From assembly GCF_965204015.1 (NCBI RefSeq), contig NZ_OZ241965.1, positions 453,714 to 517,713 of the forward strand: a stretch of 64,000 nt of DNA. The letters run 5' to 3'. Positions 1 through 64,000 of the stretch are shown one piece after another. Under the pieces are notes generated by a model. The model saw nothing but the letters and a program-made list of their open reading frames with translations. It was not told the DNA's origin and searched no databases. Position 1 is the stretch's first letter; each line of letters opens with the position of its first letter. The translations under genes and the position numbers were made by a program. Source of the DNA: Candidatus Poriferisocius sp. GTDB taxonomy: Bacteria > Actinomycetota > Acidimicrobiia > Acidimicrobiales > Bin134.

Positions 1-1
1 C

Positions 2-1044
2 GGGATCGCCCCCAAAGCCAGGATACTGCCCATCAGAATTGATCGCCTTGATAAGAACTGCAAGGACGACCTGTTCCCCACAGTGACACAAGCCATCAAC
101 GACGCCCGCACCAGCGGCGCGGACATCATCAACATATCGCTGCATTGGCCCCTAGAAGAATCTGATGGGACGACCAGAATCATCCTCGACTGCGCCCCCG
201 GCCCAGGCGGCAGAACCCAACGCATACCCCTAGGACCGTCAGCCTACTGCGTGTCCACGGACACGATGTGGTGGGCGATCCGAGTAGCCCGACGCCAAGG
301 AGTCGTGACAGTCGCCGCATCGGGAAACTGCGGCGACGACCACCCCGAGGAATGGGCCGACCCCGACGGGGACGGCCGCAGGGATTGGGTGCGAAGTGCC
401 GACAAAGACAACCCAAAAGGGGACTACGACAAGTCTGAATGGAAGTATGCGTGGGAGAACGATGGCTGCGACCGCCACAACCAGTTCGACTACCCCGCCT
501 CCTACCCAGAGACGATCTCCGTGGCAGCCATCAACGCGGACAGACAGCGGAGGGTTTCAAGCACGAGCAATGGATCCGTCGATGTAGCCGCCCCCGGCGG
601 CAAAATCCTAACCACACGATCCAGGCTTCCCCGCTACGAGGAGGCTGGCGGGACAGTGACCAGATCGGGGACATCCTTTGCCGCGCCGATGGTTTCCGCG
701 GCAATCGCCCACATGAAAGCCCGATACCCCCAAGCGACCCCCGAACAGATCACAACCGCCATCCTGGCAACTGCCCACCAAGACCCCAACGCCAACCCCC
801 GCTCCTTCAACACGGCGCTGTTGCACCTCGGCTTCCGCACCGACGACCTCGGCTACGGCATCATCAACCCCATAGCCGCCATCGAATACCTAGACCGTAG
901 GCTCAACCACCTGCCGACACCCACAACCGGCAACCAATTCACCGCCATCGCAACAGGCAGTGAGCATTCATGCGCCATCAAAACCGACAAAAGCATCGCA
1001 TGCTGGGGCAGCGACAATGTCCACGAAACCGCCCCACCTTTGGG
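2..1044 (+). CDS. Subtilisin-like S8 serine protease domain (5'-truncated by window edge), N-terminal part of an S8-RCC1 fusion; first RCC1-like blade at its end
   Basis: Frame open from position 2 (GIAPKARILPIRI); motifs ADIINISL, VAASGN, YPASY, VDVAAPG, catalytic SGTSFAAPMVS, GYGIINP; then PTPTT linker and QFTAIATGSEHSCAI...CWG blade. Confidence 0.9.
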
Positions 1045-2490
1045 CAGTTCACCGCCATCACCGCCGGTGGTGAGCTTTCGTGCGCCATCAAAACCAACAA
1101 AAGCATCGCATGCTGGGGCAGTAACTTCTTTGGGCTGGCCAATGCCCCCGCAGGCCAGTTCACCGCCATCACTCAATCGTGCGCCATCAAGACCGACAAG
1201 ACCATCGCATGCTGGGGCAGCCACATAATCGACGAAGCCGCCCCGCCCGAGGGCCAGTTCACCGCCATCGACGCCGGTCAGGGCTATTGGTGTGCCATCA
1301 AGACCGACAAGACCATCACATGCTGGGGGTCAAACTCCGGAAGCGTAATAGACCCGCCCGAGGGCCAGTTCACCGCCATCGCCGCCGGCAGTCACCATGC
1401 GTGCGCCATCAGAGCCAACGGGTCCATCACCTGCTGGGGTTCGAACAGGGCCGGCCAAATCGACAGAACCGGCGCAACAGACGCACCCGATGGCCAGTTC
1501 ACCGCCATCGACGCCGATCAGCACTATTCGTGCGCCATCAAAACCGACAAGACCATCACATGCTGGGGCCTGAACACCTTCGGGCAGACCGACGCTCCTT
1601 TGGGCCGGTTCACCGCCATCGCCGTCGGCCCCTGGCATTCGTGCGCCATCAATACCGACAAGACCATCAAATGCTGGGGTCTGAACAACTCTGGGCAGAC
1701 CGACGCGTCTGCACCCTCGTTGGCCACCGCAAATGCTTACACCACCATCACCGCCGGCTCCGAGCATTCGTGCGCCATCAATACCGACAAGACCATCGCA
1801 TGTTGGGGCCTCCGCTTCAACAGCGACTACGGCGAAACAGACGCGCCCTCAGGCCAGTTCACCACCATCGCCGCCGGAGATGAGCATTCGTGCGCCATCA
1901 ATGCCGACAAGGCCATCGCATGCTGGGGAGACAACCGCCGAGGCCAGATTGATTCGCCCTCAGGCCAGTTCACCGCCATCGCCACCGGCCCCTGGCATTC
2001 GTGCGCCATCAAATCAGACAAGACCATCACATGCTGGGGTTGGGAGTATGCCGACCCAACAGACGCACCCGATGGCCAGTTCACCGCCATCGCCGCCGGC
2101 TTCGGGCATTCGTGCGCCATCAGGACCGACAAGACCATTACCTGCTGGGGTCGCACCGAGATTGGGCAGATCAATTCTCCCTCAGGCCAGTTCACCGCCA
2201 TCGCCACTGGAATTGACCATTCGTGCGCCATCAGGACCGACAAGACCATCATCTGCTGGGGAGGCAACTTTGAAGGTCAGATCGATTCTCCCCCAGGCCA
2301 GTTCACCGCCATCGCCGCCGGAAATCACCATTCGTGCGCCATCACAGCCAACGGGACCATCACCTGCTGGGGAGACAACCGCCAAGGTCAGATCAATTCT
2401 CCCCCAGGCCAGTTCACCGCCATCGCCGCCGGAAATCACCATTCGTGCGCCATCACAACCAACGGGACCGTCACCTGCTGGGGTCGCTTG
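931..2490 (+). repeat. Coding tandem repeat, ~111-bp period, 14 units
   Basis: Recurrent DNA scaffolds ggccagttcaccgccatc, cattcgtgcgccatca and tgctgggg; last two units share an identical ~60 bp (2286-2346 vs 2397-2457). Confidence 0.9.
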
Positions 2491-2508
2491 AGCTTTAGGA
2501 CCGTATAG
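1045..2508 (+). CDS. RCC1/BLIP-II-like beta-propeller repeats (13 further blades), continuation of the S8 gene after a 1-nt frameshift near 1045
   Basis: ORF 970..2508 has tandem ~37-aa units QFTAIxAGxxHSCAIxTDKTIxCWG; junction reads ttgggcagttc where other blades read ggc cag ttc. Confidence 0.88.
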   Translation, partial: QFTAITAGGELSCAIKTNKSIACWGSNFFGLANAPAGQFTAITQSCAIKTDKTIACWGSHIIDEAAPPEGQFTAIDAGQGYWCAIKTDKTITCWGSNSGSVIDPPEGQFTAIAAGSHHACAIRANGSITCWGSNRAGQIDRTGATDAPDGQFTAIDADQHYSCAIKTDKTITCWGLNTFGQTDAPLGRFTAIAVGPWHSCAINTDKTIKCWGLNNSGQTDASAPSLATANAYTTITAGSEHSCAINTDKTIACWGLRFNSDYGETDAPSGQFTTIAAGDEHSCAINADKAIACWGDNRRGQIDSPSGQFTAIATGPWHSCAIKSDKTITCWGWEYADPTDAPDGQFTAIAAGFGHSCAIRTDKTITCWGRTEIGQINSPSGQFTAIATGIDHSCAIRTDKTIICWGGNFEGQIDSPPGQFTAIAAGNHHSCAITANGTITCWGDNRQGQINSPPGQFTAIAAGNHHSCAITTNGTVTCWGRLSFRTV

Positions 2509-2684
2509 AGCCAACGCGCTAGTGGCCCGGCCAGCGCTAACGGAATCTGAAGCAGGCCATGGATGGTCGCCTTGTTCTGCGGGATATCTGAGTGACCTGA
2601 TTGGCTGCGCCGGGATTTGTGGGGTTGGGCTGGCGCGGCGAAAATCGGGGGCAACGCCCGCCCCGCCACTCCCAGAGGTGCAAC

Positions 2685-3887
2685 ATGGCAGATCTGCCGT
2701 TCAAGGTGTTCGACGCTGACAACCACTACTACGAGGCCACCGACGCCTTCATTCGCCACATCGACCCGGCGATGAAGAAGCGCTGCATGCAGTGGGCCGA
2801 CATCGACGGCAAGCAGCGTTTGCTGGTGGCGGGCAAGATCAACCGGTTCATCCCCAACCCCACATTCGACCCGGTGTCCAAGCCGGGGGCGCTCCAGGAC
2901 TTTTTCCGGGGCCGCAACAAGGATGGCGTGGACGTGAAGACCATGTTCGGCGAGCTCGACCCCATCTCCGAGCGCCCTGAGTACCGCGACCGGGACAAGC
3001 GCCTGGAGTTGATGGACACCCAGAACATCGAAGCCGCCCTGTTCTTCCCCACCCTGGGTGTGGGCATGGAGCAGTCGCTGCGCCACGACCCTCCCGCGGT
3101 GGTGGCCGCCTTCACCGCATTCAACCGGTGGCTGGCCGAGGACTGGGGCTTCGCCTACCAAGAGCGCATCTTCGCGGCTCCGGTGATCTCCATGATCGAT
3201 GTGGATTGGGCCGTCTCCGAGGTGGAATGGGCCTTGGCCAACGACGCCCGCATGGTGGTGATGGTGCCCGGTCCGGTGCCCACTCCCGACGGGGGCGACC
3301 GCTCGCCGGGCATGCCCCACTACGACCCGGTGTGGGCCCGCATCGCCGAGGCCGGCATCACCGTGGGCATGCACGGCGGCGACGGCGGCCTGCACGACTA
3401 CAACGAGCGGTGGGAGCCCACCGCCGACTTCCAGTCGTTCCGAACCTCCACGTTCAAGCAGATCACCGGCCACGACCGCCAGATCTTCGACACCATGGCC
3501 GCCCTGGTGTGCCACGGGCTGTACGACCGTCATCCCAACCTGCGGATCGCCTGCATCGAAAACGGGGGCATGTTCGCCCCTCGCCTGGTTGAGGAGTTGA
3601 AGATCGCCTACGGCAAGATGCCCCAGGAGTTCAGCACCGACCCGGTGGACCAGTTCATCAACCACGTCTGGGTGTCGCCCTACTACGAGGACGACATCGA
3701 CCTCATCAAAGAGACGATAGGCGCCGACCACATGCTGTTCGGTTCCGACTACCCCCACGCCGAGGGGCTGGAAGTGCCCACCGACTTCATCTACGACATC
3801 CCCAACTTCACCGACGCCGAGGCCAAGGCCATGATGCGGGACAACGCCTGGGACGTGATCACTCCCCGCTCCGCGCTGGCCGCCTGA
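2685..3887 (+). CDS. Amidohydrolase family (Amidohydro_2) protein
   Basis: FDADNHYYE N-terminal metal motif, LFFPTLG, IENG, LFGSDYPHAEG; ATG at 2685 after gaggtg. Confidence 0.85.
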   Translation: MADLPFKVFDADNHYYEATDAFIRHIDPAMKKRCMQWADIDGKQRLLVAGKINRFIPNPTFDPVSKPGALQDFFRGRNKDGVDVKTMFGELDPISERPEYRDRDKRLELMDTQNIEAALFFPTLGVGMEQSLRHDPPAVVAAFTAFNRWLAEDWGFAYQERIFAAPVISMIDVDWAVSEVEWALANDARMVVMVPGPVPTPDGGDRSPGMPHYDPVWARIAEAGITVGMHGGDGGLHDYNERWEPTADFQSFRTSTFKQITGHDRQIFDTMAALVCHGLYDRHPNLRIACIENGGMFAPRLVEELKIAYGKMPQEFSTDPVDQFINHVWVSPYYEDDIDLIKETIGADHMLFGSDYPHAEGLEVPTDFIYDIPNFTDAEAKAMMRDNAWDVITPRSALAA

Positions 3888-3932
3888 GCATCGTCGTACC
3901 CCACCGAACCGACTGACGGAAGGAAGCACACC

Positions 3933-4799
3933 ATGGCCATGCCCACCGACATCCCAATCATCGACACCATGATCGGGTTCCCCAAGCCGGATTTCTCCAC
4001 CTACGACTTCATCCGTACCCAGACCAAGGACACCCAGTCGTCCGAGGAGTTCGACTTCCCGGTGGAATACATGTTCAAGGGAGTCCCCAAAGAGCTGTAC
4101 GGCACCGATGACGACCCGGTTCAGGTAACGCTCAAGGAGATGGACCGGTTCAACATCGAGTTGGCCCTCATCTCCTGTGAGGACGACAGCGGCCAGCGGG
4201 CGCTGAAGGACTACCCCGAGCGGTTCATCCCCTCCATGAGCGTCGACCCTAACGATGTGATGGGCGAAGTGCGCCGCATAGATCAGCTCCACCGGGAGTG
4301 GGGCGTCAAGGCTGTCGGAGCGTTCCCCGCGGGCTGCTTTCCCCAGGTGCCCATCGACGACGCCAAGTTCTATCCGATCTACGCCAAGTGCGTGGAGCTC
4401 GACTTGCCCATCTTCGTGTGTGCCGGCGTGCCCGGCCCCCGGTTCCCGTTCTCGCCCCAGCACGTGGAGCGCATCGACCGGGTGATGTACGACTTCCCCG
4501 AGTTGACGTTCGTCACCCGCCACGGCTGCGAGCCCTGGGAGGACCTCGCCGTGAAGCTCATGTTGAAGTGGCCCGGCCTGCACTACTCCACCTCGGCGTT
4601 CGCCCCCAAGCACTACCCCGAGGCCATCATCCGCTACGCCAACACCCGGGGCGCTGAGAAAGTGATCTACGCGGGCTACTTCCCGATGGGATTGTCGCTG
4701 GAGCGGATCATGACCGACATGAAAGACGTTCCATTCCGGGACAAGGTATGGCCCAGCTTTCTGCGGGAGAATTCCCGCCGAGTGCTGAAGCTGGACTGA
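3933..4799 (+). CDS. Amidohydrolase family (Amidohydro_2) protein
   Basis: IIDTMIGFP, FYPIYAKCVELDLP, TRHGCEPW, STSAFAPK. Confidence 0.8.
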   Translation: MAMPTDIPIIDTMIGFPKPDFSTYDFIRTQTKDTQSSEEFDFPVEYMFKGVPKELYGTDDDPVQVTLKEMDRFNIELALISCEDDSGQRALKDYPERFIPSMSVDPNDVMGEVRRIDQLHREWGVKAVGAFPAGCFPQVPIDDAKFYPIYAKCVELDLPIFVCAGVPGPRFPFSPQHVERIDRVMYDFPELTFVTRHGCEPWEDLAVKLMLKWPGLHYSTSAFAPKHYPEAIIRYANTRGAEKVIYAGYFPMGLSLERIMTDMKDVPFRDKVWPSFLRENSRRVLKLD

Positions 4800-4833
4800 C
4801 GATCCCGCCTGAACAACAAATAGGAGACAACCC

Positions 4834-5313
4834 GTGAGCGATCAGAGAGTCGAGCAGACCTGGGAGACGCCCTCATTGGAGGAGATCCCGGTCATCACCA
4901 AGATGCACGTGGAGGCCATGGAGTCCAGCGACGACCCCATGGTGTGGAGCCAGGCGGGTATGCACCACGTTCTGATCCGCACCGTCGGCCGCCGCTCGGG
5001 CAACGAGCACAAGGTGGCCCTGCCCTATTGGCGCGATCCCGACGGCCATCGCATCGTGGTGGCGTCGTTCGCCGGGGCCAAGGCCCATCCTTCGTGGTAC
5101 TTCAACATCGCCGACAAGGAGGCCAACCCCGAGCTGCTGATCACCGAGGAGGGCCAGCAGTTCTGGGCGGTGGCCGACATCTGCGAGGGCGACGACTATC
5201 AGGCCACCTGGGACGGCTTAGTGGCCGACCGGGCCTGGTATGCCGACTACCAGGCCAAAGCCCCCCACCGCCAGATCCCCTTGGTGCGGCTCGTCGAGCA
5301 GCGCCCTGCTTAG
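4834..5313 (+). CDS. Deazaflavin (F420)-dependent nitroreductase/quinone reductase (DDN family)
   Basis: TVGRRSG, VVASFAG..HPSWYFNI, YQAKA..RQIPLVRL. Confidence 0.8.
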   Translation: MSDQRVEQTWETPSLEEIPVITKMHVEAMESSDDPMVWSQAGMHHVLIRTVGRRSGNEHKVALPYWRDPDGHRIVVASFAGAKAHPSWYFNIADKEANPELLITEEGQQFWAVADICEGDDYQATWDGLVADRAWYADYQAKAPHRQIPLVRLVEQRPA

Positions 5314-5324
5314 GAGCAACCGCC

Positions 5325-6536
5325 ATGCCAAACCAACCTGTCCGCACCCTGCCGCCCGCGGGGGCCATCCAAGACGAGCGCGAAATCGAAGCCGTGCTCG
5401 AGGTGCTGCGCTCGGGCGACCTCAACATCGGCGAGAACGTGGCCCGCTTCGAAGACGAGGTGTCCACGATATTGGGCAAGGAGCGGGGGGTGATGGTCAA
5501 CTCGGGCTCCTCGGCGCTTCTGCTGGCCATCGGACTGCTCGACTTGGAGCCCGGTGACGAGGTCATCACCTCGGTGCTCACCTTCTCCACCGACGTTTCC
5601 TCTATCGTCCAATGCGGGCTGGTACCCGTGTTCGTCGACGTGGAGCCCGACACCTTCCAGATCGACGTGAACCGGATCCCCGAGATGATCGGCCCCCGCA
5701 CCAAGGCCATCATGACCCCCAACCTGATGGGCAACTGCCCCGACTGGGACGTGATCCGGTCCATCGCCGATGAGCATGGCCTCAAGGTGATCGAGGATTC
5801 CTGCGACGTACTGGACACCCGGCTGCGGGGCACCCGCATCGGTGCCCGCAGCGACATCAGCCTCACCAGCTTCGCCATCTCCCACTCGCTCACCTGTGCG
5901 GGCAACGGGGGCATGGTGGCCATGGACGACGCCGAGATGCATGACAAGTGCCTGACCCGCCGGCGCTGGGGGCGGCGCTCGGAGTCGTACCTGTACGGCT
6001 CCCGTAAGGGCGAGGACACCCGCTGGGGCCCGCTGGACGACGGCACCATGTACGACCAGATCTTCATCTTCGACGATCTGGGCTACAACTTCGAGCCTTC
6101 CGAACTAGGCGCGGCCTACGGACTGGTGCAGCTCTCCAAACTCGAAGAGTTCAACGCCCGCCGGCGCCACGCCTTCGACCGCTATAACGACTTACTGGTC
6201 AACCACACCGACAAGGTGATCCTGCCTCGCACGACCCCTGAGCTGGACACCACCTGGATGCGCTATGGCTTCATCCTCCGTCCCGAGGCGGGGCACGACC
6301 GCACCGAGGTGCAGAACTTCCTGGAAGACCGCAACGTGCAGTCCCGCATGGTCTGGACCGGCAACATCTTGCGCCAGCCCGGCTTCTCGGGCATCGAGCA
6401 CCGGGCCCCGGCCGACGGTTTCCCCAACGCCGACCTGGTGATGGACCACGCGCTGTGCATCCCCACCCACCACGGCCTGGGGTCAGACGACATCGGCTAC
6501 GTGGTCGACACCCTGTCCGATTTGTTCGGCGGCTGA
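5325..6536 (+). CDS. DegT/DnrJ/EryC1/StrS-family PLP enzyme, ColD/E1(RfbH)-like (His at the Lys position)
   Basis: MVNSGSSA, PGDEVIT, PVFVDV, IEDSCD, SFAISHSLTCAGNGG, GYNFEP; ATG 5325 after taggag. Confidence 0.85.
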   Translation: MPNQPVRTLPPAGAIQDEREIEAVLEVLRSGDLNIGENVARFEDEVSTILGKERGVMVNSGSSALLLAIGLLDLEPGDEVITSVLTFSTDVSSIVQCGLVPVFVDVEPDTFQIDVNRIPEMIGPRTKAIMTPNLMGNCPDWDVIRSIADEHGLKVIEDSCDVLDTRLRGTRIGARSDISLTSFAISHSLTCAGNGGMVAMDDAEMHDKCLTRRRWGRRSESYLYGSRKGEDTRWGPLDDGTMYDQIFIFDDLGYNFEPSELGAAYGLVQLSKLEEFNARRRHAFDRYNDLLVNHTDKVILPRTTPELDTTWMRYGFILRPEAGHDRTEVQNFLEDRNVQSRMVWTGNILRQPGFSGIEHRAPADGFPNADLVMDHALCIPTHHGLGSDDIGYVVDTLSDLFGG

Positions 6537-6560
6537 GCCACCCCCTTTGGGGCGCCGCGC

Positions 6561-6935
6561 TCAGCCGCCGGCGAACTGTCCCATGTCGAAGTAGTCCGAC
6601 CAGCGGGCAATGCGCCCGTCGCGCACCTCGAACACTCCGCATACCGGCAAGGCAATTTGTCCGTCGCCAGTGTTGATGTAGTCGGTCCGCTCATTCAAGA
6701 CCACGTTGCCGTTGGCTGCTTGATGGTGGGTCTCGAACACAATGCCCCCAGAAGCGGGGAAGAACCCCTCCAAGAACGCCCGGATGGCCTCTGCCCCCTC
6801 CAAGGGGTCCATCGGGACGTTGTGATAGACGGCGTCGTCAGTGAAGTAGGCCATCAGCTCGTCGGCATCGCCGTTGGCCCACGCGGCGCAAAACTGGCTC
6901 ACCAGTTCGTTGGGATCGGTCGGCAGATCGGCCAT
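6561..6935 (-). CDS. Limonene-1,2-epoxide hydrolase / SnoaL-like protein
   Basis: DDAVYHNVPM, VLNERTD, LPVCGVFEVRDGRI..WSDYFD. Confidence 0.85.
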   Translation of the reverse strand: MADLPTDPNELVSQFCAAWANGDADELMAYFTDDAVYHNVPMDPLEGAEAIRAFLEGFFPASGGIVFETHHQAANGNVVLNERTDYINTGDGQIALPVCGVFEVRDGRIARWSDYFDMGQFAGG

Positions 6936-7027
6936 CGCTCTCTCCTGTCGTCGGGAAGGTCCAGCATGGCCCGCCCCGCGCCTGCTCTGCCAAATGCGAA
7001 GAGGCTCTAGCGCACGGCTGAGCGATG

Positions 7028-7062
7028 TGCTATGTTACAAAACAGTCCAGTTAGCCTGTTTT
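7028..7062 (+). promoter_or_regulatory. Putative extended -10 (TGcTATGTT) followed by inverted repeat AAAACAG-N10-CTGTTTT (candidate repressor operator)
   Basis: tgctatgttacaaaacagtccagttagcctgtttt just upstream of the binding-protein gene. Confidence 0.45.
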
Positions 7063-7088
7063 TGGCAATCGACTTTAAGGGGGATCCC

Positions 7089-8078
7089 ATGCGGACAGAC
7101 ACGATCAAATCGCTACGAGGCTGGAGGGTCATCGCCTTGCTCCTGGCTGTACTGGCACTCGTTGCCGTCAGCTGCGGAAATGACGATGACGACTCCCGAG
7201 GCTCGCAAACGACGATCACGATTGCAGTCAACGGATGGAACGGGGCTGCGGCGAACTCCGCAGTAGCCGCCCAACTGCTTGAGAATGAACTCGGATATGA
7301 CGTTGTCCGCGTGGACATCGACGAGAACGCCCAGTGGCCAGCCATCAACACCGGCGACATCGACGTATCACTCGAAATCTGGCCTTCTGGACACGCCCAA
7401 GACGTCGTTGACTTCATCGACAACCCAGATGCAAACATCGATAACGCTGGACTGCTCGGACCCGTCGGCAAGATCGGCTGGTTCATCCCCACCTACATGG
7501 TGGATCAGCACCCAGAACTAGCTACATGGGAAGGGTTTGCCAACCCTGAGTTGGCGGGCATGTTCGCCACTGCGGAAACCGGCGACCTCGGACAGTTCCT
7601 GGGCGGCGACCCCAGCTTCGTGCAGTTCGACGAGGCGATCATCAACAACTTGGGCCTGCCTCTCCAGGTGGTCTACGCCGGTTCCGAGGCCGCAATCCTG
7701 GCCGCGGTTGATTCGGCCTACAGCCGTCAAGACCCGATCCTGGTCTACCTGTGGACGCCGCACTCGGCATTCAACAACTACGACCTCACCAATGTGCTCC
7801 TTCCCGAGTACACCGACGCATGCGGCGAGGCAGCGGCGAGCGCGCCCGAGGATGTTGACTGCGACTACCCGGCAGACGTGCTGTTCAAGATCATCAACAC
7901 CGACCTGGCTGAGAACGCCCCTGATGCAGACGCATTCCTGAGGGCCATGAACTACACCAGCGCCGACCAGATCGCGATGCTGGCCGCCATCGAAAACGAT
8001 GGCCTGTCAGTGGACGACGCGGCAGCCGCGTGGATCGAGGCCAACGAAAACGTCTGGAGCGCTTGGCTCCCCTCCTAG
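7089..8078 (+). CDS. proX: Glycine betaine/choline ABC transporter substrate-binding lipoprotein (ProX/OpuAC family)
   Basis: Lipobox LVAVSC; LENELGYDV, GDIDVSLEIWP, YLWTPH, AAAAWI..N..VW.AWL. Confidence 0.8.
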   Translation: MRTDTIKSLRGWRVIALLLAVLALVAVSCGNDDDDSRGSQTTITIAVNGWNGAAANSAVAAQLLENELGYDVVRVDIDENAQWPAINTGDIDVSLEIWPSGHAQDVVDFIDNPDANIDNAGLLGPVGKIGWFIPTYMVDQHPELATWEGFANPELAGMFATAETGDLGQFLGGDPSFVQFDEAIINNLGLPLQVVYAGSEAAILAAVDSAYSRQDPILVYLWTPHSAFNNYDLTNVLLPEYTDACGEAAASAPEDVDCDYPADVLFKIINTDLAENAPDADAFLRAMNYTSADQIAMLAAIENDGLSVDDAAAAWIEANENVWSAWLPS

Positions 8079-8087
8079 GCTCCAGCT

Positions 8088-8140
8088 GAGAACCGGTGCC
8101 GGCGGCTTGCGGGAGCTGCCGGCACCGGTTCTCTTTTCCT
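8088..8140 (+). terminator. Intrinsic terminator/attenuating hairpin between binding-protein gene and betA
   Basis: gagaaccggtgccggcggct / agctgccggcaccggttctc ~20-bp stem followed by ttttcct. Confidence 0.75.
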
Positions 8141-8157
8141 CTCTTTAGGAGCAGTCG

Positions 8158-9810
8158 TTGTACGACTTCATCATTGTCGGAGGCGGCTCTGCTGGCTGTG
8201 CGTTGGCCAACCGACTGAGTGCGGAGGCCGACAACAGCGTTCTGGTGCTGGAAGCAGGGCGGCGGGATTACAAGTGGGATGTGTTCATTCACATGCCCGC
8301 GGCCCTGGCTTTTCCCATCGGCAGTCGCTTCTACGACTGGAAGTACGAGAGCGAGCCCGAGCCCCACATGGGAGGCCGACGGGTCTATCACGCCCGGGGC
8401 AAGGTGCTGGGCGGCTCAAGCTCGATCAACGGCATGATCTTCCAGCGGGGAAACCCCGCCGACTACAACAAGTGGGCCGCCGAACCCGGCATGGAGAACT
8501 GGGACTACCGCCACTGCCTGCCGTACTTCAAGCGCATGGAAACCTGCCTGGCCGGTGGCGACCAATGGCGGGGTGAGGAAGGGCCGCTGGTGTTGGAGCG
8601 GGGGCCGGCCGACAGCCCCCTGTTCACCGCCTTCTTCAAGGCAGTGCAGGAGGCCGGGTACGAACTGACCGACGACGTCAACGGGTACCGCCAGGAGGGC
8701 TTTGCCGCGTTCGACCGCAACGTCCACCGGGGACGGCGGCTCTCGGCGTCGCGGGCCTACCTGCACCCGGTGATGCACCGCAAGAACCTCGAGGTGGAGA
8801 CCGGCACTCTCATCAGCCGGGTGCTGTTCGAGGGCAACCGAGCGGTCGGCGTTGAGTACCGCCGACGGGGACGCCAGCACACCGCCCGGGGGGGGCAGAT
8901 CCTGTTGTGCGCGGGGGCATTCGGCTCAGCCCAACTGCTTCAGCTCTCCGGAGTCGGGCAGGCTGGCCTGCTGGAGTCCTTGGAAATCCCGGTGGTGGCT
9001 GACCGGCCCGGGGTGGGAGAGAACCTCCAAGACCACCTGGAGGTGTACGTCCAGTACGCCTCCAGCCAACCGGTTTCCATGCAGCCCCATCTCAAGCTGT
9101 GGCGCCGGCCCTGGATCGGCCTGCAATGGCTGGCCCGAAAAGGGCCCGGGGCCACCAACCACTTCGAGGGCGGCGGTTTTGTCCGCTCCAACCCCGACGA
9201 GTCCTACCCGAACCTCATGCTCCACTTCCTGCCGTTGGCCATCCGCTACGACGGCTCGTCGCCGAGCAGCGGACACGGCTACCAAGTTCACGTCGGGCCC
9301 ATGTACTCAGACGCCCGGGGCCATCTGCGAATCAAGTCGCTCGACCCCCGGGTGAAGCCGGCGATTCAGTTCAACTACCTCTCCACAGAGCAGGACCGGC
9401 GCGAGTGGGTGGAGACCATCAGAGTTACCCGCAGCATCATGAGCCAACCGGCGTTCGCCGCCTACAACGCGGGCGAGCTGTCACCAGGCCTCGAAGTCGC
9501 CACCGATGACCAAATCATGGACTGGGTCGCCCGCGACGCCGAGACCGCGCTGCATCCCGCGGGGACGGCTCGCATGGGGTGTGATGAACAGTCAGTCGTG
9601 GATCCCGCAACGATGCAGGTTCACGGAACCGAGGGCCTGGCGGTGGTGGACGCCTCGGTGATGCCCACCGTGACCAACGGCAACATCTACGCCCCGGTGA
9701 TGATGATCGCCGAGAAGGCGGCCGACCTCATCTTGGGCAGCCAACCCCTAGCGCCCCAGGATGCCCCGGTCTACTCAGCCGAGTCGATCAAATCCCGGGC
9801 CGCTCCATGA
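8158..9810 (+). CDS. betA: Choline dehydrogenase (GMC oxidoreductase)
   Basis: [56 protein letters not shown]; betaine transporter context. Confidence 0.9.
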
Positions 9811-10388
9811 TCGGAAATCAGGCTGGAGACCAGGTCGATCACCTTGCTGCGTTCCTCCCCGGTGGGCGGCGCCAAACCGAACAGGTCGATGAGCCAGAGC
9901 CCGTCGCCGACGATCCGGGCCAGCAGGGCCCCAACCTCATCGAGCCCGTCGTCATGGCACAGCCGGTCCTGCCAACGCCGAAAAGTGGCCCGAGTGCTGT
10001 CCAGCAGGTCGTCGTCCACGGCGGCCGCGGCCAGAATCGACACCGCTGTGTCGGTGGCCGCCTTGGTCGGCTCCCGCACATAGTCGAGATAGGCCAGCGC
10101 GAACGCTCCCTGGCTGGCCTCGATGCCGTCGGCCAGCACGTTGAGCTCGTGGTCGAGCACTCCCATCACCTGATTGAGCAACCCGACAATCAGAGCGTCT
10201 TTGGAGCCGAAGTGATACAGGAATCCGCCCTTGCTGACACCGGCTCGGGCCGCCACCTTGTCAAGAGTCAGCGACGAGACTCCCTCTTGCTTGATGACGT
10301 CGGTGGCCGCTTGCAGTATCCGGTCGCGGGTCAGCACGGCCCGCTCTTGAACCGGCTGATTTCTGGGCCGCCCGGCAGCTTCTCCCAT
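9771..10388 (-). CDS. TetR-family transcriptional regulator
   Basis: C-terminal part of ORF 9771..11495: TRDRILQAA...[27 protein letters not shown]; ATG at 10388. Confidence 0.88.
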
Positions 10389-10414
10389 TGCCGGGTCAGG
10401 GTACCCCAAACCAA

Positions 10415-10435
10415 TACCCGTCTGTTCGGACGGTA
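10415..10435. promoter_or_regulatory. Imperfect palindrome between divergent tetR and ABC ATPase genes (candidate TetR operator)
   Basis: tacccgtctgttcggacggta: CCGTC...GACGG arms. Confidence 0.5.
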
Positions 10436-10457
10436 AAGTCTGGTCCGGGGGGCGGCG

Positions 10458-11501
10458 ATGGACACAGCCAGCGAGACAGCCCAAGTCAAGGTCGAAGGCG
10501 TGTGGAAGGTCTTCGGGCGAAAGGCCCGCGAGGCTAGGGCAATGGCCAAGACCGGTGCCTCCCGGGAGGAGATCCAGACCGCCACGGGCAGCGTGGTGGC
10601 CGTTCGCGACATCACCTTCGAGGTGGCCCCGGGTGAGACGTTCGTGGTCATGGGCTTGTCGGGCTCGGGCAAGTCCACCCTCATCCGGTGCGTCTCCCAT
10701 TTGGTGAAGCCCACCGAGGGAAGGGTCAGGCTGTGCGGCACCGAGCTCACCCGGGCCGACAGCGCCACCCTGCGAAACCTGCGCCGCCAGAAGATGGCGA
10801 TGGTGTTCCAGCACTTCGGGCTGTTCCCCCATCGCAAGGTAGTGGACAACGTGGCCTACGGGCTCGAAGTCCAAGGAGTGGATCGCCAAGATCGCCAAGA
10901 TCGGGCCCGGGAACTGCTGGAAACCGTCGGCTTGGACGGCTGGGGCGACCATTACCCCCAACAGCTCAGCGGCGGCATGCAGCAGCGGGTGGGATTGGCC
11001 CGAGCCCTGGCTGTAGACCCCGAGGTGCTGTTCTTCGACGAGCCGTTCTCGGCCCTCGACCCCCTCATTCGCCGGGACATGCAAGATGAGCTGATCGACC
11101 TCCAGATGAAGCTCCAACGGACCCTTGTGTTCATAACCCATGACTTTGCCGAGGCGCTGAAGCTGGCCGACCGCATCGCCATCATGAACGACGGCACCTT
11201 CGTGCAGGTCGGCACCCCGGTGGAGATCCTGACCAATCCGGCAGACGACTACGTGCGGGCGTTCACCCAGGATGCCCCAGTGGCCAAGGTCTTGCAGGCC
11301 TGTTCGCTGATGCGACCCCTCGACGGGACCGCAATCGAACCGGGATGGCCGCAGGTGTCGTTGACCACGCCGTTGGAGACTGCGCTCCCCCACTTGCTCG
11401 GGTCGACCCACCCCGTGGTGGTTTGCGATGAGCACAACACGCCGGTGGGCCTGCTCCACGGAGACGATGTCGCGGGTGTGATTTCTGAGAACCACCCATG
11501 A
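10458..11501 (+). CDS. proV: Glycine betaine/choline ABC transporter ATP-binding protein
   Basis: GLSGSGKST, LSGGMQQRVGLARAL, FDEPFSALDPLIRRDMQDEL, C-terminal CBS-like region. Confidence 0.88.
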   Translation: MDTASETAQVKVEGVWKVFGRKAREARAMAKTGASREEIQTATGSVVAVRDITFEVAPGETFVVMGLSGSGKSTLIRCVSHLVKPTEGRVRLCGTELTRADSATLRNLRRQKMAMVFQHFGLFPHRKVVDNVAYGLEVQGVDRQDRQDRARELLETVGLDGWGDHYPQQLSGGMQQRVGLARALAVDPEVLFFDEPFSALDPLIRRDMQDELIDLQMKLQRTLVFITHDFAEALKLADRIAIMNDGTFVQVGTPVEILTNPADDYVRAFTQDAPVAKVLQACSLMRPLDGTAIEPGWPQVSLTTPLETALPHLLGSTHPVVVCDEHNTPVGLLHGDDVAGVISENHP

Positions 11502-13447
11502 CGGCAGTCGATGAGGCCCGTCGCATGGTCGGCGGGCTTCGAACCGGGACTGACAGTCGCCTGGCGCGCTTCATCCTGGCCGTCGGCACCATAATCGTGC
11601 TGGTACTGGTGTTTCGTCTGTCCACCAATTTCGGCGTCTTCCCCGACGACTGGGACATCGGACTGGCCGATCCCATCGATCGGGCACGGCGGTGGCTGAT
11701 CAACAACCAGACCTCCCATTGGCTGTACACCGCGTTCTTGAACCCCATTACCGACGCCATCGACTGGGGGATCCGCCGTTTGGAATCCATTCTCAAGTGG
11801 TTTCCGTGGTACTCCTACCCGCTGTTCACCGGCCTCGGGCTGTGGTGGACCCGAGGGCGAGTGGCCGGAGTGCTGGGCTTGGCCAGCGTGGCTCTGATCG
11901 GAGTGGTGGACCTCTGGGAGGAGTCCTTCGCAACTCTCGCCCTGATGGGAGTGTCGGTGCTCATCTCCGTGGTCATCGGCATTCCGTTGGGTATAGCGGC
12001 TTGGCGCAGTGACGCGATGGCCAGAGTGGTACGTCCCACCCTGGACGCCATGCAGACCATGCCGGGGTTCGTCTACCTCATCCCGTTCGTGCTGCTGTTC
12101 GGGTTTGGGCGGGTCCCGGCCTTGATCTCCACGGTGATCTTCGCTTTGGCGCCGGTGGTACGGCTCACCGAGGTGGGGTTGCGCACTGTCCCTCAGGTAA
12201 CCGTCGAAGCCTCGGAGATGTTCGGCGCCACCGAACGGCAGACCTTGCGGCTCGTTCGCCTCCCCCAAGCCCGGCCGGCCATTTTCGCGGGGATGAACCA
12301 AACCACGATGCTGGCCATGAGCATGGTGGTCATCGCCGCATTCATCGGCGCTGGTGGCCTGGGTCAAGTGGTGCTGCGGTCCATGCAGAGCATCAACGTG
12401 GGCAAGGCGTCGGAGGCTGGCATCGCCATTGTGATCATGGCCATCATTCTGGACCGCTTCTCCACCGGAATCGCCACCGCGGACCCGGGTCGCGATGCCC
12501 AGACCATTCGGTGGCTGGCCACCGCGGTGTCCGTGGTGGCCGTTGTCGGGGGCTTGCTGGGTCAAAACGAGTTCCCCGAATCACTGAACTGGCAATTCGC
12601 CCCCTATGTGAATGACGCTACCGATTGGGCTCGGGACAACCTTTACGACATCGGCGGATCGGGAATCGGGACCGGCCCGTTCAGCGACTTCGTGACCCTC
12701 GAATTCGTTACCCCGCTTCGCGAACTGCTCTCGAGCGACATCCCGTGGCCGGCCATGATCGGGATCGGAGTCGTCCTTGGCCTGTGGGCCCGGGGCATCC
12801 GTCTGGCCATCGGCATCGGAGCGGCTTTGTTCGCCATCGGGTTCTTGGGCATGTGGGCGCTGTCCATGGATACCTTGGCCCAGACCATCGTGGGGGTGGC
12901 CATCACCTTGGCCATCGGGGTGCCGGTGGGGATCATGACCTCGCACAACGATCTGCTGCGGACCGCCCTCAAACCGGTGTTGGACTTCTTCCAGACCATT
13001 CCCAGTTTCGTGCTGCTGGTGCCGGTGATCACCCTCTTCCACGTGGGCCGCATTCCCGGCATCATCGCCTCGGTGATCTACGCCCTTCCCGCCGCGGTCC
13101 ACTACACCGACCTGGGGCTGCGCCGGGTGCCCTCGGAGATCCACGAGGCGGCCGAGAGCTTCGGCGCCACCCGCAGCCAGCGCCTCCGACGGGTGGAAAT
13201 GCCGCTGGCCGCCCCCGAGCTGATGGTGGCCGTGAACCAGGTGATCATGCTGATCCTGGCCATGGTGGTTATCGCCGGCCTGGTCGGCGGGGGCGGCTTG
13301 GGTTTGGAGGCTGTTCGAGGGCTGCGGCGCAGCGATGCGGTCGGCCGGGGATTCGAAGCCGGCATCGCCATCGTGCTGCTGGCCAGCATCCTTGACCGGC
13401 TTACCCGGGCCATCGCCGACCGTCTCCGCCCTCCCGCCGCGGTCTAG
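11498..13447 (+). CDS. proW: Glycine betaine/choline ABC transporter permease with two fused ProW domains
   Basis: Two copies of P.LD..QT.P.FV.L.P and EA.E.FGAT..Q.L..V..P.A motifs. Confidence 0.85.
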   Translation: MTAVDEARRMVGGLRTGTDSRLARFILAVGTIIVLVLVFRLSTNFGVFPDDWDIGLADPIDRARRWLINNQTSHWLYTAFLNPITDAIDWGIRRLESILKWFPWYSYPLFTGLGLWWTRGRVAGVLGLASVALIGVVDLWEESFATLALMGVSVLISVVIGIPLGIAAWRSDAMARVVRPTLDAMQTMPGFVYLIPFVLLFGFGRVPALISTVIFALAPVVRLTEVGLRTVPQVTVEASEMFGATERQTLRLVRLPQARPAIFAGMNQTTMLAMSMVVIAAFIGAGGLGQVVLRSMQSINVGKASEAGIAIVIMAIILDRFSTGIATADPGRDAQTIRWLATAVSVVAVVGGLLGQNEFPESLNWQFAPYVNDATDWARDNLYDIGGSGIGTGPFSDFVTLEFVTPLRELLSSDIPWPAMIGIGVVLGLWARGIRLAIGIGAALFAIGFLGMWALSMDTLAQTIVGVAITLAIGVPVGIMTSHNDLLRTALKPVLDFFQTIPSFVLLVPVITLFHVGRIPGIIASVIYALPAAVHYTDLGLRRVPSEIHEAAESFGATRSQRLRRVEMPLAAPELMVAVNQVIMLILAMVVIAGLVGGGGLGLEAVRGLRRSDAVGRGFEAGIAIVLLASILDRLTRAIADRLRPPAAV

Positions 13448-13472
13448 AGGGCTACCGCTCCGCCAGCAGGCA

Positions 13473-13997
13473 TCAGCTGCTTTCCTCAATCCACGCCGCG
13501 GTGGCCACCTCCTGTTTGGTCCCGTCAAAGGAGATGCGCTGGGTGGGCTCCACCTCGAGGATGACCCGTCGCGGGGAGTCCAAGAACCGGGCGAAATGCG
13601 CCCGCATCTCTTCATCCCGGTGCAGGGCGGCAGCCAGTTCCGGGTAGAACCAGGCCTTGGTCTCGTCGTCGTCGTGCAGACGGCAGATGCCCTTGTAGGT
13701 CACCGTCTGCCTGCGGGGCACCCCGGCTGCCCCGGTGCTGGTCACCACGACGCATACCCGGTGGTCGCGGCGCACCGCGCCGATGCGGGCCCGCTGGCCG
13801 CTGGCGGTGAGCCAGAACCGCCCCTGGCGCCAGATGAAGCTCATGATGACCCCCACTGGCCACCCCTCCTTGTTGGCCCAGATGAAGGTGCACTCGGTTT
13901 GGGCGGCCAGCATGGCCTCCTCGGCGTCGGTCTCCAACCCCCACCCCGTCACATCTTCGTAGTCGGCCACCGTCTCGGATTGGTGTTCGTCGCTCAT
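13473..13997 (-). CDS. Pyridoxamine 5'-phosphate oxidase-like (split beta-barrel, probably F420-binding) protein
   Basis: ECTFIW...GWPVGVIMS, RRDHRVCVVV, RVILEVEP....SFDG.K. Confidence 0.65.
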   Translation of the reverse strand: MSDEHQSETVADYEDVTGWGLETDAEEAMLAAQTECTFIWANKEGWPVGVIMSFIWRQGRFWLTASGQRARIGAVRRDHRVCVVVTSTGAAGVPRRQTVTYKGICRLHDDDETKAWFYPELAAALHRDEEMRAHFARFLDSPRRVILEVEPTQRISFDGTKQEVATAAWIEESS

Positions 13998-14013
13998 CGG
14001 TGCCTCCGCCCGC

Positions 14014-15570
14014 TCAGCCTGTGGCCATTGTTTGTACTTGGGATCGGGCGATCTTGCCCAGAGGACTGCGGGGAAATGCCTCTACGAAGCAGATCTCGCT
14101 CGGAACCTTGAACGAGGCCAGATTGGCCCGGCACAGGTCGAGCAGGTCTTCTGCCGCCACTTCTACGCCGTTGGCCGACTGCACGAAGGCCACCACCACC
14201 TCGCCGAGGCGGTCGTCGGGCCGACCCACCACACAGCACTCCGCCACCCGGCTGTCGGCCCCCAACACCCGCTCGATCTCGGCGGGATAGATGTTGTTGC
14301 CGCCCCGGATGATCAGCTGGCTGCGTCGCTCCACGATGTACAGCTCGCCGCCGGAGTCGAACCGGCCCAGGTCGCCGGAGTGGACCATGCCGCCCCGCAA
14401 CGTCTCGGCTGACAGTTCGGGGAGTCCCCAATAGCCCAGCATGGTGCGGTACACCCCGGCCCACGGACCGTCTCGACGGGGGCCGAAACAGATCTCCCCC
14501 ACCTCGCCCACCGGCACGGGTTGGTCTTCGTCGTCGAGCACCTGCACCTCCACGTGGGGCAGCGGTCGCCCGCAACTTCCCTCGATGATGGGGCGGCCGA
14601 GGTCTTGGCGGGCCACCAGTGTCGGCCCCTCGGTGAGGGCATAGCTGGTGGCGGGCTTGGCCCCGAACCGCTCCTCGAACAGCAGCTTCACAGATTCGGG
14701 CATCCCCGCTCCCCCCACTCGGGGCTTGGTGACGGTAGCCAGGTCGTCGGGATGAACGTCGGGATGGGTCAGCAGGTCGTAGGCCACCGTTGGCACCACC
14801 GCAAAGTGGGTCACACCCTCCTGTTTGATCCACCGGGCCAGCGATACGGGGTCGTGGCGATCGGCAACGGCGCACGTGGCCAACGCCTGCACGGTTGTCA
14901 GCGGATTGAGGACTTGAAGGTTCAATATCGTCAGCGGCTGGACGCACAGAAACACGTCGTCGGCGTCGTAGCTGCCCCGGACCACGGCTACCGCCCCCGG
15001 CAACAGGGCATTGTGCTGGCTGTGCATCACCCCTTTGGGATTGCCAGTGGTACCTGAGGTGTAGGCGATTGCCGCTACCGCCAGCGGATCGACTTCAGGC
15101 CAGTGGTCGATGGGAGCGGTGGTGGCCAACAGTGACCGCCATTCGTCCAACCCGATGACGCGCCGCGCGCCGACTTCCTCTGAGGGATCGGCAGTCAGAA
15201 AGAGCCTAGGGTCGCAATCGTCGATCAAATGGCGCTTCTCGGGCGGGGCCAGAACAGTGTGGACTCCTACGAACACCGCGCCCCGGGCCCAGATGCCCAT
15301 AAGCACAACCACGACGTCGATGTCGTTGGGCAAGCACACGGCCACCCGGTCGCCAGCCCGCACCCCCAGCTCGGCCAGCACAGCGGCGGTTCGGAAGACC
15401 TCGTCGGCCAACTCTGCGTACGTAAACCGCCCGCTGGCGCCCACGAGCGCGGTCTTCTGGGGTGCCGCGGCCACGGCCCGGTCCAACAACGGGCCCAGCG
15501 ACAGGGGCTGGCTCAAATCGATCGGTGGGGCATCCGGCACCGGCAAGATGGTAGGCGCACAGCGTTCCAT
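14014..15570 (-). CDS. Acyl-CoA synthetase / AMP-binding protein
   Basis: YTSGTTGNPKG, SYALTE, SGDLG, IIRGGNNIYPAEIE, PRSPLGKI. Confidence 0.88.
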   Translation of the reverse strand: MERCAPTILPVPDAPPIDLSQPLSLGPLLDRAVAAAPQKTALVGASGRFTYAELADEVFRTAAVLAELGVRAGDRVAVCLPNDIDVVVVLMGIWARGAVFVGVHTVLAPPEKRHLIDDCDPRLFLTADPSEEVGARRVIGLDEWRSLLATTAPIDHWPEVDPLAVAAIAYTSGTTGNPKGVMHSQHNALLPGAVAVVRGSYDADDVFLCVQPLTILNLQVLNPLTTVQALATCAVADRHDPVSLARWIKQEGVTHFAVVPTVAYDLLTHPDVHPDDLATVTKPRVGGAGMPESVKLLFEERFGAKPATSYALTEGPTLVARQDLGRPIIEGSCGRPLPHVEVQVLDDEDQPVPVGEVGEICFGPRRDGPWAGVYRTMLGYWGLPELSAETLRGGMVHSGDLGRFDSGGELYIVERRSQLIIRGGNNIYPAEIERVLGADSRVAECCVVGRPDDRLGEVVVAFVQSANGVEVAAEDLLDLCRANLASFKVPSEICFVEAFPRSPLGKIARSQVQTMATG

Positions 15571-15594
15571 GCGAGCGACCTCTAATGTCGGGAT

Positions 15595-16614
15595 ATGAGC
15601 CTCTCTATCTCATTCGGCACCGGAAAGGTCCCCGAAGACCTGTCGACCTACGGAGCTTGGGCCCGCCTGGCGGAGGATTGCGGGTTCTCCATGGTCGTCG
15701 CCGGCGATTCTCAGTCGTTGTGGGCCGATCCGTTTATGACCCTCACTGTGGCGGCCAATAACACCGAGAACGCCCTGTTGGCCACCACCGTCACCAACCC
15801 GGTCACCCGTCACCCCGCGGCGGCTGCATCCACCGCCATGGCGCTCCAACAGATCTCCGGGGGGCGGTTCCGCTACGGGATCGCCTCGGGCGACAGCGCG
15901 CTGCTCAACATCGGCGAACGGCCGGCAACAGTGGACTATCTCCGGGACTACACCGCGGCGGTCAAGGCACTCAGCAACGGAGAGACGGCCCGATGGCAGG
16001 GCAGGGACCTGCACATGCGCTGGGGTCCGGCCCCCGTCCCGGTGTGGATCGCCGCTGAGGGCCCCCGCACCCAGTACATGGCCGGACAGATCGCCGACGG
16101 CGTGATCTTGTCCAACAGCCTGCCCGCCGACGTGTGCGAGATCGTACTGGGCAATATCGCCGACGGGGCCCGCTCGGTGGGCCGAGACCCAGACGAGATC
16201 GAGGTGTGGTGGTTTGCCAATCTGCTGTTCGCCGAATCAGAAGAGGCCGGCCTGGAGCAGATCAAGTTCCTGATCGCGGGTACCGCCAACCATGTGTACC
16301 GATTCCACATGGACGGCAAGGGCCTGCCCGAGGACATCAAGCCCAAGGTGGCCGCCATGATGGCCGAGTACGACAGCCGCCATCATGCCTTCGCCGACGG
16401 GGCCAACGTGAACGCCGGACTGGCCGACAAGCACGGCCTGACCGAGTTCCTGGCCAGCCGGGGCACCATCGCCGGCCCTCCTGAATACTGCGTCGACCGA
16501 TTGACCGAGCTAGCCGAGCGGGGCGTGAATCGAATGGTGTTGGCCCAGTTCATGGACGACAAGGAAACCTGGATGCGGGCGTTTGCCCAGCACATCGCCC
16601 CCGTATTCTGCTGA
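15595..16614 (+). CDS. LLM-class (Mer-like) F420-dependent oxidoreductase
   Basis: DSQSLWADPF, VTNPVTRHP, SGGRFRYGI..GDS, PVWIAAEGPR...AGQIADGVI. Confidence 0.8.
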   Translation: MSLSISFGTGKVPEDLSTYGAWARLAEDCGFSMVVAGDSQSLWADPFMTLTVAANNTENALLATTVTNPVTRHPAAAASTAMALQQISGGRFRYGIASGDSALLNIGERPATVDYLRDYTAAVKALSNGETARWQGRDLHMRWGPAPVPVWIAAEGPRTQYMAGQIADGVILSNSLPADVCEIVLGNIADGARSVGRDPDEIEVWWFANLLFAESEEAGLEQIKFLIAGTANHVYRFHMDGKGLPEDIKPKVAAMMAEYDSRHHAFADGANVNAGLADKHGLTEFLASRGTIAGPPEYCVDRLTELAERGVNRMVLAQFMDDKETWMRAFAQHIAPVFC

Positions 16615-16617
16615 GAA

Positions 16618-17226
16618 CTACCCCAAGTTGAGCAAGTGGCCGAGGCGCTGTTCTTTGGTGCGGAGATAGTCCACGTTCTCGCTTCTGGGGGGCACTACCA
16701 GAGGAACCCGGCGGGCGATCTCCAAGCCGAAGGAGGCCAAGCTGTCGAGTTTGGCGGGGTTGTTGGTCATCAGCGCCGCTCGCGTGACCCCCAGCTCGGC
16801 CAGGATGGCCGCTCCGACGCCGTAGTTACGGTCGTCCACCGGCAGGCCGAGCTCCAAGTTGGCGTCCACCGTGTCACGCCCCTGGTCTTGAAGGGCATAG
16901 GCCTGCAATTTGTGCCCGATGCCGATGCCCCTTCCCTCATGGCCCCGCATGTACACCAGCACGCCGGTGCCGCAGGCCGCGATGGCGTCCATGGCCGCGT
17001 GCAACTGAGCCCCGCAGTCGCAGCGAAACGAGCCGAACACATCCCCAGTGAGGCATTCGCTGTGCACCCGCACCAAGACCTCATCGGTGCCCGTTATATC
17101 GCCGAGGGTGAACGCCACATGCTCCACACCGTCGTCCATCGACTCGAAGGCGTGGCAGGCGAATCGCCCCCATTTCATAGGCACCTCGGTGGTGGCTACC
17201 AGCCTGATCTTTGGTTGTTGTCTCAT
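16618..17226 (-). CDS. ribA: GTP cyclohydrolase II
   Basis: LVRVHSECLTGDVFGSFRCDCG, HEGRGIG, DTVDAN, LMTNNP.K, YLRTK..RLGH. Confidence 0.92.
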   Translation of the reverse strand: MRQQPKIRLVATTEVPMKWGRFACHAFESMDDGVEHVAFTLGDITGTDEVLVRVHSECLTGDVFGSFRCDCGAQLHAAMDAIAACGTGVLVYMRGHEGRGIGIGHKLQAYALQDQGRDTVDANLELGLPVDDRNYGVGAAILAELGVTRAALMTNNPAKLDSLASFGLEIARRVPLVVPPRSENVDYLRTKEQRLGHLLNLG

Positions 17227-17292
17227 TAGCTGGCCCTGACAGTACCCCTGCCAGCAGCGAAACTGGCAGCCCAAGCGACATACGCTTTGGCC

Positions 17293-18141
17293 ATGAGGTT
17301 CGGGGTGATGATGCAGACCACCGACCGATCGATGTCGCCGGTGAGGCTGGCTCAGGAGGCAGAGGCCCGAGGCTACGCCTGCATCTACCTGCCCGAGCAC
17401 ACCCATATCCCCACCAGCAGGCGCACGCCGCCTCCCACGGGCGAGGACGAACTGTCGGAGACCTACTTCCGGACCCTTGACCCCTACATTGCGCTAGCCG
17501 CCTGCGCCCAAGCCACCACAACTGTCGGGCTGGGAGTGGGAGTGGCGCTGCCCGCTCAACATGATCCCATCACCTACGCCAAGCAGTGCGCCACCCTCGA
17601 CTGGATGAGCGGAGGCCGTCTGGTGCTGGGAATCGGCTACGGCTGGAACCACGAGGAAATGGAGAACCACGGCATCGATGTCCGCCGACGGCGGGCTCTG
17701 GTCAGAGAGCACATGCTCTGTGCTCAGGCGCTTTGGGGACAGGAAATAGCCGAGTTCCACGGGGAGTTCGTGACCATGGAGCCCTCGTGGAGCTGGCCCA
17801 AGCCCATTCAGCAGCCCCGCATCCGCACCATCATCGGCGCCGCTCCCGGTCCAACGACCTTCGCCCACATCGCCGAGTTCGGCGACGGCTGGATGCCCAT
17901 CGGCGGCGCCGGCATGCGAGCCGCACTGGCCGACTTGGCCCAGGCCATGGCGGCAGTCGGGCGTAGCCTCGACGAACTGGAGCTCATCACCTACGGAACT
18001 CATCCCGACCCCGGCAAGCTGGCCTACTACCGAGACATCGGCATCACCGAAGTGGTGCTGCGGTTCCCCCACGGCGGCTCAGCCGACGAGGTGCTGCCGG
18101 TGCTGGACGACTACACCCGCTGGATCGAAGAGTTCGGGTAA
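17293..18141 (+). CDS. LLM-class F420-dependent oxidoreductase (Rv2161c-like)
   Basis: PEHTHIP, LDPYIALA, SGGRLVLGIGYGWN.EE..HG, WPKPIQ. Confidence 0.85.
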   Translation: MRFGVMMQTTDRSMSPVRLAQEAEARGYACIYLPEHTHIPTSRRTPPPTGEDELSETYFRTLDPYIALAACAQATTTVGLGVGVALPAQHDPITYAKQCATLDWMSGGRLVLGIGYGWNHEEMENHGIDVRRRRALVREHMLCAQALWGQEIAEFHGEFVTMEPSWSWPKPIQQPRIRTIIGAAPGPTTFAHIAEFGDGWMPIGGAGMRAALADLAQAMAAVGRSLDELELITYGTHPDPGKLAYYRDIGITEVVLRFPHGGSADEVLPVLDDYTRWIEEFG

Positions 18142-18179
18142 AGAGGCTGTGCCTGATGGCCCGGCGATAATCCGCCAGG

Positions 18180-19286
18180 CTATTCCTCGCTGATGTCCAG
18201 CACTGTGCGGACCACGCCGCCGGTGTCTAGCTCGTCGAGGGCGGCGGTGACGTCGTCGAGGGGGCGATGCTGAGTGATCAGCTCGTCCAACAGGAGTTCG
18301 CCGGAGCGGTAGAGGTCGAAGATCCACGGGAAGTCCCGGGCCGGCGAGGAGTTGCCGTACATACTGCCGGTCAGCGCTTTGCCGAAGTAGATCTCGGTGG
18401 CATCGATGTGGAACGGGGTCCCGGCCGGCGGTCCGCCGACCATCACCGCCAACCCGCCCATGCCGATCGAATGCCAGGCGTTCATGTAGGTGGCTCCGGT
18501 GCCGATCACCTCGAAGGCGTAGTCGGCGCCTCGGCCCCCAGTTATCTCCATCACCGCGGCCACCGGATCGTCGTCGGATGCGTTCACGGTGTGGGTGGCC
18601 CCGAACCGCTCGGCCAACGCCAGCTTGTCGGCCAGCAGATCCACCGCCACAATCTCGGCCGCCCCCATGAGGCGGCAGCCCTGGATTACGTTGAGACCCA
18701 CTCCGCCGCAGCCGTAGACCACACACGTGCTGCCCCGGCGCACCTGGGCGGTATTGACCGCCGAGCCCACTCCGGTGGGCACCCCGCAGCCCACCAGGCA
18801 GGCAACGTCCAGCCCCACGTCGTCGGGCACCGCCACTGCCTTGGAGAAGTGGACCACAGCGTGCTCGGCAAAAGAGCCCACCGTGCAGAACGAGTGGTGG
18901 ATCTCGCCGTCTTTCTCGAAGCGATGGCCACCGTCGTAGTAGGTGCCGATGGGGAAGGCGGGCAGCACCTGACAGCGGTTGGCGAAGCCCATGGCACAAG
19001 ACCGGCAGCGGCCGCAACTGGCCACCAACGACAGCACTACCCGGTCGCCGGGTTTGATCCCGGTGACACCCTCCCCCACATGCTCCACCACCCCGGCTCC
19101 TTCGTGGCCCAGGATCATGGGGGTCTCCCAGTCGCGGTTGCCGTGGTACACGTGAAGGTCGCTGTGGCAAACGCCGCTGTGGGTGATCTTCACCAGCACG
19201 TCTTGGGGGGCCAAGTTGCAGATGTCCAACTCGACGATGTCCAGCGGTGCATTCGGCTCCCGATACACCGCAGCCCGCGTCTTCAT
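18180..19286 (-). CDS. Zn-dependent alcohol dehydrogenase (class III-like)
   Basis: GVCHSD, GHEGAG, CGRCRSC..G...C, GCGVPTG, GCGGVG. Confidence 0.9.
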   Translation of the reverse strand: MKTRAAVYREPNAPLDIVELDICNLAPQDVLVKITHSGVCHSDLHVYHGNRDWETPMILGHEGAGVVEHVGEGVTGIKPGDRVVLSLVASCGRCRSCAMGFANRCQVLPAFPIGTYYDGGHRFEKDGEIHHSFCTVGSFAEHAVVHFSKAVAVPDDVGLDVACLVGCGVPTGVGSAVNTAQVRRGSTCVVYGCGGVGLNVIQGCRLMGAAEIVAVDLLADKLALAERFGATHTVNASDDDPVAAVMEITGGRGADYAFEVIGTGATYMNAWHSIGMGGLAVMVGGPPAGTPFHIDATEIYFGKALTGSMYGNSSPARDFPWIFDLYRSGELLLDELITQHRPLDDVTAALDELDTGGVVRTVLDISEE

Positions 19287-19310
19287 GGCTCTTCCTCCTC
19301 TTGGTGCGTC

Positions 19311-20312
19311 CTATTGGTTGGCGGCCAGCCACTCCCGCAGCTCCCGGACACCCCAGTGCCAGCGGTATTCCCCTATGCCCGGCTCGCCCTCATAGTCCCA
19401 GTCCACAAAGCCGTTGCACGAGAATGCGTTGGTGGACACCTTCTCGATGGTGCGGGCCACCCGGCCTTCAAAGCGGTGGTGGCGGCCTCGTTCGTCGGCG
19501 ATCTCATACACCAGTGCGGTGGTGTGGTAGCCGTCCAGCTCAAATCGTCCGGTCCCCTCGGTGATGCGGACGATATCTCCCCCGTCCAGTAGGTAGCCGT
19601 GGGTGATGACGCAAGACTCGGGCGAGTCATTGCGGGTTTGCACGAGAAAATGAAAATCGTCTCCCCAGTGGCCGTCGTCGAAGTTGCCGCATCCCAAACG
19701 GGCCACTGATTCCCGGCGGGGTCCCCAGGAATGGTCCCGGTTCACCGCACAGTCCACTTCGAACCGCTCGCCGTTCACTACGACCTCCCCTGAAACGTGG
19801 AGAGTCTGATCGATATGGCCGTGGGCCAATTTGGCGTCGGCGCGCTGGATCGACCCGAACCCCTGTCCTGCCCCGGCAACCTTGGTCTCCCCCACCTCTA
19901 CCGGCGGCATCAGCGCGGTGTACTCCAGGTCGAACACCGTGCCGTCGATGCCGTCGTAACGGACTTCCCAGCGTTGGAATGCCTCGGTCTGGCGCACCGA
20001 GATGCCGTTGTCCAGGTGGTAGTCGTCCAAGTTGTGAGGGGGCATCGGCATGGCGAAGCGATCTTCGTGCATGTCGTTGGCCAATGCCCCGGTGGCATCC
20101 AGCCCCCGGTTGGAGTACACGAACACGTTGGCCCCCACGATGCCCAGCGTGGGCCGCCACATAGAGCGCAAGTGCCCGACCATGGCCTCAGCGGGAACGA
20201 AGAAGCAGAACCAGTTGGTTTCCACCCAATTCCAATCACGAAACCGAGGCTCGTGCAAAAACCGGTCCCGCCGGCTCAACCGCGTTCCCGGCGCTTGGCT
20301 GCTCTCTCCCAT
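19311..20312 (-). CDS. Conserved hypothetical protein, probable lipocalin/CrtC-like beta-barrel fold
   Basis: W.ETNWF.F, HIDQ..HV.G.V.V.GE, RDHSWGPR motifs. Confidence 0.55.
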   Translation of the reverse strand: MGESSQAPGTRLSRRDRFLHEPRFRDWNWVETNWFCFFVPAEAMVGHLRSMWRPTLGIVGANVFVYSNRGLDATGALANDMHEDRFAMPMPPHNLDDYHLDNGISVRQTEAFQRWEVRYDGIDGTVFDLEYTALMPPVEVGETKVAGAGQGFGSIQRADAKLAHGHIDQTLHVSGEVVVNGERFEVDCAVNRDHSWGPRRESVARLGCGNFDDGHWGDDFHFLVQTRNDSPESCVITHGYLLDGGDIVRITEGTGRFELDGYHTTALVYEIADERGRHHRFEGRVARTIEKVSTNAFSCNGFVDWDYEGEPGIGEYRWHWGVRELREWLAANQ

Positions 20313-20371
20313 AGCCCTTCGACCGTACTCCGCGAGCGAGCCCCGACGTTGCTGGGTGAGAAATCCGATGG

Positions 20372-21601
20372 TTAGTCGGGGCCCAGATCTAGGCCGGCAA
20401 AGCCGTTGGATCGGATCACCGTGATGGCCCAGAAGACAGCCAGCAGCCCGCCATACAGCAGCAACACGAATCGCATCGACACCAGGTCACCCAGGAAGCC
20501 GCCGATCAGCGAGCCGATCGGCAGCCCGGACAGCACCGACATCAGCCACACCGACATCACCCGGCCTCGATACTGCTCATCGACCTGCACTTGCAGGGCG
20601 CTGTTCACCGTGACCCCGTGGGCCATGTGGGCCGCACCGAACACGAAGTAGCCCAGCAATCCGAATGCCAACCACGGAGTGACCCCCACCACCAGCACTC
20701 CCAAGGCGTACACCCCGACGGCAGCCATCTCGACCCGGGAGCGAAGGTGGCGGTCGCCGAAACGGGTGACGTACAAGCCCACCACCAGCGATCCGAATCC
20801 GAAGGTGGCGGTGAGCCAGCCCAAACCGCCATCGCCGAGAGAGAACACGTCGTCGGCCACGCTGGCCACCAGGGCAAAAGCGAAGACCGCTCCGACGCAG
20901 GCCACAATGAACGAGGTGAACATCACCAAGCGCATGGCGGGACGGCGCCTGACGTATTCCAAACCGTGGCGGAACTGCAACCAGAACGGTTCTTGCTCGA
21001 CCGGTTCCGCGGCCCGCAGCCTCATCGGAGCCATCAAGGCCAGACCCAGGGCGAAGCCGACAATCGTCACCGCGAAGGCCGGTCCCGGGCCCCAATACAG
21101 CAAGGTGATCCCGGCCATTGCCGGGCCCAGCGCCCGCCCGGCGGTGAACGACAGCGACACGAAGCGCACCGCCGACAGAAGATCCTCGGGCGGCACCAAC
21201 AGCGCGGTCATCGCCTGGGTGGGCGCCCACTGGAACCCCGAGGCCACCCCCACCACCACCTGGAGGCCGATCATCAGCCAAGGGGTGAGGAGATCGGCGG
21301 CGAACAGCGCCAAAAACACCGCCGAGCAGGCCAACTGAGTGAAGAACGACCCGAACAAGATGGCCTTGCGGCTGATCCGGTCGCTCCAGATGCCGGCCAC
21401 CGGGGTCATGAACAGCGAGGGGATCAGCACCGCGAACGCCGAGCTGCCCACCCACCAATTCGAGTCGGTCAGCTCGTTCATGTAGAAGGGCACGGCCAGC
21501 GACTGCATGAACTGGCCGGTTGTGGCGATGGATACCCCGATGAAGAACAGCAGGAACGAACGATGGGACAGAGCGCGAAGCGCAGAAGGCGGGGCTGGCA
21601 C
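20372..21601 (-). CDS. MFS transporter
   Basis: ~12 hydrophobic segments, G.WSDRISRK motif A, LQ..V....RGRVMS; start uncertain (GTG 21601 chosen). Confidence 0.85.
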   Translation of the reverse strand: MPAPPSALRALSHRSFLLFFIGVSIATTGQFMQSLAVPFYMNELTDSNWWVGSSAFAVLIPSLFMTPVAGIWSDRISRKAILFGSFFTQLACSAVFLALFAADLLTPWLMIGLQVVVGVASGFQWAPTQAMTALLVPPEDLLSAVRFVSLSFTAGRALGPAMAGITLLYWGPGPAFAVTIVGFALGLALMAPMRLRAAEPVEQEPFWLQFRHGLEYVRRRPAMRLVMFTSFIVACVGAVFAFALVASVADDVFSLGDGGLGWLTATFGFGSLVVGLYVTRFGDRHLRSRVEMAAVGVYALGVLVVGVTPWLAFGLLGYFVFGAAHMAHGVTVNSALQVQVDEQYRGRVMSVWLMSVLSGLPIGSLIGGFLGDLVSMRFVLLLYGGLLAVFWAITVIRSNGFAGLDLGPD

Positions 21602-21669
21602 GATCTGCCGACAGTACTTGCCCCGACGATAAATCTGGTCGTCCGATCCCGGTGTGAGAACATCAGCCA

Positions 21670-22473
21670 GTGCCCCAGGATGAACGACAGCCTGAGCTGG
21701 TTCGCAACCGCCACGGCAGCGGTGCCTTCCGCCGCCGGCTGCGGATGATCGCCCCCGATGACAAGACAGTGGTGGTCGGCCTTGAGGACGACATGCACCA
21801 CTACGAAGCGGCACTCACCCATGACGGCCAGCGCATCACCGAGGCGTCCGCCGCCGGACCCCGGATGCCCTGGGAACCGTGCTCGGGGGCACTCGACCAG
21901 CTCCAGGCCCTGGTGGGCTGCCCGCTGACCACCGCCGCATCGGAGGTGTTCTTCTGGACCGACATCCGTCAGCAATGCACCCACCTCTACGACGCCGCCG
22001 TGCTCGGGGTGCTCCACGCCGCCCGGGGGCGAGTCGGCACTCGCCAGTACGACGCCACCGTGCCCGATTGGGACCAGCCCCCGTTCGACGCCTGGATCGA
22101 GCGCGACGGGATCGAGGTCTACCGCTGGCGGATGGCTGCGACCCTGGAGATCGAGTCACCTGAGCCGTTCGGCGGTCGTCCACTCAAGGGTGGGTTCGTC
22201 CGCTGGTGCGAGCAGGTGCTCGATCCTGAGGCCGCCGAGGCCGCCTGGGTGCTCCAGCGCACCGTGTGGCTGTCGGGTGCCCGCCGGGTAGAGCTGGAGG
22301 ACTGCGACAACGCCATCATCTCCGGGCTAGTCCCAAACGTCTGCTGGACTTCCCAACCCGAGCGCTATGACCTGGCGATCCGGCGCCGGGGCACGTTGCG
22401 CGACCACGGCCCCAGTCCCGACGGAATGCTCGTTGACATGCCCGCGCGCTGGCCGCAACTCCGCGCTACCTGA
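21670..22473 (+). CDS. DUF2889-like protein
   Basis: LEDDMHHY, RMPW.PC.GA...L..L.G, QCTHLYD, terminal C...QP. Confidence 0.6.
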   Translation: MPQDERQPELVRNRHGSGAFRRRLRMIAPDDKTVVVGLEDDMHHYEAALTHDGQRITEASAAGPRMPWEPCSGALDQLQALVGCPLTTAASEVFFWTDIRQQCTHLYDAAVLGVLHAARGRVGTRQYDATVPDWDQPPFDAWIERDGIEVYRWRMAATLEIESPEPFGGRPLKGGFVRWCEQVLDPEAAEAAWVLQRTVWLSGARRVELEDCDNAIISGLVPNVCWTSQPERYDLAIRRRGTLRDHGPSPDGMLVDMPARWPQLRAT

Positions 22474-22486
22474 GAGACTCAGCGAT

Positions 22487-23446
22487 ATGGCAATGAGCAG
22501 AGCAGAAGAAAATCTGTTCGCCGAGCAGTTCCAATCCATCACCGCCAACATCGGCCGGGCCATCCTGGGAAAGCCCAATGTGCTGGATCTGGCTGTGACC
22601 TGTCTGCTAGCCGAGGGGCATCTGCTGATCGAGGACGCCCCCGGCGTCGGCAAGACCAGCCTGGCCAAGGCGCTGGCCATAACCGTGCAGGCCGAATTCG
22701 GCCGCATCCAGTTCACCCCCGATCTGCTCCCCTCCGATGTGGTGGGGGCCACTATCTGGAACCGGACGGCCAATACCCTGGATTTTCAGCCTGGACCGGT
22801 GTTCTCCGGCATTGTGGTGGCCGACGAGATCAATCGAGCCTCCCCGAAGACCCAATCAGCGCTATTGGAGGCTATGGCTGAGCGGCAGGTCACCGTGGAC
22901 GGCACCACCCATGGCCTCCCCCGACCGTTCATGGTGATCGCCACCCAGAACCCGCTGGAGCACGAGGGCACCTACCCGCTGCCCGAAAGCCAGCTCGACC
23001 GATTCTTGATGCGTATCGAGGTGGGCTACCCCTCCAAACAGGCAGAGTTGGACATTCTCGAAGCCCATGGCGCCGACGGCCCGTTGGACACTCTTCGCCC
23101 CGTGGTGGACTCTCAAGCCGTCAGCGCGCTGGCCGACCACGCCAGCGCGATATTCACGGCCCCGGGGATCAAGCGGTATCTGGTGCAGATCGCCAACACC
23201 ACCAGAGACCACCCCAGCCTCATCTTGGGGATGTCCACCCGGGCTACCCTCGCGTTGCAGCGGGCCAGCCGGGTGCGGGCGGCGTCTCAGGGGCGGGATT
23301 ACGTGCTCCCCGACGATGTGAAGCAGCTGGCTGTGCCGGTCTTGGCCCATCGGCTGCTGCTGAACCCCCAAGCTCGGGCCCAGGGCACACCGCCCGCTCA
23401 AATCGTGGACGAAATCATGAGCTCGGTCCCGGCCCCGGTCGACTGA
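22487..23446 (+). CDS. MoxR-family AAA+ ATPase
   Basis: GHLLIEDAPGVGKT, RIQFTPDLLPSD, DEINRASPKTQSALLEAM, ATQNP.E.EGTYPLPE.QLDRF. Confidence 0.93.
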   Translation: MAMSRAEENLFAEQFQSITANIGRAILGKPNVLDLAVTCLLAEGHLLIEDAPGVGKTSLAKALAITVQAEFGRIQFTPDLLPSDVVGATIWNRTANTLDFQPGPVFSGIVVADEINRASPKTQSALLEAMAERQVTVDGTTHGLPRPFMVIATQNPLEHEGTYPLPESQLDRFLMRIEVGYPSKQAELDILEAHGADGPLDTLRPVVDSQAVSALADHASAIFTAPGIKRYLVQIANTTRDHPSLILGMSTRATLALQRASRVRAASQGRDYVLPDDVKQLAVPVLAHRLLLNPQARAQGTPPAQIVDEIMSSVPAPVD

Positions 23447-23523
23447 CTGCCCACGCCCGATGGCAGATCGCCCCCCTACCTCGCCAGGGACGACCTCCCC
23501 GGTCGACTAGCAAGCCCCCGACC

Positions 23524-24792
23524 ATGCTCACTCCAACGGGCTGGCTGCTTTTGGTCTTTTCCGCGCTTCTGGTGGGGGCGGGGCGGGTGTTCGGCACCAG
23601 CGAACTGCTGGCCGTGGGCATCGCCAGCATCTCGGTAGTCATCCTCTCAGTGGCCTATGTCCGAGTCCGCCAGCCCCTGCGGATAACGGCCCGATCGGTC
23701 AAACCCCAGCAAGTGCACGTCGGCGACGACTGCCACGCTCGCATTGAACTGACCAACCCCAGCCGCCTGCGGAGCCCGGTGCTGCGACTCGCCGACAGCC
23801 AGTCTTTCTCCACCGAGACCTCTACCGACCACTTCCTGTCGCTCGACATGCTGGCGGCCCCCATCCCGAGCCGAGACAAGCTGACGGTCTCCTACCGATT
23901 GCCCACAGTGAAGCGCGGGCAGCTCAAGACCGGACCGCTCACCCTGACGCTGACCGATCCGCTGGGCATTTCGACTCGGCACTTCGAGATCGGCGAGCCT
24001 GCTGAGGCCCTGGTCTATCCCGCTGTGGTCCCCATCAGACCGCCTCCCCGCCTGCCCGGCAATACCTTCGATGCAGTGCGGCGCAGCCCCATGGCCCAAA
24101 GCGGCGACGAGCTGTACGGACTGCGCCCATTCCAGCGGGGCGATGACCCGCGGCGCATCCACTGGCGGTCGTCGGCCCACCACGACGAGCTGATCGTCCG
24201 CCAATTCGAGGAGTTCTCCCACACCCACACCACCGTTCTTCTGGACACCAGGGCTGTCCTGCTGGATTTCCATTCGAAGGTAGGAGACGGGGAGCGATTC
24301 GAGGCCATGGTGTCGGCCGCGGCCAGCATCTGTCGGGCCAGCCAGCGCCGGGGAGACCAGGTTCGTCTGGTGACCACGGCGGATTTCGACAGCGGTTATG
24401 GGTCGGACTCTGCCCACTTGCACAAGATCTATCGGCATCTGACCTTGGTCAGCCCCGATTTCGGCAGCCTGTTCGGTGCCGTCGAATGGCTCAGTCGAGG
24501 CCAGGGCGGCGGACTCGTGGTATTGGTGGCGGCTGCGGTGGACGGAACCGAACCGGGGTCGCTGATGTCGTTGGGCTCGCACTTCAGCTCCAAGACGGTG
24601 GTGCTGTTCGCTAGTGCCGAGCCAGCCTCACCGGAGCAGACGCCCCCGGCGTTCATCCCCGACTCGACACTGCTGGTGGTGGACGAACCCTTGGGATTCG
24701 CCAACGTATGGACTGCCCATGCGGCCTCCAGCGAAGATCCCTCGACCTTGCCCAACCCGGCCGAGTCAACCACTCCCCATCCCCGTCCATGA
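23524..24792 (+). CDS. DUF58 domain-containing protein
   Basis: LR.F..GDD.RRIHWRSSA...L.VRQFE; follows MoxR. Confidence 0.88.
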   Translation: MLTPTGWLLLVFSALLVGAGRVFGTSELLAVGIASISVVILSVAYVRVRQPLRITARSVKPQQVHVGDDCHARIELTNPSRLRSPVLRLADSQSFSTETSTDHFLSLDMLAAPIPSRDKLTVSYRLPTVKRGQLKTGPLTLTLTDPLGISTRHFEIGEPAEALVYPAVVPIRPPPRLPGNTFDAVRRSPMAQSGDELYGLRPFQRGDDPRRIHWRSSAHHDELIVRQFEEFSHTHTTVLLDTRAVLLDFHSKVGDGERFEAMVSAAASICRASQRRGDQVRLVTTADFDSGYGSDSAHLHKIYRHLTLVSPDFGSLFGAVEWLSRGQGGGLVVLVAAAVDGTEPGSLMSLGSHFSSKTVVLFASAEPASPEQTPPAFIPDSTLLVVDEPLGFANVWTAHAASSEDPSTLPNPAESTTPHPRP

Positions 24793-27188
24793 CCGCCCCT
24801 GCCAGATCGAACGGCCGATGGCCGACCGGGTGGGAATCCGCCATGGAAATCGCCGGACCGGTTCTGACCGCGGCCACCGCCTTCAGCCTCATCCGAGTCT
24901 TCGAAGGAGACGCCTGGATACTGCCCGTATTCGGGGCCGCCGCGATCAGCCATCTGTTGGCGCTGGCCATTCGTCGCATCGGCTGGGGATTGCTGATCTC
25001 ATCTTTGGCCACCGCGGTCGGGTTGATCCTGACGGTTGCATGGTCCCACTACTGGGCCACCACCTTCTGGGGTTTGCCCGTCGGTGACACTTGGACTGCA
25101 CTAGCCGACGACGTAGAGCAAGCCTGGACCTCCTTCGGCGACCTCAGTCCTCCAGTGGAGCCGGTGGACGGCTTCATCGTGAGCGCCATGGCCGCATTGT
25201 GGCTGCTGGCCTTCCTCAATGACTGGACTGCGATGCGAACGCGGACCTTGTTCGAGCCCATGGTGCTGCCGATTGCCGCCTTCGGCTTCGTGGGGCTGGT
25301 GGGCGACGACCAGAACCGGATTCTGACCATCGGGGTGTTCACTGCGGCCCTGCTGGTGTTCACCTCAGTGCACCGGGTGGCTGCCCGCACCGCGGATGCC
25401 GTTTGGCTGGGGGGTGAGGGCCGGGCGGCAACCGGGCGCCGGGCGCTATTGGCCGGGAGTGCGGCAATAGCCGCAGTGGCGTTGGCCGCAGGGGTCGCCG
25501 CCGGACCGGTGCTGGGCAGCGACGAAGACCCGATCATCGACCTTACCGAGACCATTGAGCGGGGCAGGAGGAGTGCAGGGAGGGTGGTGATCAGCCCTTT
25601 GGTGGACATCAGGGGCCGACTGGTAAGCCAGGCCGAGACGGTGATGTTCCGCGTCAGGGCCGATGAGCGGTCTTACTGGCGCCTCACTTCGCTGGACCAG
25701 TTCGACGGACGGGTGTGGACTTCCCGGGCCGACTACGCGGCTCGGCCCACGCAGTTGCCGTCGCTGTTCCAGTCGGGCTCCAGCGTGGAGGAATCCGTCC
25801 AGGAGTACAGCATCGAACGGCTGGGCGCGGTGTGGTTGCCCGCCGCGTTCGAACCCCGATCCTTGGTGGCGACCACCGGCGCCACCAGCGAAGCCGAAGT
25901 CACCAGCAACGACATCAGCAGCAACGGCAGCATGGGCACTGGCAACACCAGTAGTAGCGACATCAGCTATGAGCCCTCATCTTCCACACTCATCGTGGGC
26001 CCCTCACTGGCCAGCTCCAACGGACTCACCTACACCGTCTCGTCGGCGCTGCCCCGATTCGACCCCGAGGTTCTCAAGGCTATCCCCCTCGATGCGACCA
26101 CCATCACCGAGGTGGCTTCCTATACCGCGCTGCCGTCCGACTTCAGCCCCCGGGTGAAAGCCCTGGCCAACCAGCTGACGACGGGGGCCGGATCAGGCTA
26201 CGAGCAGGCTCTGGCTCTTCAGAACTTTTTCCGCAACGGTGGCTTCGTCTACGACGCCAATGTGGCCCCCGGCCACTCCGGAAACCGGATCGAAGAGTTT
26301 TTGGACACCCGAAGGGGTTATTGCGAGCAATTTGCCGGGACCTTTGCCGCCATGGCCCGGTCGCTGGGACTGCCGGCTCGGGTGGCGGTGGGCTTCACTG
26401 TGGGCGAGGCCGACCCGGCCGATCCCAACCTTTATGTGGTGCGGGGAAGGCACGCCCACGCCTGGCCCGAGGTCTATCTATCCGGTGTTGGCTGGGTCGC
26501 CTTCGAGCCCACACCGGGTCGGGGAGCCCCCGGCGCTCAGAACTACACCGGTTTGGCCGAAAACCAAGCCGTCAGCGGGTCCGATCTGGCGATGCTCGAG
26601 GAGGATTCGGCGACCGACCAGCCCGACGCCGTCGAACCCCCGATCGACTTCGAGAGCCTTATCCCCTCCGAGTTGGAGGATCTTGGCGGTGCGCCACCAC
26701 CGGCCAGTAGCGGCCGCGGCGGGTTGACCTGGAAGACATGGATCTCCATCGCCGCCCCCCTTCTGTTCGTCTTGCTGATATTGCTCATTCCTTGGTTCAA
26801 GCGAATCCGGAATCAGCGGAGATTCCTGGGGGTGCAGGGCAATCGGGGGAAGATACGGCTGCTCTGGGAGGAGACGGTGGAGTCACTGGCCCTCATTAAT
26901 ATGGCCCCTCGGCTCGATGAGACATACGCCGAGTTCGCCCGCCGGGCCATCGAGCAAGTCCCGCTCCACAGTCCTGACTTGCGCCAACTGGGAGAGCTGG
27001 CCGCGGCCGCCACCTTCGCTCCCACCGAGCCCACCGACCGCAACCAGTGGCTAGCCCGGACTTGGTCGCTGTCGGTGCGAGCCGAAGTCAATTTCAGGGT
27101 AAGTCGCCGGCAGAAGCTGAGGGCCGCCTTCAATCCTCGACCGCTCATCGGTTCGCCGCGGCGGGATTGGCGCGGGCAAACCCCCTGA
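24789..27188 (+). CDS. Membrane transglutaminase-like protein (TgpA/DUF3488 + transglutaminase core)
   Basis: N-terminal TM bundle, YWRL..LD.FDG..W, GYCEQFA..A.MAR.LG.PARVAVGF, HAWPEVY..G.GW..FEPTP. Confidence 0.9.
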   Translation: MTAPARSNGRWPTGWESAMEIAGPVLTAATAFSLIRVFEGDAWILPVFGAAAISHLLALAIRRIGWGLLISSLATAVGLILTVAWSHYWATTFWGLPVGDTWTALADDVEQAWTSFGDLSPPVEPVDGFIVSAMAALWLLAFLNDWTAMRTRTLFEPMVLPIAAFGFVGLVGDDQNRILTIGVFTAALLVFTSVHRVAARTADAVWLGGEGRAATGRRALLAGSAAIAAVALAAGVAAGPVLGSDEDPIIDLTETIERGRRSAGRVVISPLVDIRGRLVSQAETVMFRVRADERSYWRLTSLDQFDGRVWTSRADYAARPTQLPSLFQSGSSVEESVQEYSIERLGAVWLPAAFEPRSLVATTGATSEAEVTSNDISSNGSMGTGNTSSSDISYEPSSSTLIVGPSLASSNGLTYTVSSALPRFDPEVLKAIPLDATTITEVASYTALPSDFSPRVKALANQLTTGAGSGYEQALALQNFFRNGGFVYDANVAPGHSGNRIEEFLDTRRGYCEQFAGTFAAMARSLGLPARVAVGFTVGEADPADPNLYVVRGRHAHAWPEVYLSGVGWVAFEPTPGRGAPGAQNYTGLAENQAVSGSDLAMLEEDSATDQPDAVEPPIDFESLIPSELEDLGGAPPPASSGRGGLTWKTWISIAAPLLFVLLILLIPWFKRIRNQRRFLGVQGNRGKIRLLWEETVESLALINMAPRLDETYAEFARRAIEQVPLHSPDLRQLGELAAAATFAPTEPTDRNQWLARTWSLSVRAEVNFRVSRRQKLRAAFNPRPLIGSPRRDWRGQTP

Positions 27189-27217
27189 TCTAGTAGTTCC
27201 TGTGCGTAGAGCTCGGG

Positions 27218-27613
27218 TTAGTCGCGCCCAGTTTGCTCGGCACCGCCGCGGCGCAAGCGGTTGACGATGCGACGGCCCGGCGACCGCAGATAGCTGCTCA
27301 CTTCGCCCCGGCTGATGCTGTCGCTGATCTGCTGAAGCCCGAACCGTCCGAGCTGCCGCAGGTTGCTCCAGCCCCAAAGCGATGCGGCCAGCATGACCAG
27401 GAACCCCAGGAACGACAGCCAAAACGATGTGGAGAGCGTCAGAATCATGTACACCAGCCCGGCGATGAAGGCCAGGATGGCCAGCCGCAGATTGCGGGCC
27501 GGGTGGGTGAAGACCGTGGTCCGGCCGACCTCACGGGCCAGTGCCGGGTCGGTTTCATAAAGCTGTTCCTCTATTTCGCTGAGGATGCGTTGCTCGTCCT
27601 CGGAAAGTGGCAC
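27218..27613 (-). CDS. DUF3040 domain membrane protein
   Basis: MPLSEDEQRILSEIEEQL...DP.LA followed by two TM helices. Confidence 0.85.
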   Translation of the reverse strand: MPLSEDEQRILSEIEEQLYETDPALAREVGRTTVFTHPARNLRLAILAFIAGLVYMILTLSTSFWLSFLGFLVMLAASLWGWSNLRQLGRFGLQQISDSISRGEVSSYLRSPGRRIVNRLRRGGAEQTGRD

Positions 27614-27672
27614 CCGTTTAGTGTCTCACAGGCCGGCTCTCCAGACAATGCCAGTTGTCTCCCCCAATCTTC

Positions 27673-28923
27673 TTACGCAGTTCCCTTGGATCGGGTATCA
27701 ACAGCACCTCCAGGGCGAATGGCCCCCGATCCGAATCTGTCTCGAATGCGGTCGATTGCCAAGTCAACATCATGCCAAGAAGGGGCAGATGAGTCGGCAA
27801 AGTCTTCAAAAGAGAGCTGTCGTTGGTCGGAATCCTCCAACTCGGAAACGCCCACCCCGATCAAGCGCACGCCCGGAGCCACATCCACTGACTTCAGCAA
27901 TTGTTTGGCCTCTCGAGCGAGTACCACCCCAGAATCGACTGCGCTGGCCAGAGTGTGCGACCGGGTGATGGTGCGAAAATCCCTGAAGCGGATCTTGACC
28001 GTGACCGTCTTCCCGGCCTTTCCCGCGGCCCGCAGCCGGGAGGCCACCGAATCGCTCAAGGCCACCAGTTCCACTCCGAGGTCCTCGTGAGTGTGCAGAT
28101 CGCGGGCGAAGGTCTCCTCCCGGCTCATGGACTTGGCTGCCGTCTCGGGAATCACCGGACGGGGGTCCACCGCGTTGGCCAAGTTGTGCAGATGCTGGCC
28201 GTGGGCCTTGCCGATTGCCTCCTCCAGCCTCTCAAGTGGGAACTCAGCCAACTCCCCGATGGTGGCGATCCCAATCCGGTCGAGGTGGGCCAGTGTGGCT
28301 GGACCCACCCCCCAGATCTCGGTGACCGGGCGAGGGGCCAAGAAGGCCCGCTCCTGGCCAACCGGAACCTCGAACACCCCGACCCCCTCCGACGGCCCCG
28401 CGGGCGTGGGGGTGGGCTTGGCCAGCTTGGAGCCCAGTTTGGCCAAGAACTTGACGGCAGCCACCCCCACCGCGCAGTGGATGCCTTCCTCGTCGAGCAC
28501 CTGCTTCCGGATCAGATGGCCGATCTCCACCGGGGAGTGATGGGCACCGGCAACGTCAAGGAAGGCCTCGTCCACCGAAAGGGGCTCGACCAGCGGGGTA
28601 AACGACCGCAGGATGCCCATGATGCGCCCGCTCACCTCCTGATAGAGCGGGTGGTCACCGGGCAAGAACACGATGTCGGGGCACAGACGGCGGGCCCGGG
28701 TGGCGGGCATCGCTGAGTGAACACCGTAAGCCCGGGCCTCGTAGGACGCCGATGCCACCACCCCTCGGCTGCCGGTACCGCCCACTGCCACCGGCAGGCC
28801 TCGCAGCTCGGGGCGTCGGAGTACTTCCACCGATACGAAGAAGGCGTCCATGTCCACATGCAGGATCGAACCCGACTGCGGACGAGGGCTTTCGCTCTGA
28901 GCCTTCCTCGTCATCGCCGACAC
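27673..28923 (-). CDS. dinB: DNA polymerase IV
   Basis: ILHVDMDAFFVSVE, RGVVASASYEAR, PLSVDEAFLD, IWGVG, KSMSREETF. Confidence 0.93.
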   Translation of the reverse strand: MSAMTRKAQSESPRPQSGSILHVDMDAFFVSVEVLRRPELRGLPVAVGGTGSRGVVASASYEARAYGVHSAMPATRARRLCPDIVFLPGDHPLYQEVSGRIMGILRSFTPLVEPLSVDEAFLDVAGAHHSPVEIGHLIRKQVLDEEGIHCAVGVAAVKFLAKLGSKLAKPTPTPAGPSEGVGVFEVPVGQERAFLAPRPVTEIWGVGPATLAHLDRIGIATIGELAEFPLERLEEAIGKAHGQHLHNLANAVDPRPVIPETAAKSMSREETFARDLHTHEDLGVELVALSDSVASRLRAAGKAGKTVTVKIRFRDFRTITRSHTLASAVDSGVVLAREAKQLLKSVDVAPGVRLIGVGVSELEDSDQRQLSFEDFADSSAPSWHDVDLAIDRIRDRFGSGAIRPGGAVDTRSKGTA

Positions 28924-28926
28924 GAT

Positions 28927-29436
28927 CTACAACCGAGTCACCGTGAGGCCATCAATCTCAGCGCCGGTCACTTCGTAGCGGTAGCTCAGCATCTGCTCAG
29001 GGCGCCGACGCCACCATTCCAACAGCGGCTCGCGCACCCAGCGGGGACTCTGCACCAGGCGGGCTTCGCAATCGTCGGAGTCATAGAAGTCAGCGTGCTC
29101 CACGATGCCGTCAGGATCCTCCAGGACGATCTCGCCGTTCCAATCCACCGCCCGATGGGCTTCCACTCTGAGCCGCCACCTCAAGTCGGTGAAGTCCACG
29201 GTGATCTCATACAGCGGCCCTTCCCAAACGCTGACTTGGATCCCGGTCTCCTCCAGCACCTCCCGGCCCAACGCCTCGAGCATCGTCTCCCCTGGATCTA
29301 CCACCCCGCCAGGAGTACTCCACTCCACTGAGTCATTCCGGCGCCGATTGCGCACCAAAAGCAACTGCTCCCCCCGCTGAACAACTCCCCCGGCCACCGC
29401 CCAATCCCGAACTCGCCCCGACACTGCCTCCGCCAC
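28927..29436 (-). CDS. NUDIX hydrolase
   Basis: PGG.VDPGE....AL.RE..EETG Nudix box; GTG start at 29436 inferred (ORF open to 29481). Confidence 0.8.
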   Translation of the reverse strand: MAEAVSGRVRDWAVAGGVVQRGEQLLLVRNRRRNDSVEWSTPGGVVDPGETMLEALGREVLEETGIQVSVWEGPLYEITVDFTDLRWRLRVEAHRAVDWNGEIVLEDPDGIVEHADFYDSDDCEARLVQSPRWVREPLLEWWRRRPEQMLSYRYEVTGAEIDGLTVTRL

Positions 29437-29477
29437 TTCACCAGTATGGCCCGACCCAGCGACAGCACGCCCTGAGT

Positions 29478-30749
29478 TCAACTCAGCAACACAGGCTCAA
29501 CGTTGCGGGGCCGATGGTTGCTCACTCCTACATCGGGAAATGGCTCGGACTCGTGGGGAGGCGAATTGGACTTGGATTTCCAGATTGGGAGATCGGCGCA
29601 AGGCTCGGGTGGCGGTCGTAACTCGTAGGTGCCGTTCTTGTTTCGATGCACAACCCAGCCGTCGTCGTGGATGCTGTGGTGGCAACTGGGGCAGACCAGC
29701 ACCAGATTGTCGATATCGGTGAGCCCGCCTCGGAACCATTCGACGATGTGATGCACCTCGCACCAAGCAGCCGAACGGCCGCATCCGATGCAGTGCTTGT
29801 CCCTCACGATGAGAGCATCCCGCTGGGCGTCGGTAGCCGAGCGGTACTTGCGCCCCACCCACAGTTCCTGCCCCTGAGTGTCGAATATGGCAGGCAGGAT
29901 GTCGGCGTTGCAGCCCAGCCGCAGAGCCTCAGACAGAGGCAGCGGCGTACCGTCGAGCAGGCGGGCATTGGCCAGTTTCTGGTTCAGCGAGTCCCAATCG
30001 GCCGTCACCACCAGGGTGGTGCCCTGCGGCTTGCGATCACCAGACTCGGCGCAGACCAGGTTCTCCAGGGCATCGGCTAGGCGCTGGTTGAACGTAGCCT
30101 GATCGGCCGCCGCTTGGTCGCTCTTGTCGTTGCGCAGACGTCGCTCCTCATCGGCCAACGCAGCCTCAATGCGATTCCCGGCTACAGGGTCGAACCGGCC
30201 GTTCAGAATGAACATTCCGTCGTCGGGCGACTTGAAGAAGCTCAAGTTGCGGCGCTCCCGTTGCTTGGCCATCAGCGACTTGCCGTCGTCGCCCGATTGC
30301 TCGTGCTGGTGGTCGCGCAACGTCCGAGAGAAGGTGCCGAAGTCTTGATGTCGGGCCGCTTCCACCAGCACGGTCTCATCAACAGGCCCCTGGGAAGCGG
30401 CCTTGGCGATCTGCTTGGCATGAGCCTCGGGAATCTCCCCCGCCCCCAACGCGTCCAGCGTCTCGGGAACCTGCGAAAACTGGGAGGCCGTCTCCACCTC
30501 CCGGCGGGCCTGCTGCTTGGAGGTCTGAAGCTCCTCCAAAGCCACCCGGCGGGCCAACCCCTCGCCTCCCCGGCTGGCATACTCCCCCAAAGCGGCCGTC
30601 TTCATCGCAGCCAGCCGAGCCTCGGCCCTCTTGATCAGCCCCAGCCGCTCCCGCAACTCCAACAGCGACAGCCCGGCAACGTCAACCGCCTCCGGCCAAA
30701 CCGGCACCGACGGCCCACAACCGTTTTGAACATAAGCAACATGGCTCAC
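29478..30749 (-). CDS. DUF222 + HNH endonuclease protein (REP13E12/Rv1128c-like, probably mobile)
   Basis: QR.ADAL..L, RL.C.A.I.P, GR..R.AT.AQR.AL..RD..C..C......C.VHH...W..GG.TDI.NL...C..CH...H; start uncertain. Confidence 0.85.
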   Translation of the reverse strand: MSHVAYVQNGCGPSVPVWPEAVDVAGLSLLELRERLGLIKRAEARLAAMKTAALGEYASRGGEGLARRVALEELQTSKQQARREVETASQFSQVPETLDALGAGEIPEAHAKQIAKAASQGPVDETVLVEAARHQDFGTFSRTLRDHQHEQSGDDGKSLMAKQRERRNLSFFKSPDDGMFILNGRFDPVAGNRIEAALADEERRLRNDKSDQAAADQATFNQRLADALENLVCAESGDRKPQGTTLVVTADWDSLNQKLANARLLDGTPLPLSEALRLGCNADILPAIFDTQGQELWVGRKYRSATDAQRDALIVRDKHCIGCGRSAAWCEVHHIVEWFRGGLTDIDNLVLVCPSCHHSIHDDGWVVHRNKNGTYELRPPPEPCADLPIWKSKSNSPPHESEPFPDVGVSNHRPRNVEPVLLS

Positions 30750-30901
30750 ATTTCGTCCAAAGTTCACTGTCGCGCCCCCAATAAGACGGCACGCAATCCC
30801 GGCGTACACCGCAGGGGCCAATGGAGAAGGTCGCCGCACTTGCGCAAGGCGGACTCCGACGCAGGGCTCGTGGGGGTCGTGATAGCGGGGGCAGGTGAGC
30901 C

Positions 30902-31405
30902 CTAACGCTGCCGATCAGCCTTGTCCTGCCTCGCATACTCAAAGACGAGTACGGCGACTGCGGTTGCCAGGGCGATGCTGGCGACCAGCACCGTGTACAG
31001 GCCGAACTGCACGCTCGCCTCACGCGGCTCGGGCCAGTCGCCCACCAGCCGCCGCAGCGACACCATGTCCACGACCGCGGTGGTGGTGATCGCCAGCGAG
31101 GACAGGGACGCCAGGACGAGCGACCACAACCTCTCGGTGTTCTTGTACACGGCGACGGCAACGACGGTGACAAATCCCAGGACGAACACCCATACACCAT
31201 CGGCGGTCTCGTAACCCTCCACAGAACTCGCTGACGCCTCCCCGCGGACTCTGATCCACGGGAATACCACGCCCAACAGGACTACCAGAGCAGAGATCCT
31301 GGCCGTCTGGCACACAGCGGTGAAGGCGGTCTCGGTCATCTGCGATCTGGCATCCAGCGCATCGGCCCCCGCGGTGCTGTGGTCGGCTGCACGGGGCCCA
31401 GGCAT
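30902..31405 (-). CDS. Hypothetical membrane protein
   Basis: Four hydrophobic segments, FPW and GLY motifs. Confidence 0.55.
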   Translation of the reverse strand: MPGPRAADHSTAGADALDARSQMTETAFTAVCQTARISALVVLLGVVFPWIRVRGEASASSVEGYETADGVWVFVLGFVTVVAVAVYKNTERLWSLVLASLSSLAITTTAVVDMVSLRRLVGDWPEPREASVQFGLYTVLVASIALATAVAVLVFEYARQDKADRQR

Positions 31406-31452
31406 GGGACAAGCATGCCATGCAGCGGATCCACACCCGGCCAGCCGGCTAG

Positions 31453-31642
31453 TCAGCGATTGCTGAGAAGGTTTTCCGAAGAAGACAGTTCGTCGAAGGT
31501 TTGACCGGTGATGTCGAGATGGAGGCTTAGCGGATAGGCGTCGACTTCAGTGCCGTCACCCCACGCCACCGCACCGGAATCGGCCACGATGTGCGCTGAG
31601 CGCCAAAAGTCCTGGTCAGACCCATGCATCAAAAACACCGCC
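31453..31642 (-). pseudogene. DUF2442-like gene remnant (5'-truncated, frameshifted)
   Basis: GGVFDAW then, after an extra G at ~31621-31623, SDQDFWRSAHI..SGAVAWG...D..P..L.L.ITG; resembles the DUF2442 C-terminal half from recall. Confidence 0.5.
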
Positions 31643-31804
31643 AATCCCAAACGCCCTCTGTTCGCCCCTAGCACGAGGCCGAGAAATCCGAAGTGAGAAT
31701 GGCCGGCTTCCTGACCGGGCACTGTGGATCTCCATTCCTTACCGCACCAGCTACTACAACAACGGAGAGTCGGTTTACAGCCAATCGCCCCGTAACATGG
31801 GCGG

Positions 31805-32092
31805 ATGGTCGATCCGGGTTCGCCTGAGGAGCGCTCGGCGCTGCCTCCCAAGGGGGCGAGGTGGCTGGCGTTTGCGGCGATATTGCTTGGGGGGCTTTGC
31901 GGGGGGCTGATTGGGTTCGCTTACATCGACCTCCAGTGCGATGGCAACTGCGGCCTGTGGACTGGGCTCGGCGCTCTGGTGGGGGCGGTGGCCGGGGCGG
32001 TGGGACTGGCGGTGGTGGCCATCTTGACTCTGCGGGCTATGGACGAGTGGCGCCGCTTCGGCGGCCGCCGCCAAGACCGGGACACCTACTAG
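31805..32092 (+). CDS. Small conserved actinobacterial membrane protein
   Basis: SALP...AR.LAF.AI..GG.CGGLIG, VVA.L.LRAM.EW; TAACAT 6 nt before ATG. Confidence 0.65.
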   Translation: MVDPGSPEERSALPPKGARWLAFAAILLGGLCGGLIGFAYIDLQCDGNCGLWTGLGALVGAVAGAVGLAVVAILTLRAMDEWRRFGGRRQDRDTY

Positions 32093-32105
32093 ACGCAATC
32101 CCAGA

Positions 32106-33143
32106 CTATTCAGGAGCAGACGACAGGGCGGCGACGGTTCGGTCGATGTCGCTGTCGTCCACGTCGAGATGGGTGACGAAGCGCACGATACCGGGAGCCA
32201 GTAGCCCGGCTCGGATTCCGGCCTGATGGAGATGGTCCAACAGGGCCAGCGCGTCGGGATGGCGAAACGCCACAACGTTGGTGTGGGGGCGCCCGCAGGC
32301 AGACTCGGCCTCGCCCAAGCGAGTACCGGGCCACCGCTCGGCAACCACGTCGCCCAACCGCTGGGCACGGGCGTGGTCGTCGGCCAGCCGATCGATGTGA
32401 TGCTCTAGGGCGAATAGCCCGCCGGCGGCGATCACCCCGGCCTGCCGCATGGCTCCGCCCAGCCGCCGCCGGTGCAGACGAGCTTCGGTGACCAGATCGG
32501 CGGGCCCGGCTAGCAGCGAGCCCACCGGTGCCCCCAATCCCTTGGACACGCAAGACATGACTGTGGTCGCCACTTTGGCCAGTTCCTGAGCCGGAGTTCC
32601 CAACGCGATGGCGGCGTTGAACAGGCGGGCGCCGTCCAGATGCACGGGCGGCCCCAGTGCGGCAGCCGCGACCATTTCCCCAGCCCCCACGGCCAGACCA
32701 CCAGAGGCGAGATGGGTGTTCTCGAGGCAGATCAGCGACACCGGAGGCCAAAAGCCGCCGTTTCCAGCCGCCACTGCCTCGGCCGCCGCATCGGCATCCA
32801 GTACTCCGCCGACATCGTCCACGGCGTAGATCTGAAAGGCGTTGTTCATGCCAGCAGCACCGCTCTCATAGGACATCAAGTGCTGCCGCCGGCCCACCAC
32901 CACGTTGCTTCCCGCCACTCCGTGCAGCCGAAGGGCGATCTGGTTGCCCATCGTGCCCGACGGCACATAGACCGCGGCGGGCTTGTCGACCAGTTCGGCG
33001 AACCGCTCCTCCAAGCGATTGACCGTCGGGTCCTCCCCGTAGCGGTCATCCCCAACGGGCGCGGTGGCCATGGCCTGCCTCATGGGCTCCGTCGGCTGGG
33101 TCAGCGTGTCCGACCGAAGATCAACCACTCCGCGAGAAACCAT
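32106..33143 (-). CDS. ltaE: Low-specificity L-threonine aldolase
   Basis: DLRSDTLT.P, GDD.YGEDPTV, PSGTMGNQ, LENTH, HLDGARLFNA, C.SKGLGAPVGS, GG.MRQAG. Confidence 0.9.
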   Translation of the reverse strand: MVSRGVVDLRSDTLTQPTEPMRQAMATAPVGDDRYGEDPTVNRLEERFAELVDKPAAVYVPSGTMGNQIALRLHGVAGSNVVVGRRQHLMSYESGAAGMNNAFQIYAVDDVGGVLDADAAAEAVAAGNGGFWPPVSLICLENTHLASGGLAVGAGEMVAAAALGPPVHLDGARLFNAAIALGTPAQELAKVATTVMSCVSKGLGAPVGSLLAGPADLVTEARLHRRRLGGAMRQAGVIAAGGLFALEHHIDRLADDHARAQRLGDVVAERWPGTRLGEAESACGRPHTNVVAFRHPDALALLDHLHQAGIRAGLLAPGIVRFVTHLDVDDSDIDRTVAALSSAPE

Positions 33144-33166
33144 CCCCATCAGCGTAGAGTTCATCT

Positions 33167-33991
33167 GTGCCAGAACCTGAACCATCTCCAATGCCAGGGA
33201 CTCCTGCCTGGGACTACCTGGAGAAGCTGGCCGCCGACGCCGCCGAAGTGGCGGCATCGCTGCTGCGAGCCGAGACCGGTGCCCAACGCCAGATCACGGC
33301 CAAGTCTTCCCGCACCGACTTGGTAACCGACATGGACCTGGCCTGCGAGGCCGCCATTGTCGACTTCCTGACCGCTCATCGGCCCGATGACGGGGTTATG
33401 GGAGAAGAGGGCTCGGGTCGCGACGGCACCAGCGGGGTGCGCTGGATCATCGACCCCATCGACGGAACGGTGAACTTCGTCCACGGCCATGTGGGCTTCG
33501 GGGTGTCGGTGGCCGCCGAGACCGACGGCCAGGTGGTGGCCGGCGCAGTGATCGATCCAATGCTCGACGAGACCTTCACCGCCCACCGAGGTGGCGGGGC
33601 CCGCTGCAACGGAAGTCCCATCACCGTCCGCCCCGACGGCGACCCTGCTCTGGCCCTGGTGGCCACCGGGTTCTCCTACGCCCACGAACGGCGACCGCGC
33701 CAAGCCGAGGTGCTGGGGGAGCTGCTGCCCCTCATCGGCGACATCCGGCGAGTGGGTGGGGCGGCGGTCGACCTCTGCACGGTGGCCTGCGGCCGAGTGG
33801 ACGCCTTCTTCGAGGTGGGGCTGAATCCGTGGGACTACGCCGCCGGAGCCCTCATAGCCGAAGAGGCCGGCGCGGTTGTCCAAGACCTGAAAGGCGGCCC
33901 TCCGAGCAGCGATTTCGTGTTTGCGGCTTCGCCGGGAGTGGCCGACACCCTGCTGAAACTGCTGCGGGAGGCCGAGGCCGACCAAATATAG
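33167..33991 (+). CDS. suhB: Inositol monophosphatase
   Basis: DLVT..D, GEE, WIIDPIDGT.NF, R..G.AA.DLC.VA.GR.D, PWD.AAG. Confidence 0.85.
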   Translation: MPEPEPSPMPGTPAWDYLEKLAADAAEVAASLLRAETGAQRQITAKSSRTDLVTDMDLACEAAIVDFLTAHRPDDGVMGEEGSGRDGTSGVRWIIDPIDGTVNFVHGHVGFGVSVAAETDGQVVAGAVIDPMLDETFTAHRGGGARCNGSPITVRPDGDPALALVATGFSYAHERRPRQAEVLGELLPLIGDIRRVGGAAVDLCTVACGRVDAFFEVGLNPWDYAAGALIAEEAGAVVQDLKGGPPSSDFVFAASPGVADTLLKLLREAEADQI

Positions 33992-34037
33992 GCCTTCCTG
34001 CCACGCATTTGGGCCGAAAATCGGGCACCATTCAAGG

Positions 34038-34718
34038 GTGGAAACCCGCATCTTGGCCATTGAGGACGACGAGAGGATTCGTACCGCGGTCCGTCTGGCT
34101 CTCGAAGACGAGGGCTGGGACGTTCTAGAGGCGGCCAACGGTCAGGAGGCGTTCGCCGCGTTCTCCGAGACGCCCGCCGATGTGGTGCTCATCGACATCA
34201 TGCTTCCCGACATCGACGGGTTCGAGGTGTGCCGCACGCTGCGCCGGACCAGCGACGTGCCCATCATCATGGTGACCGCCCGAGCCGACACCCATGACGT
34301 GGTGGCCGGATTGGAGGCCGGGGCCGACGACTACCTGACCAAGCCCTTCGCTCCCAAGGAGCTCTCCGCCCGCATCCGCGCCCTGCTGCGCCGAGTGCGA
34401 ATCACCGACACCGCCATGAGCGATCTCCGATTCGGCCAACTGGAGATCATGCCCGAGCAGGGGATGGTGACCGTCAGCGGCGAAGAGGCCCATCTCACCA
34501 AGACTGAGTTCCGACTTTTGGTCGAGTTGGCTACCAATTCCGGCAAGGTACTCAGCCGAGAAGTGCTCCTCGAGCGGGTGTGGGATCTCGGGTACTTCGG
34601 CGACGGCCGTTTGGTGGACGTGCACATCCGGCGGCTGCGCACCAAGATCGAGACCGACCCGGCCAACCCGCGCTACGTGGTCACCGTCCGCGGTTTGGGG
34701 TACAAGCTCCAGGCATAG
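34038..34718 (+). CDS. OmpR-family response regulator (MtrA/CseB-like)
   Basis: IEDD, D.MLPDIDG, GLEAGADDYLTKPF, GDGRLVDVHIRRLR.KIE.DP, TVRGLGY. Confidence 0.92.
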   Translation: METRILAIEDDERIRTAVRLALEDEGWDVLEAANGQEAFAAFSETPADVVLIDIMLPDIDGFEVCRTLRRTSDVPIIMVTARADTHDVVAGLEAGADDYLTKPFAPKELSARIRALLRRVRITDTAMSDLRFGQLEIMPEQGMVTVSGEEAHLTKTEFRLLVELATNSGKVLSREVLLERVWDLGYFGDGRLVDVHIRRLRTKIETDPANPRYVVTVRGLGYKLQA

Positions 34719-34729
34719 GGACGAAGCTG

Positions 34730-36163
34730 ATGCCGACGCGGCCGGGACCCCGCTCCCGCATTTGGCACCGAGCGGGCTCCCGGGCCCGGCGACTTGGGCT
34801 TCGCACTCGCATCATCTTGGCCTTCGTGTTCACCACCCTTCTGCTGTCGGCACTGCTCAGCGTGACCGTGTTTGCGCTGACCCGCCAAAACTTGCTCAAC
34901 GGGCGCGAGAACGATGCCCTGGCCACGGTGGGGTTCAACGCCTCCACGGTCAGCCGCCGCCTCAATCCCGACATCGAGTCGGAAGCCCTCCAGAACCTGA
35001 TCAGCACGCTGGCCACACCGGAAGGCTCCCGCCCGGTTCTTCGGGTGGGGGGCGACTGGTTCCAGCAGTCTTTCGAGTTCGAGTCGGGCGACATCGACGA
35101 GAGCCTGCGCCGCACGGTAGAGGGCGGGAGGCCGGCCCAGATGCGCTACCGGGTCAGGGGCGAGCCCTTCCTGGTGGTGGGCATCCCCATCCCCGACCGC
35201 AACGCCTCCTACTACGAGGCCACCCCGCTGGACGAGATTGAGGACACCCTGGGCTCACTGGGAATCATCCTGGCCAGCGCGGGCGCGGGTGTGACCCTGG
35301 CATCGGCCGGAGTCGGCTTTTGGGCCAGCCGCCGCCTGCTGCGCCCATTGGTAAGCATCGGCGAAGCCGCTCAGTCCATCGCCCAAGGCGATCTCAGCAC
35401 TCGTCTGGAGGCCGGGGCCGCCCGAGAGCTGGCCGCGCTCACCGACTCGTTCAACGACATGGTGGGCGCCCTCCAAAACCGGATCGCCCAGGACGAGCGG
35501 TTCGCCTCTGAGGTGAGCCATGAACTGCGGTCGCCCCTCATGACCCTCTCCGCGTCGGTGGAGGTCATGAACACTCGGCGGGCCGAACTGCCCGAGCGGG
35601 CTCGAACCGCGCTAGACCTGCTGACCGAGGATGTCAACCGATTCGAGCACCTCGTAGAGGACCTGCTGGAGATCTCCCGATTCGATGTGGGCACCGCCGA
35701 ACTGGACCTCGACACATTTAACCTGCTCGAGTTCGTTGAGAACGCGGTAGCGGCCACCAGCCCGGTGAACATCCCCATCCACTGCGATCCGGCCACCGCC
35801 CTTGTGCGGGTCCAAGCCGACAAGCGCCGGCTGATGCAGGTCATCGACAATCTCTTGACCAATGCTCAAAAGTACGCCCGGGGCGCCACCGGCATCGTCC
35901 TCCAGCATCAAGGACAGAACATTGAGATCGTCGTGGAAGACGCCGGGCCGGGCGTTTCCGCCGACGAGCAGGAACATATTTTCGACCGGTTCTCCCGAGG
36001 CCGGGAAGCAGGCGAGCGGGGGGTCAGCACTGGTGTGGGCTTGGGCTTAGCGCTGGTAGCCGAGCACGTGCGCCTTCACCAGGGTCGGGTCTGGTGTGAA
36101 GACCGGTTCGACGGCCTCCCAGGTGCTCGCTTCGTCGTCCACCTGCCCATCGCAGTCCTATGA
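34730..36163 (+). CDS. HAMP-domain sensor histidine kinase
   Basis: Two TM helices, HAMP, VSHELRSPL, NLL.NA.KY, D.GPG, G.GLGLA. Confidence 0.92.
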   Translation: MPTRPGPRSRIWHRAGSRARRLGLRTRIILAFVFTTLLLSALLSVTVFALTRQNLLNGRENDALATVGFNASTVSRRLNPDIESEALQNLISTLATPEGSRPVLRVGGDWFQQSFEFESGDIDESLRRTVEGGRPAQMRYRVRGEPFLVVGIPIPDRNASYYEATPLDEIEDTLGSLGIILASAGAGVTLASAGVGFWASRRLLRPLVSIGEAAQSIAQGDLSTRLEAGAARELAALTDSFNDMVGALQNRIAQDERFASEVSHELRSPLMTLSASVEVMNTRRAELPERARTALDLLTEDVNRFEHLVEDLLEISRFDVGTAELDLDTFNLLEFVENAVAATSPVNIPIHCDPATALVRVQADKRRLMQVIDNLLTNAQKYARGATGIVLQHQGQNIEIVVEDAGPGVSADEQEHIFDRFSRGREAGERGVSTGVGLGLALVAEHVRLHQGRVWCEDRFDGLPGARFVVHLPIAVL

Positions 36164-36945
36164 CCCGGCCAGCAGCACTCTGGCGCATCTGGGCGGGCCT
36201 GGCCGCAGCCCTGCTCTTGGCCGCAGCCTGCTCGGTGCCCGAGGACAGCCGACCCCGAGCGCTGGACTACTCGCTACTCCCCGATGACCTGGTGGCGGCT
36301 ACCGCCACTCCAGAGCCGACTCCGCTGGTCACCCAGGAGGTGCTCATCTACCTGATCGACGAGAACAACCTGCTGTCTGCGGTAGCCCGCGACGTGGCCA
36401 GCCCGGCCCGCCCCATCACGGTGCTGGAGGCCCTGTTCTCCGCGCCCAACGAAGAGGAGTCCGAACAAGCCCTGTCCACGGCCCTACCGGCCGACGTCGA
36501 AGTGGTCGCCGTTGACATCGACCAAGCCAGCGACCTCGTCACCGTGGCCCTGGAATCAGAGGTCTTCGAAGAGCGCATCGAAGGCGAGAACCGCCAGCTG
36601 GCGGTGGCGCAGTTGGTGTTCACCGCCACCGAGACCACCGGAACCGCCCGCTTCTCCCTGCTGCTGAACGGCAACCCCGTGCCGCTTCCCACCGACAACG
36701 GCGAAAGCGACGTTCCGGTGACCCGCGGCGGTTTCCAGTCGGTCGACCCCGACTACCAGCCCGAACCCACGCCTGAACCCACACCGACCGAGACCCCCAC
36801 ACCCACCGAGACCCCCACGCCCACCGCGCCGCCCGAAACGCCCACCCCGACACCGACACCCACCGTCGCGGCAACTCCTACCCCCGAGCCCGGGCCCACC
36901 CTGCCGCCCGGGCTGCCCCCAGATTTCACCCTTGACTTCTCCTGA
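36160..36945 (+). CDS. GerMN-domain lipoprotein with Pro/Thr-rich tail (LpqB-like partner)
   Basis: Lipobox LAAAC; L...P..EE....L.TA.P, A.AQ.V.T.T GerMN motif; (PT)n tail. Confidence 0.8.
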   Translation: MTRPAALWRIWAGLAAALLLAAACSVPEDSRPRALDYSLLPDDLVAATATPEPTPLVTQEVLIYLIDENNLLSAVARDVASPARPITVLEALFSAPNEEESEQALSTALPADVEVVAVDIDQASDLVTVALESEVFEERIEGENRQLAVAQLVFTATETTGTARFSLLLNGNPVPLPTDNGESDVPVTRGGFQSVDPDYQPEPTPEPTPTETPTPTETPTPTAPPETPTPTPTPTVAATPTPEPGPTLPPGLPPDFTLDFS

Positions 36946-36972
36946 GACCGCGACCCTGAAGGTGAACGCTGG

Positions 36973-38004
36973 CTAGGGAAAGAAGGCCTTGGCCACGTCA
37001 TAGAGAGCGGGGCTGACCGGCTTCAGCTCGGCCACCGCATCGGCCAATCGCACCCGGGCCATTTCCCCGCCTCTGAAGGCCACCATCGATCCCCAGTCCC
37101 CGTCGTGGACGGCGTCGATGGCCGCGATGCCGTACCGCGAGCACAGAACCCGATCCAATGCGGAGGGGGTGCCACCCCGCTGGACGTGGCCCAATACCGT
37201 CACCCGGGTGTCGAAACCGGTGCGAGCCTCAATCTCCGTGGCGACCAACTGGCCGATTCCCCCCAGCCGGGCATGACCGAACTGGTCGATCTCGGGCTCG
37301 GGCATCTCCAGGGTCCCCTCTATGGGCCGGGCACCCTCGGCCACCACCACAATGGACGCCCACCGGCCCCGCTGATGGCGCCGGGTGATGGCCTCGGCCA
37401 CCGCGTCGATGTCGAAGGGCTCCTCGGGAATCAGGGTGAGCGTGGCGCCTCCGGCGATACCCGCCCAGGTGGCGATGTGCCCCACATGGCGGCCCATCAC
37501 CTCCACCACCATCACCCGATCGTGCGACTCGGCGGTGGTGTGCAGTCGGTCGATGGCCGCGGTGGCCACCCCCACCGCGGTGTCGAATCCGAAGGTGAGC
37601 TCGGTGAGTCCGATGTCGTTGTCGATGGTCTTGGGAACACCGACGACGTTGGCCGCTCCGGCTTCATTGACTCCGACGCCCGCCGACAAGGTGCCTTCAC
37701 CTCCGATGACGATCAAAGCGTCGGTGCCCGTCGCCCCGATGGTCGACCGCACCCGCTCGATCCCGTCCTCGTACATCCGGGGCGACATCCGAGAAGTGCC
37801 CAAAACGGTGCCCCCTCGGGGCAGAGTGCCCCGCATCCGCTCCACATCCAACTCGATGAAGTCGCCTTCGAGAACTCCCCGCCAGCCGTCAAGGAAGCCA
37901 AGCACGGTGTCGCCGTAATGGCGCTCGGCCTTGCGCACGATGGCCCGTATCACCGCATTCAGTCCGGGGCAGTCGCCGCCTCCGGTCAGCACGCCGACTC
38001 TCAT
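36973..38004 (-). CDS. pfkA: 6-phosphofructokinase
   Basis: LTGGGDCPGLNAVIR, GGT.LGTSR, IGGEGT, GVPKTIDNDI, EVMGR, LGHVQRGG. Confidence 0.93.
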   Translation of the reverse strand: MRVGVLTGGGDCPGLNAVIRAIVRKAERHYGDTVLGFLDGWRGVLEGDFIELDVERMRGTLPRGGTVLGTSRMSPRMYEDGIERVRSTIGATGTDALIVIGGEGTLSAGVGVNEAGAANVVGVPKTIDNDIGLTELTFGFDTAVGVATAAIDRLHTTAESHDRVMVVEVMGRHVGHIATWAGIAGGATLTLIPEEPFDIDAVAEAITRRHQRGRWASIVVVAEGARPIEGTLEMPEPEIDQFGHARLGGIGQLVATEIEARTGFDTRVTVLGHVQRGGTPSALDRVLCSRYGIAAIDAVHDGDWGSMVAFRGGEMARVRLADAVAELKPVSPALYDVAKAFFP

Positions 38005-38018
38005 GGGGGGCTAGCCCG

Positions 38019-39194
38019 CTAACCCAGCTTGGTCAGCGATTGGCGGAGCTGGCGGACGGCCTGTGCCGTTCGCTGCTCATTCTCGATGAGGGCGAACCGC
38101 ACATGGCCCTCACCACCGGGGCCGAAACCAACGCCGGGAGACACCGCCACCCGGGCATCGCGAACCAGCCAGGAGGCGAATTCCACCGAACCCATCTCCC
38201 GGTAGGGCTCGGGGATTTTGGCCCACACGAACATTGTCCCCTTGGGAGGCTCCACCTCCCAGCCCATGCGGTTCAGCCCCGAGCAAAGGGCGTCTCGGCG
38301 GCTCTGGTAGATGTCGCACACCTCTTTGGGAAAACCGGGGGCCTCATTCAGGGTCACCGTGGCGGCAATTTGAATGGGCTGGAAGGTGCCGTAGTCCAGA
38401 TACGACTTGAGCTTGGCCAACGCCGCCACCACCTGGGGATTTCCCACCATGAACGCCACCCGCCAGCCAGCCATGGAGAAGGACTTGGTCATGGAGTAGA
38501 GCTCTACCGCCACATCCTTGGCCCCCTCAACCTGCATGATTGACGGCGGCAAATAGCCGTCGTACCCCAGGTCGGCGTAGGCGAAATCGTGGACCAGCAA
38601 CACATCGTGCTCTTTGGCAAAGGCCACGACGCCGGCCATGAACTCCAGGTCCACGCAGGCAGTGGTGGGATTGTGGGGGAACGACAGCACAATGATGCGG
38701 GGCTTGGGCCAGGAGTACTGCCACCGCTCCTGCATGGTGCCGAAGAAATCGGTTCCGGTGCTGAGCGGAATCTCCCGCACCTCGGCGCCGGTGAACAGCG
38801 GGGCATACAGATGTATCGGATAAGACGGCGACGGGACCAGGGCAGCGTCTCCCGGTTGCAGCAGGGTCCACATGAGGTGGGAGAACCCCTCTTTGGCCCC
38901 GATGGTGTTGATCACCTCGGTGTCGGGATCGAGATACACCCCGAACCGCCGGGCGTAGTACCCGGCAACGGCCTCGCGCAGCTTGGGGATGCCCCGGCTG
39001 GCCGAGTAGCGGTGATTGCGGGGGTTGTGGGCGGCTTCCGCCAGCTTTTCCACCGCAATATCGGGCGATGGAAGGTCGGGGTTGCCAAACCCCAGGTCGA
39101 TGATGTCGTGACCGGCTCGTCGGCCCTCCACCTTCAGGTCGTTGATGATGGTGAAGACATACGGGGGCAGGTTGTTGATGCGGCGGAACTCCAC
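38019..39194 (-). CDS. alaC: Class I/II aminotransferase, AlaC-like alanine transaminase
   Basis: F.RI..LPPYVF, DLG.GNPD, HRYS.SRGI, FP.NPT, HD.AY, SM.KS.SM.GWR, KSYLDYG.F.PIQ.AA. Confidence 0.8.
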
Positions 39195-39237
39195 GGGTTC
39201 AATCTACTTTCCAAAAGGTGGATTTAACTGGGTTTCT

Positions 39238-39699
39238 CTAGCTGAGTTTCCCGGCGCCGGATTCGGCTCGGCGGCGAAGGTTGTCCAGCGCGGTTCGCAT
39301 GACGCGAGCCTCGGCTCGGCGCTTCACAAAGCCGGGCAGGGGCATCACCATCTGGACGGCGAGGTGGTAGGTGACCTCGGTGCGATCCGGCTCGCCGGCA
39401 ACCGGGTTGAAGCAGTACTCCCCGTCGAGGCGCCGGGTCAGATCGCCTTGCACCAGGCGCCAGGACACCCGCAGCGGGTTGGACCCGTAGTAGTACTCCA
39501 GCAGGTAGTTGGTGCTGCGGCCCATGGCCGCGGCCCGAAACGACACCAAACCGCCCCGGCCGTCGTCGTCTCGCCGGATCACCTCGACCTGCTTCACCTC
39601 GGTGGCCCATTCCGGATAGGCCTCGAAGTCGCACACCACCTCAAAGCAGCGCTCTGGCGATGCTTCAATCGCAATGCTCTTGGTGGCCTGGTCAAACAT
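39238..39699 (-). CDS. SRPBCC / polyketide cyclase-dehydrase family protein
   Basis: I.ASP.....V..DFE.YP.W...VK, T.VTY.L, PLPGFVKRRAE. Confidence 0.8.
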   Translation of the reverse strand: MFDQATKSIAIEASPERCFEVVCDFEAYPEWATEVKQVEVIRRDDDGRGGLVSFRAAAMGRSTNYLLEYYYGSNPLRVSWRLVQGDLTRRLDGEYCFNPVAGEPDRTEVTYHLAVQMVMPLPGFVKRRAEARVMRTALDNLRRRAESGAGKLS

Positions 39700-40192
39700 C
39701 GTCACCGTTCCTGCTGGGATCGCTGCGTCCTTGAATTGTGCTGTCGGAGGGCCGGGGCGGGAAGGTCCCATGCCTGGCTCCCCATGCGCCAGACAAGCCC
39801 AGCGCATAGACGGGAACCAGGATACCGAACGCGGAGGCGGTAAAGGGACGCACCGAAGCGGCGGCCAGCGCCACGATCACCTCGACACCCAGCGCGGCCA
39901 TCATCGAGAACCGCACCGAGCGGGGAGCGCAGCCAGCCAAAAAATACAGGCCGCCCACGCCGATCAGCTCGTAGCGGCTGCGCTGCAATGCCCGCTGAAA
40001 GGCCCACAGCATGGCCCAGCAGCCCAGCGCCAGCAGCGCGAGCGACACCACGGCAATGGGAACAGCCATTGGGTCGGGGAAGACAGTGGTGGCAACGGCC
40101 ATCGCAGTGAACACCCAAGTCCCCGCCCAGCAGGCCCGGAGGAGGTCCCGGCCCTCGACTCCCGGTGGCACCAAGCGATGGCGCCATGCCAT
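39692..40192 (-). CDS. Hypothetical membrane protein
   Basis: Four TM segments; overlaps neighbours in an operon. Confidence 0.6.
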   Translation of the reverse strand: MAWRHRLVPPGVEGRDLLRACWAGTWVFTAMAVATTVFPDPMAVPIAVVSLALLALGCWAMLWAFQRALQRSRYELIGVGGLYFLAGCAPRSVRFSMMAALGVEVIVALAAASVRPFTASAFGILVPVYALGLSGAWGARHGTFPPRPSDSTIQGRSDPSRNGDDV

Positions 40193-41334
40193 CAGCGGCC
40201 CTTCCCGCGGGCGATAACCTCGGCGATCACGGTTCGAAGTCGCTCGGCCATGTGGTCGTAGGAGAATTCGGCCACCGCCCTCAGCCGGCTGTCCAGCCCC
40301 ATCTGGCGAAGGCGAACCCGATCCGACAGCAGGGCGTCCAACGAGGCGATCACCGCATCACGATGGCTGGGCCTGTCTACCACCAGGCCGGTCCTTCCGT
40401 GTTCCACCGCCTCGGCCGCTCCCCCGCTGTCTCCGGCCAGCTGCGGCACTCCAGCCGCGGCTGCCTCCAAGAACACGATGCCGAAGCCTTCCTGCTCCAA
40501 GCCTCCCCAGCGCTGGCGGCACATCATGGCAAACACGTCGGCGCAGCCGTAGAGGTCGGGCAAATCCGAGTCGGCCACCCGGTCGAGGAGGCGGGCGGGT
40601 GCGCCAGTGCGCCCGATGAGGCGGTCCAGCCGGGCCCGGTCGCGCCCCGCCCCGGCCACGGCCACAGTGAGCCCCGGATGCCGATCGGCCAAGCGGGCCG
40701 ACGCGGCGATCAGCACATCCATGCCCTTGCGAGGCACCAAACGGCTGATCGACACCACGACCGGGGCGTCAACGGGTAGTCCGAATCGAAGGCGGGCTTG
40801 TCGCCGCTGGGCCGCATTCAGGGGTTTGAAGCGCTCGATGTCCACCCCCGGGGGCACGATGACTGCGGGCAGCGGTCGCCCTGCGGCCCTTTCGGCCTCA
40901 GCCACCGAGTACCGGCCGGCAGTGACAACCACTCGCGCGCCGCGCAGCACCTGAGCCAAGAGCTGCTTGGTGCCCGGCAGGCGTCCCGGAACGGTCACCT
41001 CAGCACCGTGGAGGATTACGCCATAGGGGTGGGGCAGGCGGGGGGCCAGCGCTCCCAAGGGAACGGCGGGGTCGTAGAGAACCAGTTCAGCGCCGATTTC
41101 GTCGGCTAACTCGGTGATCTCTTCGCCCATTTCGGGGGTGGGAAGAAGGAACTGGCGGGCAGATCGGATCACCTGGTGATTCTGCTGGGCATCCCATGCC
41201 GCGTCTCCGGGATGGGAGCGGGTCAGCACACAGACATCGTCAGGAGGCAGCCGGCGCCACAGCTCCCACAGGTAGTTCTGAATGCCCCCGAGTTTGGGGG
41301 GATAGTCGTTGGTGACCAGCAGGTGCCGGGCCAT
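40192..41334 (-). CDS. GT4 glycosyltransferase (PimB'-like phosphatidylinositol mannosyltransferase)
   Basis: LLVTND.PP..GGIQ.Y, SRLVPRKG.D, EGFGIVFLEA.A.G.P..AG.SGGA.EAV. Confidence 0.85.
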   Translation of the reverse strand: MARHLLVTNDYPPKLGGIQNYLWELWRRLPPDDVCVLTRSHPGDAAWDAQQNHQVIRSARQFLLPTPEMGEEITELADEIGAELVLYDPAVPLGALAPRLPHPYGVILHGAEVTVPGRLPGTKQLLAQVLRGARVVVTAGRYSVAEAERAAGRPLPAVIVPPGVDIERFKPLNAAQRRQARLRFGLPVDAPVVVSISRLVPRKGMDVLIAASARLADRHPGLTVAVAGAGRDRARLDRLIGRTGAPARLLDRVADSDLPDLYGCADVFAMMCRQRWGGLEQEGFGIVFLEAAAAGVPQLAGDSGGAAEAVEHGRTGLVVDRPSHRDAVIASLDALLSDRVRLRQMGLDSRLRAVAEFSYDHMAERLRTVIAEVIARGKGR

Positions 41335-41337
41335 TGC

Positions 41338-42399
41338 TCAAACCGGCGTCACTGCGCCCGCACCCAGGCGGCGGGCGGCCCATTCTGCGTGGCGCGCCAG
41401 CATCGGATCAGGATCCGATAGATAGCGGTGCACTATGTCAATCACTTCAGGGTCGACCACTTCAGGATCGGCCCCCCGTCCGGAGTTGCCCAGTGCAATC
41501 AACGCGTTGCGCCGCACATAGCGAGGCTCCCGCCGGGGGATGTACCAGCGGCCGTAGCGGGCCATCAGCTCGTCGTCATCCAGCTCCAGCAGGTCCACCA
41601 GGTCGACCCAGGCAGCGTCATCATTGAGCCCTTCTCCCGCACCGGGGCCGTTCGACTCGGCTAGTCGGTTGGGCGGGCACACCTCCTGGCAGTCGTCGCA
41701 GCCGTAGATCCGATCGCCCAGCGCTTCGCGGAACTCGAGGGGGAAGTCTCCGTCAGCCTGCACCAGCCACGCCAAGCACCGCCGGGCGTCGACCACGCCC
41801 GGGGCCACAATGGCGCCGGTCGGGCAGCCGTCCAAGCAGCGGCGACACGGCCCGCACTGATCGGGAACCGGGGTCGAGGGTTCGAGCGCGGCGGTGGTGA
41901 TCACCGTACCCAGCACGAACCAGCTCCCCAGTCCGGGCAGCAGGATATTGCTGTTCTTGCCGTACCATCCCAGCCCGGCCCGCCGAGCCGCCTCCCGATC
42001 GACCAGCGCATTGTCGTCGGCCACCACCACGGCCTTGTGCCCACCGCCCCGCAGCATCTCGGCAATGTGGCCCAGCAATGCTCGCAGTTTGGCGTAGTGG
42101 TCGCTTCGCGCGTAGGCAGCCACCCGCCCCGCGGCCCGGTCAGGCGCGGCCGGAGCAGAGCTGCGATAGCCGAGCGCGCCCACCACCAGGGACTGGGCAC
42201 CAGGCACGGTTCTCGCGGCGTCGGTGGAACGGTCGGGGTTGCGGTAGGTGAAGGCCATTCCCCCGTGCAGTCCTCGCTCCCGCCGCTCCAAGAGCGTGAC
42301 CCGGGTGGACTCGAACGGCTCCGCCGACGCCACCCCAACGGCGTCGAGTCCGGCGGCCAAACCAGCCGCGATCACCTCGTCGGCGTTGAGAACGCTCAC
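41338..42399 (-). CDS. queG: Epoxyqueuosine reductase
   Basis: A.RAGLGW.GKN, GSWF.LG, CG.C..C...CPT.A, DAR.C, YGCD.CQ.VCP.N, RNA.IALGN. Confidence 0.9.
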   Translation of the reverse strand: MSVLNADEVIAAGLAAGLDAVGVASAEPFESTRVTLLERRERGLHGGMAFTYRNPDRSTDAARTVPGAQSLVVGALGYRSSAPAAPDRAAGRVAAYARSDHYAKLRALLGHIAEMLRGGGHKAVVVADDNALVDREAARRAGLGWYGKNSNILLPGLGSWFVLGTVITTAALEPSTPVPDQCGPCRRCLDGCPTGAIVAPGVVDARRCLAWLVQADGDFPLEFREALGDRIYGCDDCQEVCPPNRLAESNGPGAGEGLNDDAAWVDLVDLLELDDDELMARYGRWYIPRREPRYVRRNALIALGNSGRGADPEVVDPEVIDIVHRYLSDPDPMLARHAEWAARRLGAGAVTPV

Positions 42400-43694
42400 C
42401 GGCTCATGAACCCGAAGGAATCGCCATCGGCTTCTACCTCAATCCCCATCAGCTTGAGCAACTTGCTGGGTTGCACGACGTTGGCCTTGAGGTTCCGAGC
42501 ACCTTCTCGGACCCGGCCGTCATGGGAGACCACTACCAACGGCTGCGACAGCGGATAGTCGCGGCACCATTTGATGATGACGTCGTCGGCTTCTGTCCCT
42601 GGAGGCGAGAACCGGGGAGTCACCCCCAGTGAGCGGGCCGTGGTGGGGATGTAGTCGTAGTCGGTCTCGGTGCCGTCGAAGACCACCACAATCTCGGCCT
42701 CGGAGAAGCGGGCGCTCAACTCCTCCAGCTTCTGAAGCAACCGCACCCGCTGCTCTCGCACCGGCATGTCATGCCAGTTCTTGAAGGTCACGTTGTAGCC
42801 GTCCACCAGCATCACCACTTTGGGCGTCCGCAGCAGGTGCTCGGCGGCTTCCACCGTTTCTTTGAGTATGCCCGGAGGCAAGGGGATTGGCCTCTGAGAA
42901 GAGATCGGGGGCGGCGGCTCAGGCTCCAGCTCGGACGGGAGCTCGAACCCCGCCTCCCGAGCCATCGCCACTTCTTCCTCTGCGGCCGCCAACCGCTTCT
43001 TGAGGCTGCTGACTTCCTCTTCGTGCTGGATGCGCGAGTCCTTTAGCTCCTTGTTGACCCGGTCGATCTCCCTCTGTGCTTTTTTGAGCCTGTCGTCGGT
43101 TCGAGACTCTTTCCGCTGGATGCGCTCCAGGTTCTTTTGGATGGCGTCCCGATCCCCTCGAGTCTGGGCCAATTCGGCAGCCAGCCTGCGGGATTGCTCT
43201 TGGGATTGACGGGCCTCGGCACGGGCTTGGGTGGCCTCCAACCGGGCCCCATCGCGGTCGCGAACGGCCTTGTCCCGCTGACGCTCGGCCTTTTCCGAGG
43301 CTGCCTCGGCCTTTCGCAACTTCTGCTCCAGCACTTGGTGGCTCTGAGCGTCGGCGGCCATTTCCGACTGCTGCTCGGCAGCCGCGGACAGTTCGGCGCA
43401 CTCCTGCTCCCAACCGTCCGGGCGGGCCAGCCACAGCCACCCGAGCCGGCCCACCTTTTCCTCGTTGACCGCCTCCACCACTCGCGCTCGGAATTCCTCG
43501 TCGTCTTCCACCACCTCCCGCACTTGCCCTAAGGCCCGCTCTGAGAACTTCTTGAACGTCAAGAGCTGCTTCAACCGGGCCGGCGGGTCAATCGAAGGCT
43601 TCTCCTTCTGTCCTTCCCGAGCCACCTCCACTGCGGCAATCAACGCTTCCCTCAATACTCCATTGGCAGGACTATCTCCCGTTCTCATCCTCAT
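42396..43694 (-). CDS. Coiled-coil protein with C-terminal NYN (YacP-like PIN) ribonuclease domain
   Basis: LVDGYNV, VVFDG, FS..G..ADD.I, VVS.D after a long coiled coil. Confidence 0.8.
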   Translation of the reverse strand: MRMRTGDSPANGVLREALIAAVEVAREGQKEKPSIDPPARLKQLLTFKKFSERALGQVREVVEDDEEFRARVVEAVNEEKVGRLGWLWLARPDGWEQECAELSAAAEQQSEMAADAQSHQVLEQKLRKAEAASEKAERQRDKAVRDRDGARLEATQARAEARQSQEQSRRLAAELAQTRGDRDAIQKNLERIQRKESRTDDRLKKAQREIDRVNKELKDSRIQHEEEVSSLKKRLAAAEEEVAMAREAGFELPSELEPEPPPPISSQRPIPLPPGILKETVEAAEHLLRTPKVVMLVDGYNVTFKNWHDMPVREQRVRLLQKLEELSARFSEAEIVVVFDGTETDYDYIPTTARSLGVTPRFSPPGTEADDVIIKWCRDYPLSQPLVVVSHDGRVREGARNLKANVVQPSKLLKLMGIEVEADGDSFGFMSR

Positions 43695-44740
43695 TCCTCC
43701 TCGGCCCGGGCTTGAATGGAGACTGAGACGAAGTCCTCTAGGACCTGCCCAGCCAGGCCGTCGTCTATCGACGCTGCGGCAGCCTCCAGCCCCTCGGCCA
43801 ATGTGCCGGAGACCTCGGCTACCACCAGGGCGGCAGCCGCGTTGAGCGTCACGATATCCCGGTGCGCTCCCCTTTGGCCGTCGAACACCCGGCGCAGGCA
43901 GTCGGCGTTGACCGACGCATTCCCTCCCCTCAGGTCATCCAGGGATGCCGGTGCCAAACCAAGCTCTGCCGGGTCCGCTGTGTGGCGGCTCGTATCGCCT
44001 TCCCTCAGCTCCCAGATGTCGGTCGGGCCGGTAGTGGACAGCTCATCCAAACCGTCATGGCTGTGCACAATCATGGCCCGCTCCGAGCCGGTGGCGGCCA
44101 GCACCTCCAGCATGATCTCGGCCATCGCCCGGTCGCTGGTTCCCACCAGCTGGCGTCTGACACCGGCCGGATTGGCCAGCGGTCCCAGGAAATTGAATAC
44201 CGTGCCCACCCCCAATTCCCGGCGGGGTGGACCGGCGTGGCGCATGGCCGGGTGAAATCGTGGGGCCAAGCAGAAACCGAAGCCGGTTTCGGTCACGCAG
44301 CGGGCCACCCCAGCGGGGCCGAGGTCGATGACCGCACCCAGCTCTTCCAGCACATCGGCTGAGCCGCACAGCGACGACGCCGACCGATTGCCGTGTTTGC
44401 ACACCCTGGCCCCCGCCCCCACGGCCACCAGCGCCGCCGCGGTGGACACGTTAATACTGCCGCTGTGATCGCCGCCGGTGCCGCACGTGTCGATGAGGCC
44501 GGCGGCATCCAATGGGACTGCTTCCGAAGCGGCCCGCATCGCTGACAGCAGGCCGACAAGTTCCTCGGCGGTCTCCCCCTTGGTGCGCAGGGCCATCACG
44601 AACCCGCCGATCTGCGCCGGGGTCGCCTCTCCGTTCAGTATTTCGGTCATGGCGGCATTGGCTGCGTCGGTGGAGAGGTGGCCGCCTTCCGTCAACTGGC
44701 GGAATAACCCGGCCCACCCTCCGTGTTCGTCCAGGTTCAC
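43691..44740 (-). CDS. trpD: Anthranilate phosphoribosyltransferase
   Basis: KGET.EE, DTCGTGGD, NVST, KHGNRS.SS.CGSAD, FHPAM, FN.LGPL.NP, DGLDE; start GTG 44740 or ATG 44761. Confidence 0.93.
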   Translation of the reverse strand: MNLDEHGGWAGLFRQLTEGGHLSTDAANAAMTEILNGEATPAQIGGFVMALRTKGETAEELVGLLSAMRAASEAVPLDAAGLIDTCGTGGDHSGSINVSTAAALVAVGAGARVCKHGNRSASSLCGSADVLEELGAVIDLGPAGVARCVTETGFGFCLAPRFHPAMRHAGPPRRELGVGTVFNFLGPLANPAGVRRQLVGTSDRAMAEIMLEVLAATGSERAMIVHSHDGLDELSTTGPTDIWELREGDTSRHTADPAELGLAPASLDDLRGGNASVNADCLRRVFDGQRGAHRDIVTLNAAAALVVAEVSGTLAEGLEAAAASIDDGLAGQVLEDFVSVSIQARAEEE

Positions 44741-44785
44741 CGTCTTAGTGTGGACCATCATCCCCGCCCTGCCACAATCTCTTTC

Positions 44786-46225
44786 ATGAACTTCTGCGTC
44801 ATCGATGTGGGCACCAGCAGCATCCGCTCGGCAGTGACCGATGGGCATCGGGTGGTCTGCTTCCGCCAGCAGCGCACGCCGCCCGACATGCCTGAGCTCG
44901 GACTGGTGGAGTTTGACGCCAACGAGATGGCATCGGTGATTCTGCAAACCGCCACCGAGGTAGTGGAGGAGGTGGGCGGCGTGGAGGCCGTGGCCGTCAC
45001 CAATCAACGGGGATCGGCGGTGGTGTGGGACCGCGAAACCGGTGAGCCAGTGGGCCCGGGCCTGGGCTGGCAGGACCTGCGCACGGTGGGCGAGTGCCTG
45101 GCCTGGCAAGCCGAGGGTCTTCGGCTGGTACCCAATGAGTCGGCCACCAAGCTGGTATGGCTGCTCGACCAGCATGACCCTGATCGGACCCGAGACCTGT
45201 GCTTCGGCACGGTGGACACCTGGGCGGTGTGGTGCTTGTCGCAAGGCGCCAGTCATGTGGTGGATCCCTCCAATGCGGCCATGAGCGGAATGTTGAGCGA
45301 CGACGGAAGCCGCTGGTCCGACGAGATCACCGAGCAAATCAGGGTGCCCTCTAGCTGCCTACCCCGAATCGTGGACTCCACCGGGGTGGTGGGTGCAGCC
45401 ACCGCTCTACCGGGTGCCCCTCCCATCGCCGGGATCATCGGCGACCAGCAGTCGTCGCTGATCGGACAGCGCTGCGTGCTCGAGGGTCTGGCCAAGCTCA
45501 CCTTCGGCACCGGCGCCTTTCTGGACGTGTGTACCGGCCCCGACCGGCCGATCGCCGACAAGCGCAGCGACCGGGGAACGTTTCCCATCGTGGCCTGGCA
45601 GGAGGACGGGGCGATCGTCTGGGGCGTGGAGGCCATGATGATCGCCGCCGGCTCCAACCTGAGCTGGCTGATCGACGACGTGGGCCTGCTGGACGACGCT
45701 GCCCAGTCGACTGAGCTGGCCGGAAGCGTGGCCGATTCCGGCGGGGTGGTGTATGTACCGGCCCTCTACGGCCTGGGCACCCCGCACTGGGACTTCGGGG
45801 CTCGGGCCGCGCTGTTCGGCATCACCGGGGGAACCACCGCAGCCCACATCGTGCGGGCGGTGTTCGAGGGCGTGGCCCACCGGGCCGCCGATTTGCTGGA
45901 AGCCGCCGAGGCCGACAGCGGCCATCAGATCGAGCGGATCCGAGTGGACGGAGGGATGTCACAGAACCCGGTGTTCAACCAGATCCTGGCCGACACTCTC
46001 AGCCGCACGGTGGAGCTGTGCCCGGTGCCTGAGGGAACCGCGCTGGGCGCCGCGGTGTTGGCCGGGAAGGCTCTGGGCCAATGGTCGAGCTGGCCGGAGG
46101 TGGCCGATTCGTGGTCGCCTCGAGCGGTGATCGAGCCGGAGGCGGCCATCGACCGCGACCGCTGGCACGACGCGGTAGGGCGCGCCGCCCGCTGGTATCC
46201 CGAGCTTTCCGACATCGGTCTGTAA
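44786..46225 (+). CDS. FGGY-family carbohydrate kinase (glycerol kinase-like)
   Basis: IDVGTSS.R, TNQR, WQD.RT, GDQQ.SL.G, K.TFGTG.F, GLG.P.W, RVDGG.S. Confidence 0.85.
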   Translation: MNFCVIDVGTSSIRSAVTDGHRVVCFRQQRTPPDMPELGLVEFDANEMASVILQTATEVVEEVGGVEAVAVTNQRGSAVVWDRETGEPVGPGLGWQDLRTVGECLAWQAEGLRLVPNESATKLVWLLDQHDPDRTRDLCFGTVDTWAVWCLSQGASHVVDPSNAAMSGMLSDDGSRWSDEITEQIRVPSSCLPRIVDSTGVVGAATALPGAPPIAGIIGDQQSSLIGQRCVLEGLAKLTFGTGAFLDVCTGPDRPIADKRSDRGTFPIVAWQEDGAIVWGVEAMMIAAGSNLSWLIDDVGLLDDAAQSTELAGSVADSGGVVYVPALYGLGTPHWDFGARAALFGITGGTTAAHIVRAVFEGVAHRAADLLEAAEADSGHQIERIRVDGGMSQNPVFNQILADTLSRTVELCPVPEGTALGAAVLAGKALGQWSSWPEVADSWSPRAVIEPEAAIDRDRWHDAVGRAARWYPELSDIGL

Positions 46226-46306
46226 GGCCCGCAGCGCCCCAGCATCACTGGCGGGTTCACGAAAACCCTCTCGCCCCCGCGTGATCGGGCTGGCAGACTA
46301 GGGCAA

Positions 46307-46724
<418 letters not shown>

Positions 46725-46764
46725 TGCAGTCTCATCTCGAATTGGCGCATCTGGAATTGGCGCA

Positions 46765-47268
46765 TCAGAGCCGCCGCGGCCGGGTGCTGCCCATCTGGCC
46801 TCGATCCAGGCGGCCCTGGGTGCAGAGCAGGCGCAACCGCTCCCGGTCGCTAAGGCCGTAGCGGCGAACTGCCCACGCCCCGACGGCCAGCCCGATCAGC
46901 TCTAGCACGATTAGCGCGGCCCAGGGCTTGAAGTCGGGCAAGTCGGCGCTATCCACCCGAACCCCGAAAACCGGCCACCAGAAAAGCTCGGTGCGCAACC
47001 AGGCCCCATCCAGCACCAGGTACAAGAACAGTCCGATGGGCAGTCCCAGCCACCGGCGTCGAGCCAGACGGCGTCCTCGGGTGACCAGCATCACCACCAC
47101 CAGCACCGCCAGCGGGGCCAGCAGGGTGTGCAGCGCCCACGGACCACCGGCCAACAGCTCCACCATCGGCAACACCGATCCCAGCATCACCATCCGGTAG
47201 TCCAGCGCCGGGCTGTCGAACACCAAGGCCACCAGCACGAAGCTGAGAGCCAAGAACCAGAAGAACAC
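46765..47268 (-). CDS. Membrane protein, membrane-bound metal-dependent hydrolase-like
   Basis: DYR....GS.LP, HTLL, LVLD..W, F.WP.FG; GTG start at 47268. Confidence 0.65.
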   Translation of the reverse strand: MFFWFLALSFVLVALVFDSPALDYRMVMLGSVLPMVELLAGGPWALHTLLAPLAVLVVVMLVTRGRRLARRRWLGLPIGLFLYLVLDGAWLRTELFWWPVFGVRVDSADLPDFKPWAALIVLELIGLAVGAWAVRRYGLSDRERLRLLCTQGRLDRGQMGSTRPRRL

Positions 47269-47281
47269 CGGGCCTTCCCGA

Positions 47282-48004
47282 TCAGGTCCGCACCAGAATG
47301 CGGCCGCACTCCTCGCAGTAGCACACCTCGTCGGCCGGTGCGTGGCGAATGCGGTCCAACTCCATGGCCGACAGGCCGAGGTGGCAGCCCTCGCAGGTGC
47401 CATTGCGGAGTCGGGCCACCGCCACCCCGCCCATCCGTTTCCGCAGGTCCTCGTAGCTGGCCAGAGCCGTTTCGGGAATGTCGACGGCCTCCGTTGAGCG
47501 GGCGGAGTTCTCCTGGTCGATCTCGACCTGGACGACAGCTTCAGCCTCGGCGAGCTGCTCTCGCGAGCCAGCCACCTCCGCCTCGGCGGCCACCGAGCCA
47601 GCAGCCAGGGCCTCCACCTCGGCATCGACCTCCTCGATCGCTTCCATCAACTCCAAGGCATCGTTCTCCATGTCGGAGCGTCGGGTTCGCAATCCGTCCA
47701 CCTCTTCTTGAAGGGTCAGCAGCTCCCGGGTTCCGGTCACCTCCCCCGAGTACAGCCGGTCGTTCTCCCGCTTGATCCGCTCCTCCAAGACGGCCAACTC
47801 GTCCTCGTTGCGCTTGAGATTCCGCTGCAACTCCAGGCGGCGAACCTGCACCGCCTCCCGCTGGTCGTCGATCTGCTGACGGGCCCGTTGGCTGGCAGCC
47901 AACCCAGCCCGCTCGGGAAGGGTCTCAAAGCGATGGCGGAGCTGGTCGATCCGGGTGTCGTGGTCTTGCACTGACAGCAACCGCTGGAATTGATCGTCGC
48001 TCAC
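47282..48004 (-). CDS. C4-type zinc-ribbon coiled-coil protein (DUF164 family)
   Basis: LL..Q..D..I, long coiled coil, C.GC...L, C..CGRIL. Confidence 0.88.
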   Translation of the reverse strand: MSDDQFQRLLSVQDHDTRIDQLRHRFETLPERAGLAASQRARQQIDDQREAVQVRRLELQRNLKRNEDELAVLEERIKRENDRLYSGEVTGTRELLTLQEEVDGLRTRRSDMENDALELMEAIEEVDAEVEALAAGSVAAEAEVAGSREQLAEAEAVVQVEIDQENSARSTEAVDIPETALASYEDLRKRMGGVAVARLRNGTCEGCHLGLSAMELDRIRHAPADEVCYCEECGRILVRT

Positions 48005-48020
48005 GGTGCGATCCTAGTAA

Positions 48021-50372
48021 TCAGGCTTCGGGATCAGTCGCCGTGGCCGGATCGGGGCCGTCGACGGATTCGGACCCCACGTCGGAGCCGGGGTCGCCCG
48101 GCGAGTCCGAGCCGGATCCGGGACCCACGCAGGTATCGGCGACACCGTCATCGTTTGAGTCCAAGGGGAACTGACCGTCGAGGCACTCCACTTCGATGGG
48201 CGTGGGGGTTCCGCAGTACAGCGGGATGGGTTCTCCGCCCTCCACCGCGAACTCGCTGAACCCGCAGGGCTCGACTCCCTCGGTGACCAACAGGTCCACG
48301 CAGGCGTCGTGGGTGCCGTCGTCGTCGGTGTCCACCGGCACGATGATGGGCACGATCACCTCCGGGTCTTCGGGCTCAAGTGGCGTCGCGCAGGGAACGC
48401 CCACGGTGAACACGTCCTCCAGCTCTATCAGCTCGCTGATCCGGATCTCGTTGGGACAGCTGGGGAAGTCCACCACCTCCAGGCCCTCGTGATGGCTGGT
48501 CATAAACCGCCCCCACGCCACCGCGGGATAGGAGCTGCCGGTCACCTTGCGCATAGGAATGCGCTCGTTGGGGTTCCCCAGCCACACCGCAGTGGCCAGA
48601 TGGGGGGTGAACCCCACGAACCAGGCGTCGGCCGACTCCTCGGTGGTGCCGGTTTTGCCGGCGGCAACCTGGAGCGGCAACTGGGCCCGTCGCCCGGTGC
48701 CGTTGACCATGTTGTTCTCCAGCACGTCGGTGGCCCAGCACGCCGAGCGCTCCGACACCACCCGCTCGCCCGACAGCTCATGGGCATAGAGCACGTTGCC
48801 CTGGCGGTCGACGATCCGCTCGATGAAATAGGGCTCGTAGCGGATCCCACCGGTGGCCATCACCCCGTAGGCCGACGCCATATCGATGGGGTGGACTTCC
48901 TCGGAGCCCAACGGAAGCGACGCCACCGGCTCCAACTCAGTGGTGATTCCCATCTTCGATGCGGTTTCGATGACCGGCTCAATGCCCGCCACCCGGCCCA
49001 GCCGCAAGAACGCGCAGTTGGAGGAGACCCTGATCTGATCAGTAATGGTCTGTACATCACCGGGCGAGCTGGCGAAGTTGTTGGCCACATAGGGGTCGGG
49101 CACGCCGCCGGGATTGGGAATCTGGCAGGGTCCCCGCCCGCTGATCCGGTCGCTGGGCTGGTAGCCCTGTTCGAACAGGGTCATCATCACAAACGTCTTG
49201 AACGCCGACCCCGGCTGGCGGGAGCCCTGGGTGGCCAGGTTGAACTCCTCTTCATCTTGGGCGAATCCCGGTCCGCCCACCACCGCTCGCACCGCCCCGG
49301 TATCGGGCTCAAGGGCGGCCAGCGCCATGGTGGCCTCCACGCCGCCGTGTTCTCCCTCGTTGTACTCAACCAACGTGGCCGCAACCGCGTCCTCCGCCTG
49401 TCGCTGGGCGACCGGGTCAAAGGTGGTGTAAATGCTGAGGCCGCCGTTGAACACCAGGTTGAAGCGATCCTCAGGACTCCCGCCCAAATACTTGGGGTCG
49501 TCGAGGAGCTGCTGCTTCACCTCCTCCACGAAATAGCTCTTGGGAGGCAGCTCGATCTCGTTGACCGCGGTGGGCAGCGGCTGGAGGTGGAACAGGTCGG
49601 CCTGCTCTTCGGTGATGTAGCCCAGCACAGCGAGCCGGTTGAGCACGATCCGCCGCTGGCGCAATGCCCGCAGGGGGTTGTTGATGGGGTCGTAGCTGCT
49701 GGGATTGCTGATGAGCGCGGCCAGCAGCGCAGACTCCCCCCAGCCCAGATCGGCGGCGTCCAGCCCCCAGTACACCTCGGCAGCGGCCTGCACGCCGTAG
49801 GCACCCTGGCCGAAGTACACCGTGTTCAGGTACAGGTTGAGGATCTCGTCTTTGCCCATCTCCCGCTCTAAACGCTTGGCCATGGCCATCTCCTGGAGCT
49901 TGCGCTCGGCTTCCACCTTGTTGCCCACCACCAGGTTCTTGATGAGCTGCTGGGTGATGGTGGACCCGCCCTGGGTGATGCCCCCGGCCCCGACGTTCTC
50001 CAGGCCGGCCCGGAATACCGCGCTGAGGTCGATGCCGGTGTGCAGATAGAAGTTCTCGTCCTCGATGGCGATAACCGTGTGCTTCACCTCTTCGGAGATG
50101 TCGTCGAGGTCCACCAACACCCGATTTTCCACGTAACTGAACACGTCGATGATCTGACGGTTGGCGTCGTAGACGTAGGAACGAATGGCCAGTTCGTTCA
50201 GACTGACATCCTCGGTCAGGTTGACCTCCACCGGGGTGGACTCCCACGACCTCAGCACGTCGGTGGTCGGGGGCCAGACCACGAACAAGGTGGCGGCCAA
50301 GGCCAGCGCCAGCATGGGCATGAGCACAGCGAGCCGGAGCAGGTGGGACAGCCACCTCAACAAGTCCTTCAC
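48021..50372 (-). CDS. Class A penicillin-binding protein (transglycosylase/transpeptidase)
   Basis: IEDENFY.H.G.D, QGGSTITQQL.KN, YLN.VYFG, RQPGSAFK, SSN, AGKTGT. Confidence 0.92.
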   Translation of the reverse strand: MKDLLRWLSHLLRLAVLMPMLALALAATLFVVWPPTTDVLRSWESTPVEVNLTEDVSLNELAIRSYVYDANRQIIDVFSYVENRVLVDLDDISEEVKHTVIAIEDENFYLHTGIDLSAVFRAGLENVGAGGITQGGSTITQQLIKNLVVGNKVEAERKLQEMAMAKRLEREMGKDEILNLYLNTVYFGQGAYGVQAAAEVYWGLDAADLGWGESALLAALISNPSSYDPINNPLRALRQRRIVLNRLAVLGYITEEQADLFHLQPLPTAVNEIELPPKSYFVEEVKQQLLDDPKYLGGSPEDRFNLVFNGGLSIYTTFDPVAQRQAEDAVAATLVEYNEGEHGGVEATMALAALEPDTGAVRAVVGGPGFAQDEEEFNLATQGSRQPGSAFKTFVMMTLFEQGYQPSDRISGRGPCQIPNPGGVPDPYVANNFASSPGDVQTITDQIRVSSNCAFLRLGRVAGIEPVIETASKMGITTELEPVASLPLGSEEVHPIDMASAYGVMATGGIRYEPYFIERIVDRQGNVLYAHELSGERVVSERSACWATDVLENNMVNGTGRRAQLPLQVAAGKTGTTEESADAWFVGFTPHLATAVWLGNPNERIPMRKVTGSSYPAVAWGRFMTSHHEGLEVVDFPSCPNEIRISELIELEDVFTVGVPCATPLEPEDPEVIVPIIVPVDTDDDGTHDACVDLLVTEGVEPCGFSEFAVEGGEPIPLYCGTPTPIEVECLDGQFPLDSNDDGVADTCVGPGSGSDSPGDPGSDVGSESVDGPDPATATDPEA

Positions 50373-50417
50373 CTGACCCCAAACGCTATCGGTTGCGAAA
50401 CGGGGTCTGGGGCGCGC

Positions 50418-50882
50418 TCAGTAGCTGCCGCCCAATTTGGTGTGGTCCCAGCTGATGGTCTTCTCGGCCTTGACCACCACGGCGGTGCGCTTCAAGGCCA
50501 TGTGTTCGGCTGCTTTGGACAGCATCTCCCGGTCGACGCCGGGGTTGTTGCGGACCATCACCTCCAAGGCATAGCCGTGCACCACTTCGGGGTCGGTGTG
50601 CAGCTCGGCGTGCCCGTTGATGGCCACGCCGCGGAGCTTGTCGTATTCGAGGCCGTCCTCCATCAAGAGGGCGATGCGGCTGTCCCGCTCCAGGTTCTTG
50701 ATCTTCTGCGACTTGGTGTAGGTCTCGAACACGATTTCACCGTCCACCACCGCGAACCACAGAGTGCTCAGATGGGGCGTCCCGTCTTGGTTGATGGTGG
50801 CTACCTGGAGGCTCTTCTGCTCCTCGATGAAAACCTCGAGCTCTTCGGGGTTGAGGCGGATCTTGTCGCGTCGGTTTGCCAT
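50418..50882 (-). CDS. PPOX-class F420-dependent oxidoreductase
   Basis: VATI..DG.PH...W, KSQK..NL.RD, LRGV...G.A, SWDH.KL. Confidence 0.8.
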   Translation of the reverse strand: MANRRDKIRLNPEELEVFIEEQKSLQVATINQDGTPHLSTLWFAVVDGEIVFETYTKSQKIKNLERDSRIALLMEDGLEYDKLRGVAINGHAELHTDPEVVHGYALEVMVRNNPGVDREMLSKAAEHMALKRTAVVVKAEKTISWDHTKLGGSY

Positions 50883-50909
50883 GTTCTCAGCTTCGCATAC
50901 TGTCCGGGC

Positions 50910-51060
50910 TTAACGCATGAGCATGGGGATCCCGGCCGACATGCCGGGGTCAATGGCCATCTCAGTCCCGGTGAAGTACGCCGCTGCCCGGCTTGCCAGA
51001 AAGACAGTGGTCGGCGATATGTCTTCGACTCTTCTACAGCGGGGGATCGCGGCCCAATTC
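50910..51060 (-). pseudogene. C-terminal remnant of a short-chain dehydrogenase/reductase
   Basis: Manual translation: AAIPRCRRVEDISPTTVFLASRAAAYFTGTEMAIDPGMSAG..stop; no N-terminal Rossmann part. Confidence 0.6.
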
Positions 51061-51170
51061 GGTGAGGACAACCACGTTGCCTTCCAGGTGAAACAGCCGA
51101 ACGCCCTCGAAGCTTTGGCCCCGCGCCGTCCCAGTGATCACTACAACCTGTCCGTCGAATTGGGAGGTCA

Positions 51171-51620
51171 CTAATCGAACCTGCCTAGGGGCTCCGGCGA
51201 ATAGACCTCCTAGATCAGCTTGGGCGGATCACGGTCGAGCCGTCCCTCGCCGACCAACTCGGTGAAGCTGAGCCAGGCGTAGCCCTCATCGGAAGTCTCA
51301 CACTGGCTGGCGAACAGCGCCAAAATCCGACCGTCGGCCTGCCTCGCTTTGGCGAGATCAACTCGCGCGATGTGCTGCATGTAGACCAGCGAATCGTTGT
51401 CGGTCTCGAACATGGCGCGAACCTCCACGTCGGTCACACCGGCAATTGCCACATAGCAGCCATTGGCCCACTTCGAGCGCGCATTGACACCCTCGCCCTG
51501 CCAGACGATCCCGCGAAGGGTCGAGACCGACCGTGTTCCTTCCGGTTCGCCATCGAAGCTGAACAGCCCGTCGGGGAAGGCGTCGACAATCAGAGCGCCG
51601 AGCGGTCGGAGTTGCAAACA
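51171..51620 (-). pseudogene. DUF3237-like gene, degraded, with an in-frame TAG near the 3' end
   Basis: VRAMFETD...VYM, ETSD..YAWL....VGEG; reads LI*EVY at 51210 where a Tyr codon would fit; no clear start. Confidence 0.55.
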
Positions 51621-51768
51621 AATCCTGATTCTCCTCTCATCACCGAGACCGGCCGGCAGTAGTACGGCTAGCGAGCCGTCCGGAGAACATTGCTCGCCCC
51701 ACGGAAACAACTGCCTCAACCAGCAGTTCGGCCGCCCGACGCTTGGCTCGTCGGCACTCCTCCTGGCA

Positions 51769-52728
51769 CTAGTTGTAATGCCCATAGAGGTTGTGGACGC
51801 GTGAGGCGGGTGTGCCGCCGATGGCGGTGTGGTGGCGGTGGAGATTGTAGTGGTGGATCCAGGTTTGGAGTCGGCGTCGGCGGTCGGGTTCTGATCTGAA
51901 TGTGTAGTTGTAGAGGAACTCGTCTGCGATGGTGTGGTTGAAGCGCTCGGCTTTGCCGTTTGTCTGGGGCCTGTAGGGGCGGGTGAAGGTGTGGTCGATG
52001 GCTTGTCGGGCGAGGTGGGCGGCGAATTTCTTGGACCGGAAGTTCGCCCCGTTGTCGGTGATGATCTCGTCTACGGCCACGCCGATGGAGCGGAACCAGA
52101 TGCGGGCCCGCTCGAAGAAACCGCACAGGGTGTCGGCGGTCTCGTCGTCGAGGGCCTCGACGTAGGCGAGGCGGCTGTGGTCGTCGACGGCGACGTGGAG
52201 GTAGCTGTAGCCGACCCTGGGGCGGCGGCGGGCTCCGCGGGCCGGGGTGTTGGCCCTGCCGTGGGCTCTCCACCCGCCGCCGGGCGGCACCTTGTCGACT
52301 TTTTTGACGTCCAGATGGACCAGGTCGCCCGGATGGGGGCGCTCATAGCGGCGTATCACCTTGCCGGTGGGCCGGTCGATCCAGCTGAGCCGGTTGAGCC
52401 CGTTTCGCACCAGGATCTTGTGCACCGTCGACGCCGGCACCCCCAACCGGGCGCCGATGCGGGCCGGACCCCACCGCTTTTGGCGGCGCAGCCGGCACAC
52501 CCGCTCCTCCACAGCGGCGCAGGTGCGACGAGGCGACCGGCGCGGGCGAGACGACCGGTCCTTGAGCCCGGCCTCGCCGTGGGCCACCCAGCGGCTCCAC
52601 CACTTGGCCACCGTGGACCGCGACAGGCCCATCTGGGCGACCACATGGGCCTGGGGCATCCCGCCCTCGATCCGCTGGACCATCAACAAACGCCCAGCCG
52701 GGGTGAAAGGTGCATTAGCGTGCGACAT
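51769..52728 (-). CDS. IS481-family DDE transposase
   Basis: MSHANA..TP.GR, L.DRSSRP, RYER..PG.L.H.D.KK, VDDHSR, TDNG, YRPQTNGKAERF, YN..R.H. Confidence 0.93.
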   Translation of the reverse strand: MSHANAPFTPAGRLLMVQRIEGGMPQAHVVAQMGLSRSTVAKWWSRWVAHGEAGLKDRSSRPRRSPRRTCAAVEERVCRLRRQKRWGPARIGARLGVPASTVHKILVRNGLNRLSWIDRPTGKVIRRYERPHPGDLVHLDVKKVDKVPPGGGWRAHGRANTPARGARRRPRVGYSYLHVAVDDHSRLAYVEALDDETADTLCGFFERARIWFRSIGVAVDEIITDNGANFRSKKFAAHLARQAIDHTFTRPYRPQTNGKAERFNHTIADEFLYNYTFRSEPDRRRRLQTWIHHYNLHRHHTAIGGTPASRVHNLYGHYN

Positions 52729-52836
52729 CGAGCCTCCCTTGCTCAGTGCGGTAGTACGCAACCACCACACTGGCATCGGAGGCTCACCCAATAGCGGAGC
52801 TACCTGCCCGAGCTAACAACCTCTGTGGACAGAACA
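51774..52836 (-). mobile_element. IS481-family insertion sequence, 1063 bp, 6-bp ACTAGT target duplication
   Basis: Ends TGTaaTGcCCAtAGAGGTTGT and (reverse complement) TGTtcTGtCCAcAGAGGTTGT; actagt at 51768-51773 and 52837-52842. Confidence 0.92.
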
Positions 52837-53048
52837 ACTAGTCCGTCTTCCATATCAGGGTGGCCATGCGGCCTAGGCGGCCGCACAGCTCCAGTTCCAG
52901 GGATCGAGGCCCTCGGCCATCGAGGCCGCGGTGGCCACGCCGGCGCTCAGCACAGCTCCAGGGCCGCCACAGCCGGCGCTGAGCGCCCCAGCTTGATCAG
53001 GTTGCCGGTTGGGCCCCTCGATGGCGGAGCGGACGACTAGCGTTCGGC

Positions 53049-54977
53049 TCAGCGGCCATGCAGCGACCAGTAATAGGCCACGACGACCTCGTTGAACTCC
53101 TGGGCAGTGAGCCTCCCGGCACCGAAGTCGCTGAGCGCCTGGTCGAACTCCGCTTTGTCGATCTTCGCATCGCCGTTGGCGTTATAGCGTGTAGCCGCAC
53201 CCGAGACAACCGGTGTCGGCGTCGGCGTGGGCGTGGGCGTCGGTGTCGGCGTGGGCGTCGGCGTGGGCCTGGTGTTGGAATCTATAGACGTGGGATCGTT
53301 AACTTCTAGCCATTGCCTGATGTTCCAGCAAGCTGCGACCACCAATCCACTCATGGCGGCACCAGTAACCAGAGCAGGCGCTGCTGCAACTCCCGTTGCT
53401 GCCAGCACAGCGGTTACAGCGACTCCCGTAGCCCATTGAGTAGCCTGGTTGCGGCAAATACCTTGCGTTCCAGCCTTAACGGATGCTTTCAGCGCTTGCT
53501 CAAAACCGTTGGTTATTGCAGTTCTGATTTCGCCTCTAATATCAGAACTCTTACCGACTACAATCTTTCCGTTTTCGACCACGTATTCCACACCGCCAAT
53601 AACAACTTTTCCGGCGTTGACGACATGTTCAACACCGTTGACAACAACTTTTGTGACTGTGCCTGCAATGTCTACCGGGGTGGCTTCTTTGAGTTTGGGC
53701 CTATGGCAGTCGTGGGTTTCGTCCTGTTTTTCCCAAACGGCTAGCTCATAGAGCGTGCGGGTAGTTGTTCCCACTGAATTCAAGTCGGTTGTTGTCGCAC
53801 CGGTGGTTATGTGTATCCACATCGGGCTAGGCAACGGCGGAGAGTAGTAGCCAGCTAGGCAAGGGTGGGCATCGTGGGTGGTGGTGCTTTCGTATTCTCC
53901 AGTTCCGACCGTGCGGTATCGAGTTTCGTATTTTGCCTGGGTTCCGTAGACCGGAATTTGCTCGTAGTTGTAGACATCCCTGGTCTTCGTGACGGTGCGG
54001 GTTCTCGTCTCATCACCGTAGACCGGAATTTGCTCGTAGTTGTAGACATCCCTGGTCTTCGTGACGGTGCGGGTTCTCGTCTCATCACCGTAGACCGGAA
54101 TTTGCTCGTAGTTGTAGACATCCCTGGTCTTCGTGACGGTGCGGGTTCTCGTCTCATCACCGTAGACCGGCTGGTTCTCGTAGTTGAAGACTTCTTCGGT
54201 TTTTGTGTAGGGCGGAATCCTGGTTTTCTTGTAGCCGGTGAACCTCTTGGTGACAACATCCTCATACTGCGGAACATTCACATAGTTGAAGGCCGGAACG
54301 TCGACATAGTTGAAAGCCGGGACCATTATGTAGCGCGGATCGACCCGAACCTGGATGCAACCGCCTCCTGGACCGCCAACGCATACTGTCTCATAGTTGA
54401 AGACTTCTTTTGACCTGGTAAAAGGTGCGACCCGCTCTTTTTTGGTGTAGGGCGGGACCCTCACCTGCTTGTTGCCTATGAACCTCTTTGTGACAACATC
54501 CTCATACTGCGGAACATTGACATAGTTGAAAGCCGGAATCGAGATGTACCGCGGGTCAACCCGGACCTGCTGATAACCCACAATCACCTGAACGGTGTAT
54601 TCCTCTTCGTCCTCGTAGGTCTCTGTGAACGGCGCTATCCGGTCGCCGTTCTTGTAACCGGTGACCACCTGAACGGTGTATTCCTCTTCGTCCTCGTAGG
54701 TCTCTGTGAACGGCGCTATCCGGTCGCCGTTCTTGTAACCGGTGATGCCTTGAACGGTGTATTCCTCTTCGTCCTCGTAGGTCTCTGTGAACGGCGCTAT
54801 CCGGTCGCCGTTCTTGTAACCGGTGACCACCCGCTCCTCGCCCACCTTGACCTGGTAGGGCTCCCTCCTTGTGATTTCTGTTCTCGTGGTGGTCGGATCG
54901 TGAGCGCTGGCAGTAGCGGGCAACAATGCTGCCGCAACACAAAACACGGCAAACAGACTGAGAAAACGGCGGGCCAT
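53049..54977 (-). CDS. Secreted repeat protein: signal peptide, beta-rich repeat stalk, low-GC Cys-flanked hydrophobic domain, PT linker, EF-hand/dockerin-like C-terminal module
   Basis: SD aaggagg before ATG 54977; MARRFLSLFAVFCVAAALLPATASA signal peptide; tandem 27-aa and 24-aa repeats; (PT)9; YNANGDAKIDKAE. Confidence 0.8.
   Translation of the reverse strand: MARRFLSLFAVFCVAAALLPATASAHDPTTTRTEITRREPYQVKVGEERVVTGYKNGDRIAPFTETYEDEEEYTVQGITGYKNGDRIAPFTETYEDEEEYTVQVVTGYKNGDRIAPFTETYEDEEEYTVQVIVGYQQVRVDPRYISIPAFNYVNVPQYEDVVTKRFIGNKQVRVPPYTKKERVAPFTRSKEVFNYETVCVGGPGGGCIQVRVDPRYIMVPAFNYVDVPAFNYVNVPQYEDVVTKRFTGYKKTRIPPYTKTEEVFNYENQPVYGDETRTRTVTKTRDVYNYEQIPVYGDETRTRTVTKTRDVYNYEQIPVYGDETRTRTVTKTRDVYNYEQIPVYGTQAKYETRYRTVGTGEYESTTTHDAHPCLAGYYSPPLPSPMWIHITTGATTTDLNSVGTTTRTLYELAVWEKQDETHDCHRPKLKEATPVDIAGTVTKVVVNGVEHVVNAGKVVIGGVEYVVENGKIVVGKSSDIRGEIRTAITNGFEQALKASVKAGTQGICRNQATQWATGVAVTAVLAATGVAAAPALVTGAAMSGLVVAACWNIRQWLEVNDPTSIDSNTRPTPTPTPTPTPTPTPTPTPVVSGAATRYNANGDAKIDKAEFDQALSDFGAGRLTAQEFNEVVVAYYWSLHGR
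53211..53267 (-). repeat. Pro-Thr linker microsatellite
   Basis: ggcgtc/ggcgtg/ggtgtc hexamer run encoding PTPTPT. Confidence 0.85.
53944..54170 (-). repeat. 72-bp perfect tandem repeat x3 (YGDETRTRTVTKTRDVYNYEQIPV)
   Basis: Units begin at 53944, 54016, 54088; partial at 54160. Confidence 0.95.
54585..54831 (-). repeat. 81-bp near-perfect tandem repeat x3 (VVTGYKNGDRIAPFTETYEDEEEYTVQ)
   Basis: tgaacggtgtattcc recurs at 54589, 54670, 54751. Confidence 0.95.
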
Positions 54978-55154
54978 TGGGCGGCCTCCTTCGGGCGGTC
55001 GGGTAATTCCGACTACAGAAACCCGCGGCCAAGCCCGAAGGAGACCAAGGTCAAGCCCAATCCATATCGGAGGGGACGAGCCAATACCCGAGCCGCTAAC
55101 ACGCTTGACCGCAGGGGAAAACCCCACGGGTTTCTGTAGTCGGAGCCAACTCTA
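54976..55154 (-). promoter_or_regulatory. Structured 5' leader (candidate cis-regulatory RNA) with upstream -10 box
   Basis: 21-bp inverted repeat 55008-55028/55124-55144, inner stem 55049-55056/55103-55110, anti-SD 55033-55047 complementary to 54982-54996, TAGAGT -10 at 55149-55154. Confidence 0.65.
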
Positions 55155-55269
55155 TACCTACTTTTGAGGCGTCCGCAAGCGCTGCCAGCCCGATCTCCCC
55201 CAAATAGCTTTGTATAAAGCCGAATAGGTGTTAGGTTGGCTGTATGGCCCCCGCTTGGGAACTCGACTG

Positions 55270-55509
55270 ATGCCCCGCTTGTCGCCGCTCGTGCGCCAGC
55301 AAAGGGCCGAAGCGCTGGCGGCGGTCGCCTCTATAGGCCGCCAGGTCGCTGCCGACACAGAAGCGCTGACAGCCGCCATGAGCCACGCCAACAGCGTCGG
55401 CTGCTCCTGGCACGAGATCGCCCGCCATGCCCCCGTGAACCGGGCTACCGCCCAACGCCGAGTCAAGCGGTGGCAGCAAACCCCCAACACAACCGAAAGG
55501 CAGCCATGA
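55270..55509 (+). CDS. Small helix-turn-helix protein
   Basis: A...G.SWHEIA....VNRATAQRR HTH-like motif; stop overlaps next ATG (ATGA). Confidence 0.6.
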   Translation: MPRLSPLVRQQRAEALAAVASIGRQVAADTEALTAAMSHANSVGCSWHEIARHAPVNRATAQRRVKRWQQTPNTTERQP

Positions 55510-55946
55510 GCCCCCAACCCACAACGCCACACCAAACACCGCCCACGATTGCACCGCCCGCAGGCCGCCGCTTGGTCGTTTTTGCGGCGGTCGTTATAGC
55601 TCTAGGGGGGGCGCTGTTGCCAGTAGCGCCGGAACTGACCATAACCCTTATGGGTCTGCTTGCGGTCTGCTGCCTCGGCTTCTCGGCCCGCTATGCCGTG
55701 TTTTGGCTCAAGCACCGCCCGCTGCCACGCGATTACGACGACAAGGGCAAGCCCAAACCGAACAAAATCGAGGATTTGCTGCTCGTTGTATTTGCGCAAT
55801 TACCACTCTTGGCTTGGGCATTATTGAAGGGTGGTAGCGGGTTGAACGTGTGGTGGCTACTGGCAGTGGCGCTTATGGCACCCTTCTATGCTCTCGGTAA
55901 GTTTGCCCTGTTCCGCTGGTGGCTTCCCCGCAAAATTAGCCGGTGA
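55506..55946 (+). CDS. Hypothetical 4-TM membrane protein
   Basis: Translationally coupled to HTH gene; four hydrophobic segments. Confidence 0.6.
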   Translation: MSPQPTTPHQTPPTIAPPAGRRLVVFAAVVIALGGALLPVAPELTITLMGLLAVCCLGFSARYAVFWLKHRPLPRDYDDKGKPKPNKIEDLLLVVFAQLPLLAWALLKGGSGLNVWWLLAVALMAPFYALGKFALFRWWLPRKISR

Positions 55947-55961
55947 GCTGGGGCGGGTCGC

Positions 55962-56189
55962 CTAGTTCGGCCAGCGCCGGTTAATCCACCGGCTAGCGGA
56001 TTCGTCCAGCACGGCAACCACAAAGCGAACCAGCATCCCCAACAAGAGAGCCGCAACCAAACCGGCTATGGCGCTGGCAACAACAGGCAGCCCCACAGAC
56101 TCAAACTGACCCCAGAACCAGCGTGGGGTAGCCAGAACGGCAAGAAGGAACGCTAAAAGGGGAGACATGGCTTCTAGAACAGCACCCAA
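55962..56189 (-). CDS. Small hydrophobic 2-TM protein (possibly degraded)
   Basis: 75-aa ORF with two hydrophobic stretches. Confidence 0.4.
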   Translation of the reverse strand: MGAVLEAMSPLLAFLLAVLATPRWFWGQFESVGLPVVASAIAGLVAALLLGMLVRFVVAVLDESASRWINRRWPN

Positions 56190-56364
56190 CCTCTCACGCG
56201 GCCAGCACCAGGGCAGCGATGCGCATGCCGCTCCGCTCTGAATAAGCTTCCATGTCCATCAATCACCCCACGGCACGATATCGGTTCATCGCAGACCCCA
56301 AATCGCAGGTTAGGAGGTTGTGCTGACTGACCGAGCGGAAGGATCGCGGCTACCGGATGGGTAA

Positions 56365-57282
56365 TCACTCGTCCAACAATGCCCGGGCCCGGCGAGCCAG
56401 CGGCTCGTCCACCATCTGGCCCTCGAAGGCCACCGACGCCTCGCCCCGGGCTTGAGCTTCCTCCCACACGGCCAATAGTGCCCGGGCCCGCTCCCGCTCC
56501 TCAGGTGATGGGGAGAAACACTGGTTGGCCAGCGGCACCTGGGAGGGGTGGATGCAGAGCTTGCCGCTGTAGCCGATGGATCTTCCGACTGCGGCGTCGG
56601 CCAAGAAGCGCTCGTCGTCGCCGAACGCGGCCACCACCTGGTCAAGCACCGGCACTCTGGCCAGCCGGGCGGCCAGCGCAACCTGGGAGCGGGCGTACAG
56701 CACCTCGAGGCCCTCGTCGGTGCGGACGCCGCCCATGTCGGTGATGAAATCCTCGGCCCCGAAATAGGCCCCGCATATACGGGGGTGCCGCAACATGCGA
56801 TCGATCCCAGCCACGTTGGCCACCCCGGCGGCAGTCTCGACACCAACCAAGAGCCTGAGGTGATTTCGGCCGGCCTCAATCAGCGCATCGAGCACTGGAT
56901 CGACCTGGGCACCCATCTCCAGCTTGGGCACCACGATCCCGGTCAGTTCCTCGTCCAGGCCTTCGGCCACGTCCGCAGCAAACCATTCGGTGCCCAGCGG
57001 ATTGACCCGAACGAAGATGGCCAGATCAGGGTGCAAGCGGCGCAGCTCGGCAGCCGAGGCCCGAGCCTGGACTCGAGCCTCGGCTTTGGCCGCGGGGGCT
57101 ACCGCGTCCTCCAAGTCGAGCACCACTCCGTGGGGGTCGCTACGGGGCAGCTTGGCGCACACATCGGGGCGGCTGGCTGGGGCGAACAACAAGCTGCGCA
57201 TCCGGGGCAGCGGAGCCAAGACGTCGGCTCGTTTACGGCGGGGGCGAGGCTCTTGATCCTCTGTCGGGGGGTTCTCGGTCAT
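56365..57282 (-). CDS. CitE/HpcH-HpaI family CoA-ester lyase
   Basis: RSLLFAP, DLEDAV, VRVN, VPK, ETA.G, FGAED, GK.CIHPSQ, G.MVDEP. Confidence 0.87.
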   Translation of the reverse strand: MTENPPTEDQEPRPRRKRADVLAPLPRMRSLLFAPASRPDVCAKLPRSDPHGVVLDLEDAVAPAAKAEARVQARASAAELRRLHPDLAIFVRVNPLGTEWFAADVAEGLDEELTGIVVPKLEMGAQVDPVLDALIEAGRNHLRLLVGVETAAGVANVAGIDRMLRHPRICGAYFGAEDFITDMGGVRTDEGLEVLYARSQVALAARLARVPVLDQVVAAFGDDERFLADAAVGRSIGYSGKLCIHPSQVPLANQCFSPSPEERERARALLAVWEEAQARGEASVAFEGQMVDEPLARRARALLDE

Positions 57283-59225
57283 GCCAGCTCCGGTCGGTTG
57301 CGGAAATGGTCCAAGGCCTCGGGGTTGGCCAGGGCCTCAATATTGACGATGGGCCGCCCACGCACGGCGTCGCGCACCGCCAATTCCACTGTCTTGCCGC
57401 TACGGGTGCGGGGAATGTCGTCCACCGCGCAGATCACCGCAGGTACGTGCCGGGGGGTTGCCCCGGTTCGGATGGCGGCCCGGATGGCCGCCTCCAGAGC
57501 ATCGTCCAGCAGCACGCCCTCGACCAGCTTCACGAACAGCACCACCCGGGTGTCGCCGTCGACGGGCTGGCCCACCACCACGCTTTCGACAACTTCGTCC
57601 ATGGCGTCCACCAGGCGGTAGATCTCGGCGGTACCGATTCGCACCCCGCCGGGGTTCAACGTGGCGTCTGAGCGACCCGAGATCACGAATCCGCCGTGCT
57701 CGGTGGCGCAGATGTAGTCGCCCTGGTGCCACCGTCCCCCGAATCGCTCGTAGTACGCGGCCCGATATCGCTCTTCGCCTCCCTCGCCCCAGAACCGGAG
57801 GGGCTGCGAGGGGAAGGGCGACGAGCACACCAGCTCGCCGAACTGACCCGGCCCGAGCGGCGAACCATCGGCATCGAGCACTTCGATGTCCAGCCCCAGG
57901 GCCGGCCGCTGGATCTCGCCCGACCACACCGGGTTGGTGGGGTCTCCGGCCACCAGGCAACCGCACAGGTCGGTTCCCCCTGAAATGGAGGCCAGATGGA
58001 CATCGGCTTTGACCTGGTCATACACATAGTTGAACCCGTCGGGTGACAGCGGCGAGCCGGTGGAGCAGATTGTGCGCAGCGTACCTAAGCCATGGGTGCG
58101 GCGGGGCGACATCTCGGCCTTGCGCAGCGAGTCGATGTAGCGGGCCGATGTTCCGAACAACGTGACTCCGGCCCGGTCGACCACGTCGAACAAGGCATCG
58201 AGGCTCGGATGGGCGGGGTTGCCGTCCCACACCACCGCAGCGGCCCCCGACGCTAGGGCCGAGGCCAGCCAGTTCCACATCATCCATCCGGTGGTGGTGA
58301 AGTAGAGCACCCGGTCGCCGGGGCGCACATCGCAATGGAGCTGGTGCTCGCACAGGTGCTTGAGCAGGATGCCGCCAGCCCGGTGGACGATGCACTTGGG
58401 CCGACCGGTGGTTCCCGAGGAGTACAGCACATATAGCGGATGGTCGAAGGAAAGCTGCTCAAAATGGATCGGCTGGGCGGGATGGGGCTCGAGCCAGGCG
58501 TCGAAGTCCACGGTGCCTTCTGGCGGGTTCTCGTCAAGACCCAGGCGGTTCAGCACCACGGTGGCCGCGACAGTGGGAAGGCCGGCTCGAATCTCAGCGA
58601 GGCGGTTGCGGCAGTCGAATCGCTGGCCTCCATAGACGTAGCCGTCTACCGCAATCAGCACAGCCGGTTCGATCTGGCCGAAGCGGTCGAGCACCCCGGC
58701 GGTGCCGAAATCGGGAGAGGTGGACGAGAACACCGCCCCCACCGAGGCCGCGGCCAGCATCACCGCATAGGCCTCGGGAACATTGGGCATCCAGCACGCC
58801 ACCCGGTCGCCGGAACCCACCCCTTGGGCCCGCATAGCGCCAGCCAGCCGGGATACCAGCGCCCGCAGCTCGCCTCGGCTGGTTTCGGAATGGGCGCCGG
58901 ACTCGTCGGCGAACACCATGGTGATCTCATCGTCGGCGCCCGCCAACAGGTTCTCGGCAAAGTTGAGCCGGGCACCGTCGAAGAACCGCACGTCGGCCAT
59001 GTGCTCGGCCTCCACCACCGGCGCACTCCCCCGCTCCGAGGCCACCACCCCGCAGAAGTCCCACACCGCCGACCAGAAGCCGCCCAAGTCGTCCACCGAC
59101 CACCGGTGCAGCCTCTGGAATCCCCCGTCGGCCCCGATGTCGATCCCCACCCCGGCAGCGAAGCGGGCCAGGTTGGTCTGGGCAGCCTGATCCCCATCGG
59201 GCGCCCAAAGCGGCTGGCTGCTCAT
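57279..59225 (-). CDS. Acetoacetate--CoA ligase
   Basis: LNFAENLL, SPDFG..G..DRF.QI.P, YSSGTTG.PKCIVH, TTTGWMMWNW, SISGGTD, GRSDATLNP.GVRIGTAEIY. Confidence 0.9.
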   Translation of the reverse strand: MSSQPLWAPDGDQAAQTNLARFAAGVGIDIGADGGFQRLHRWSVDDLGGFWSAVWDFCGVVASERGSAPVVEAEHMADVRFFDGARLNFAENLLAGADDEITMVFADESGAHSETSRGELRALVSRLAGAMRAQGVGSGDRVACWMPNVPEAYAVMLAAASVGAVFSSTSPDFGTAGVLDRFGQIEPAVLIAVDGYVYGGQRFDCRNRLAEIRAGLPTVAATVVLNRLGLDENPPEGTVDFDAWLEPHPAQPIHFEQLSFDHPLYVLYSSGTTGRPKCIVHRAGGILLKHLCEHQLHCDVRPGDRVLYFTTTGWMMWNWLASALASGAAAVVWDGNPAHPSLDALFDVVDRAGVTLFGTSARYIDSLRKAEMSPRRTHGLGTLRTICSTGSPLSPDGFNYVYDQVKADVHLASISGGTDLCGCLVAGDPTNPVWSGEIQRPALGLDIEVLDADGSPLGPGQFGELVCSSPFPSQPLRFWGEGGEERYRAAYYERFGGRWHQGDYICATEHGGFVISGRSDATLNPGGVRIGTAEIYRLVDAMDEVVESVVVGQPVDGDTRVVLFVKLVEGVLLDDALEAAIRAAIRTGATPRHVPAVICAVDDIPRTRSGKTVELAVRDAVRGRPIVNIEALANPEALDHFRNRPELA

Positions 59226-59227
59226 GG

Positions 59228-59551
59228 TCAGACGATATTGGGCTCGGACAGCCACCACCACCAGGCCACAGCGGCAACCGCTCCCGCGACCAGGGCGACG
59301 AGGAAGGCCCGCTTGGCCAGCTTGTACAGGAACACCATCGAGGCCACGATGGCGACGACCACTGCCGCCAGCGCCAGTTCGGGGTTGGACGTGGCGAACT
59401 CAATCAGCTCGTCGGGAATGCGGTCCCGCACATCGGCGGGCACGCAGTCCAGGGCCCGCTCGGGGAGCTTGTCGATCGACCCGTCCCGCAGCTTCTCCAG
59501 CAGATCAGGATCGACGCAGTCCAGCCCCTCAGGCAGCTCACCCGCGGGCAT
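59228..59551 (-). CDS. Hypothetical membrane protein
   Basis: Two LP..LDCV units then two TM helices. Confidence 0.55.
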   Translation of the reverse strand: MPAGELPEGLDCVDPDLLEKLRDGSIDKLPERALDCVPADVRDRIPDELIEFATSNPELALAAVVVAIVASMVFLYKLAKRAFLVALVAGAVAAVAWWWWLSEPNIV

Positions 59552-59793
59552 CAGGGGGCTTCAGCAGACTCCGCCCGGCTTTCCAAGCGTCCCTCGAGTC
59601 GGCCCACTCGACCGACCAGATCGACGATTGCCCCGGTGAGCTTTTCAAAACCAGCCCGGGTCTCCTCCCGCTGTGCAGCGAACTCCCTCTCGGTGTAGAC
59701 CCTCAGCTGGGCGATGTCGGCGCGACGACACCGGTCCAGATACAGCATCAACGTGATGATTACCCCCAGCATGACAATGATGGCTTGTTCCAT
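59551..59793 (-). CDS. Small TM + coiled-coil protein
   Basis: N-terminal TM helix, heptad tail ending RVGRLEGRLE; SD ggag upstream. Confidence 0.55.
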   Translation of the reverse strand: MEQAIIVMLGVIITLMLYLDRCRRADIAQLRVYTEREFAAQREETRAGFEKLTGAIVDLVGRVGRLEGRLESRAESAEAP

Positions 59794-59857
59794 ATCAGTT
59801 CTCCGAAATGAACTGCTTGCGGGGGAAGGTGAGAAAACTATACCGGGCCGGAAGCGG

Positions 59858-60973
59858 TTACCGGCGCAGATCAGCGAGCTTCACCAGCTCGGGCTCGATG
59901 CGCTCCACGCCTGCGGTGGGCAGGAAGAACCGCCAGAAGATGCTGCCGGTGGGGCGGCCCTCGGTGTCCAGCCAGTTGTACACGCCGGGGTCTTCGTGGG
60001 CGATCACCATCTTGAAGGTCCCGTCGGCCTCCAGGGTGGTGTTGGCCCGATTGCGGCTGGTGATGCGGTTGCCGTAGTCGTAGGTCTGCCCCGCAGCATT
60101 CCACAGGCACACATTGCCGAATTTGCACTCCGGCCAACGCCCGGTCATCACCAGAGCCTCGTCGGGGCCGAGCACATAGCGCCCCAAGGTGTAGTAGGCG
60201 TCGAAGGCCGCGAAGCCCATGGTGCCGGGCGGCTGCGGATCGGGCAGAACGTTGGGCTCGCGGCTGACCCACGTCGGCATGGGGTAGGTGCCGGGGATGG
60301 GCTGCTGGAGAGTCTTGCCCAGCAGGTGGTTATTGACCCGGCCGATGGCCGCGGCCACCGTCTCGTCGTTCCAAAGGGTGGCCGGCCCCACCGGCGACAG
60401 ACACTCGATGGTGAGGGGGATGTGGAGCGACTCGTCAGCCGCGGCCGGCTTGGGAACCTCGAAGTAGTGCCGGGTGGTGATACGGCCCGCATCGGCGGGC
60501 AGGTCTAGCCAGTTCCGGTCCCGGGGATCGCCGCCAAGGAACACCTCGTAGTTGCCGTCGGCGTCAACGTCGATGTCGTCGTCGTTGAGTACCCCGCCGG
60601 TGCCGGTGGCGTATCGGCCTTCGGATGAGCCCAGCTCGACCGTGAACGACGTGTAAACCGCTCCGGCCAAGTTGCCGGTGACCCGATAGGCCAGATCCCC
60701 GGTCACCGGGGCCTCGAAGTACACCGCATCGGCGTTGTCACCGGTGAACTTGCGGGTGGGCGACACGATCCGGCGCCACACCGGGCGCTCGGGATCGAAC
60801 TCGGCGTGGGAGAACAGGGCCGACTGGAGGATGTGCAGCACCAGACGGTGGCTGTCGGCGATGTCCTGCTCACCAGACACTCCCCACTCCTCGCCGCAGA
60901 AGCGTTTGCTCACCTCGCCCAACGCATCAACCATCTCCGCCCACGCGGCCTGGGTCTTGGTCTGATCAGCCAT
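59858..60973 (-). CDS. DUF1214 domain-containing protein
   Basis: DNADAVY, Y...G, Y.SF, L.PDEALV, DG.....IAH.DPG..NWLDT.G. Confidence 0.75.
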   Translation of the reverse strand: MADQTKTQAAWAEMVDALGEVSKRFCGEEWGVSGEQDIADSHRLVLHILQSALFSHAEFDPERPVWRRIVSPTRKFTGDNADAVYFEAPVTGDLAYRVTGNLAGAVYTSFTVELGSSEGRYATGTGGVLNDDDIDVDADGNYEVFLGGDPRDRNWLDLPADAGRITTRHYFEVPKPAAADESLHIPLTIECLSPVGPATLWNDETVAAAIGRVNNHLLGKTLQQPIPGTYPMPTWVSREPNVLPDPQPPGTMGFAAFDAYYTLGRYVLGPDEALVMTGRWPECKFGNVCLWNAAGQTYDYGNRITSRNRANTTLEADGTFKMVIAHEDPGVYNWLDTEGRPTGSIFWRFFLPTAGVERIEPELVKLADLRR

Positions 60974-61070
60974 TTCTATCTCCCCCTTTGGTTTTGGCCG
61001 GACGTTACCGCAGCCGCTTGGCTACCCCACCATCCACCAAACCGTCACTCCCCGTCGGTATGGTCGAAAC

Positions 61071-61646
61071 GTGAATTCGGCCCTCGTGGACACAGTGATC
61101 GACACTGCGGCGGTCACTGCCGTCGAAGCAGTTCCTGCGGCGCTGCCGCCGCTGCCGATCCGCGTTATCCGCAGTCCAAGGCGTCGAAAGACGGCCGCGG
61201 CCAAGATCCTGCCCGACTGTATTGAAGTGCGGGTTCCTGCCGGGATGACCCCCGACGCCGAGGCCGAGATGGTGGCCAGCCTGGTGTCCCGCCTCGAGCG
61301 CAAGCGGGCGGCCGAGGCCGGCGGTGTGAATTTGGCCGAGCGGGCCGTCAAGCTGGCCTCCCGCTACGGCCTGCCTCATCCGGAGTCGGTCACTTGGGCC
61401 GAGCAGAACGACCGCTGGGCGTCATGCACATCGGCCCGGGGCACCATCCGCATATCCACCCGCCTGGCCCGCGTACCGGGTTGGGTGCTCGACGCGGTCA
61501 TCGTCCACGAGCTGGCCCACCTCAGCGAGCCCAATCACAGTCCCGCCTTTTGGGAGCTGGCCAACCGCTACCCCCGCCAAGAACGGGCCTCCGGCTTCCT
61601 CGAAGCCATGTCCGCCGGCCACTCCGACCCCTGCCACACGGTCTGA
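61071..61646 (+). CDS. M48/DUF45 (YgjP-like) zinc metallopeptidase
   Basis: RS.RRRKT, RW.SCT...G.IRIS, VIVHELAHL...HS..FW. Confidence 0.85.
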   Translation: MNSALVDTVIDTAAVTAVEAVPAALPPLPIRVIRSPRRRKTAAAKILPDCIEVRVPAGMTPDAEAEMVASLVSRLERKRAAEAGGVNLAERAVKLASRYGLPHPESVTWAEQNDRWASCTSARGTIRISTRLARVPGWVLDAVIVHELAHLSEPNHSPAFWELANRYPRQERASGFLEAMSAGHSDPCHTV

Positions 61647-61732
61647 GGCGGCCAAAGGGCTGAATCGCAACGGGCCTTGACCCGGCCCTCTGATCGCAGC
61701 CCGAGTTCGTGAGTGAGGCAGACTGAGGGCCG

Positions 61733-62938
61733 ATGGGTGAGCGGATCTTTTATGCGGCCAGTGTGCATGATGAGGCCGAGATCGATGCGGTGGTTGAGGT
61801 ATTGCGGGGAGGGGCGGGGGCGCTGTGGCCGGGGCGCAATGTCACCGCCTTTGAATGGGAGGTAGCCAAGCGGTTCGGCAAGCACCGGGGGCTCATGTGC
61901 AACTCGGGGTCCTCCGCGCTGTATCTGGCGGTGGAACTGGCCGACTTGCCGCCGGGCAGCGAGGTCATCACCGCGGCGGTGACCTTCTCCACCGACGTGG
62001 CCCCGCTGGTGCGGGCCGGACTGGTGCCGGTATTCGCCGATGTGGACCCCGACACCTACCAGGTCGACGTCGACTCCATCGAGAGCCTCATCGGCCCCGA
62101 CACCAGAGCCATCTTGGCCCCCAACCTCATCGGCAACGCCCCCGACTGGGATGCCATTCGGGCCATCGCCGACCGCCACGGGCTGTTCGTGATCGAGGAC
62201 AGCTGCGACGCCTTGGGGCCCACGCTGAGGGGCACGCCCACCGGCACCCGCAGCGACCTGACGGTCACCAGCTTCGCCTCCTCGCACATCATCACCTGCG
62301 CAGGCAACGGCGGGATGGTGCTGCTCGACGACGAGGACCTGCGAGACCGGGGCTTGCTGCTGCGCCGCTGGGGCCGCCGATCCGAGCTGCACTTCTACGG
62401 CTCCAAGCGCCGGGACCGGAACTTCTGGGAAGACCTCGACGGCATTCACTACGACAACCAGTTCATCTTCGACGAGCTGGCCTGGAACTTCGAGCCGTCC
62501 GAGATCGGCGCCGCCTTCGGTCGCCAACAGCTCGACAAAGTGCCCCAGAACTTCGCCCGGCGCACCCGCAGCTTCGATCTCTACACGGAGTTCTTTTCCG
62601 CCCACGCCGACCGCTTCCGCCTCCCCCGCCAGACCGAGGGGTTGGACACCGCCTGGCTGTGCTATCCGCTCACCATCGCCCCCGATGCGGGCTTCGTGCG
62701 GGCCGACCTGCAAGCCCATCTCGACGGCAACGGCGTGGACACCCGCACCGTGTGGACCGGGAACGCCACCCGCCAGCCGTTCATGGCCAGCGTCGACTTC
62801 CGCCAACCCGACAACGGCCTCCCCCACGCCGACGCCATCATGGAGCGAGGCGTAGTCCTCCCCATGAACCACTCCCTAGACGACGAAGACATCGGCTACG
62901 TGATCAGCCTGATAGAAACTTTCCTGACCACTACCTAG
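61733..62938 (+). CDS. DegT-family PLP enzyme, ColD/E1-like (His at Lys position); paralog of 5325..6536
   Basis: CNSGSSA, IEDSCDALG, SFASSHIITCAGNGG, WNFEPSE. Confidence 0.85.
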   Translation: MGERIFYAASVHDEAEIDAVVEVLRGGAGALWPGRNVTAFEWEVAKRFGKHRGLMCNSGSSALYLAVELADLPPGSEVITAAVTFSTDVAPLVRAGLVPVFADVDPDTYQVDVDSIESLIGPDTRAILAPNLIGNAPDWDAIRAIADRHGLFVIEDSCDALGPTLRGTPTGTRSDLTVTSFASSHIITCAGNGGMVLLDDEDLRDRGLLLRRWGRRSELHFYGSKRRDRNFWEDLDGIHYDNQFIFDELAWNFEPSEIGAAFGRQQLDKVPQNFARRTRSFDLYTEFFSAHADRFRLPRQTEGLDTAWLCYPLTIAPDAGFVRADLQAHLDGNGVDTRTVWTGNATRQPFMASVDFRQPDNGLPHADAIMERGVVLPMNHSLDDEDIGYVISLIETFLTTT

Positions 62939-62962
62939 TTCCCAACAATCAAGGAGAACCCC

Positions 62963-64000
62963 ATGCGCGGCGCCGTTTTGCACACCAGTCCTGGCGAGTT
63001 GGTCGTCGAGAATCTGACCGTCGACAAGCCCAATCCCAACGAGGTGCTCATCAGCACCACTCACGCCGGGCTGTGCCACTCCGACCTGCACTTCATGGAC
63101 GGCCACTGGCCAGTGGCCCAGTCGATGGTGATGGGCCACGAATCGGCCGGTGTGGTGGCCGCAGTGGGCGAAGACGTGACCTATGTGAAACCCGGCGACC
63201 ACGTCATCACCTGTGTGTCGATGTGGTGCGGGGTGTGCCGCACCTGCCTTCAGGGCAAGCCCTACCTGTGCCTCGACGCCGATTCCATGCGCTCGGGCCG
63301 GCCCACCCCGTCGCTGCGCTTTGACGACGGGCGAGGCTGCACCGCCTTCGCCGGACTGGGCTCGTTCGCCGAGGAGCTGCTGGTCCACGAGCGGGCAGTG
63401 GTCAAGATCCGCGACGACATGCCGTTAGACCGGGCCGCGCTTATCGGGTGCGGGGTCACCACCGGGCTGGGCGCGGTAATGCGCACCGCGGCGGTCCCCG
63501 CCGGATCCAGCGTGGTTGTGATCGGCTGCGGCGGAATCGGCCTATCGGCCGTGCAAGGGGCCCGCATTGTGGGAGCCACGCCGATCATCGCGGTGGATCT
63601 GGTGGCCTCCAAGCTGGAGATGGCCCGCACGCTGGGCGCCACCCACACGGTGGACGCCTCGGAGGTCGATCCGGTGGCCGCAGTCCACGAAATCACCGGG
63701 GGAGGCGCCGACTACTCATTTGAGGCCATTGGCCTGAGCGCCACCGCCGAGCAGGCCTGGGCCATGATCGGCATCGGCGGCACGGCCACGGTGATCGGGA
63801 TGCTGCCCATGACCAGCCAGGTGACCATCCCCGGCGGCGAGATCATCTTGAGCGAGAAGAAGCTCCAGGGGTCGCTGATGGGCGGCAACCGCTTCCGCTT
63901 GGACATGCCCAAGTTCATCGACCTGTATCTGGACGGGCGACTCAAGCTGGACGAGATGGTGTCGGCCACCATCGACATCACCGAGGTGAACGATGGCTAC
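62963..64000 (+). CDS. Zn-dependent alcohol dehydrogenase (3'-truncated by window edge)
   Basis: SD aaggag; MRGAVLH..., GLCHSDLH, GHESAG, CGVCRTC, GCGVTTG, GCGGIG. Confidence 0.88.
   Translation, partial: MRGAVLHTSPGELVVENLTVDKPNPNEVLISTTHAGLCHSDLHFMDGHWPVAQSMVMGHESAGVVAAVGEDVTYVKPGDHVITCVSMWCGVCRTCLQGKPYLCLDADSMRSGRPTPSLRFDDGRGCTAFAGLGSFAEELLVHERAVVKIRDDMPLDRAALIGCGVTTGLGAVMRTAAVPAGSSVVVIGCGGIGLSAVQGARIVGATPIIAVDLVASKLEMARTLGATHTVDASEVDPVAAVHEITGGGADYSFEAIGLSATAEQAWAMIGIGGTATVIGMLPMTSQVTIPGGEIILSEKKLQGSLMGGNRFRLDMPKFIDLYLDGRLKLDEMVSATIDITEVNDGY

Follow-up and report, generated by a model that had tools for sequence, protein, structure and literature searches.

The minus strand at positions 53049-54977 of a Candidatus Poriferisocius sp. 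window (the whole stretch of DNA analysed, 64,000 nucleotides) encodes a 642-aa exported protein, here called P0001, as read from the ORF list and its translation. At a probability of roughly 0.62, P0001 is a membrane-anchored protein whose stalk folds back so that its arms pair antiparallel, most simply as an unbranched ribbon of about 50 nm. Antiparallel pairing of the outgoing and returning arms around a Cys loop had been proposed in an initial annotation of this DNA and is supported by the complement-palindromic order of motifs, their mirrored spacings, the central position of the loop, and balanced gain and loss of repeats across dozens of relatives. There is thus good support for the N-arm pairing with the C-arm, and the stalk most likely forms a very long, thin rod, a beta-hairpin of a previously undescribed type. 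P0001 belongs to an undescribed family without a Pfam, NCBIfam, or PDB relative. This family is limited to sponge-associated Acidimicrobiia, where it is found inserted in many exported proteins beside FN3, Calx-beta, subtilase, and metalloprotease-like parts. The gene is a single copy in its own 4.06-Mb one-contig genome, its start Met is shared with the homologue P0002, and the span 53860-54905 originally annotated corresponds to residues 25-373. The features of the gene are as follows.

53049..54977, minus strand: whole gene P0001, 642 codons plus stop, ATG at 54977 (ORF list, translation)
54903..54977, minus strand: predicted signal peptide, residues 1-25 (MARRFLSLFAVFCVAAALLPATASA); hydrophobic window 1-26, A-x-A before His26
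54900..54902, minus strand: His26, predicted first mature residue; A-x-A|H[DEP] also seen in relatives whose repeat types differ
54585..54827, minus strand: outgoing arm, outer part, residues 51-131; three 27-aa units VTGYKNGDRIAPFTETYEDEEEYTVQx
54168..54584, minus strand: inner self-complementary region, residues 132-270 (motif positions, facing pairs, AlphaFold model)
54357..54383, minus strand: apex loop CVGGPGGGC, residues 199-207, predicted disulfide turn; sole long strand break in the AlphaFold model (200-206)
53952..54167, minus strand: returning arm, outer part, residues 271-342; three 24-aa units VYGDETRTRTVTKTRDVYNYEQIP
53859..53876, minus strand: stalk-base motif H368-D-A-H371-P-C373 (His and Cys positions)
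53703..53861, minus strand: juxta-stalk domain, Cys373 to Cys424, ending T-H-D-C-H (Cys positions; pLDDT about 45-60)
53550..53690, minus strand: short beta repeats VVNGVEHVVNAGKVVIGGVEYVVENGKIVVG, residues about 430-476 (strands 440-474 in the AlphaFold model)
53325..53456, minus strand: hydrophobic helical hairpin W515-W551, predicted membrane anchor (Kyte-Doolittle windows 515-540 and 530-551; AlphaFold helices 511-527 and 532-560)
53211..53272, minus strand: Pro-Thr linker (TRF period 6/18)
53052..53210, minus strand: small C-terminal helical domain, residues 590-642, loop NANGDAKIDKAEF (AlphaFold helices 608-619 and 625-640)

The six Cys residues of the mature protein fall into three sequential pairs, which fits the expectation for an exported disulfide-bonded protein. 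C424 and C508 are invariant in the eight aligned sequences (8/8), and a Cys also follows the hydrophobic stretch in 8/8; the putative membrane-anchor hairpin of P0001 is flanked by Cys508 and Cys550. The short beta repeat of type VVNGVEHVVNAGKVVIGGVEYVVENGKIVVG is expanded in P0009 and P0022. Residues of about 560-640 are the sole matched part in many otherwise unrelated proteins, and the C-terminal helical domain (590-642) has no Pfam family. Matches of P0001 to internalin and ClfB were rejected as spurious, reflecting the low complexity of the Pro-Thr linker.

The initial annotation read the stalk as balanced brackets of two types, and its inventory of motifs was confirmed throughout. Eight R[IV]xP[FYR] openers lie at residues 59, 86, 113, 139, 173, 182, 211, and 253, and eight [AV][FY]NY closers at residues 149, 192, 221, 229, 263, 287, 311, and 335. 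Six xxG[YN] motifs (residues 51, 78, 105, 132, 166, and 246) are matched by six P[QV]Y motifs (156, 236, 270, 294, 318, and 342), while three acidic strands ETYEDEEEYTVQ (65, 92, and 119) and three basic strands DETRTRTVTKTR (274, 298, and 322) accompany them, with the CVGGPGGGC sequence at the centre (199-207). A scripted stack parse recovered the nesting of the 28 motifs, with pairs exactly as implied there. The 28 motifs are also complementary at every rung on a simple fold at the Cys loop, which separates motifs 192 and 211, and full complementarity at this fold was seen in 0/20,000 shuffles of the 28 symbols. When only the opener/closer (O/C) string of P0001 was considered, and each shuffle was likewise given its best fold point, p = 0.015. 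With no constraint on which motif of a pair stands first, the full motif string allows 24 complete non-crossing pairings. One of these is a plain, unbranched hairpin, where each motif still lies opposite its complement (i+j = 405-407). The facing pairs of the inner region are then 139/263, 149/253, 173/229, 182/221, and 192/211, and the spacings outward from the centre read [10,9,24,10,26,27,27] on one side vs [10,8,24,10,24,24,24] on the other. The suggestion that charge complementarity zips the ribbon holds locally, as each acidic strand faces a basic strand in register, but not for whole units, whose net charge is -5 in the 27-aa acidic arm units vs 0 in the 24-aa returning units. Since other subfamilies, inspected by eye, also display no acidic/basic pattern, charge is not a general zipper.

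The same grammar can be followed in the relatives of P0001. A family-wide test comprised 49 arrays, excluding those located right at the beginning of an ORF, with the fold point located blind, from the motif string alone and without the Cys residues. Taking the largest inter-motif gap as the fold point misplaced the centre in many proteins, including P0001, and a blind palindrome-centre search was used instead. Perfect complement-palindromes were found in 29/49 arrays, the blind centre coincided with a Cys pair in 39/49, and a Cys pair occurred somewhere in 48/49, although the relatives are not independent and these counts therefore overstate the number of independent cases. Several arrays place all openers before all closers, as OOOOOOOOO|CCCCCCCCC in P0016, P0134, and L011, and the array of P0133, located on a 3.9-Mb chromosome, is 11|11. 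A reverse-order array, OCCCCCCC|OOOOOOOC, is seen in P0148 and L022, alternating arrays range from 10|10 to 13|13, and irregular strings are mirrored exactly in P0162 (OCOCCOC|OCOOCOC) and likewise in P0168 and P0167. Among 28 perfect arrays, mirrored spacing fits better than parallel spacing in 14, equally well in 14, and worse in none (0).

Copy numbers shift on both arms together. P0001 has three acidic and three basic units vs 2+2 in P0002, and the close relatives L022 and L023 differ by a balanced change (8|8 vs 6|6). The second N-arm unit of P0045, counted from the centre, carries an insertion of 8 residues, and inspection by eye shows one additional short unit at the corresponding place on the C-arm. 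In a second subfamily, the common core is surrounded by arm repeats of an unrelated kind, with equal arm counts in 5/10 members (P0008 5:5, P0014 5:5, P0010 3:3, P0020 6:6, and P0024 5:5) and counts differing by one in the other 5/10, including P0022 (3:2) and P0011 (5:4). The initial annotation had named unbalanced homologs as a finding that would speak against its reading; 46/49 arrays are palindromic within one edit, but some arrays are unbalanced, which counts against fold-back, namely P0067 (9|12), L014 (9|11, in a chromosome-level assembly), P0147 (9|12 by relaxed motifs), P0155, P0150, P0165, and L018. Covariation among homologs, proposed there as a check, was measured as mutual information between facing units, with within-protein permutation and partners slid by 1-4 units as controls. 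Facing units scored 29.45 vs 22.77 +/- 0.48 for the permutation (0/200), but partners slid by 1-4 units scored 23.5-30.6, and no exact register is claimed on this basis.

The structural prediction tool AlphaFold2 was used cautiously, for secondary-structure strings only, as structure predictions were weak (pLDDT 46-53). The model of P0001, based on an 8-row alignment, reached a mean pLDDT of 45.7 and a pTM of 0.19 (0.17 for the ESM Atlas model). At this low confidence, it displays one long hairpin with its turn at 200-206, and strands 143-192 and 215-263 run unbroken and without branches. The inner region 132-270 is the best-modelled part, with pLDDT 53-63 and two unbroken strands. For P0133 (14 rows), a hairpin of 23 residues per strand around the Cys loop was predicted with moderate confidence (pLDDT 64-79), its strands starting at the last opener and ending at the first closer, while the closer run 300-379 was modelled as coil (pLDDT about 30), unpaired with the openers. 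A complex prediction of arm 46-135 with arm 266-348 scored 0.00 with controls absent and speaks neither for nor against binding.

The statement that no described fold is built this way stands across the databases searched. Pfam hmmscan of P0001 at E <= 1 listed two entries, DUF7005 (E 0.15) and Plasmo_rep (E 0.8), neither of which came near its cut-off, a search of NCBIfam gave no relative, and PDB by sequence gave only a match to Pro-Thr low complexity. Foldseek found no PDB match at E <= 0.001 for the P0001 and P0133 models, ESM Atlas offered no usable feature match, with structural neighbours at TM < 0.33, and a literature search covering few subscription journals retrieved no relevant description of a fold of this kind and nothing relevant under the name of the organism. 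At the DNA level, the outer acidic-arm repeats form 81 nt x 3.0 copies (95% matches, TRF) and the outer returning-arm repeats 72 nt x 3.4 copies (96% matches, TRF). No inverted DNA repeats were found in 53800-54950, which rules out a DNA palindrome as the cause of the symmetry; the symmetry belongs to the protein.

While pairing of the arms accounts for these patterns, the same motifs could be arranged differently. In the initial annotation, the three outer rungs form a stem and the inner region 132-270 forms three local hairpin branches (132-156, 166-236, and 246-270). A related possibility is a cruciform in which each 31-aa module, present twice in P0001 with one copy on each side of the apex (148-178 and 228-258), folds on itself around EDVVTKRF. 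The three-branched arrangement is the sole pairing in which openers always precede closers, and opener-to-closer units of a constant 14 residues recur (139-152, 182-195, 211-224, and 253-266). Moreover, the 31-aa module occurs only once in P0019 and in P0007, both of which lack a Cys loop; if these are complete genes, the module could turn by itself. However, P0019 is a 90-aa fragment and P0007 has no signal peptide, and both are perhaps incomplete. Complete single-module relatives were sought to decide between a branched and an unbranched stalk, and none was decisive. The array of P0006 (CCOOC|OCCOO), with closers first and openers last, indicates that the opener-first rule is not general, and the rule is also broken in P0148, P0147, and P0143. 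The low-confidence AlphaFold model has no turns where branches need them, the spacings of the inner region are mirrored across the Cys loop, and EDVVTKRF is charge self-complementary when laid antiparallel to its second copy (D160-R245 and R165-D240, i+j = 405, from sequence). The plain hairpin is also among the 24 pairings; the three-branched tip is not supported, and we consider it unlikely.

Pairing between molecules, either as an antiparallel homodimer of extended chains or as hairpins bundled into a trimer or beta-barrel-like needle, appears improbable. By logic alone, an antiparallel duplex satisfies the complement-palindrome as well as a hairpin does. Yet a Gly/Pro-rich C-x7-C lies exactly at the centre, where it is needed for a turn and useless in a duplex, and the chains of a duplex would have their anchors at opposite ends. 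Long beta-hairpins in solved structures are mostly stabilised within oligomers, which favours bundling. The weak, non-significant Foldseek rows of P0001, which are not evidence, comprise pore-state beta-hairpin proteins and phage tail parts, and the T4 gp37 needle is a trimer according to the accessible part of PMC6957217. A third explanation dispenses with long-range pairing. The repeats would be independent local units (e.g., a beta-arch stack) or form a spacer of disordered, low-complexity sequence, and their symmetry would be a side effect of the way repeats evolve. Every prediction is of low confidence, alternating arrays can be read as tandem local hairpins, and several arrays are unbalanced. 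Arrays with all openers on one arm and all closers on the other, however, cannot pair locally, and still their counts are equal (9|9, 11|11, 8|8, 7|7, 5|5, and 3|3). The mirrored irregularities of P0162, the coincidence of the blind centre with the Cys loop in most arrays, the missing DNA palindrome, and the strongly conserved aromatic/Pro motifs, unlike those of disorder, likewise render this explanation very improbable.

In the preferred fold-back structure, P0001 would be exported to the cell surface and held in the membrane by the hydrophobic helical hairpin. The N-terminal 330 residues would fold back, with an arm of about 38-199 running antiparallel to an arm of about 207-356 and, we infer, touching it as beta-strands. 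A disulfide-closed C-x7-C loop would form the turn at the far tip, so that both ends of the stalk would meet at its base. Pairing may follow two codes, R-[IV]-x-P-aromatic facing [AV]-[FY]-N-Y and x-x-G-[YN] facing P-[QV]-Y, and acidic strands would, in addition, lie opposite basic ones in the three outer rungs. Each motif would be allowed on either arm, provided that its complement occupies the mirrored place opposite. The simplest structure would be a single unbranched two-stranded beta-ribbon of about 50 nm, and the length of the rod could evolve as units are duplicated or deleted in step on the two arms. We know of no solved precedent for an isolated two-stranded ribbon 160 residues long, and further association may thus be needed. 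Its function would most likely be that of a stiff, variable-length spacer or spike on the cell surface of the sponge symbiont.

The open end of such a rod may have a chemistry of its own. The sequence ATASA|HDP makes a histidine the predicted first mature residue of P0001, and A-x-A|H[DEP] is also present in P0002-P0006, P0009-P0011, P0018, P0020, P0024, P0143, P0145, P0146, P0148, P0152, P0159, P0168, L015, L016, L022, and L023, among others. An H..H motif at the stalk end is seen in 22/32 relatives having the N-terminal His. In P0001, His residues are found at positions 26, 368, 371, 389, 422, 425, 451, and 640, none of them within the arms, and H368/H371 and H422/H425, beside C373 and C424, are candidate second metal ligands. 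This arrangement suggests that the N-terminal His and the His/Cys motifs of the stalk base could act as a metal clasp at the base of the rod. It could further be speculated that the whole family follows a base-pairing-like code, with two motif kinds in either order, rods of 0-13 rungs reaching about 50 nm, compensatory duplications, and a metal-clasped open end; we regard this fuller reading as possible, though doubtful. If true, it would describe a metal-dependent or metal-capturing spike on the sponge-symbiont surface.

Little is known about the cell surface and host dealings of sponge-associated Acidimicrobiia, and the conserved N-terminal histidine offers a direct biochemical handle on the family. 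If the arms pair, the stalk would provide a simple, readable sequence code for long two-stranded beta rods, as well as a natural test bed for the rules of beta-sheet pairing and for the copy-number co-evolution of distant repeat arrays. Such a code may also be used in the design of rigid protein spacers of set length.

Among known surface proteins, the stalk of antigen I/II (SpaP, SspB, and BspA) would share the topology and the logic of matched arms with P0001, as its N-proximal A repeats associate with later P repeats. However, one of its arms is an alpha-helix and the other a polyproline-II helix, whereas both arms of P0001 resemble beta-strands, and its tip is a globular ligand-binding V domain instead of a 9-residue Cys loop. 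Antigen I/II is anchored by LPXTG, a motif absent from P0001 (regex LP.[TSA]G), which has the hydrophobic hairpin instead. In addition, P0001 gave no match to antigen I/II domains in Pfam or NCBIfam and no related PDB sequence, and its sequence has no Ala-rich repeats. The T4 gp37 needle, reportedly described by Bartual et al. in 2010, is said to be a very long, thin beta structure with chains running to the tip and back. Its metal-binding histidines are essential for folding, as stated in the accessible part of PMC6957217. Yet gp37 is an obligate, chaperone-needing trimer with seven His-bound irons along the needle, while the arms of P0001 are without His; the iron-binding HxH motifs spaced along both strands of gp37 have no counterpart in the arms of P0001, and neither PDB sequence search nor Foldseek matched it to gp37. 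The nearest ESM Atlas clusters are YTV repeat proteins (PF07639) of Planctomycetota, which also have Thr/Val-rich beta repeats, but a TM of only 0.25-0.29 gives no evidence of a shared fold, and Pfam at E <= 1 did not match the PF07639 profile to P0001.

With N-terminal-His metalloproteins, P0001 shares a conserved His next to the predicted cleavage site, though no sequence or fold relation. In these proteins, a His that becomes the first residue once the signal peptide is removed binds metal regardless of the fold (PMC12537917 and PMC10952591, in excerpt), and the group includes the histidine brace (LPMO and CopC), the mono-histidine brace (YcnI), and the 'anglerases'. The N-terminal His of P0001 would sit where the ends of the stalk meet. 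Finally, periscope and single-layer rods, such as SasG, Aap, and Sgo_0707, consist of near-identical tandem repeats whose number, and hence length, varies between strains, according to the accessible portions of PMC8201768 and PMC4458895. P0001 resembles them in its tandem repeats of 95-96% DNA identity and in a copy number that varies (3+3 vs 2+2 in P0002). However, periscope rods are composed of head-to-tail folded domains with a functional domain at the far end, whereas the centre of P0001 holds only the Cys loop. The arms of P0001 are complementary and not equivalent, and the length of its rod would change only by matched changes in both arms.

The repeat stalk belongs to P0001, a 642-residue exported protein that opens MARRFLSLFAVFCVAAALLPATASA|HDP, and the region delineated by the initial annotation corresponds to its residues 25-373. 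Translation likely starts at the ATG at 54977, and P0002, the closest homologue, has the same start site. No Pfam family was assigned to P0001 (best E-value 0.15) and no NCBIfam family either, the rows of the latter, all far under the cut-offs, reflecting the low complexity of the Pro-Thr linker. The gene is present once in the 4,056,430-base one-contig genome, where it adjoins housekeeping genes and a transposase ORF. The G+C content is 0.58 in 54001-56000 vs ~0.65 elsewhere, and the gene may lie in a small variable island.

Features of the P0001 gene and its neighbourhood
53049-55127, minus strand: ORF holding the stalk, its extent counted from the first GTG
54900-54902, minus strand: His26, predicted mature N-terminus
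53859-53876, minus strand: His/Cys motif after the stalk, H368-D-A-H371-P-C373
53703-53714, minus strand: H422-D-C424-H425, within a stretch ending T-H422-D-C424-H425
53550-53690: 11-residue short beta repeat, VVNGVEHVV.. / V-x-x-G-V-E-[HY]-V-V-x-x-G-K-V-V, between stalk and membrane anchor
After the short beta repeats: amphipathic helix
53325-53456: Ala/Gly-rich hydrophobic helical hairpin of 37 residues (515-551), flanked by the conserved Cys508 and Cys550
After the hydrophobic hairpin: Pro-Thr linker
53052-53210: C-terminal helical domain of 53 residues, after the Pro-Thr linker
51769-52791, minus strand: IS481-type transposase ORF (rve, HTH, LZ_Tnp_IS481), directly downstream of the P0001 gene

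The balanced motif pattern first noticed in the stalk is confirmed: each motif count proved exact on recount, and a stack parser agrees that two types of brackets are properly nested. Coded as O (R[IV]xP-type openers), C ([AV][FY]NY-type closers), G (xxG[YN]) and P (P[QV]Y), the stalk reads GOGOGOGOCPGOOC|OCCPGOCPCPCPCP, with the bar at the C-x7-C loop. A fold at this point brings all symbols opposite their complements, which none of 20,000 shuffles equalled. The residue numbers of facing motifs sum to 405-407 in the inner part and to 403, 400 and 397 across the three outer rungs, a drop arising because N-arm units comprise 27 residues and C-arm units 24. The proposed charge zipper holds in part: acidic segments 65-76, 92-103 and 119-130 lie opposite basic segments 322-333, 298-309 and 274-285, yet whole units carry net charges of -5 and 0, so that charge matching is local only and a general role of charge was not borne out. 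As DNA, the outer repeats are of recent origin (81 nt × 3.0 copies with 95% matches; 72 nt × 3.4 copies with 96%), and no inverted DNA repeats were detected in 53800-54950; the symmetry thus belongs to the protein and not to the DNA.

P0001 has few relatives, yet they are decisive. In 5.8 billion clusters, no more than 16 proteins matched at E <= 0.001, while most of the 121 matches in 1.84 billion representatives were limited to the C-terminal 520-640. A second search seeded with the relative P0016 added 43 proteins and a scan of species genomes 18 loci; none of the 11 homologues scanned showed a Pfam family over the repeats. Counting a match to any part of P0001, 17 of the 24 other genomes of the genus were positive, against 0/16 genomes from other families of the order. 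Arrays of O and C occur in named records of Candidatus Poriferisodalis, Poriferisocius and Aldehydirespirator MAGs and in further Acidimicrobiia / Acidimicrobiales MAGs, many of the MAGs being chromosome-level. The motif strings found among relatives are of four kinds, namely pure runs, reverse order, alternating, and irregular but mirrored.

Motif strings among relatives (n|n, motif counts per arm)
Pure run: OOOOOOOOO|CCCCCCCCC (P0016, P0134, L011)
Pure run: 11|11 (P0133, on a 3.9-Mb chromosome)
Other pure runs: 8|8, 7|7, 5|5, 3|3
Reverse order: OCCCCCCC|OOOOOOOC (P0148, L022)
Closer-first array: P0147
Alternating arrays: 10|10 to 13|13 (P0160, P0161, P0143, P0145, P0146)
Irregular, exactly mirrored: P0162 OCOCCOC|OCOOCOC; P0168 OOOOC|OCCCC; P0167 OCCC|OOOC; P0006 CCOOC|OCCOO

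These comparative data support the core of the original reading, that the two arms of P0001 would pair antiparallel. In a blind test disregarding cysteines, each string was split where the reversed complement of its left part best resembled its right part. After setting aside nine of 58 arrays that stand at the very start of their ORF and are likely truncated, 29 of the 49 counted were perfect complement-palindromes and 46 came within one edit. A C-x(2-30)-C pair is present in 48/49 arrays, and the blind centre fell on it in 39. When shuffled strings were given likewise optimised splits, at most 5% of shuffles did equally well for 23 arrays; P0001 itself was perfect (p = 0.015). The misses include P0067 (9|12), L014 (9|11), P0147 (9|12 with relaxed motifs) and P0155 (4|7), in addition to P0150, P0165, L018, P0164 and P0139. 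Some, from short metagenome contigs, may reflect collapsed repeats. The four unbalanced arrays may represent assembly collapses, length-change intermediates or real overhangs, L014 coming from a chromosome-level assembly.

Spacings and balanced changes in length point the same way. When spacings between successive motifs were read outward from the centre in the 28 perfect arrays, a mirrored reading came out ahead of a parallel one in 14, the two tied in the other 14, and the parallel reading never won. Examples are P0001 ([10,9,24,10,26,27,27] vs [10,8,24,10,24,24,24]), P0162 ([10,11,21,10,11,10], identical in the two arms) and L015 ([18,9,11,11,11,11] vs [14,8,10,10,10,10]). In most pure-run arrays, the opener run is spaced more widely than the facing closer run, usually by one residue (9/8, 11/10, 25/24), with such an excess in P0016, P0133, L011, L022, L015 and P0151 and 27/24 in P0001; the pattern may reflect a bulge conserved at the x-P step. 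P0002, 70% identical, carries 2+2 acidic and basic units vs 3+3 in P0001, and the L023 array is shorter than that of L022 by two closers and two openers. Read by eye, P0045 has 8 extra residues inserted in the N-arm unit second from the centre, matched by an additional short unit at the same place in the C-arm. A second subfamily retains the core R[VI]AP[FY]..C..C..[VA][YF]N[YW] with arm repeats of quite different sequence, 18 residues in the N-arm (VPVY..VP..V.V.RTRE) and 19 in the C-arm (GTRTETYT.TE...V....). Its arm counts are equal in five cases (5:5, 5:5, 3:3, 6:6, 5:5) and unequal in five (4:5, 4:5, 4:5, 5:4, 3:2), two of the 4:5 cases being read as regex handling of a terminal or degenerate unit. 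In P0005, five DVYGWVTx units oppose five xQVWxKTGT units by eye.

Whether the hairpin branches concerns its inner region only. When the two motifs of a pair may stand in either order, as in relatives, the P0001 string allows 24 complete non-crossing pairings. All of these pair the outer three rungs over the full array and vary solely within 132-270. Structure prediction adds little here. The AlphaFold2 model of P0001 (8-row alignment; mean pLDDT 45.7, pTM 0.19) shows strand by DSSP almost without break from 38 to 356, roughly mirrored strand breaks, one clear turn at 200-206 and unbroken strands 143-192 and 215-263, and is therefore an unbranched hairpin. For P0133 (14 rows; mean pLDDT 53), a hairpin 246-269/276-298 surrounds the Cys loop from last opener to first closer (pLDDT 64-79), while the closer run is coil (pLDDT about 30). 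The ESM Atlas model reached a pTM of 0.17, Foldseek returned no match at E <= 0.001 for the P0001 and P0133 models, and PDB sequence searches gave no real match.

Local hairpins in the inner region would agree with the repeated presence of a 14-residue opener-closer unit and with P0019 and P0007, which each hold a single module without the Cys loop; yet one of these two is a 90-residue fragment and the other lacks a signal peptide. Conversely, the family-wide rule for arrays in which local pairing is impossible, the mirrored inner spacings and the low-confidence P0001 model favour an unbranched form, and the three-branched tip once envisaged finds no support in them. In addition, EDVVTKRF (159-166) would match its copy (239-246) at the acidic and basic ends if the two were aligned antiparallel. 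Overall, the unbranched form is preferred by roughly 3.5 to 1.

Beyond the stalk, the six Cys of mature P0001 are arranged as three sequential pairs, with C424 and C508 fully conserved across the 8-row alignment. The 11-residue beta repeat is expanded several-fold in the relatives P0009 and P0022. As FN3 domains follow the hydrophobic hairpin in relatives, both hairpin ends may be outside the cell; such an anchor would be unusual among actinobacterial surface proteins. The C-terminal domain contains a loop, NANGDAKIDKAEF, which we take to be EF-hand-like; this domain also stands behind Pro-Thr linkers in many proteins that are otherwise unrelated and ends a 1315-residue ORF of the same genome (L002, G000:C1:1258232-1261420).

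The stalk base may harbour a metal site. A-x-A|H[DEP] recurs in relatives with otherwise quite different repeats and is absent from P0033 and P0167. Among 32 relatives chosen for this motif, 22, counted by hand from rows, have H-x(1-5)-H precisely at the stalk end, usually beside a Cys. With the stem register extrapolated (i+j about 396), His26 would face A370, between H368 and H371. Metal-binding proteins are known to be marked by a conserved His right after the signal peptide (PMC12537917; PMC10952591), and a metal clasp is proposed on that ground. Together, the recurrent His26 and the stalk-end His/Cys motifs suggest a predicted metal site where the stalk ends meet, and such a clasp could close the open end of the hairpin.

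In relatives, the stalk also occurs as an insert in proteins with other parts, with precomputed Pfam labels PF00082, PF03160, PF05345 and PF00041 and a weak metallopeptidase match in P0067. In P0147, P0142, P0149, P0154, P0166 and P0067, the hairpin module lies within exported subtilase, Calx-beta, He_PIG, pilin-like or metallopeptidase-like contexts, and thus behaves as a portable module rather than part of one protein family. Searches of the literature, Pfam, NCBIfam and the PDB yielded no account of this family or of a motif grammar like this one. As a best guess, P0001 would be a rigid rod of variable length on the surface of a sponge symbiont, with a metal perhaps clasping its base. The AgI/II stalk has an N-/C-terminal lock, described in a passage of PMC7732690, which the proposed clasp would resemble. 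While P0001 is a member of neither system, the AgI/II fold-back stalk is the closest known in logic and the gp37 needle perhaps the closest in shape.

Follow-up and report, generated by a model that had tools for sequence, protein, structure and literature searches.

A genus-restricted family of mRNA leaders in uncultured Acidimicrobiia with two covarying alternative folds around the Shine-Dalgarno sequence

Organization of the locus

Within the 64,000-nucleotide window (the whole stretch of DNA analyzed), minus-strand positions 55144-54975 form the 5' leader of an mRNA for a 642-aa exported repeat protein (Table 1). The protein has a signal peptide ending in ASA directly before H and a hydrophobic C-terminal part; it matched no Pfam family and gave no usable Atlas match, and a locus search based on it returned only 2 loci. 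From 5' to 3', the leader comprises the P1 5' strand, P2, the P1b 5' strand, A, a loop, B, the P1b 3' strand, the P1 3' strand, 4 nt, C, D and the AUG. Element A has two alternative partners: the 5' flank of B within a rod, to which it pairs weakly, and C, with which it can form Watson-Crick pairs. C begins 4 nt past P1 (2 nt by the printed A:C duplex pairing) and is continuous with D.

Table 1. Features of the leader and its downstream gene (positions within the window)
Feature	Position	Strand	Basis
-35-like box TTGCGG	55173..55178	-	sequence reading and family conservation
-10 box TAGAGT, TANNNT type	55149..55154	-	family conservation; start site inferred at about 55141-55143
P1 5' strand, 17 nt; the DNA repeat reaches 55124	55128..55144	-	inverted repeat, fold, covariation
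P2 hairpin GGGG-UUUU-CCCC, branching off the rod	55114..55125	-	fold, family alignment
P1b 5' strand; partner 55025-55034	55103..55112	-	covariation, 10 pairs
A, anti-anti-SD	55085..55096	-	alignment pairs 52-67 with 142-155; covariation helix 7; duplex with C
Tip loop of variable length joining A to B; 37 nt in this copy	55048..55084	-
B, anti-SD; 15 bp with D	55033..55047	-	duplex energy, covariation
P1b 3' strand; first 2 nt shared with B	55025..55034	-	fold, alignment, covariation, junction distances
P1 3' strand	55008..55024	-	inverted repeat, alignment, covariation
C, linker element complementary to A	54995..55005	-	duplex energies, junction distances, covariation
D, extended Shine-Dalgarno region; core GGAGG 54985-54989	54982..54996	-	sequence, repeat, covariation
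ATG start codon, 7 nt past the SD core	54975..54977	-	sequence
Predicted regulated gene, 642-aa repeat protein	53049..54974	-	ORF translation, signal peptide, Pfam null

The TAGAGT -10 box proposed in an earlier note on this DNA was found upstream of the leader. It forms part of a family promoter, TTGC-N18-TANNNT, which ends 7 nt upstream of P1; of 75 upstream regions, 58 retain the T of the -10 box, 53 its A and 70 its final T, the distance being constant, and a T at the place matching the -35-like box, 18 nt before the -10 box, was observed in 54 of 75 distinct upstream regions. A scan with the E. coli consensus returned 0 promoter sites and did not call the -35-like box, and the promoter claim draws on family conservation only. 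Transcription would start at about 55141-55143, at the start of P1. A second promoter inside the leader was dropped as a candidate, no TANNNT being kept inside P1, and so was a leaderless upstream ORF that would unwind P1, no start codon being seen at the inferred start sites. No terminator-like site was found within 54975-55150; P1 is followed by GGAAUUACCC with no U-run, on which grounds an intrinsic terminator or attenuator was rejected.

Inverted repeat and fold of this copy

The earlier note had described a 21-nt inverted repeat whose mismatch is a G-U pair on one strand only, and both the repeat search and the sequence confirmed it: the arms 55008-55028 and 55124-55144, lying 95 nt apart, are 95% complementary, and the sole mismatch, T55126 against G55026 on the minus strand, becomes G-U in RNA. 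The 18-nt core of the repeat occurs 2 times in the window, compared with 0.03 expected. Taken as a 21-bp closing stem, the claim stood in part: 17 bp covary across the family, but the inner 4 bp (55124-55127 with 55025-55028) compete with P2 and P1b, so that P1 proper is a 17-bp helix (55128-55144 with 55008-55024). P1b (55103-55112 with 55025-55034) is the helix that the minimum free energy (MFE) structure uses and that covaries family-wide. The 191-nt RNA has an MFE of -94.9 kcal/mol (z = -5.0), and 0 of 200 shuffles folded equally well.

Among the structures that the note placed inside this stem, GGGG-UUUU-CCCC was found as P2, of which all 3 model pairs show compensatory changes in the family. 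The pairing of the suggested 8-bp stem GGUCAAGC/GCUUGACC is not kept by relatives in the family alignment, and the suggested UUCG hairpin is not conserved as a hairpin; the stretch is instead conserved as anti-SD. The alternative 15-bp pairing of anti-SD with SD was borne out by the repeat at 54983-54996 and 55033-55046 and by covariation of B:D across the family, with duplex energies in this copy of -31.8 kcal/mol for B:D and -19.0 kcal/mol for A:C. A further pairing over the start codon, between the copy-specific AUUGGGC (55055-55061, inside the tip loop) and GCCCAAU, holds for this copy and its two closest relatives (L024 and L025), with two compensatory changes among the three by reading of the alignment rather than by formal count, but does not extend to the family.

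A leader family confined to one genus

The leader is a member of a previously undescribed RNA family limited to one genus of uncultured Acidimicrobiia. A covariance model recovered 85 copies in 27 of 40 genomes (species) of this genus, with up to 10 leader-marked genes per genome, and none in 148 genomes drawn from 121 further genera of that order. When 185,579 species were scanned for the pattern, 5 loci came up, all titled Acidimicrobiia or Acidimicrobiales. Consistent with the earlier note, which could match no known riboswitch, the covariance models of Rfam 15 gave 0 matches at E <= 10 on window positions 54500-55700 and 0 matches at gathering score on 20 loci with family members.

Family leaders measure about 120-200 nt and have in common the TTGC-N18-TANNNT promoter, P1, P2, P1b and the anti-SD, although P2 is apparently absent from some short members, as read from the alignment. 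Letters are conserved around P1b and the junction, and the invariant ones fall mostly in P1b, B and D. In-frame stops occur in 34 of 50 leaders, indicating that these are not coding. An integron attC-like site was dropped as an explanation, the copies being scattered over the genomes, on both strands, each with its own promoter and SD.

Six tail-less copies (L099, L102, L103, L105, L107 and L120) end where the P1 3' strand should begin and then run into other sequence; we therefore read them as remnants and rejected the notion that they are stand-alone small RNAs. No ORF or an ORF shorter than 60 aa follows 16 of 81 distinct leaders, and the two closest relatives of the present copy have no normal start codon, so that some copies are decaying.

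The genes downstream vary in kind and in length, from about 84 to more than 700 aa. A strongly hydrophobic N-terminal segment is present in 55 of 65 downstream ORFs of at least 60 aa, compared with 591 of 2537 control ORFs of the genome (23%), and these 55 look exported or membrane-bound as judged from sequence. No Pfam family was found in 41 of 52 downstream ORFs, the remainder carrying fn3, PT, RCC1, LRV, TM2 and similar families. The trait common to the genes is thus predicted export and not one metabolic or transport pathway. Among trans-acting factors, CsrA and Hfq were each found in 0 of 40 genomes, and the genome encodes RNase III (PF14622, 123.9 bits), RNase J and RNase E/G.

Four covarying pairings

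Four pairings covary across the family, namely the rod P1/P1b, the rod tip A:B, B:D (13-15 bp) and A:C. On a plain MAFFT alignment, compensatory changes were observed in 15 of 42 rod pairs and in 7 of 15 B:D pairs, with B:D 95.6% paired. On 85 rows, 38 of 42 rod pairs were compensatory, including every pair of P1 and all 10 pairs of P1b (94.6% of cells paired), and 90.7% of rod cells were paired, compared with 38-50% when the partner was slid. The large alignments A2 and A4 are fitted to the models and their copies are mutually related, so the shuffle controls overstate significance for the numbers of double-change cells, which were 662 versus 184 +/- 13 for the rod, 102 versus 21.7 for B:D and, on the model-fitted alignment, 107 versus 39.4 +/- 5.6 for A:C.

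The A:C pairing, which joins the linker before the SD to the anti-anti-SD, is an addition to the two folds of the earlier note. On the model-fitted alignment 9 of 9 pairs are compensatory, and 77% of cells are paired compared with 35-52% with the partner slid. Duplexes of A with the copy's own linker averaged -13.6 kcal/mol against -8.6 kcal/mol for shuffled linkers, being better than shuffled by more than 2 kcal in 58 of 69 copies, and the own linker ranked among the best 10% of all linkers in 26 of 69. Pairing in both B:D and A:C has survived many two-sided changes, in copies with P1 sequences that are now unalike. In the rod, G-U pairs outnumber A-C by 415 to 77 (5 to 1 on the sense strand), and in B:D by 122 to 33, which places the structure in the sense RNA.

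This strand bias bears on a reading at the level of DNA, in which the 21-bp repeat would define a MITE, an invertible promoter segment or a recombination site. The near-perfect inverted repeat around 95 bp and the insertion sequence (IS) remnants flanking the gene on both sides might suggest such an element. However, besides the excess of G-U over A-C, at the sequence level the element occurs once in its own genome, and the repeat arms are unique to each copy and covarying instead of being common to the copies. A promoter precedes and an SD follows every copy, the repeat does not include the promoter, and no recombinase is adjacent, only the IS remnants; since the relatives occupy one fixed place from promoter to start codon, the element is not a MITE. 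DNA contigs of two runs (X1 and X2, from one study and possibly from the source sample) span 54802-55500 with no differences and no joints and show a single orientation, a weak argument given that contigs drop rare forms. The reading is largely refuted, and we give it virtually no chance.

Junction geometry and energetics

The junctions of the leader were found to be tightly spaced. Across the family, the tether from the P1 3' strand to C is 4 nt (interquartile range 4-5), the distance from C to D has a median of 0 nt, that from B to the P1b 3' strand is -1 and that from the P1b 5' strand to A is 6, while the tip loop between A and B is free to vary from 2 to 68 nt. The helices, their covariation and this fixed geometry are direct observations on the family.

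Nested folding gives the rod as the MFE structure of 65 of 69 copies. The median cost of forcing B:D is 13.1 kcal/mol, and the B:D duplex itself has a median energy of -27 kcal/mol. Removal of the P1 5' strand in silico brought B:D into the MFE of 24 of 69 copies, compared with 4 of 69 at full length, and left it outside the nested MFE in 45 of 69; in the present copy, none of the 15 B:D pairs forms at full length and all 15 form after removal. The outer 12 P1 pairs have 49% G+C, compared with 68-69% for P1b and B:D and 65% for the genome. An RNA thermometer of the ROSE or fourU type was rejected, the SD helix B:D being G+C-rich and stable at the median energy given above; any temperature effect would act on P1, the outer part of which is alone A/U-rich, and not on the SD helix.

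These energies could suggest a static, always-ON leader, in which the rod only stabilizes an abundant mRNA for an exported protein, and B:D and A:C are never-used leftovers. The dominance of the rod in nested folding, the cost of forcing B:D and the start of the helix at the inferred 5' end all agree with this reading. Yet leftover complementarity would decay, whereas B:D and A:C have been kept by two-sided changes at fixed junction distances, and we consider a static leader decidedly unlikely.

A proposed two-state switch

Collectively, these findings suggest that the leader probably belongs to a new family of bistable mRNA leaders, restricted to this genus, that control translation initiation. 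In State 1 (ON), P1 would stack on P1b as a 27-31-bp rod with P2 branching off and A loosely paired to B at the tip, leaving C and D single-stranded and ribosome binding possible. This state would form first by the order of transcription, and nested energy models favor the same fold. In State 2 (OFF), the tail would invade the tip, D pairing with B over 13-15 G+C-rich bp and C with A over 8-11 bp, so that B:D, A:C and P1b form a three-way junction that buries the SD. Being a pseudoknot, State 2 is beyond what nested folding programs can score. State 2 may not fit the copies with tip loops as short as 2-9 nt.

Because a tether of about 4 nt joins P1 to C, State 2 would require that P1 be open over its outer, A/U-rich portion or further, and by our estimate the 4-nt tether makes the three-way junction incompatible with closed P1. 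We also rejected a simple pseudoknot combining the intact rod with B:D, in which a tether of 4-11 nt cannot, by estimate, span about 31 bp. The short tether would thus let the 5'-terminal P1 strand decide whether the SD is open. We infer the ON and OFF assignment, the steric exclusion and switching in cells from these features; as the pairings covary and the junction would exclude closed P1, both folds appear to be under selection, and the two alternative folds of the earlier note are both backed by covariation across the 85 related leaders. Given that nested thermodynamics far favor State 1 (65 of 69 copies), State 2 may need a trigger. The first-ranked candidate would be opening, capture or removal of the 5' strand or outer P1, for instance by a protein or chaperone, by temperature or by slow relaxation of the nascent RNA; RNase III cleavage of the rod ranks second, and a small ligand, which is unlikely, third.

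Cleavage by RNase III could also account for the rod without a cis switch, if the rod served as a processing site and 5' stabilizer. Once P1 was cut, the mRNA would lose its anti-SD and be translated or degraded, while the excised stable rod, containing A and B, would pair in trans with sister transcripts from the same gene through their C-D tail. As the cut rod carries both A and B, the complementarity would then serve trans self-targeting or pairing between uncut transcripts. Stacked on each other, P1 (17 bp) and P1b (10 bp) give 27-31 bp of near-perfect helix, a length typical of RNase III substrates, and the genome encodes all three of the ribonucleases named above. One study reports that a 5'-terminal hairpin blocks RNase J1 and that cutting of a long 5'UTR hairpin activates cspA of Staphylococcus aureus (PMC3386247). 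Moreover, the tail could reach the tip in trans, whereas by estimate it cannot do so in cis with an intact rod, and A:C is copy-specific. However, the family keeps the tether from P1 to C at 4-5 nt but lets the tip loop range from 2 to 68 nt, which argues for constraint in cis, since a trans mechanism would not need a fixed tether. We regard this processing model as unlikely, though with a real minority chance. A related arrangement, in which the rigid rod keeps the anti-SD from its own SD and the copy-specific A and B elements of the tip pair with the C and D tails of sister transcripts of one gene, either head-to-tail or once RNase III has released the rod as a stable small RNA, seems to us very unlikely.

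Comparison with known systems

In the E. coli thiM TPP riboswitch, SD, anti-SD and anti-anti-SD compete, and closing of a helix sets the availability of the anti-SD. The proposed leader switch would have the same three-tier competition, with a closing helix controlling the anti-SD, as in translational riboswitch platforms. It differs in that a rod of 17-21 bp at the extreme 5' end would serve as the deciding helix, in that the OFF state would add a fourth pairing, A:C, in a three-way-junction pseudoknot, and in that the family has no recognizable aptamer, Rfam match or metabolic regulon. This logic, the covarying 13-15-bp B:D pairing as an expression platform that sequesters the SD, and the conserved letters around P1b and the junction would be compatible with a metabolite or ion riboswitch having its aptamer in the P1/P2/P1b junction or the State 2 three-way junction. 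By contrast, the conserved letters lie in helices and not in a pocket, the A-B region varies from 2 to 68 nt, P2 is apparently missing from some members, the genes are united by export and not by pathway, and the C and D strands for a State 2 junction are made only after P1 closure. Such a riboswitch is therefore highly improbable.

In type I toxin mRNAs with alternative folds, such as aapA3 of Helicobacter pylori (PMC6733600) and hok of plasmid R1, translation depends on hairpins that sequester the SD, on long-range pairing of the 5' end and on refolding, either co-transcriptional or after processing. The present leaders would likewise sequester the SD and pair their 5' end over a long range, but their genes encode large exported proteins, lipoproteins and small membrane proteins instead of one toxin family, and loss of the 5' partner strand, not of the 3' end, would refold them, towards OFF and not ON. 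The leader was rejected as a type I toxin mRNA, the ORF here encoding 642 aa and the family ORFs being varied rather than small hydrophobic toxins.

The S. aureus cspA mRNA has a long 5'UTR hairpin from +1, the integrity of which sets stability and RBS access (PMC3386247). The leader is also a long hairpin at the predicted 5' end of a 5'UTR, but cutting of cspA resolves an inhibitory structure, whereas in our model the intact rod leaves the SD free; furthermore, the leader has a separate covarying anti-SD system and no sequence relation to cspA. The ompA, aprE and S-layer gene leaders carry 5'-terminal stabilizer hairpins before genes for abundant exported proteins. Our leaders are likewise base-paired at the predicted 5' end and precede genes for exported proteins, but those hairpins are simple and have no conserved alternative fold of anti-SD and SD.

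Hiding the Shine-Dalgarno sequence is an established form of translation control. The architecture of the leader, for which neither Rfam nor the searched literature offered a counterpart, combines a long 5' rod and a short tether with a tail that is complementary to the two arms of the rod tip; because of this double complementarity, covariation maintains each of two elaborate folds. The leader is small and self-contained, with possible use as a designable switch. If the trans reading were true, mRNAs for exported proteins would silence themselves in proportion to their own concentration, and dosage would be controlled across the secretome by RNA alone, gene by gene. Nearly all genes marked by the family code for exported, lipid-anchored or membrane proteins of unknown function, and the family thereby points to a common post-transcriptional control of the cell surface among uncultured Acidimicrobiia for which no regulator is known.

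The leader at the locus

On the minus strand at 55160-54970 the sequence agrees with the earlier note, and both inverted repeats from which it had drawn two mutually exclusive folds are present: a 21-nt repeat (55008-55028 / 55124-55144; arms 95% complementary, 95 nt between them) and an anti-SD/SD repeat (54983-54996 / 55033-55046; 93% complementary). Within the window, the 18-nt core of the long repeat is found exactly twice (0.03 expected). The 191-nt RNA has a folding energy of -94.9 kcal/mol (z = -5.0), with 0/200 shuffles as good. An ORF follows, whose ATG (54977-54975) lies 7 nt 3' of GGAGG and whose 642-aa product carries a signal peptide.

Pairing elements of the leader in this copy
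Feature	Position	Strand	Description
P1	55128-55144 with 55008-55024	minus	helix
P2	55114-55125	minus	small branching hairpin
P1b	55103-55112 with 55025-55034	minus	helix stacked on P1
A	55085-55096	minus	G-rich; complementary to C
B	55033-55047	minus	anti-SD; partner of D
C	54995-55005	minus	between P1 and SD; complementary to A
D	54982-54996	minus	extended SD; partner of B

The regulated gene has mobile-element remains on both sides: an IS481-type transposase ORF just downstream (51769-52791, minus strand; rve, HTH and LZ_Tnp_IS481 domains) and a divergent 93-aa ORF upstream (55228-55509, plus strand) with a weak DUF4096 match (IS4/5 transposase N-terminus; E 1.6e-4, below the Pfam cut-off). 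Tandem repeats in its coding region (YKNGDRIAPFTETYEDEEEYTVQ units repeated) coincide with short-read contig breaks at 54721-54834, where depth rises four- to five-fold, and their copy number in the assembly may be uncertain.

Distribution of the family

The element's own 4.06-Mb genome contains one copy of it by sequence, and BLAST found relatives in 11/36 other genomes of the genus and in 0/24 genomes of other families. A covariance model, R1, derived from 15 aligned leaders (A1), matched 85 times in 27/40 genomes of the genus, with at most 10 matches per genome and three further weak ones in the own genome. Under stricter filters, R1 matched only the own genome among 151 genomes of the order; 148 of these, from 121 other genera, gave no match. 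A two-motif pattern, run on one genome per species for 185,579 species, returned five loci, each under the title of an Acidimicrobiia or Acidimicrobiales MAG. The Rfam scan that the earlier note had proposed gave no match at E <= 10 around the element, nor at gathering score in 20 loci holding family members, and the searched literature contained no description of such a motif for these Acidimicrobiia. The leader is thus a member of an RNA family, neither a one-off nor a MITE.

One genome (G008) holds 10 copies, five within 36 kb (C1:2568534-2604447) and the others elsewhere; most copies precede small proteins (84-104 aa) that begin Thr/Pro/Asn-rich and have a single membrane segment. The set in G062 is similar. 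In six genomes a truncated copy (L099, L102, L103, L105, L107 and L120, the last being own-genome C1:3011466-3011574) contains the promoter, P1-5', P2, P1b, A and a degenerate B, and breaks off at the expected start of P1-3'; four of these copies are almost the same in sequence. We considered these as small RNA genes and read them instead as remnants at one orthologous site.

Two covarying folds

On a plain MAFFT alignment, RNAalifold returned P1, the branching P2, P1b stacked on P1, and a loosely paired tip in which A lies opposite the 5' flank of B. This rod (State 1, the putative ON fold, SD free) showed compensatory changes at 15/42 pairs. On A2, comprising 85 distinct rows aligned to R1, two-sided changes affected 38/42 pairs and 662 cells versus 184 +/- 13 in shuffles, and 90.7% of cells were paired versus 38-50% when partners were slid by 1-3 columns. 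The P1 arms have diverged in sequence between copies with complementarity kept, and since G-U outnumbers A-C by 415 to 77, the helix is selected in the sense RNA rather than in DNA. The 21-bp stem of the earlier note stands in its outer part, which is P1; its inner 4 bp are in competition with P2 and P1b, the pairings preferred by both the family and the minimum-free-energy fold (MFE).

The alternative, putative OFF fold (State 2), for which the note had paired the anti-SD with the SD, is supported by covariation on both alignments. In the MAFFT alignment 95.6% of B:D cells were paired (slid controls, 42-62%), with two-sided changes at 7/15 pairs; on A2, whose model lacks this helix, there were 102 two-sided cells versus 21.7 +/- 4.9. 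A fourth pairing, A:C, is newly found here: its own duplex averages -13.6 kcal/mol versus -8.6 for shuffled linkers and is better by >2 kcal in 58/69 copies, and the own linker ranks among the best 10% of all linkers in 26/69 copies, similar to the 29/69 for B:D. On A4, the alignment from a second model (R2) built on A:C alone, two-sided changes occurred at 9/9 pairs (107 cells versus 39.4 +/- 5.6) and 77% of cells were paired versus 35-52% when slid, figures that lean towards A:C because A4 is fitted to it. Collecting homologous leaders, another check suggested by the note, yielded 85 matches and four covarying helices, in related copies from an uncultured host and in alignments that are partly model-fitted; the covariation shows these helices to define two predicted folds with fixed junctions.

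Four junction distances are tight across the family: C to D (median 0 nt), B to P1b-3' (-1 nt), P1b-5' to A (6 nt) and P1 end to C (4 nt, IQR 4-5), with the tip loop free (2-68 nt). From the strand directions, P1b, A:C and B:D form a regular three-way junction in which C and D are a single uninterrupted strand. In such a model the 5' end of C would lie at the far end of the A:C helix, yet a link of ~4 nt ties it to the P1 base; because of this tether, the rod (about 31 bp) could not be fully closed in State 2, which is our estimate rather than a computed result. G+C is 49% in the outer 12 P1 pairs, 69% in P1b, 68% in B:D and 65% in the genome, and the low outer value fits a helix meant to open.

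Nested folding put the rod first in 65/69 copies, and forcing B:D (duplex median -27 kcal/mol) cost a median of 13.1 kcal/mol (range 0-37); for this copy plus 30 nt of coding sequence, the rod scored -91.5 and forced B:D -85.8. These figures exclude the pseudoknotted State 2, which such tools cannot score, and the true balance may differ. Deleting the P1 5' strand in silico brought B:D into the nested MFE of 24/69 copies versus 4/69 at full length, and in this copy raised its pairs from 0/15 to 15/15.

Promoter and downstream genes

A TANNNT box occupies a fixed place in 75 distinct upstream regions (T in 58, A in 53, final T in 70), with a T-rich TTGC box 18 nt upstream (T in 54/75). P1 starts 7 nt after the TANNNT box, the usual distance from box to start site in actinobacteria, and so we infer that the transcript would begin at the P1 base. 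Neither a promoter nor, within the leader, a terminator was called by a scan of E. coli type. A C-rich stretch separates the -10 box from P1 (55142-55148, and the equivalent positions of 75 members), with C at three successive places in 52, 55 and 40 of 75, forming a G+C-rich discriminator-like region. The leader is not coding: in-frame stops occur in 34/50 leaders, and leader lengths fall into all three residue classes modulo 3.

An ORF of at least 60 aa follows 65/81 distinct leaders; 55 of these 65 have a strong hydrophobic 15-aa stretch within the first 110 residues, versus 591/2537 (23%) crude control ORFs of the genome. By eye, the proteins are of three kinds: about 20 repeat-rich proteins with a signal peptide ending A-x-A then His, about 10 lipoproteins, and small proteins that begin Thr/Pro-rich and have a membrane segment. 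Among ORFs of at least 100 aa, 41/52 had no Pfam family, and the others carried fn3, PT, RCC1, LRV, TM2 and similar domains. Endings such as AEAH, ASAH and AQAH (53049-54977, minus strand; L043, L047, L051, L078, L081, L089 and others) mean that mature proteins would start with His, possibly a metal-binding N-terminus in a repeat-protein family that otherwise lacks annotation.

Some copies are decaying, since 16 leaders have no ORF or one of <60 aa, and at the ATG position the two relatives closest to this copy carry ACA or ACG. These relatives (L045:1501-1675, minus, and L046:1501-1675, plus; G019 and G027; 76% identity over 261 nt) retain the leader in full, their ORF ends after about 100 codons, and they are probably pseudogenes whose leader is intact.

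Proposed switch and relation to known leaders

In our model, the rod, whose strands are transcribed ahead of C and D, would for that reason form first and leave the SD free. Opening, capture or loss of the 5'-terminal strand or of the outer part of P1 would then let the tail invade the tip and bury the SD. The genome has genes for RNase III, RNase J and RNase E/G; in 40 genomes, neither CsrA nor Hfq was found. Simple 5' nibbling is disfavoured because a 5'-terminal hairpin is reported to block RNase J1 (PMC3386247). RNase III would cut both strands and part B from C-D, which leads to a trans-acting alternative, whereas the conserved 4-nt tether argues for a constraint in cis. A ligand is an unlikely trigger: the tip varies and C-D are synthesized late, so that no stable pocket exists by the time P1 closes.

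The logic resembles that of translational riboswitch platforms and type I toxin mRNAs, but the leader has no aptamer, pathway regulon or toxin ORF; the RNase III-processed cspA leader is similar in form and unrelated in sequence. When tested for membership, the leader also fell outside the MITE, terminator and thermometer classes. Judged from sequence, the leader is a new RNA family among SD-sequestering leaders. SD sequestration itself is already known; what sets this family apart is the modelled OFF state, an unusual rod-and-tail arrangement that would close into a three-way junction.
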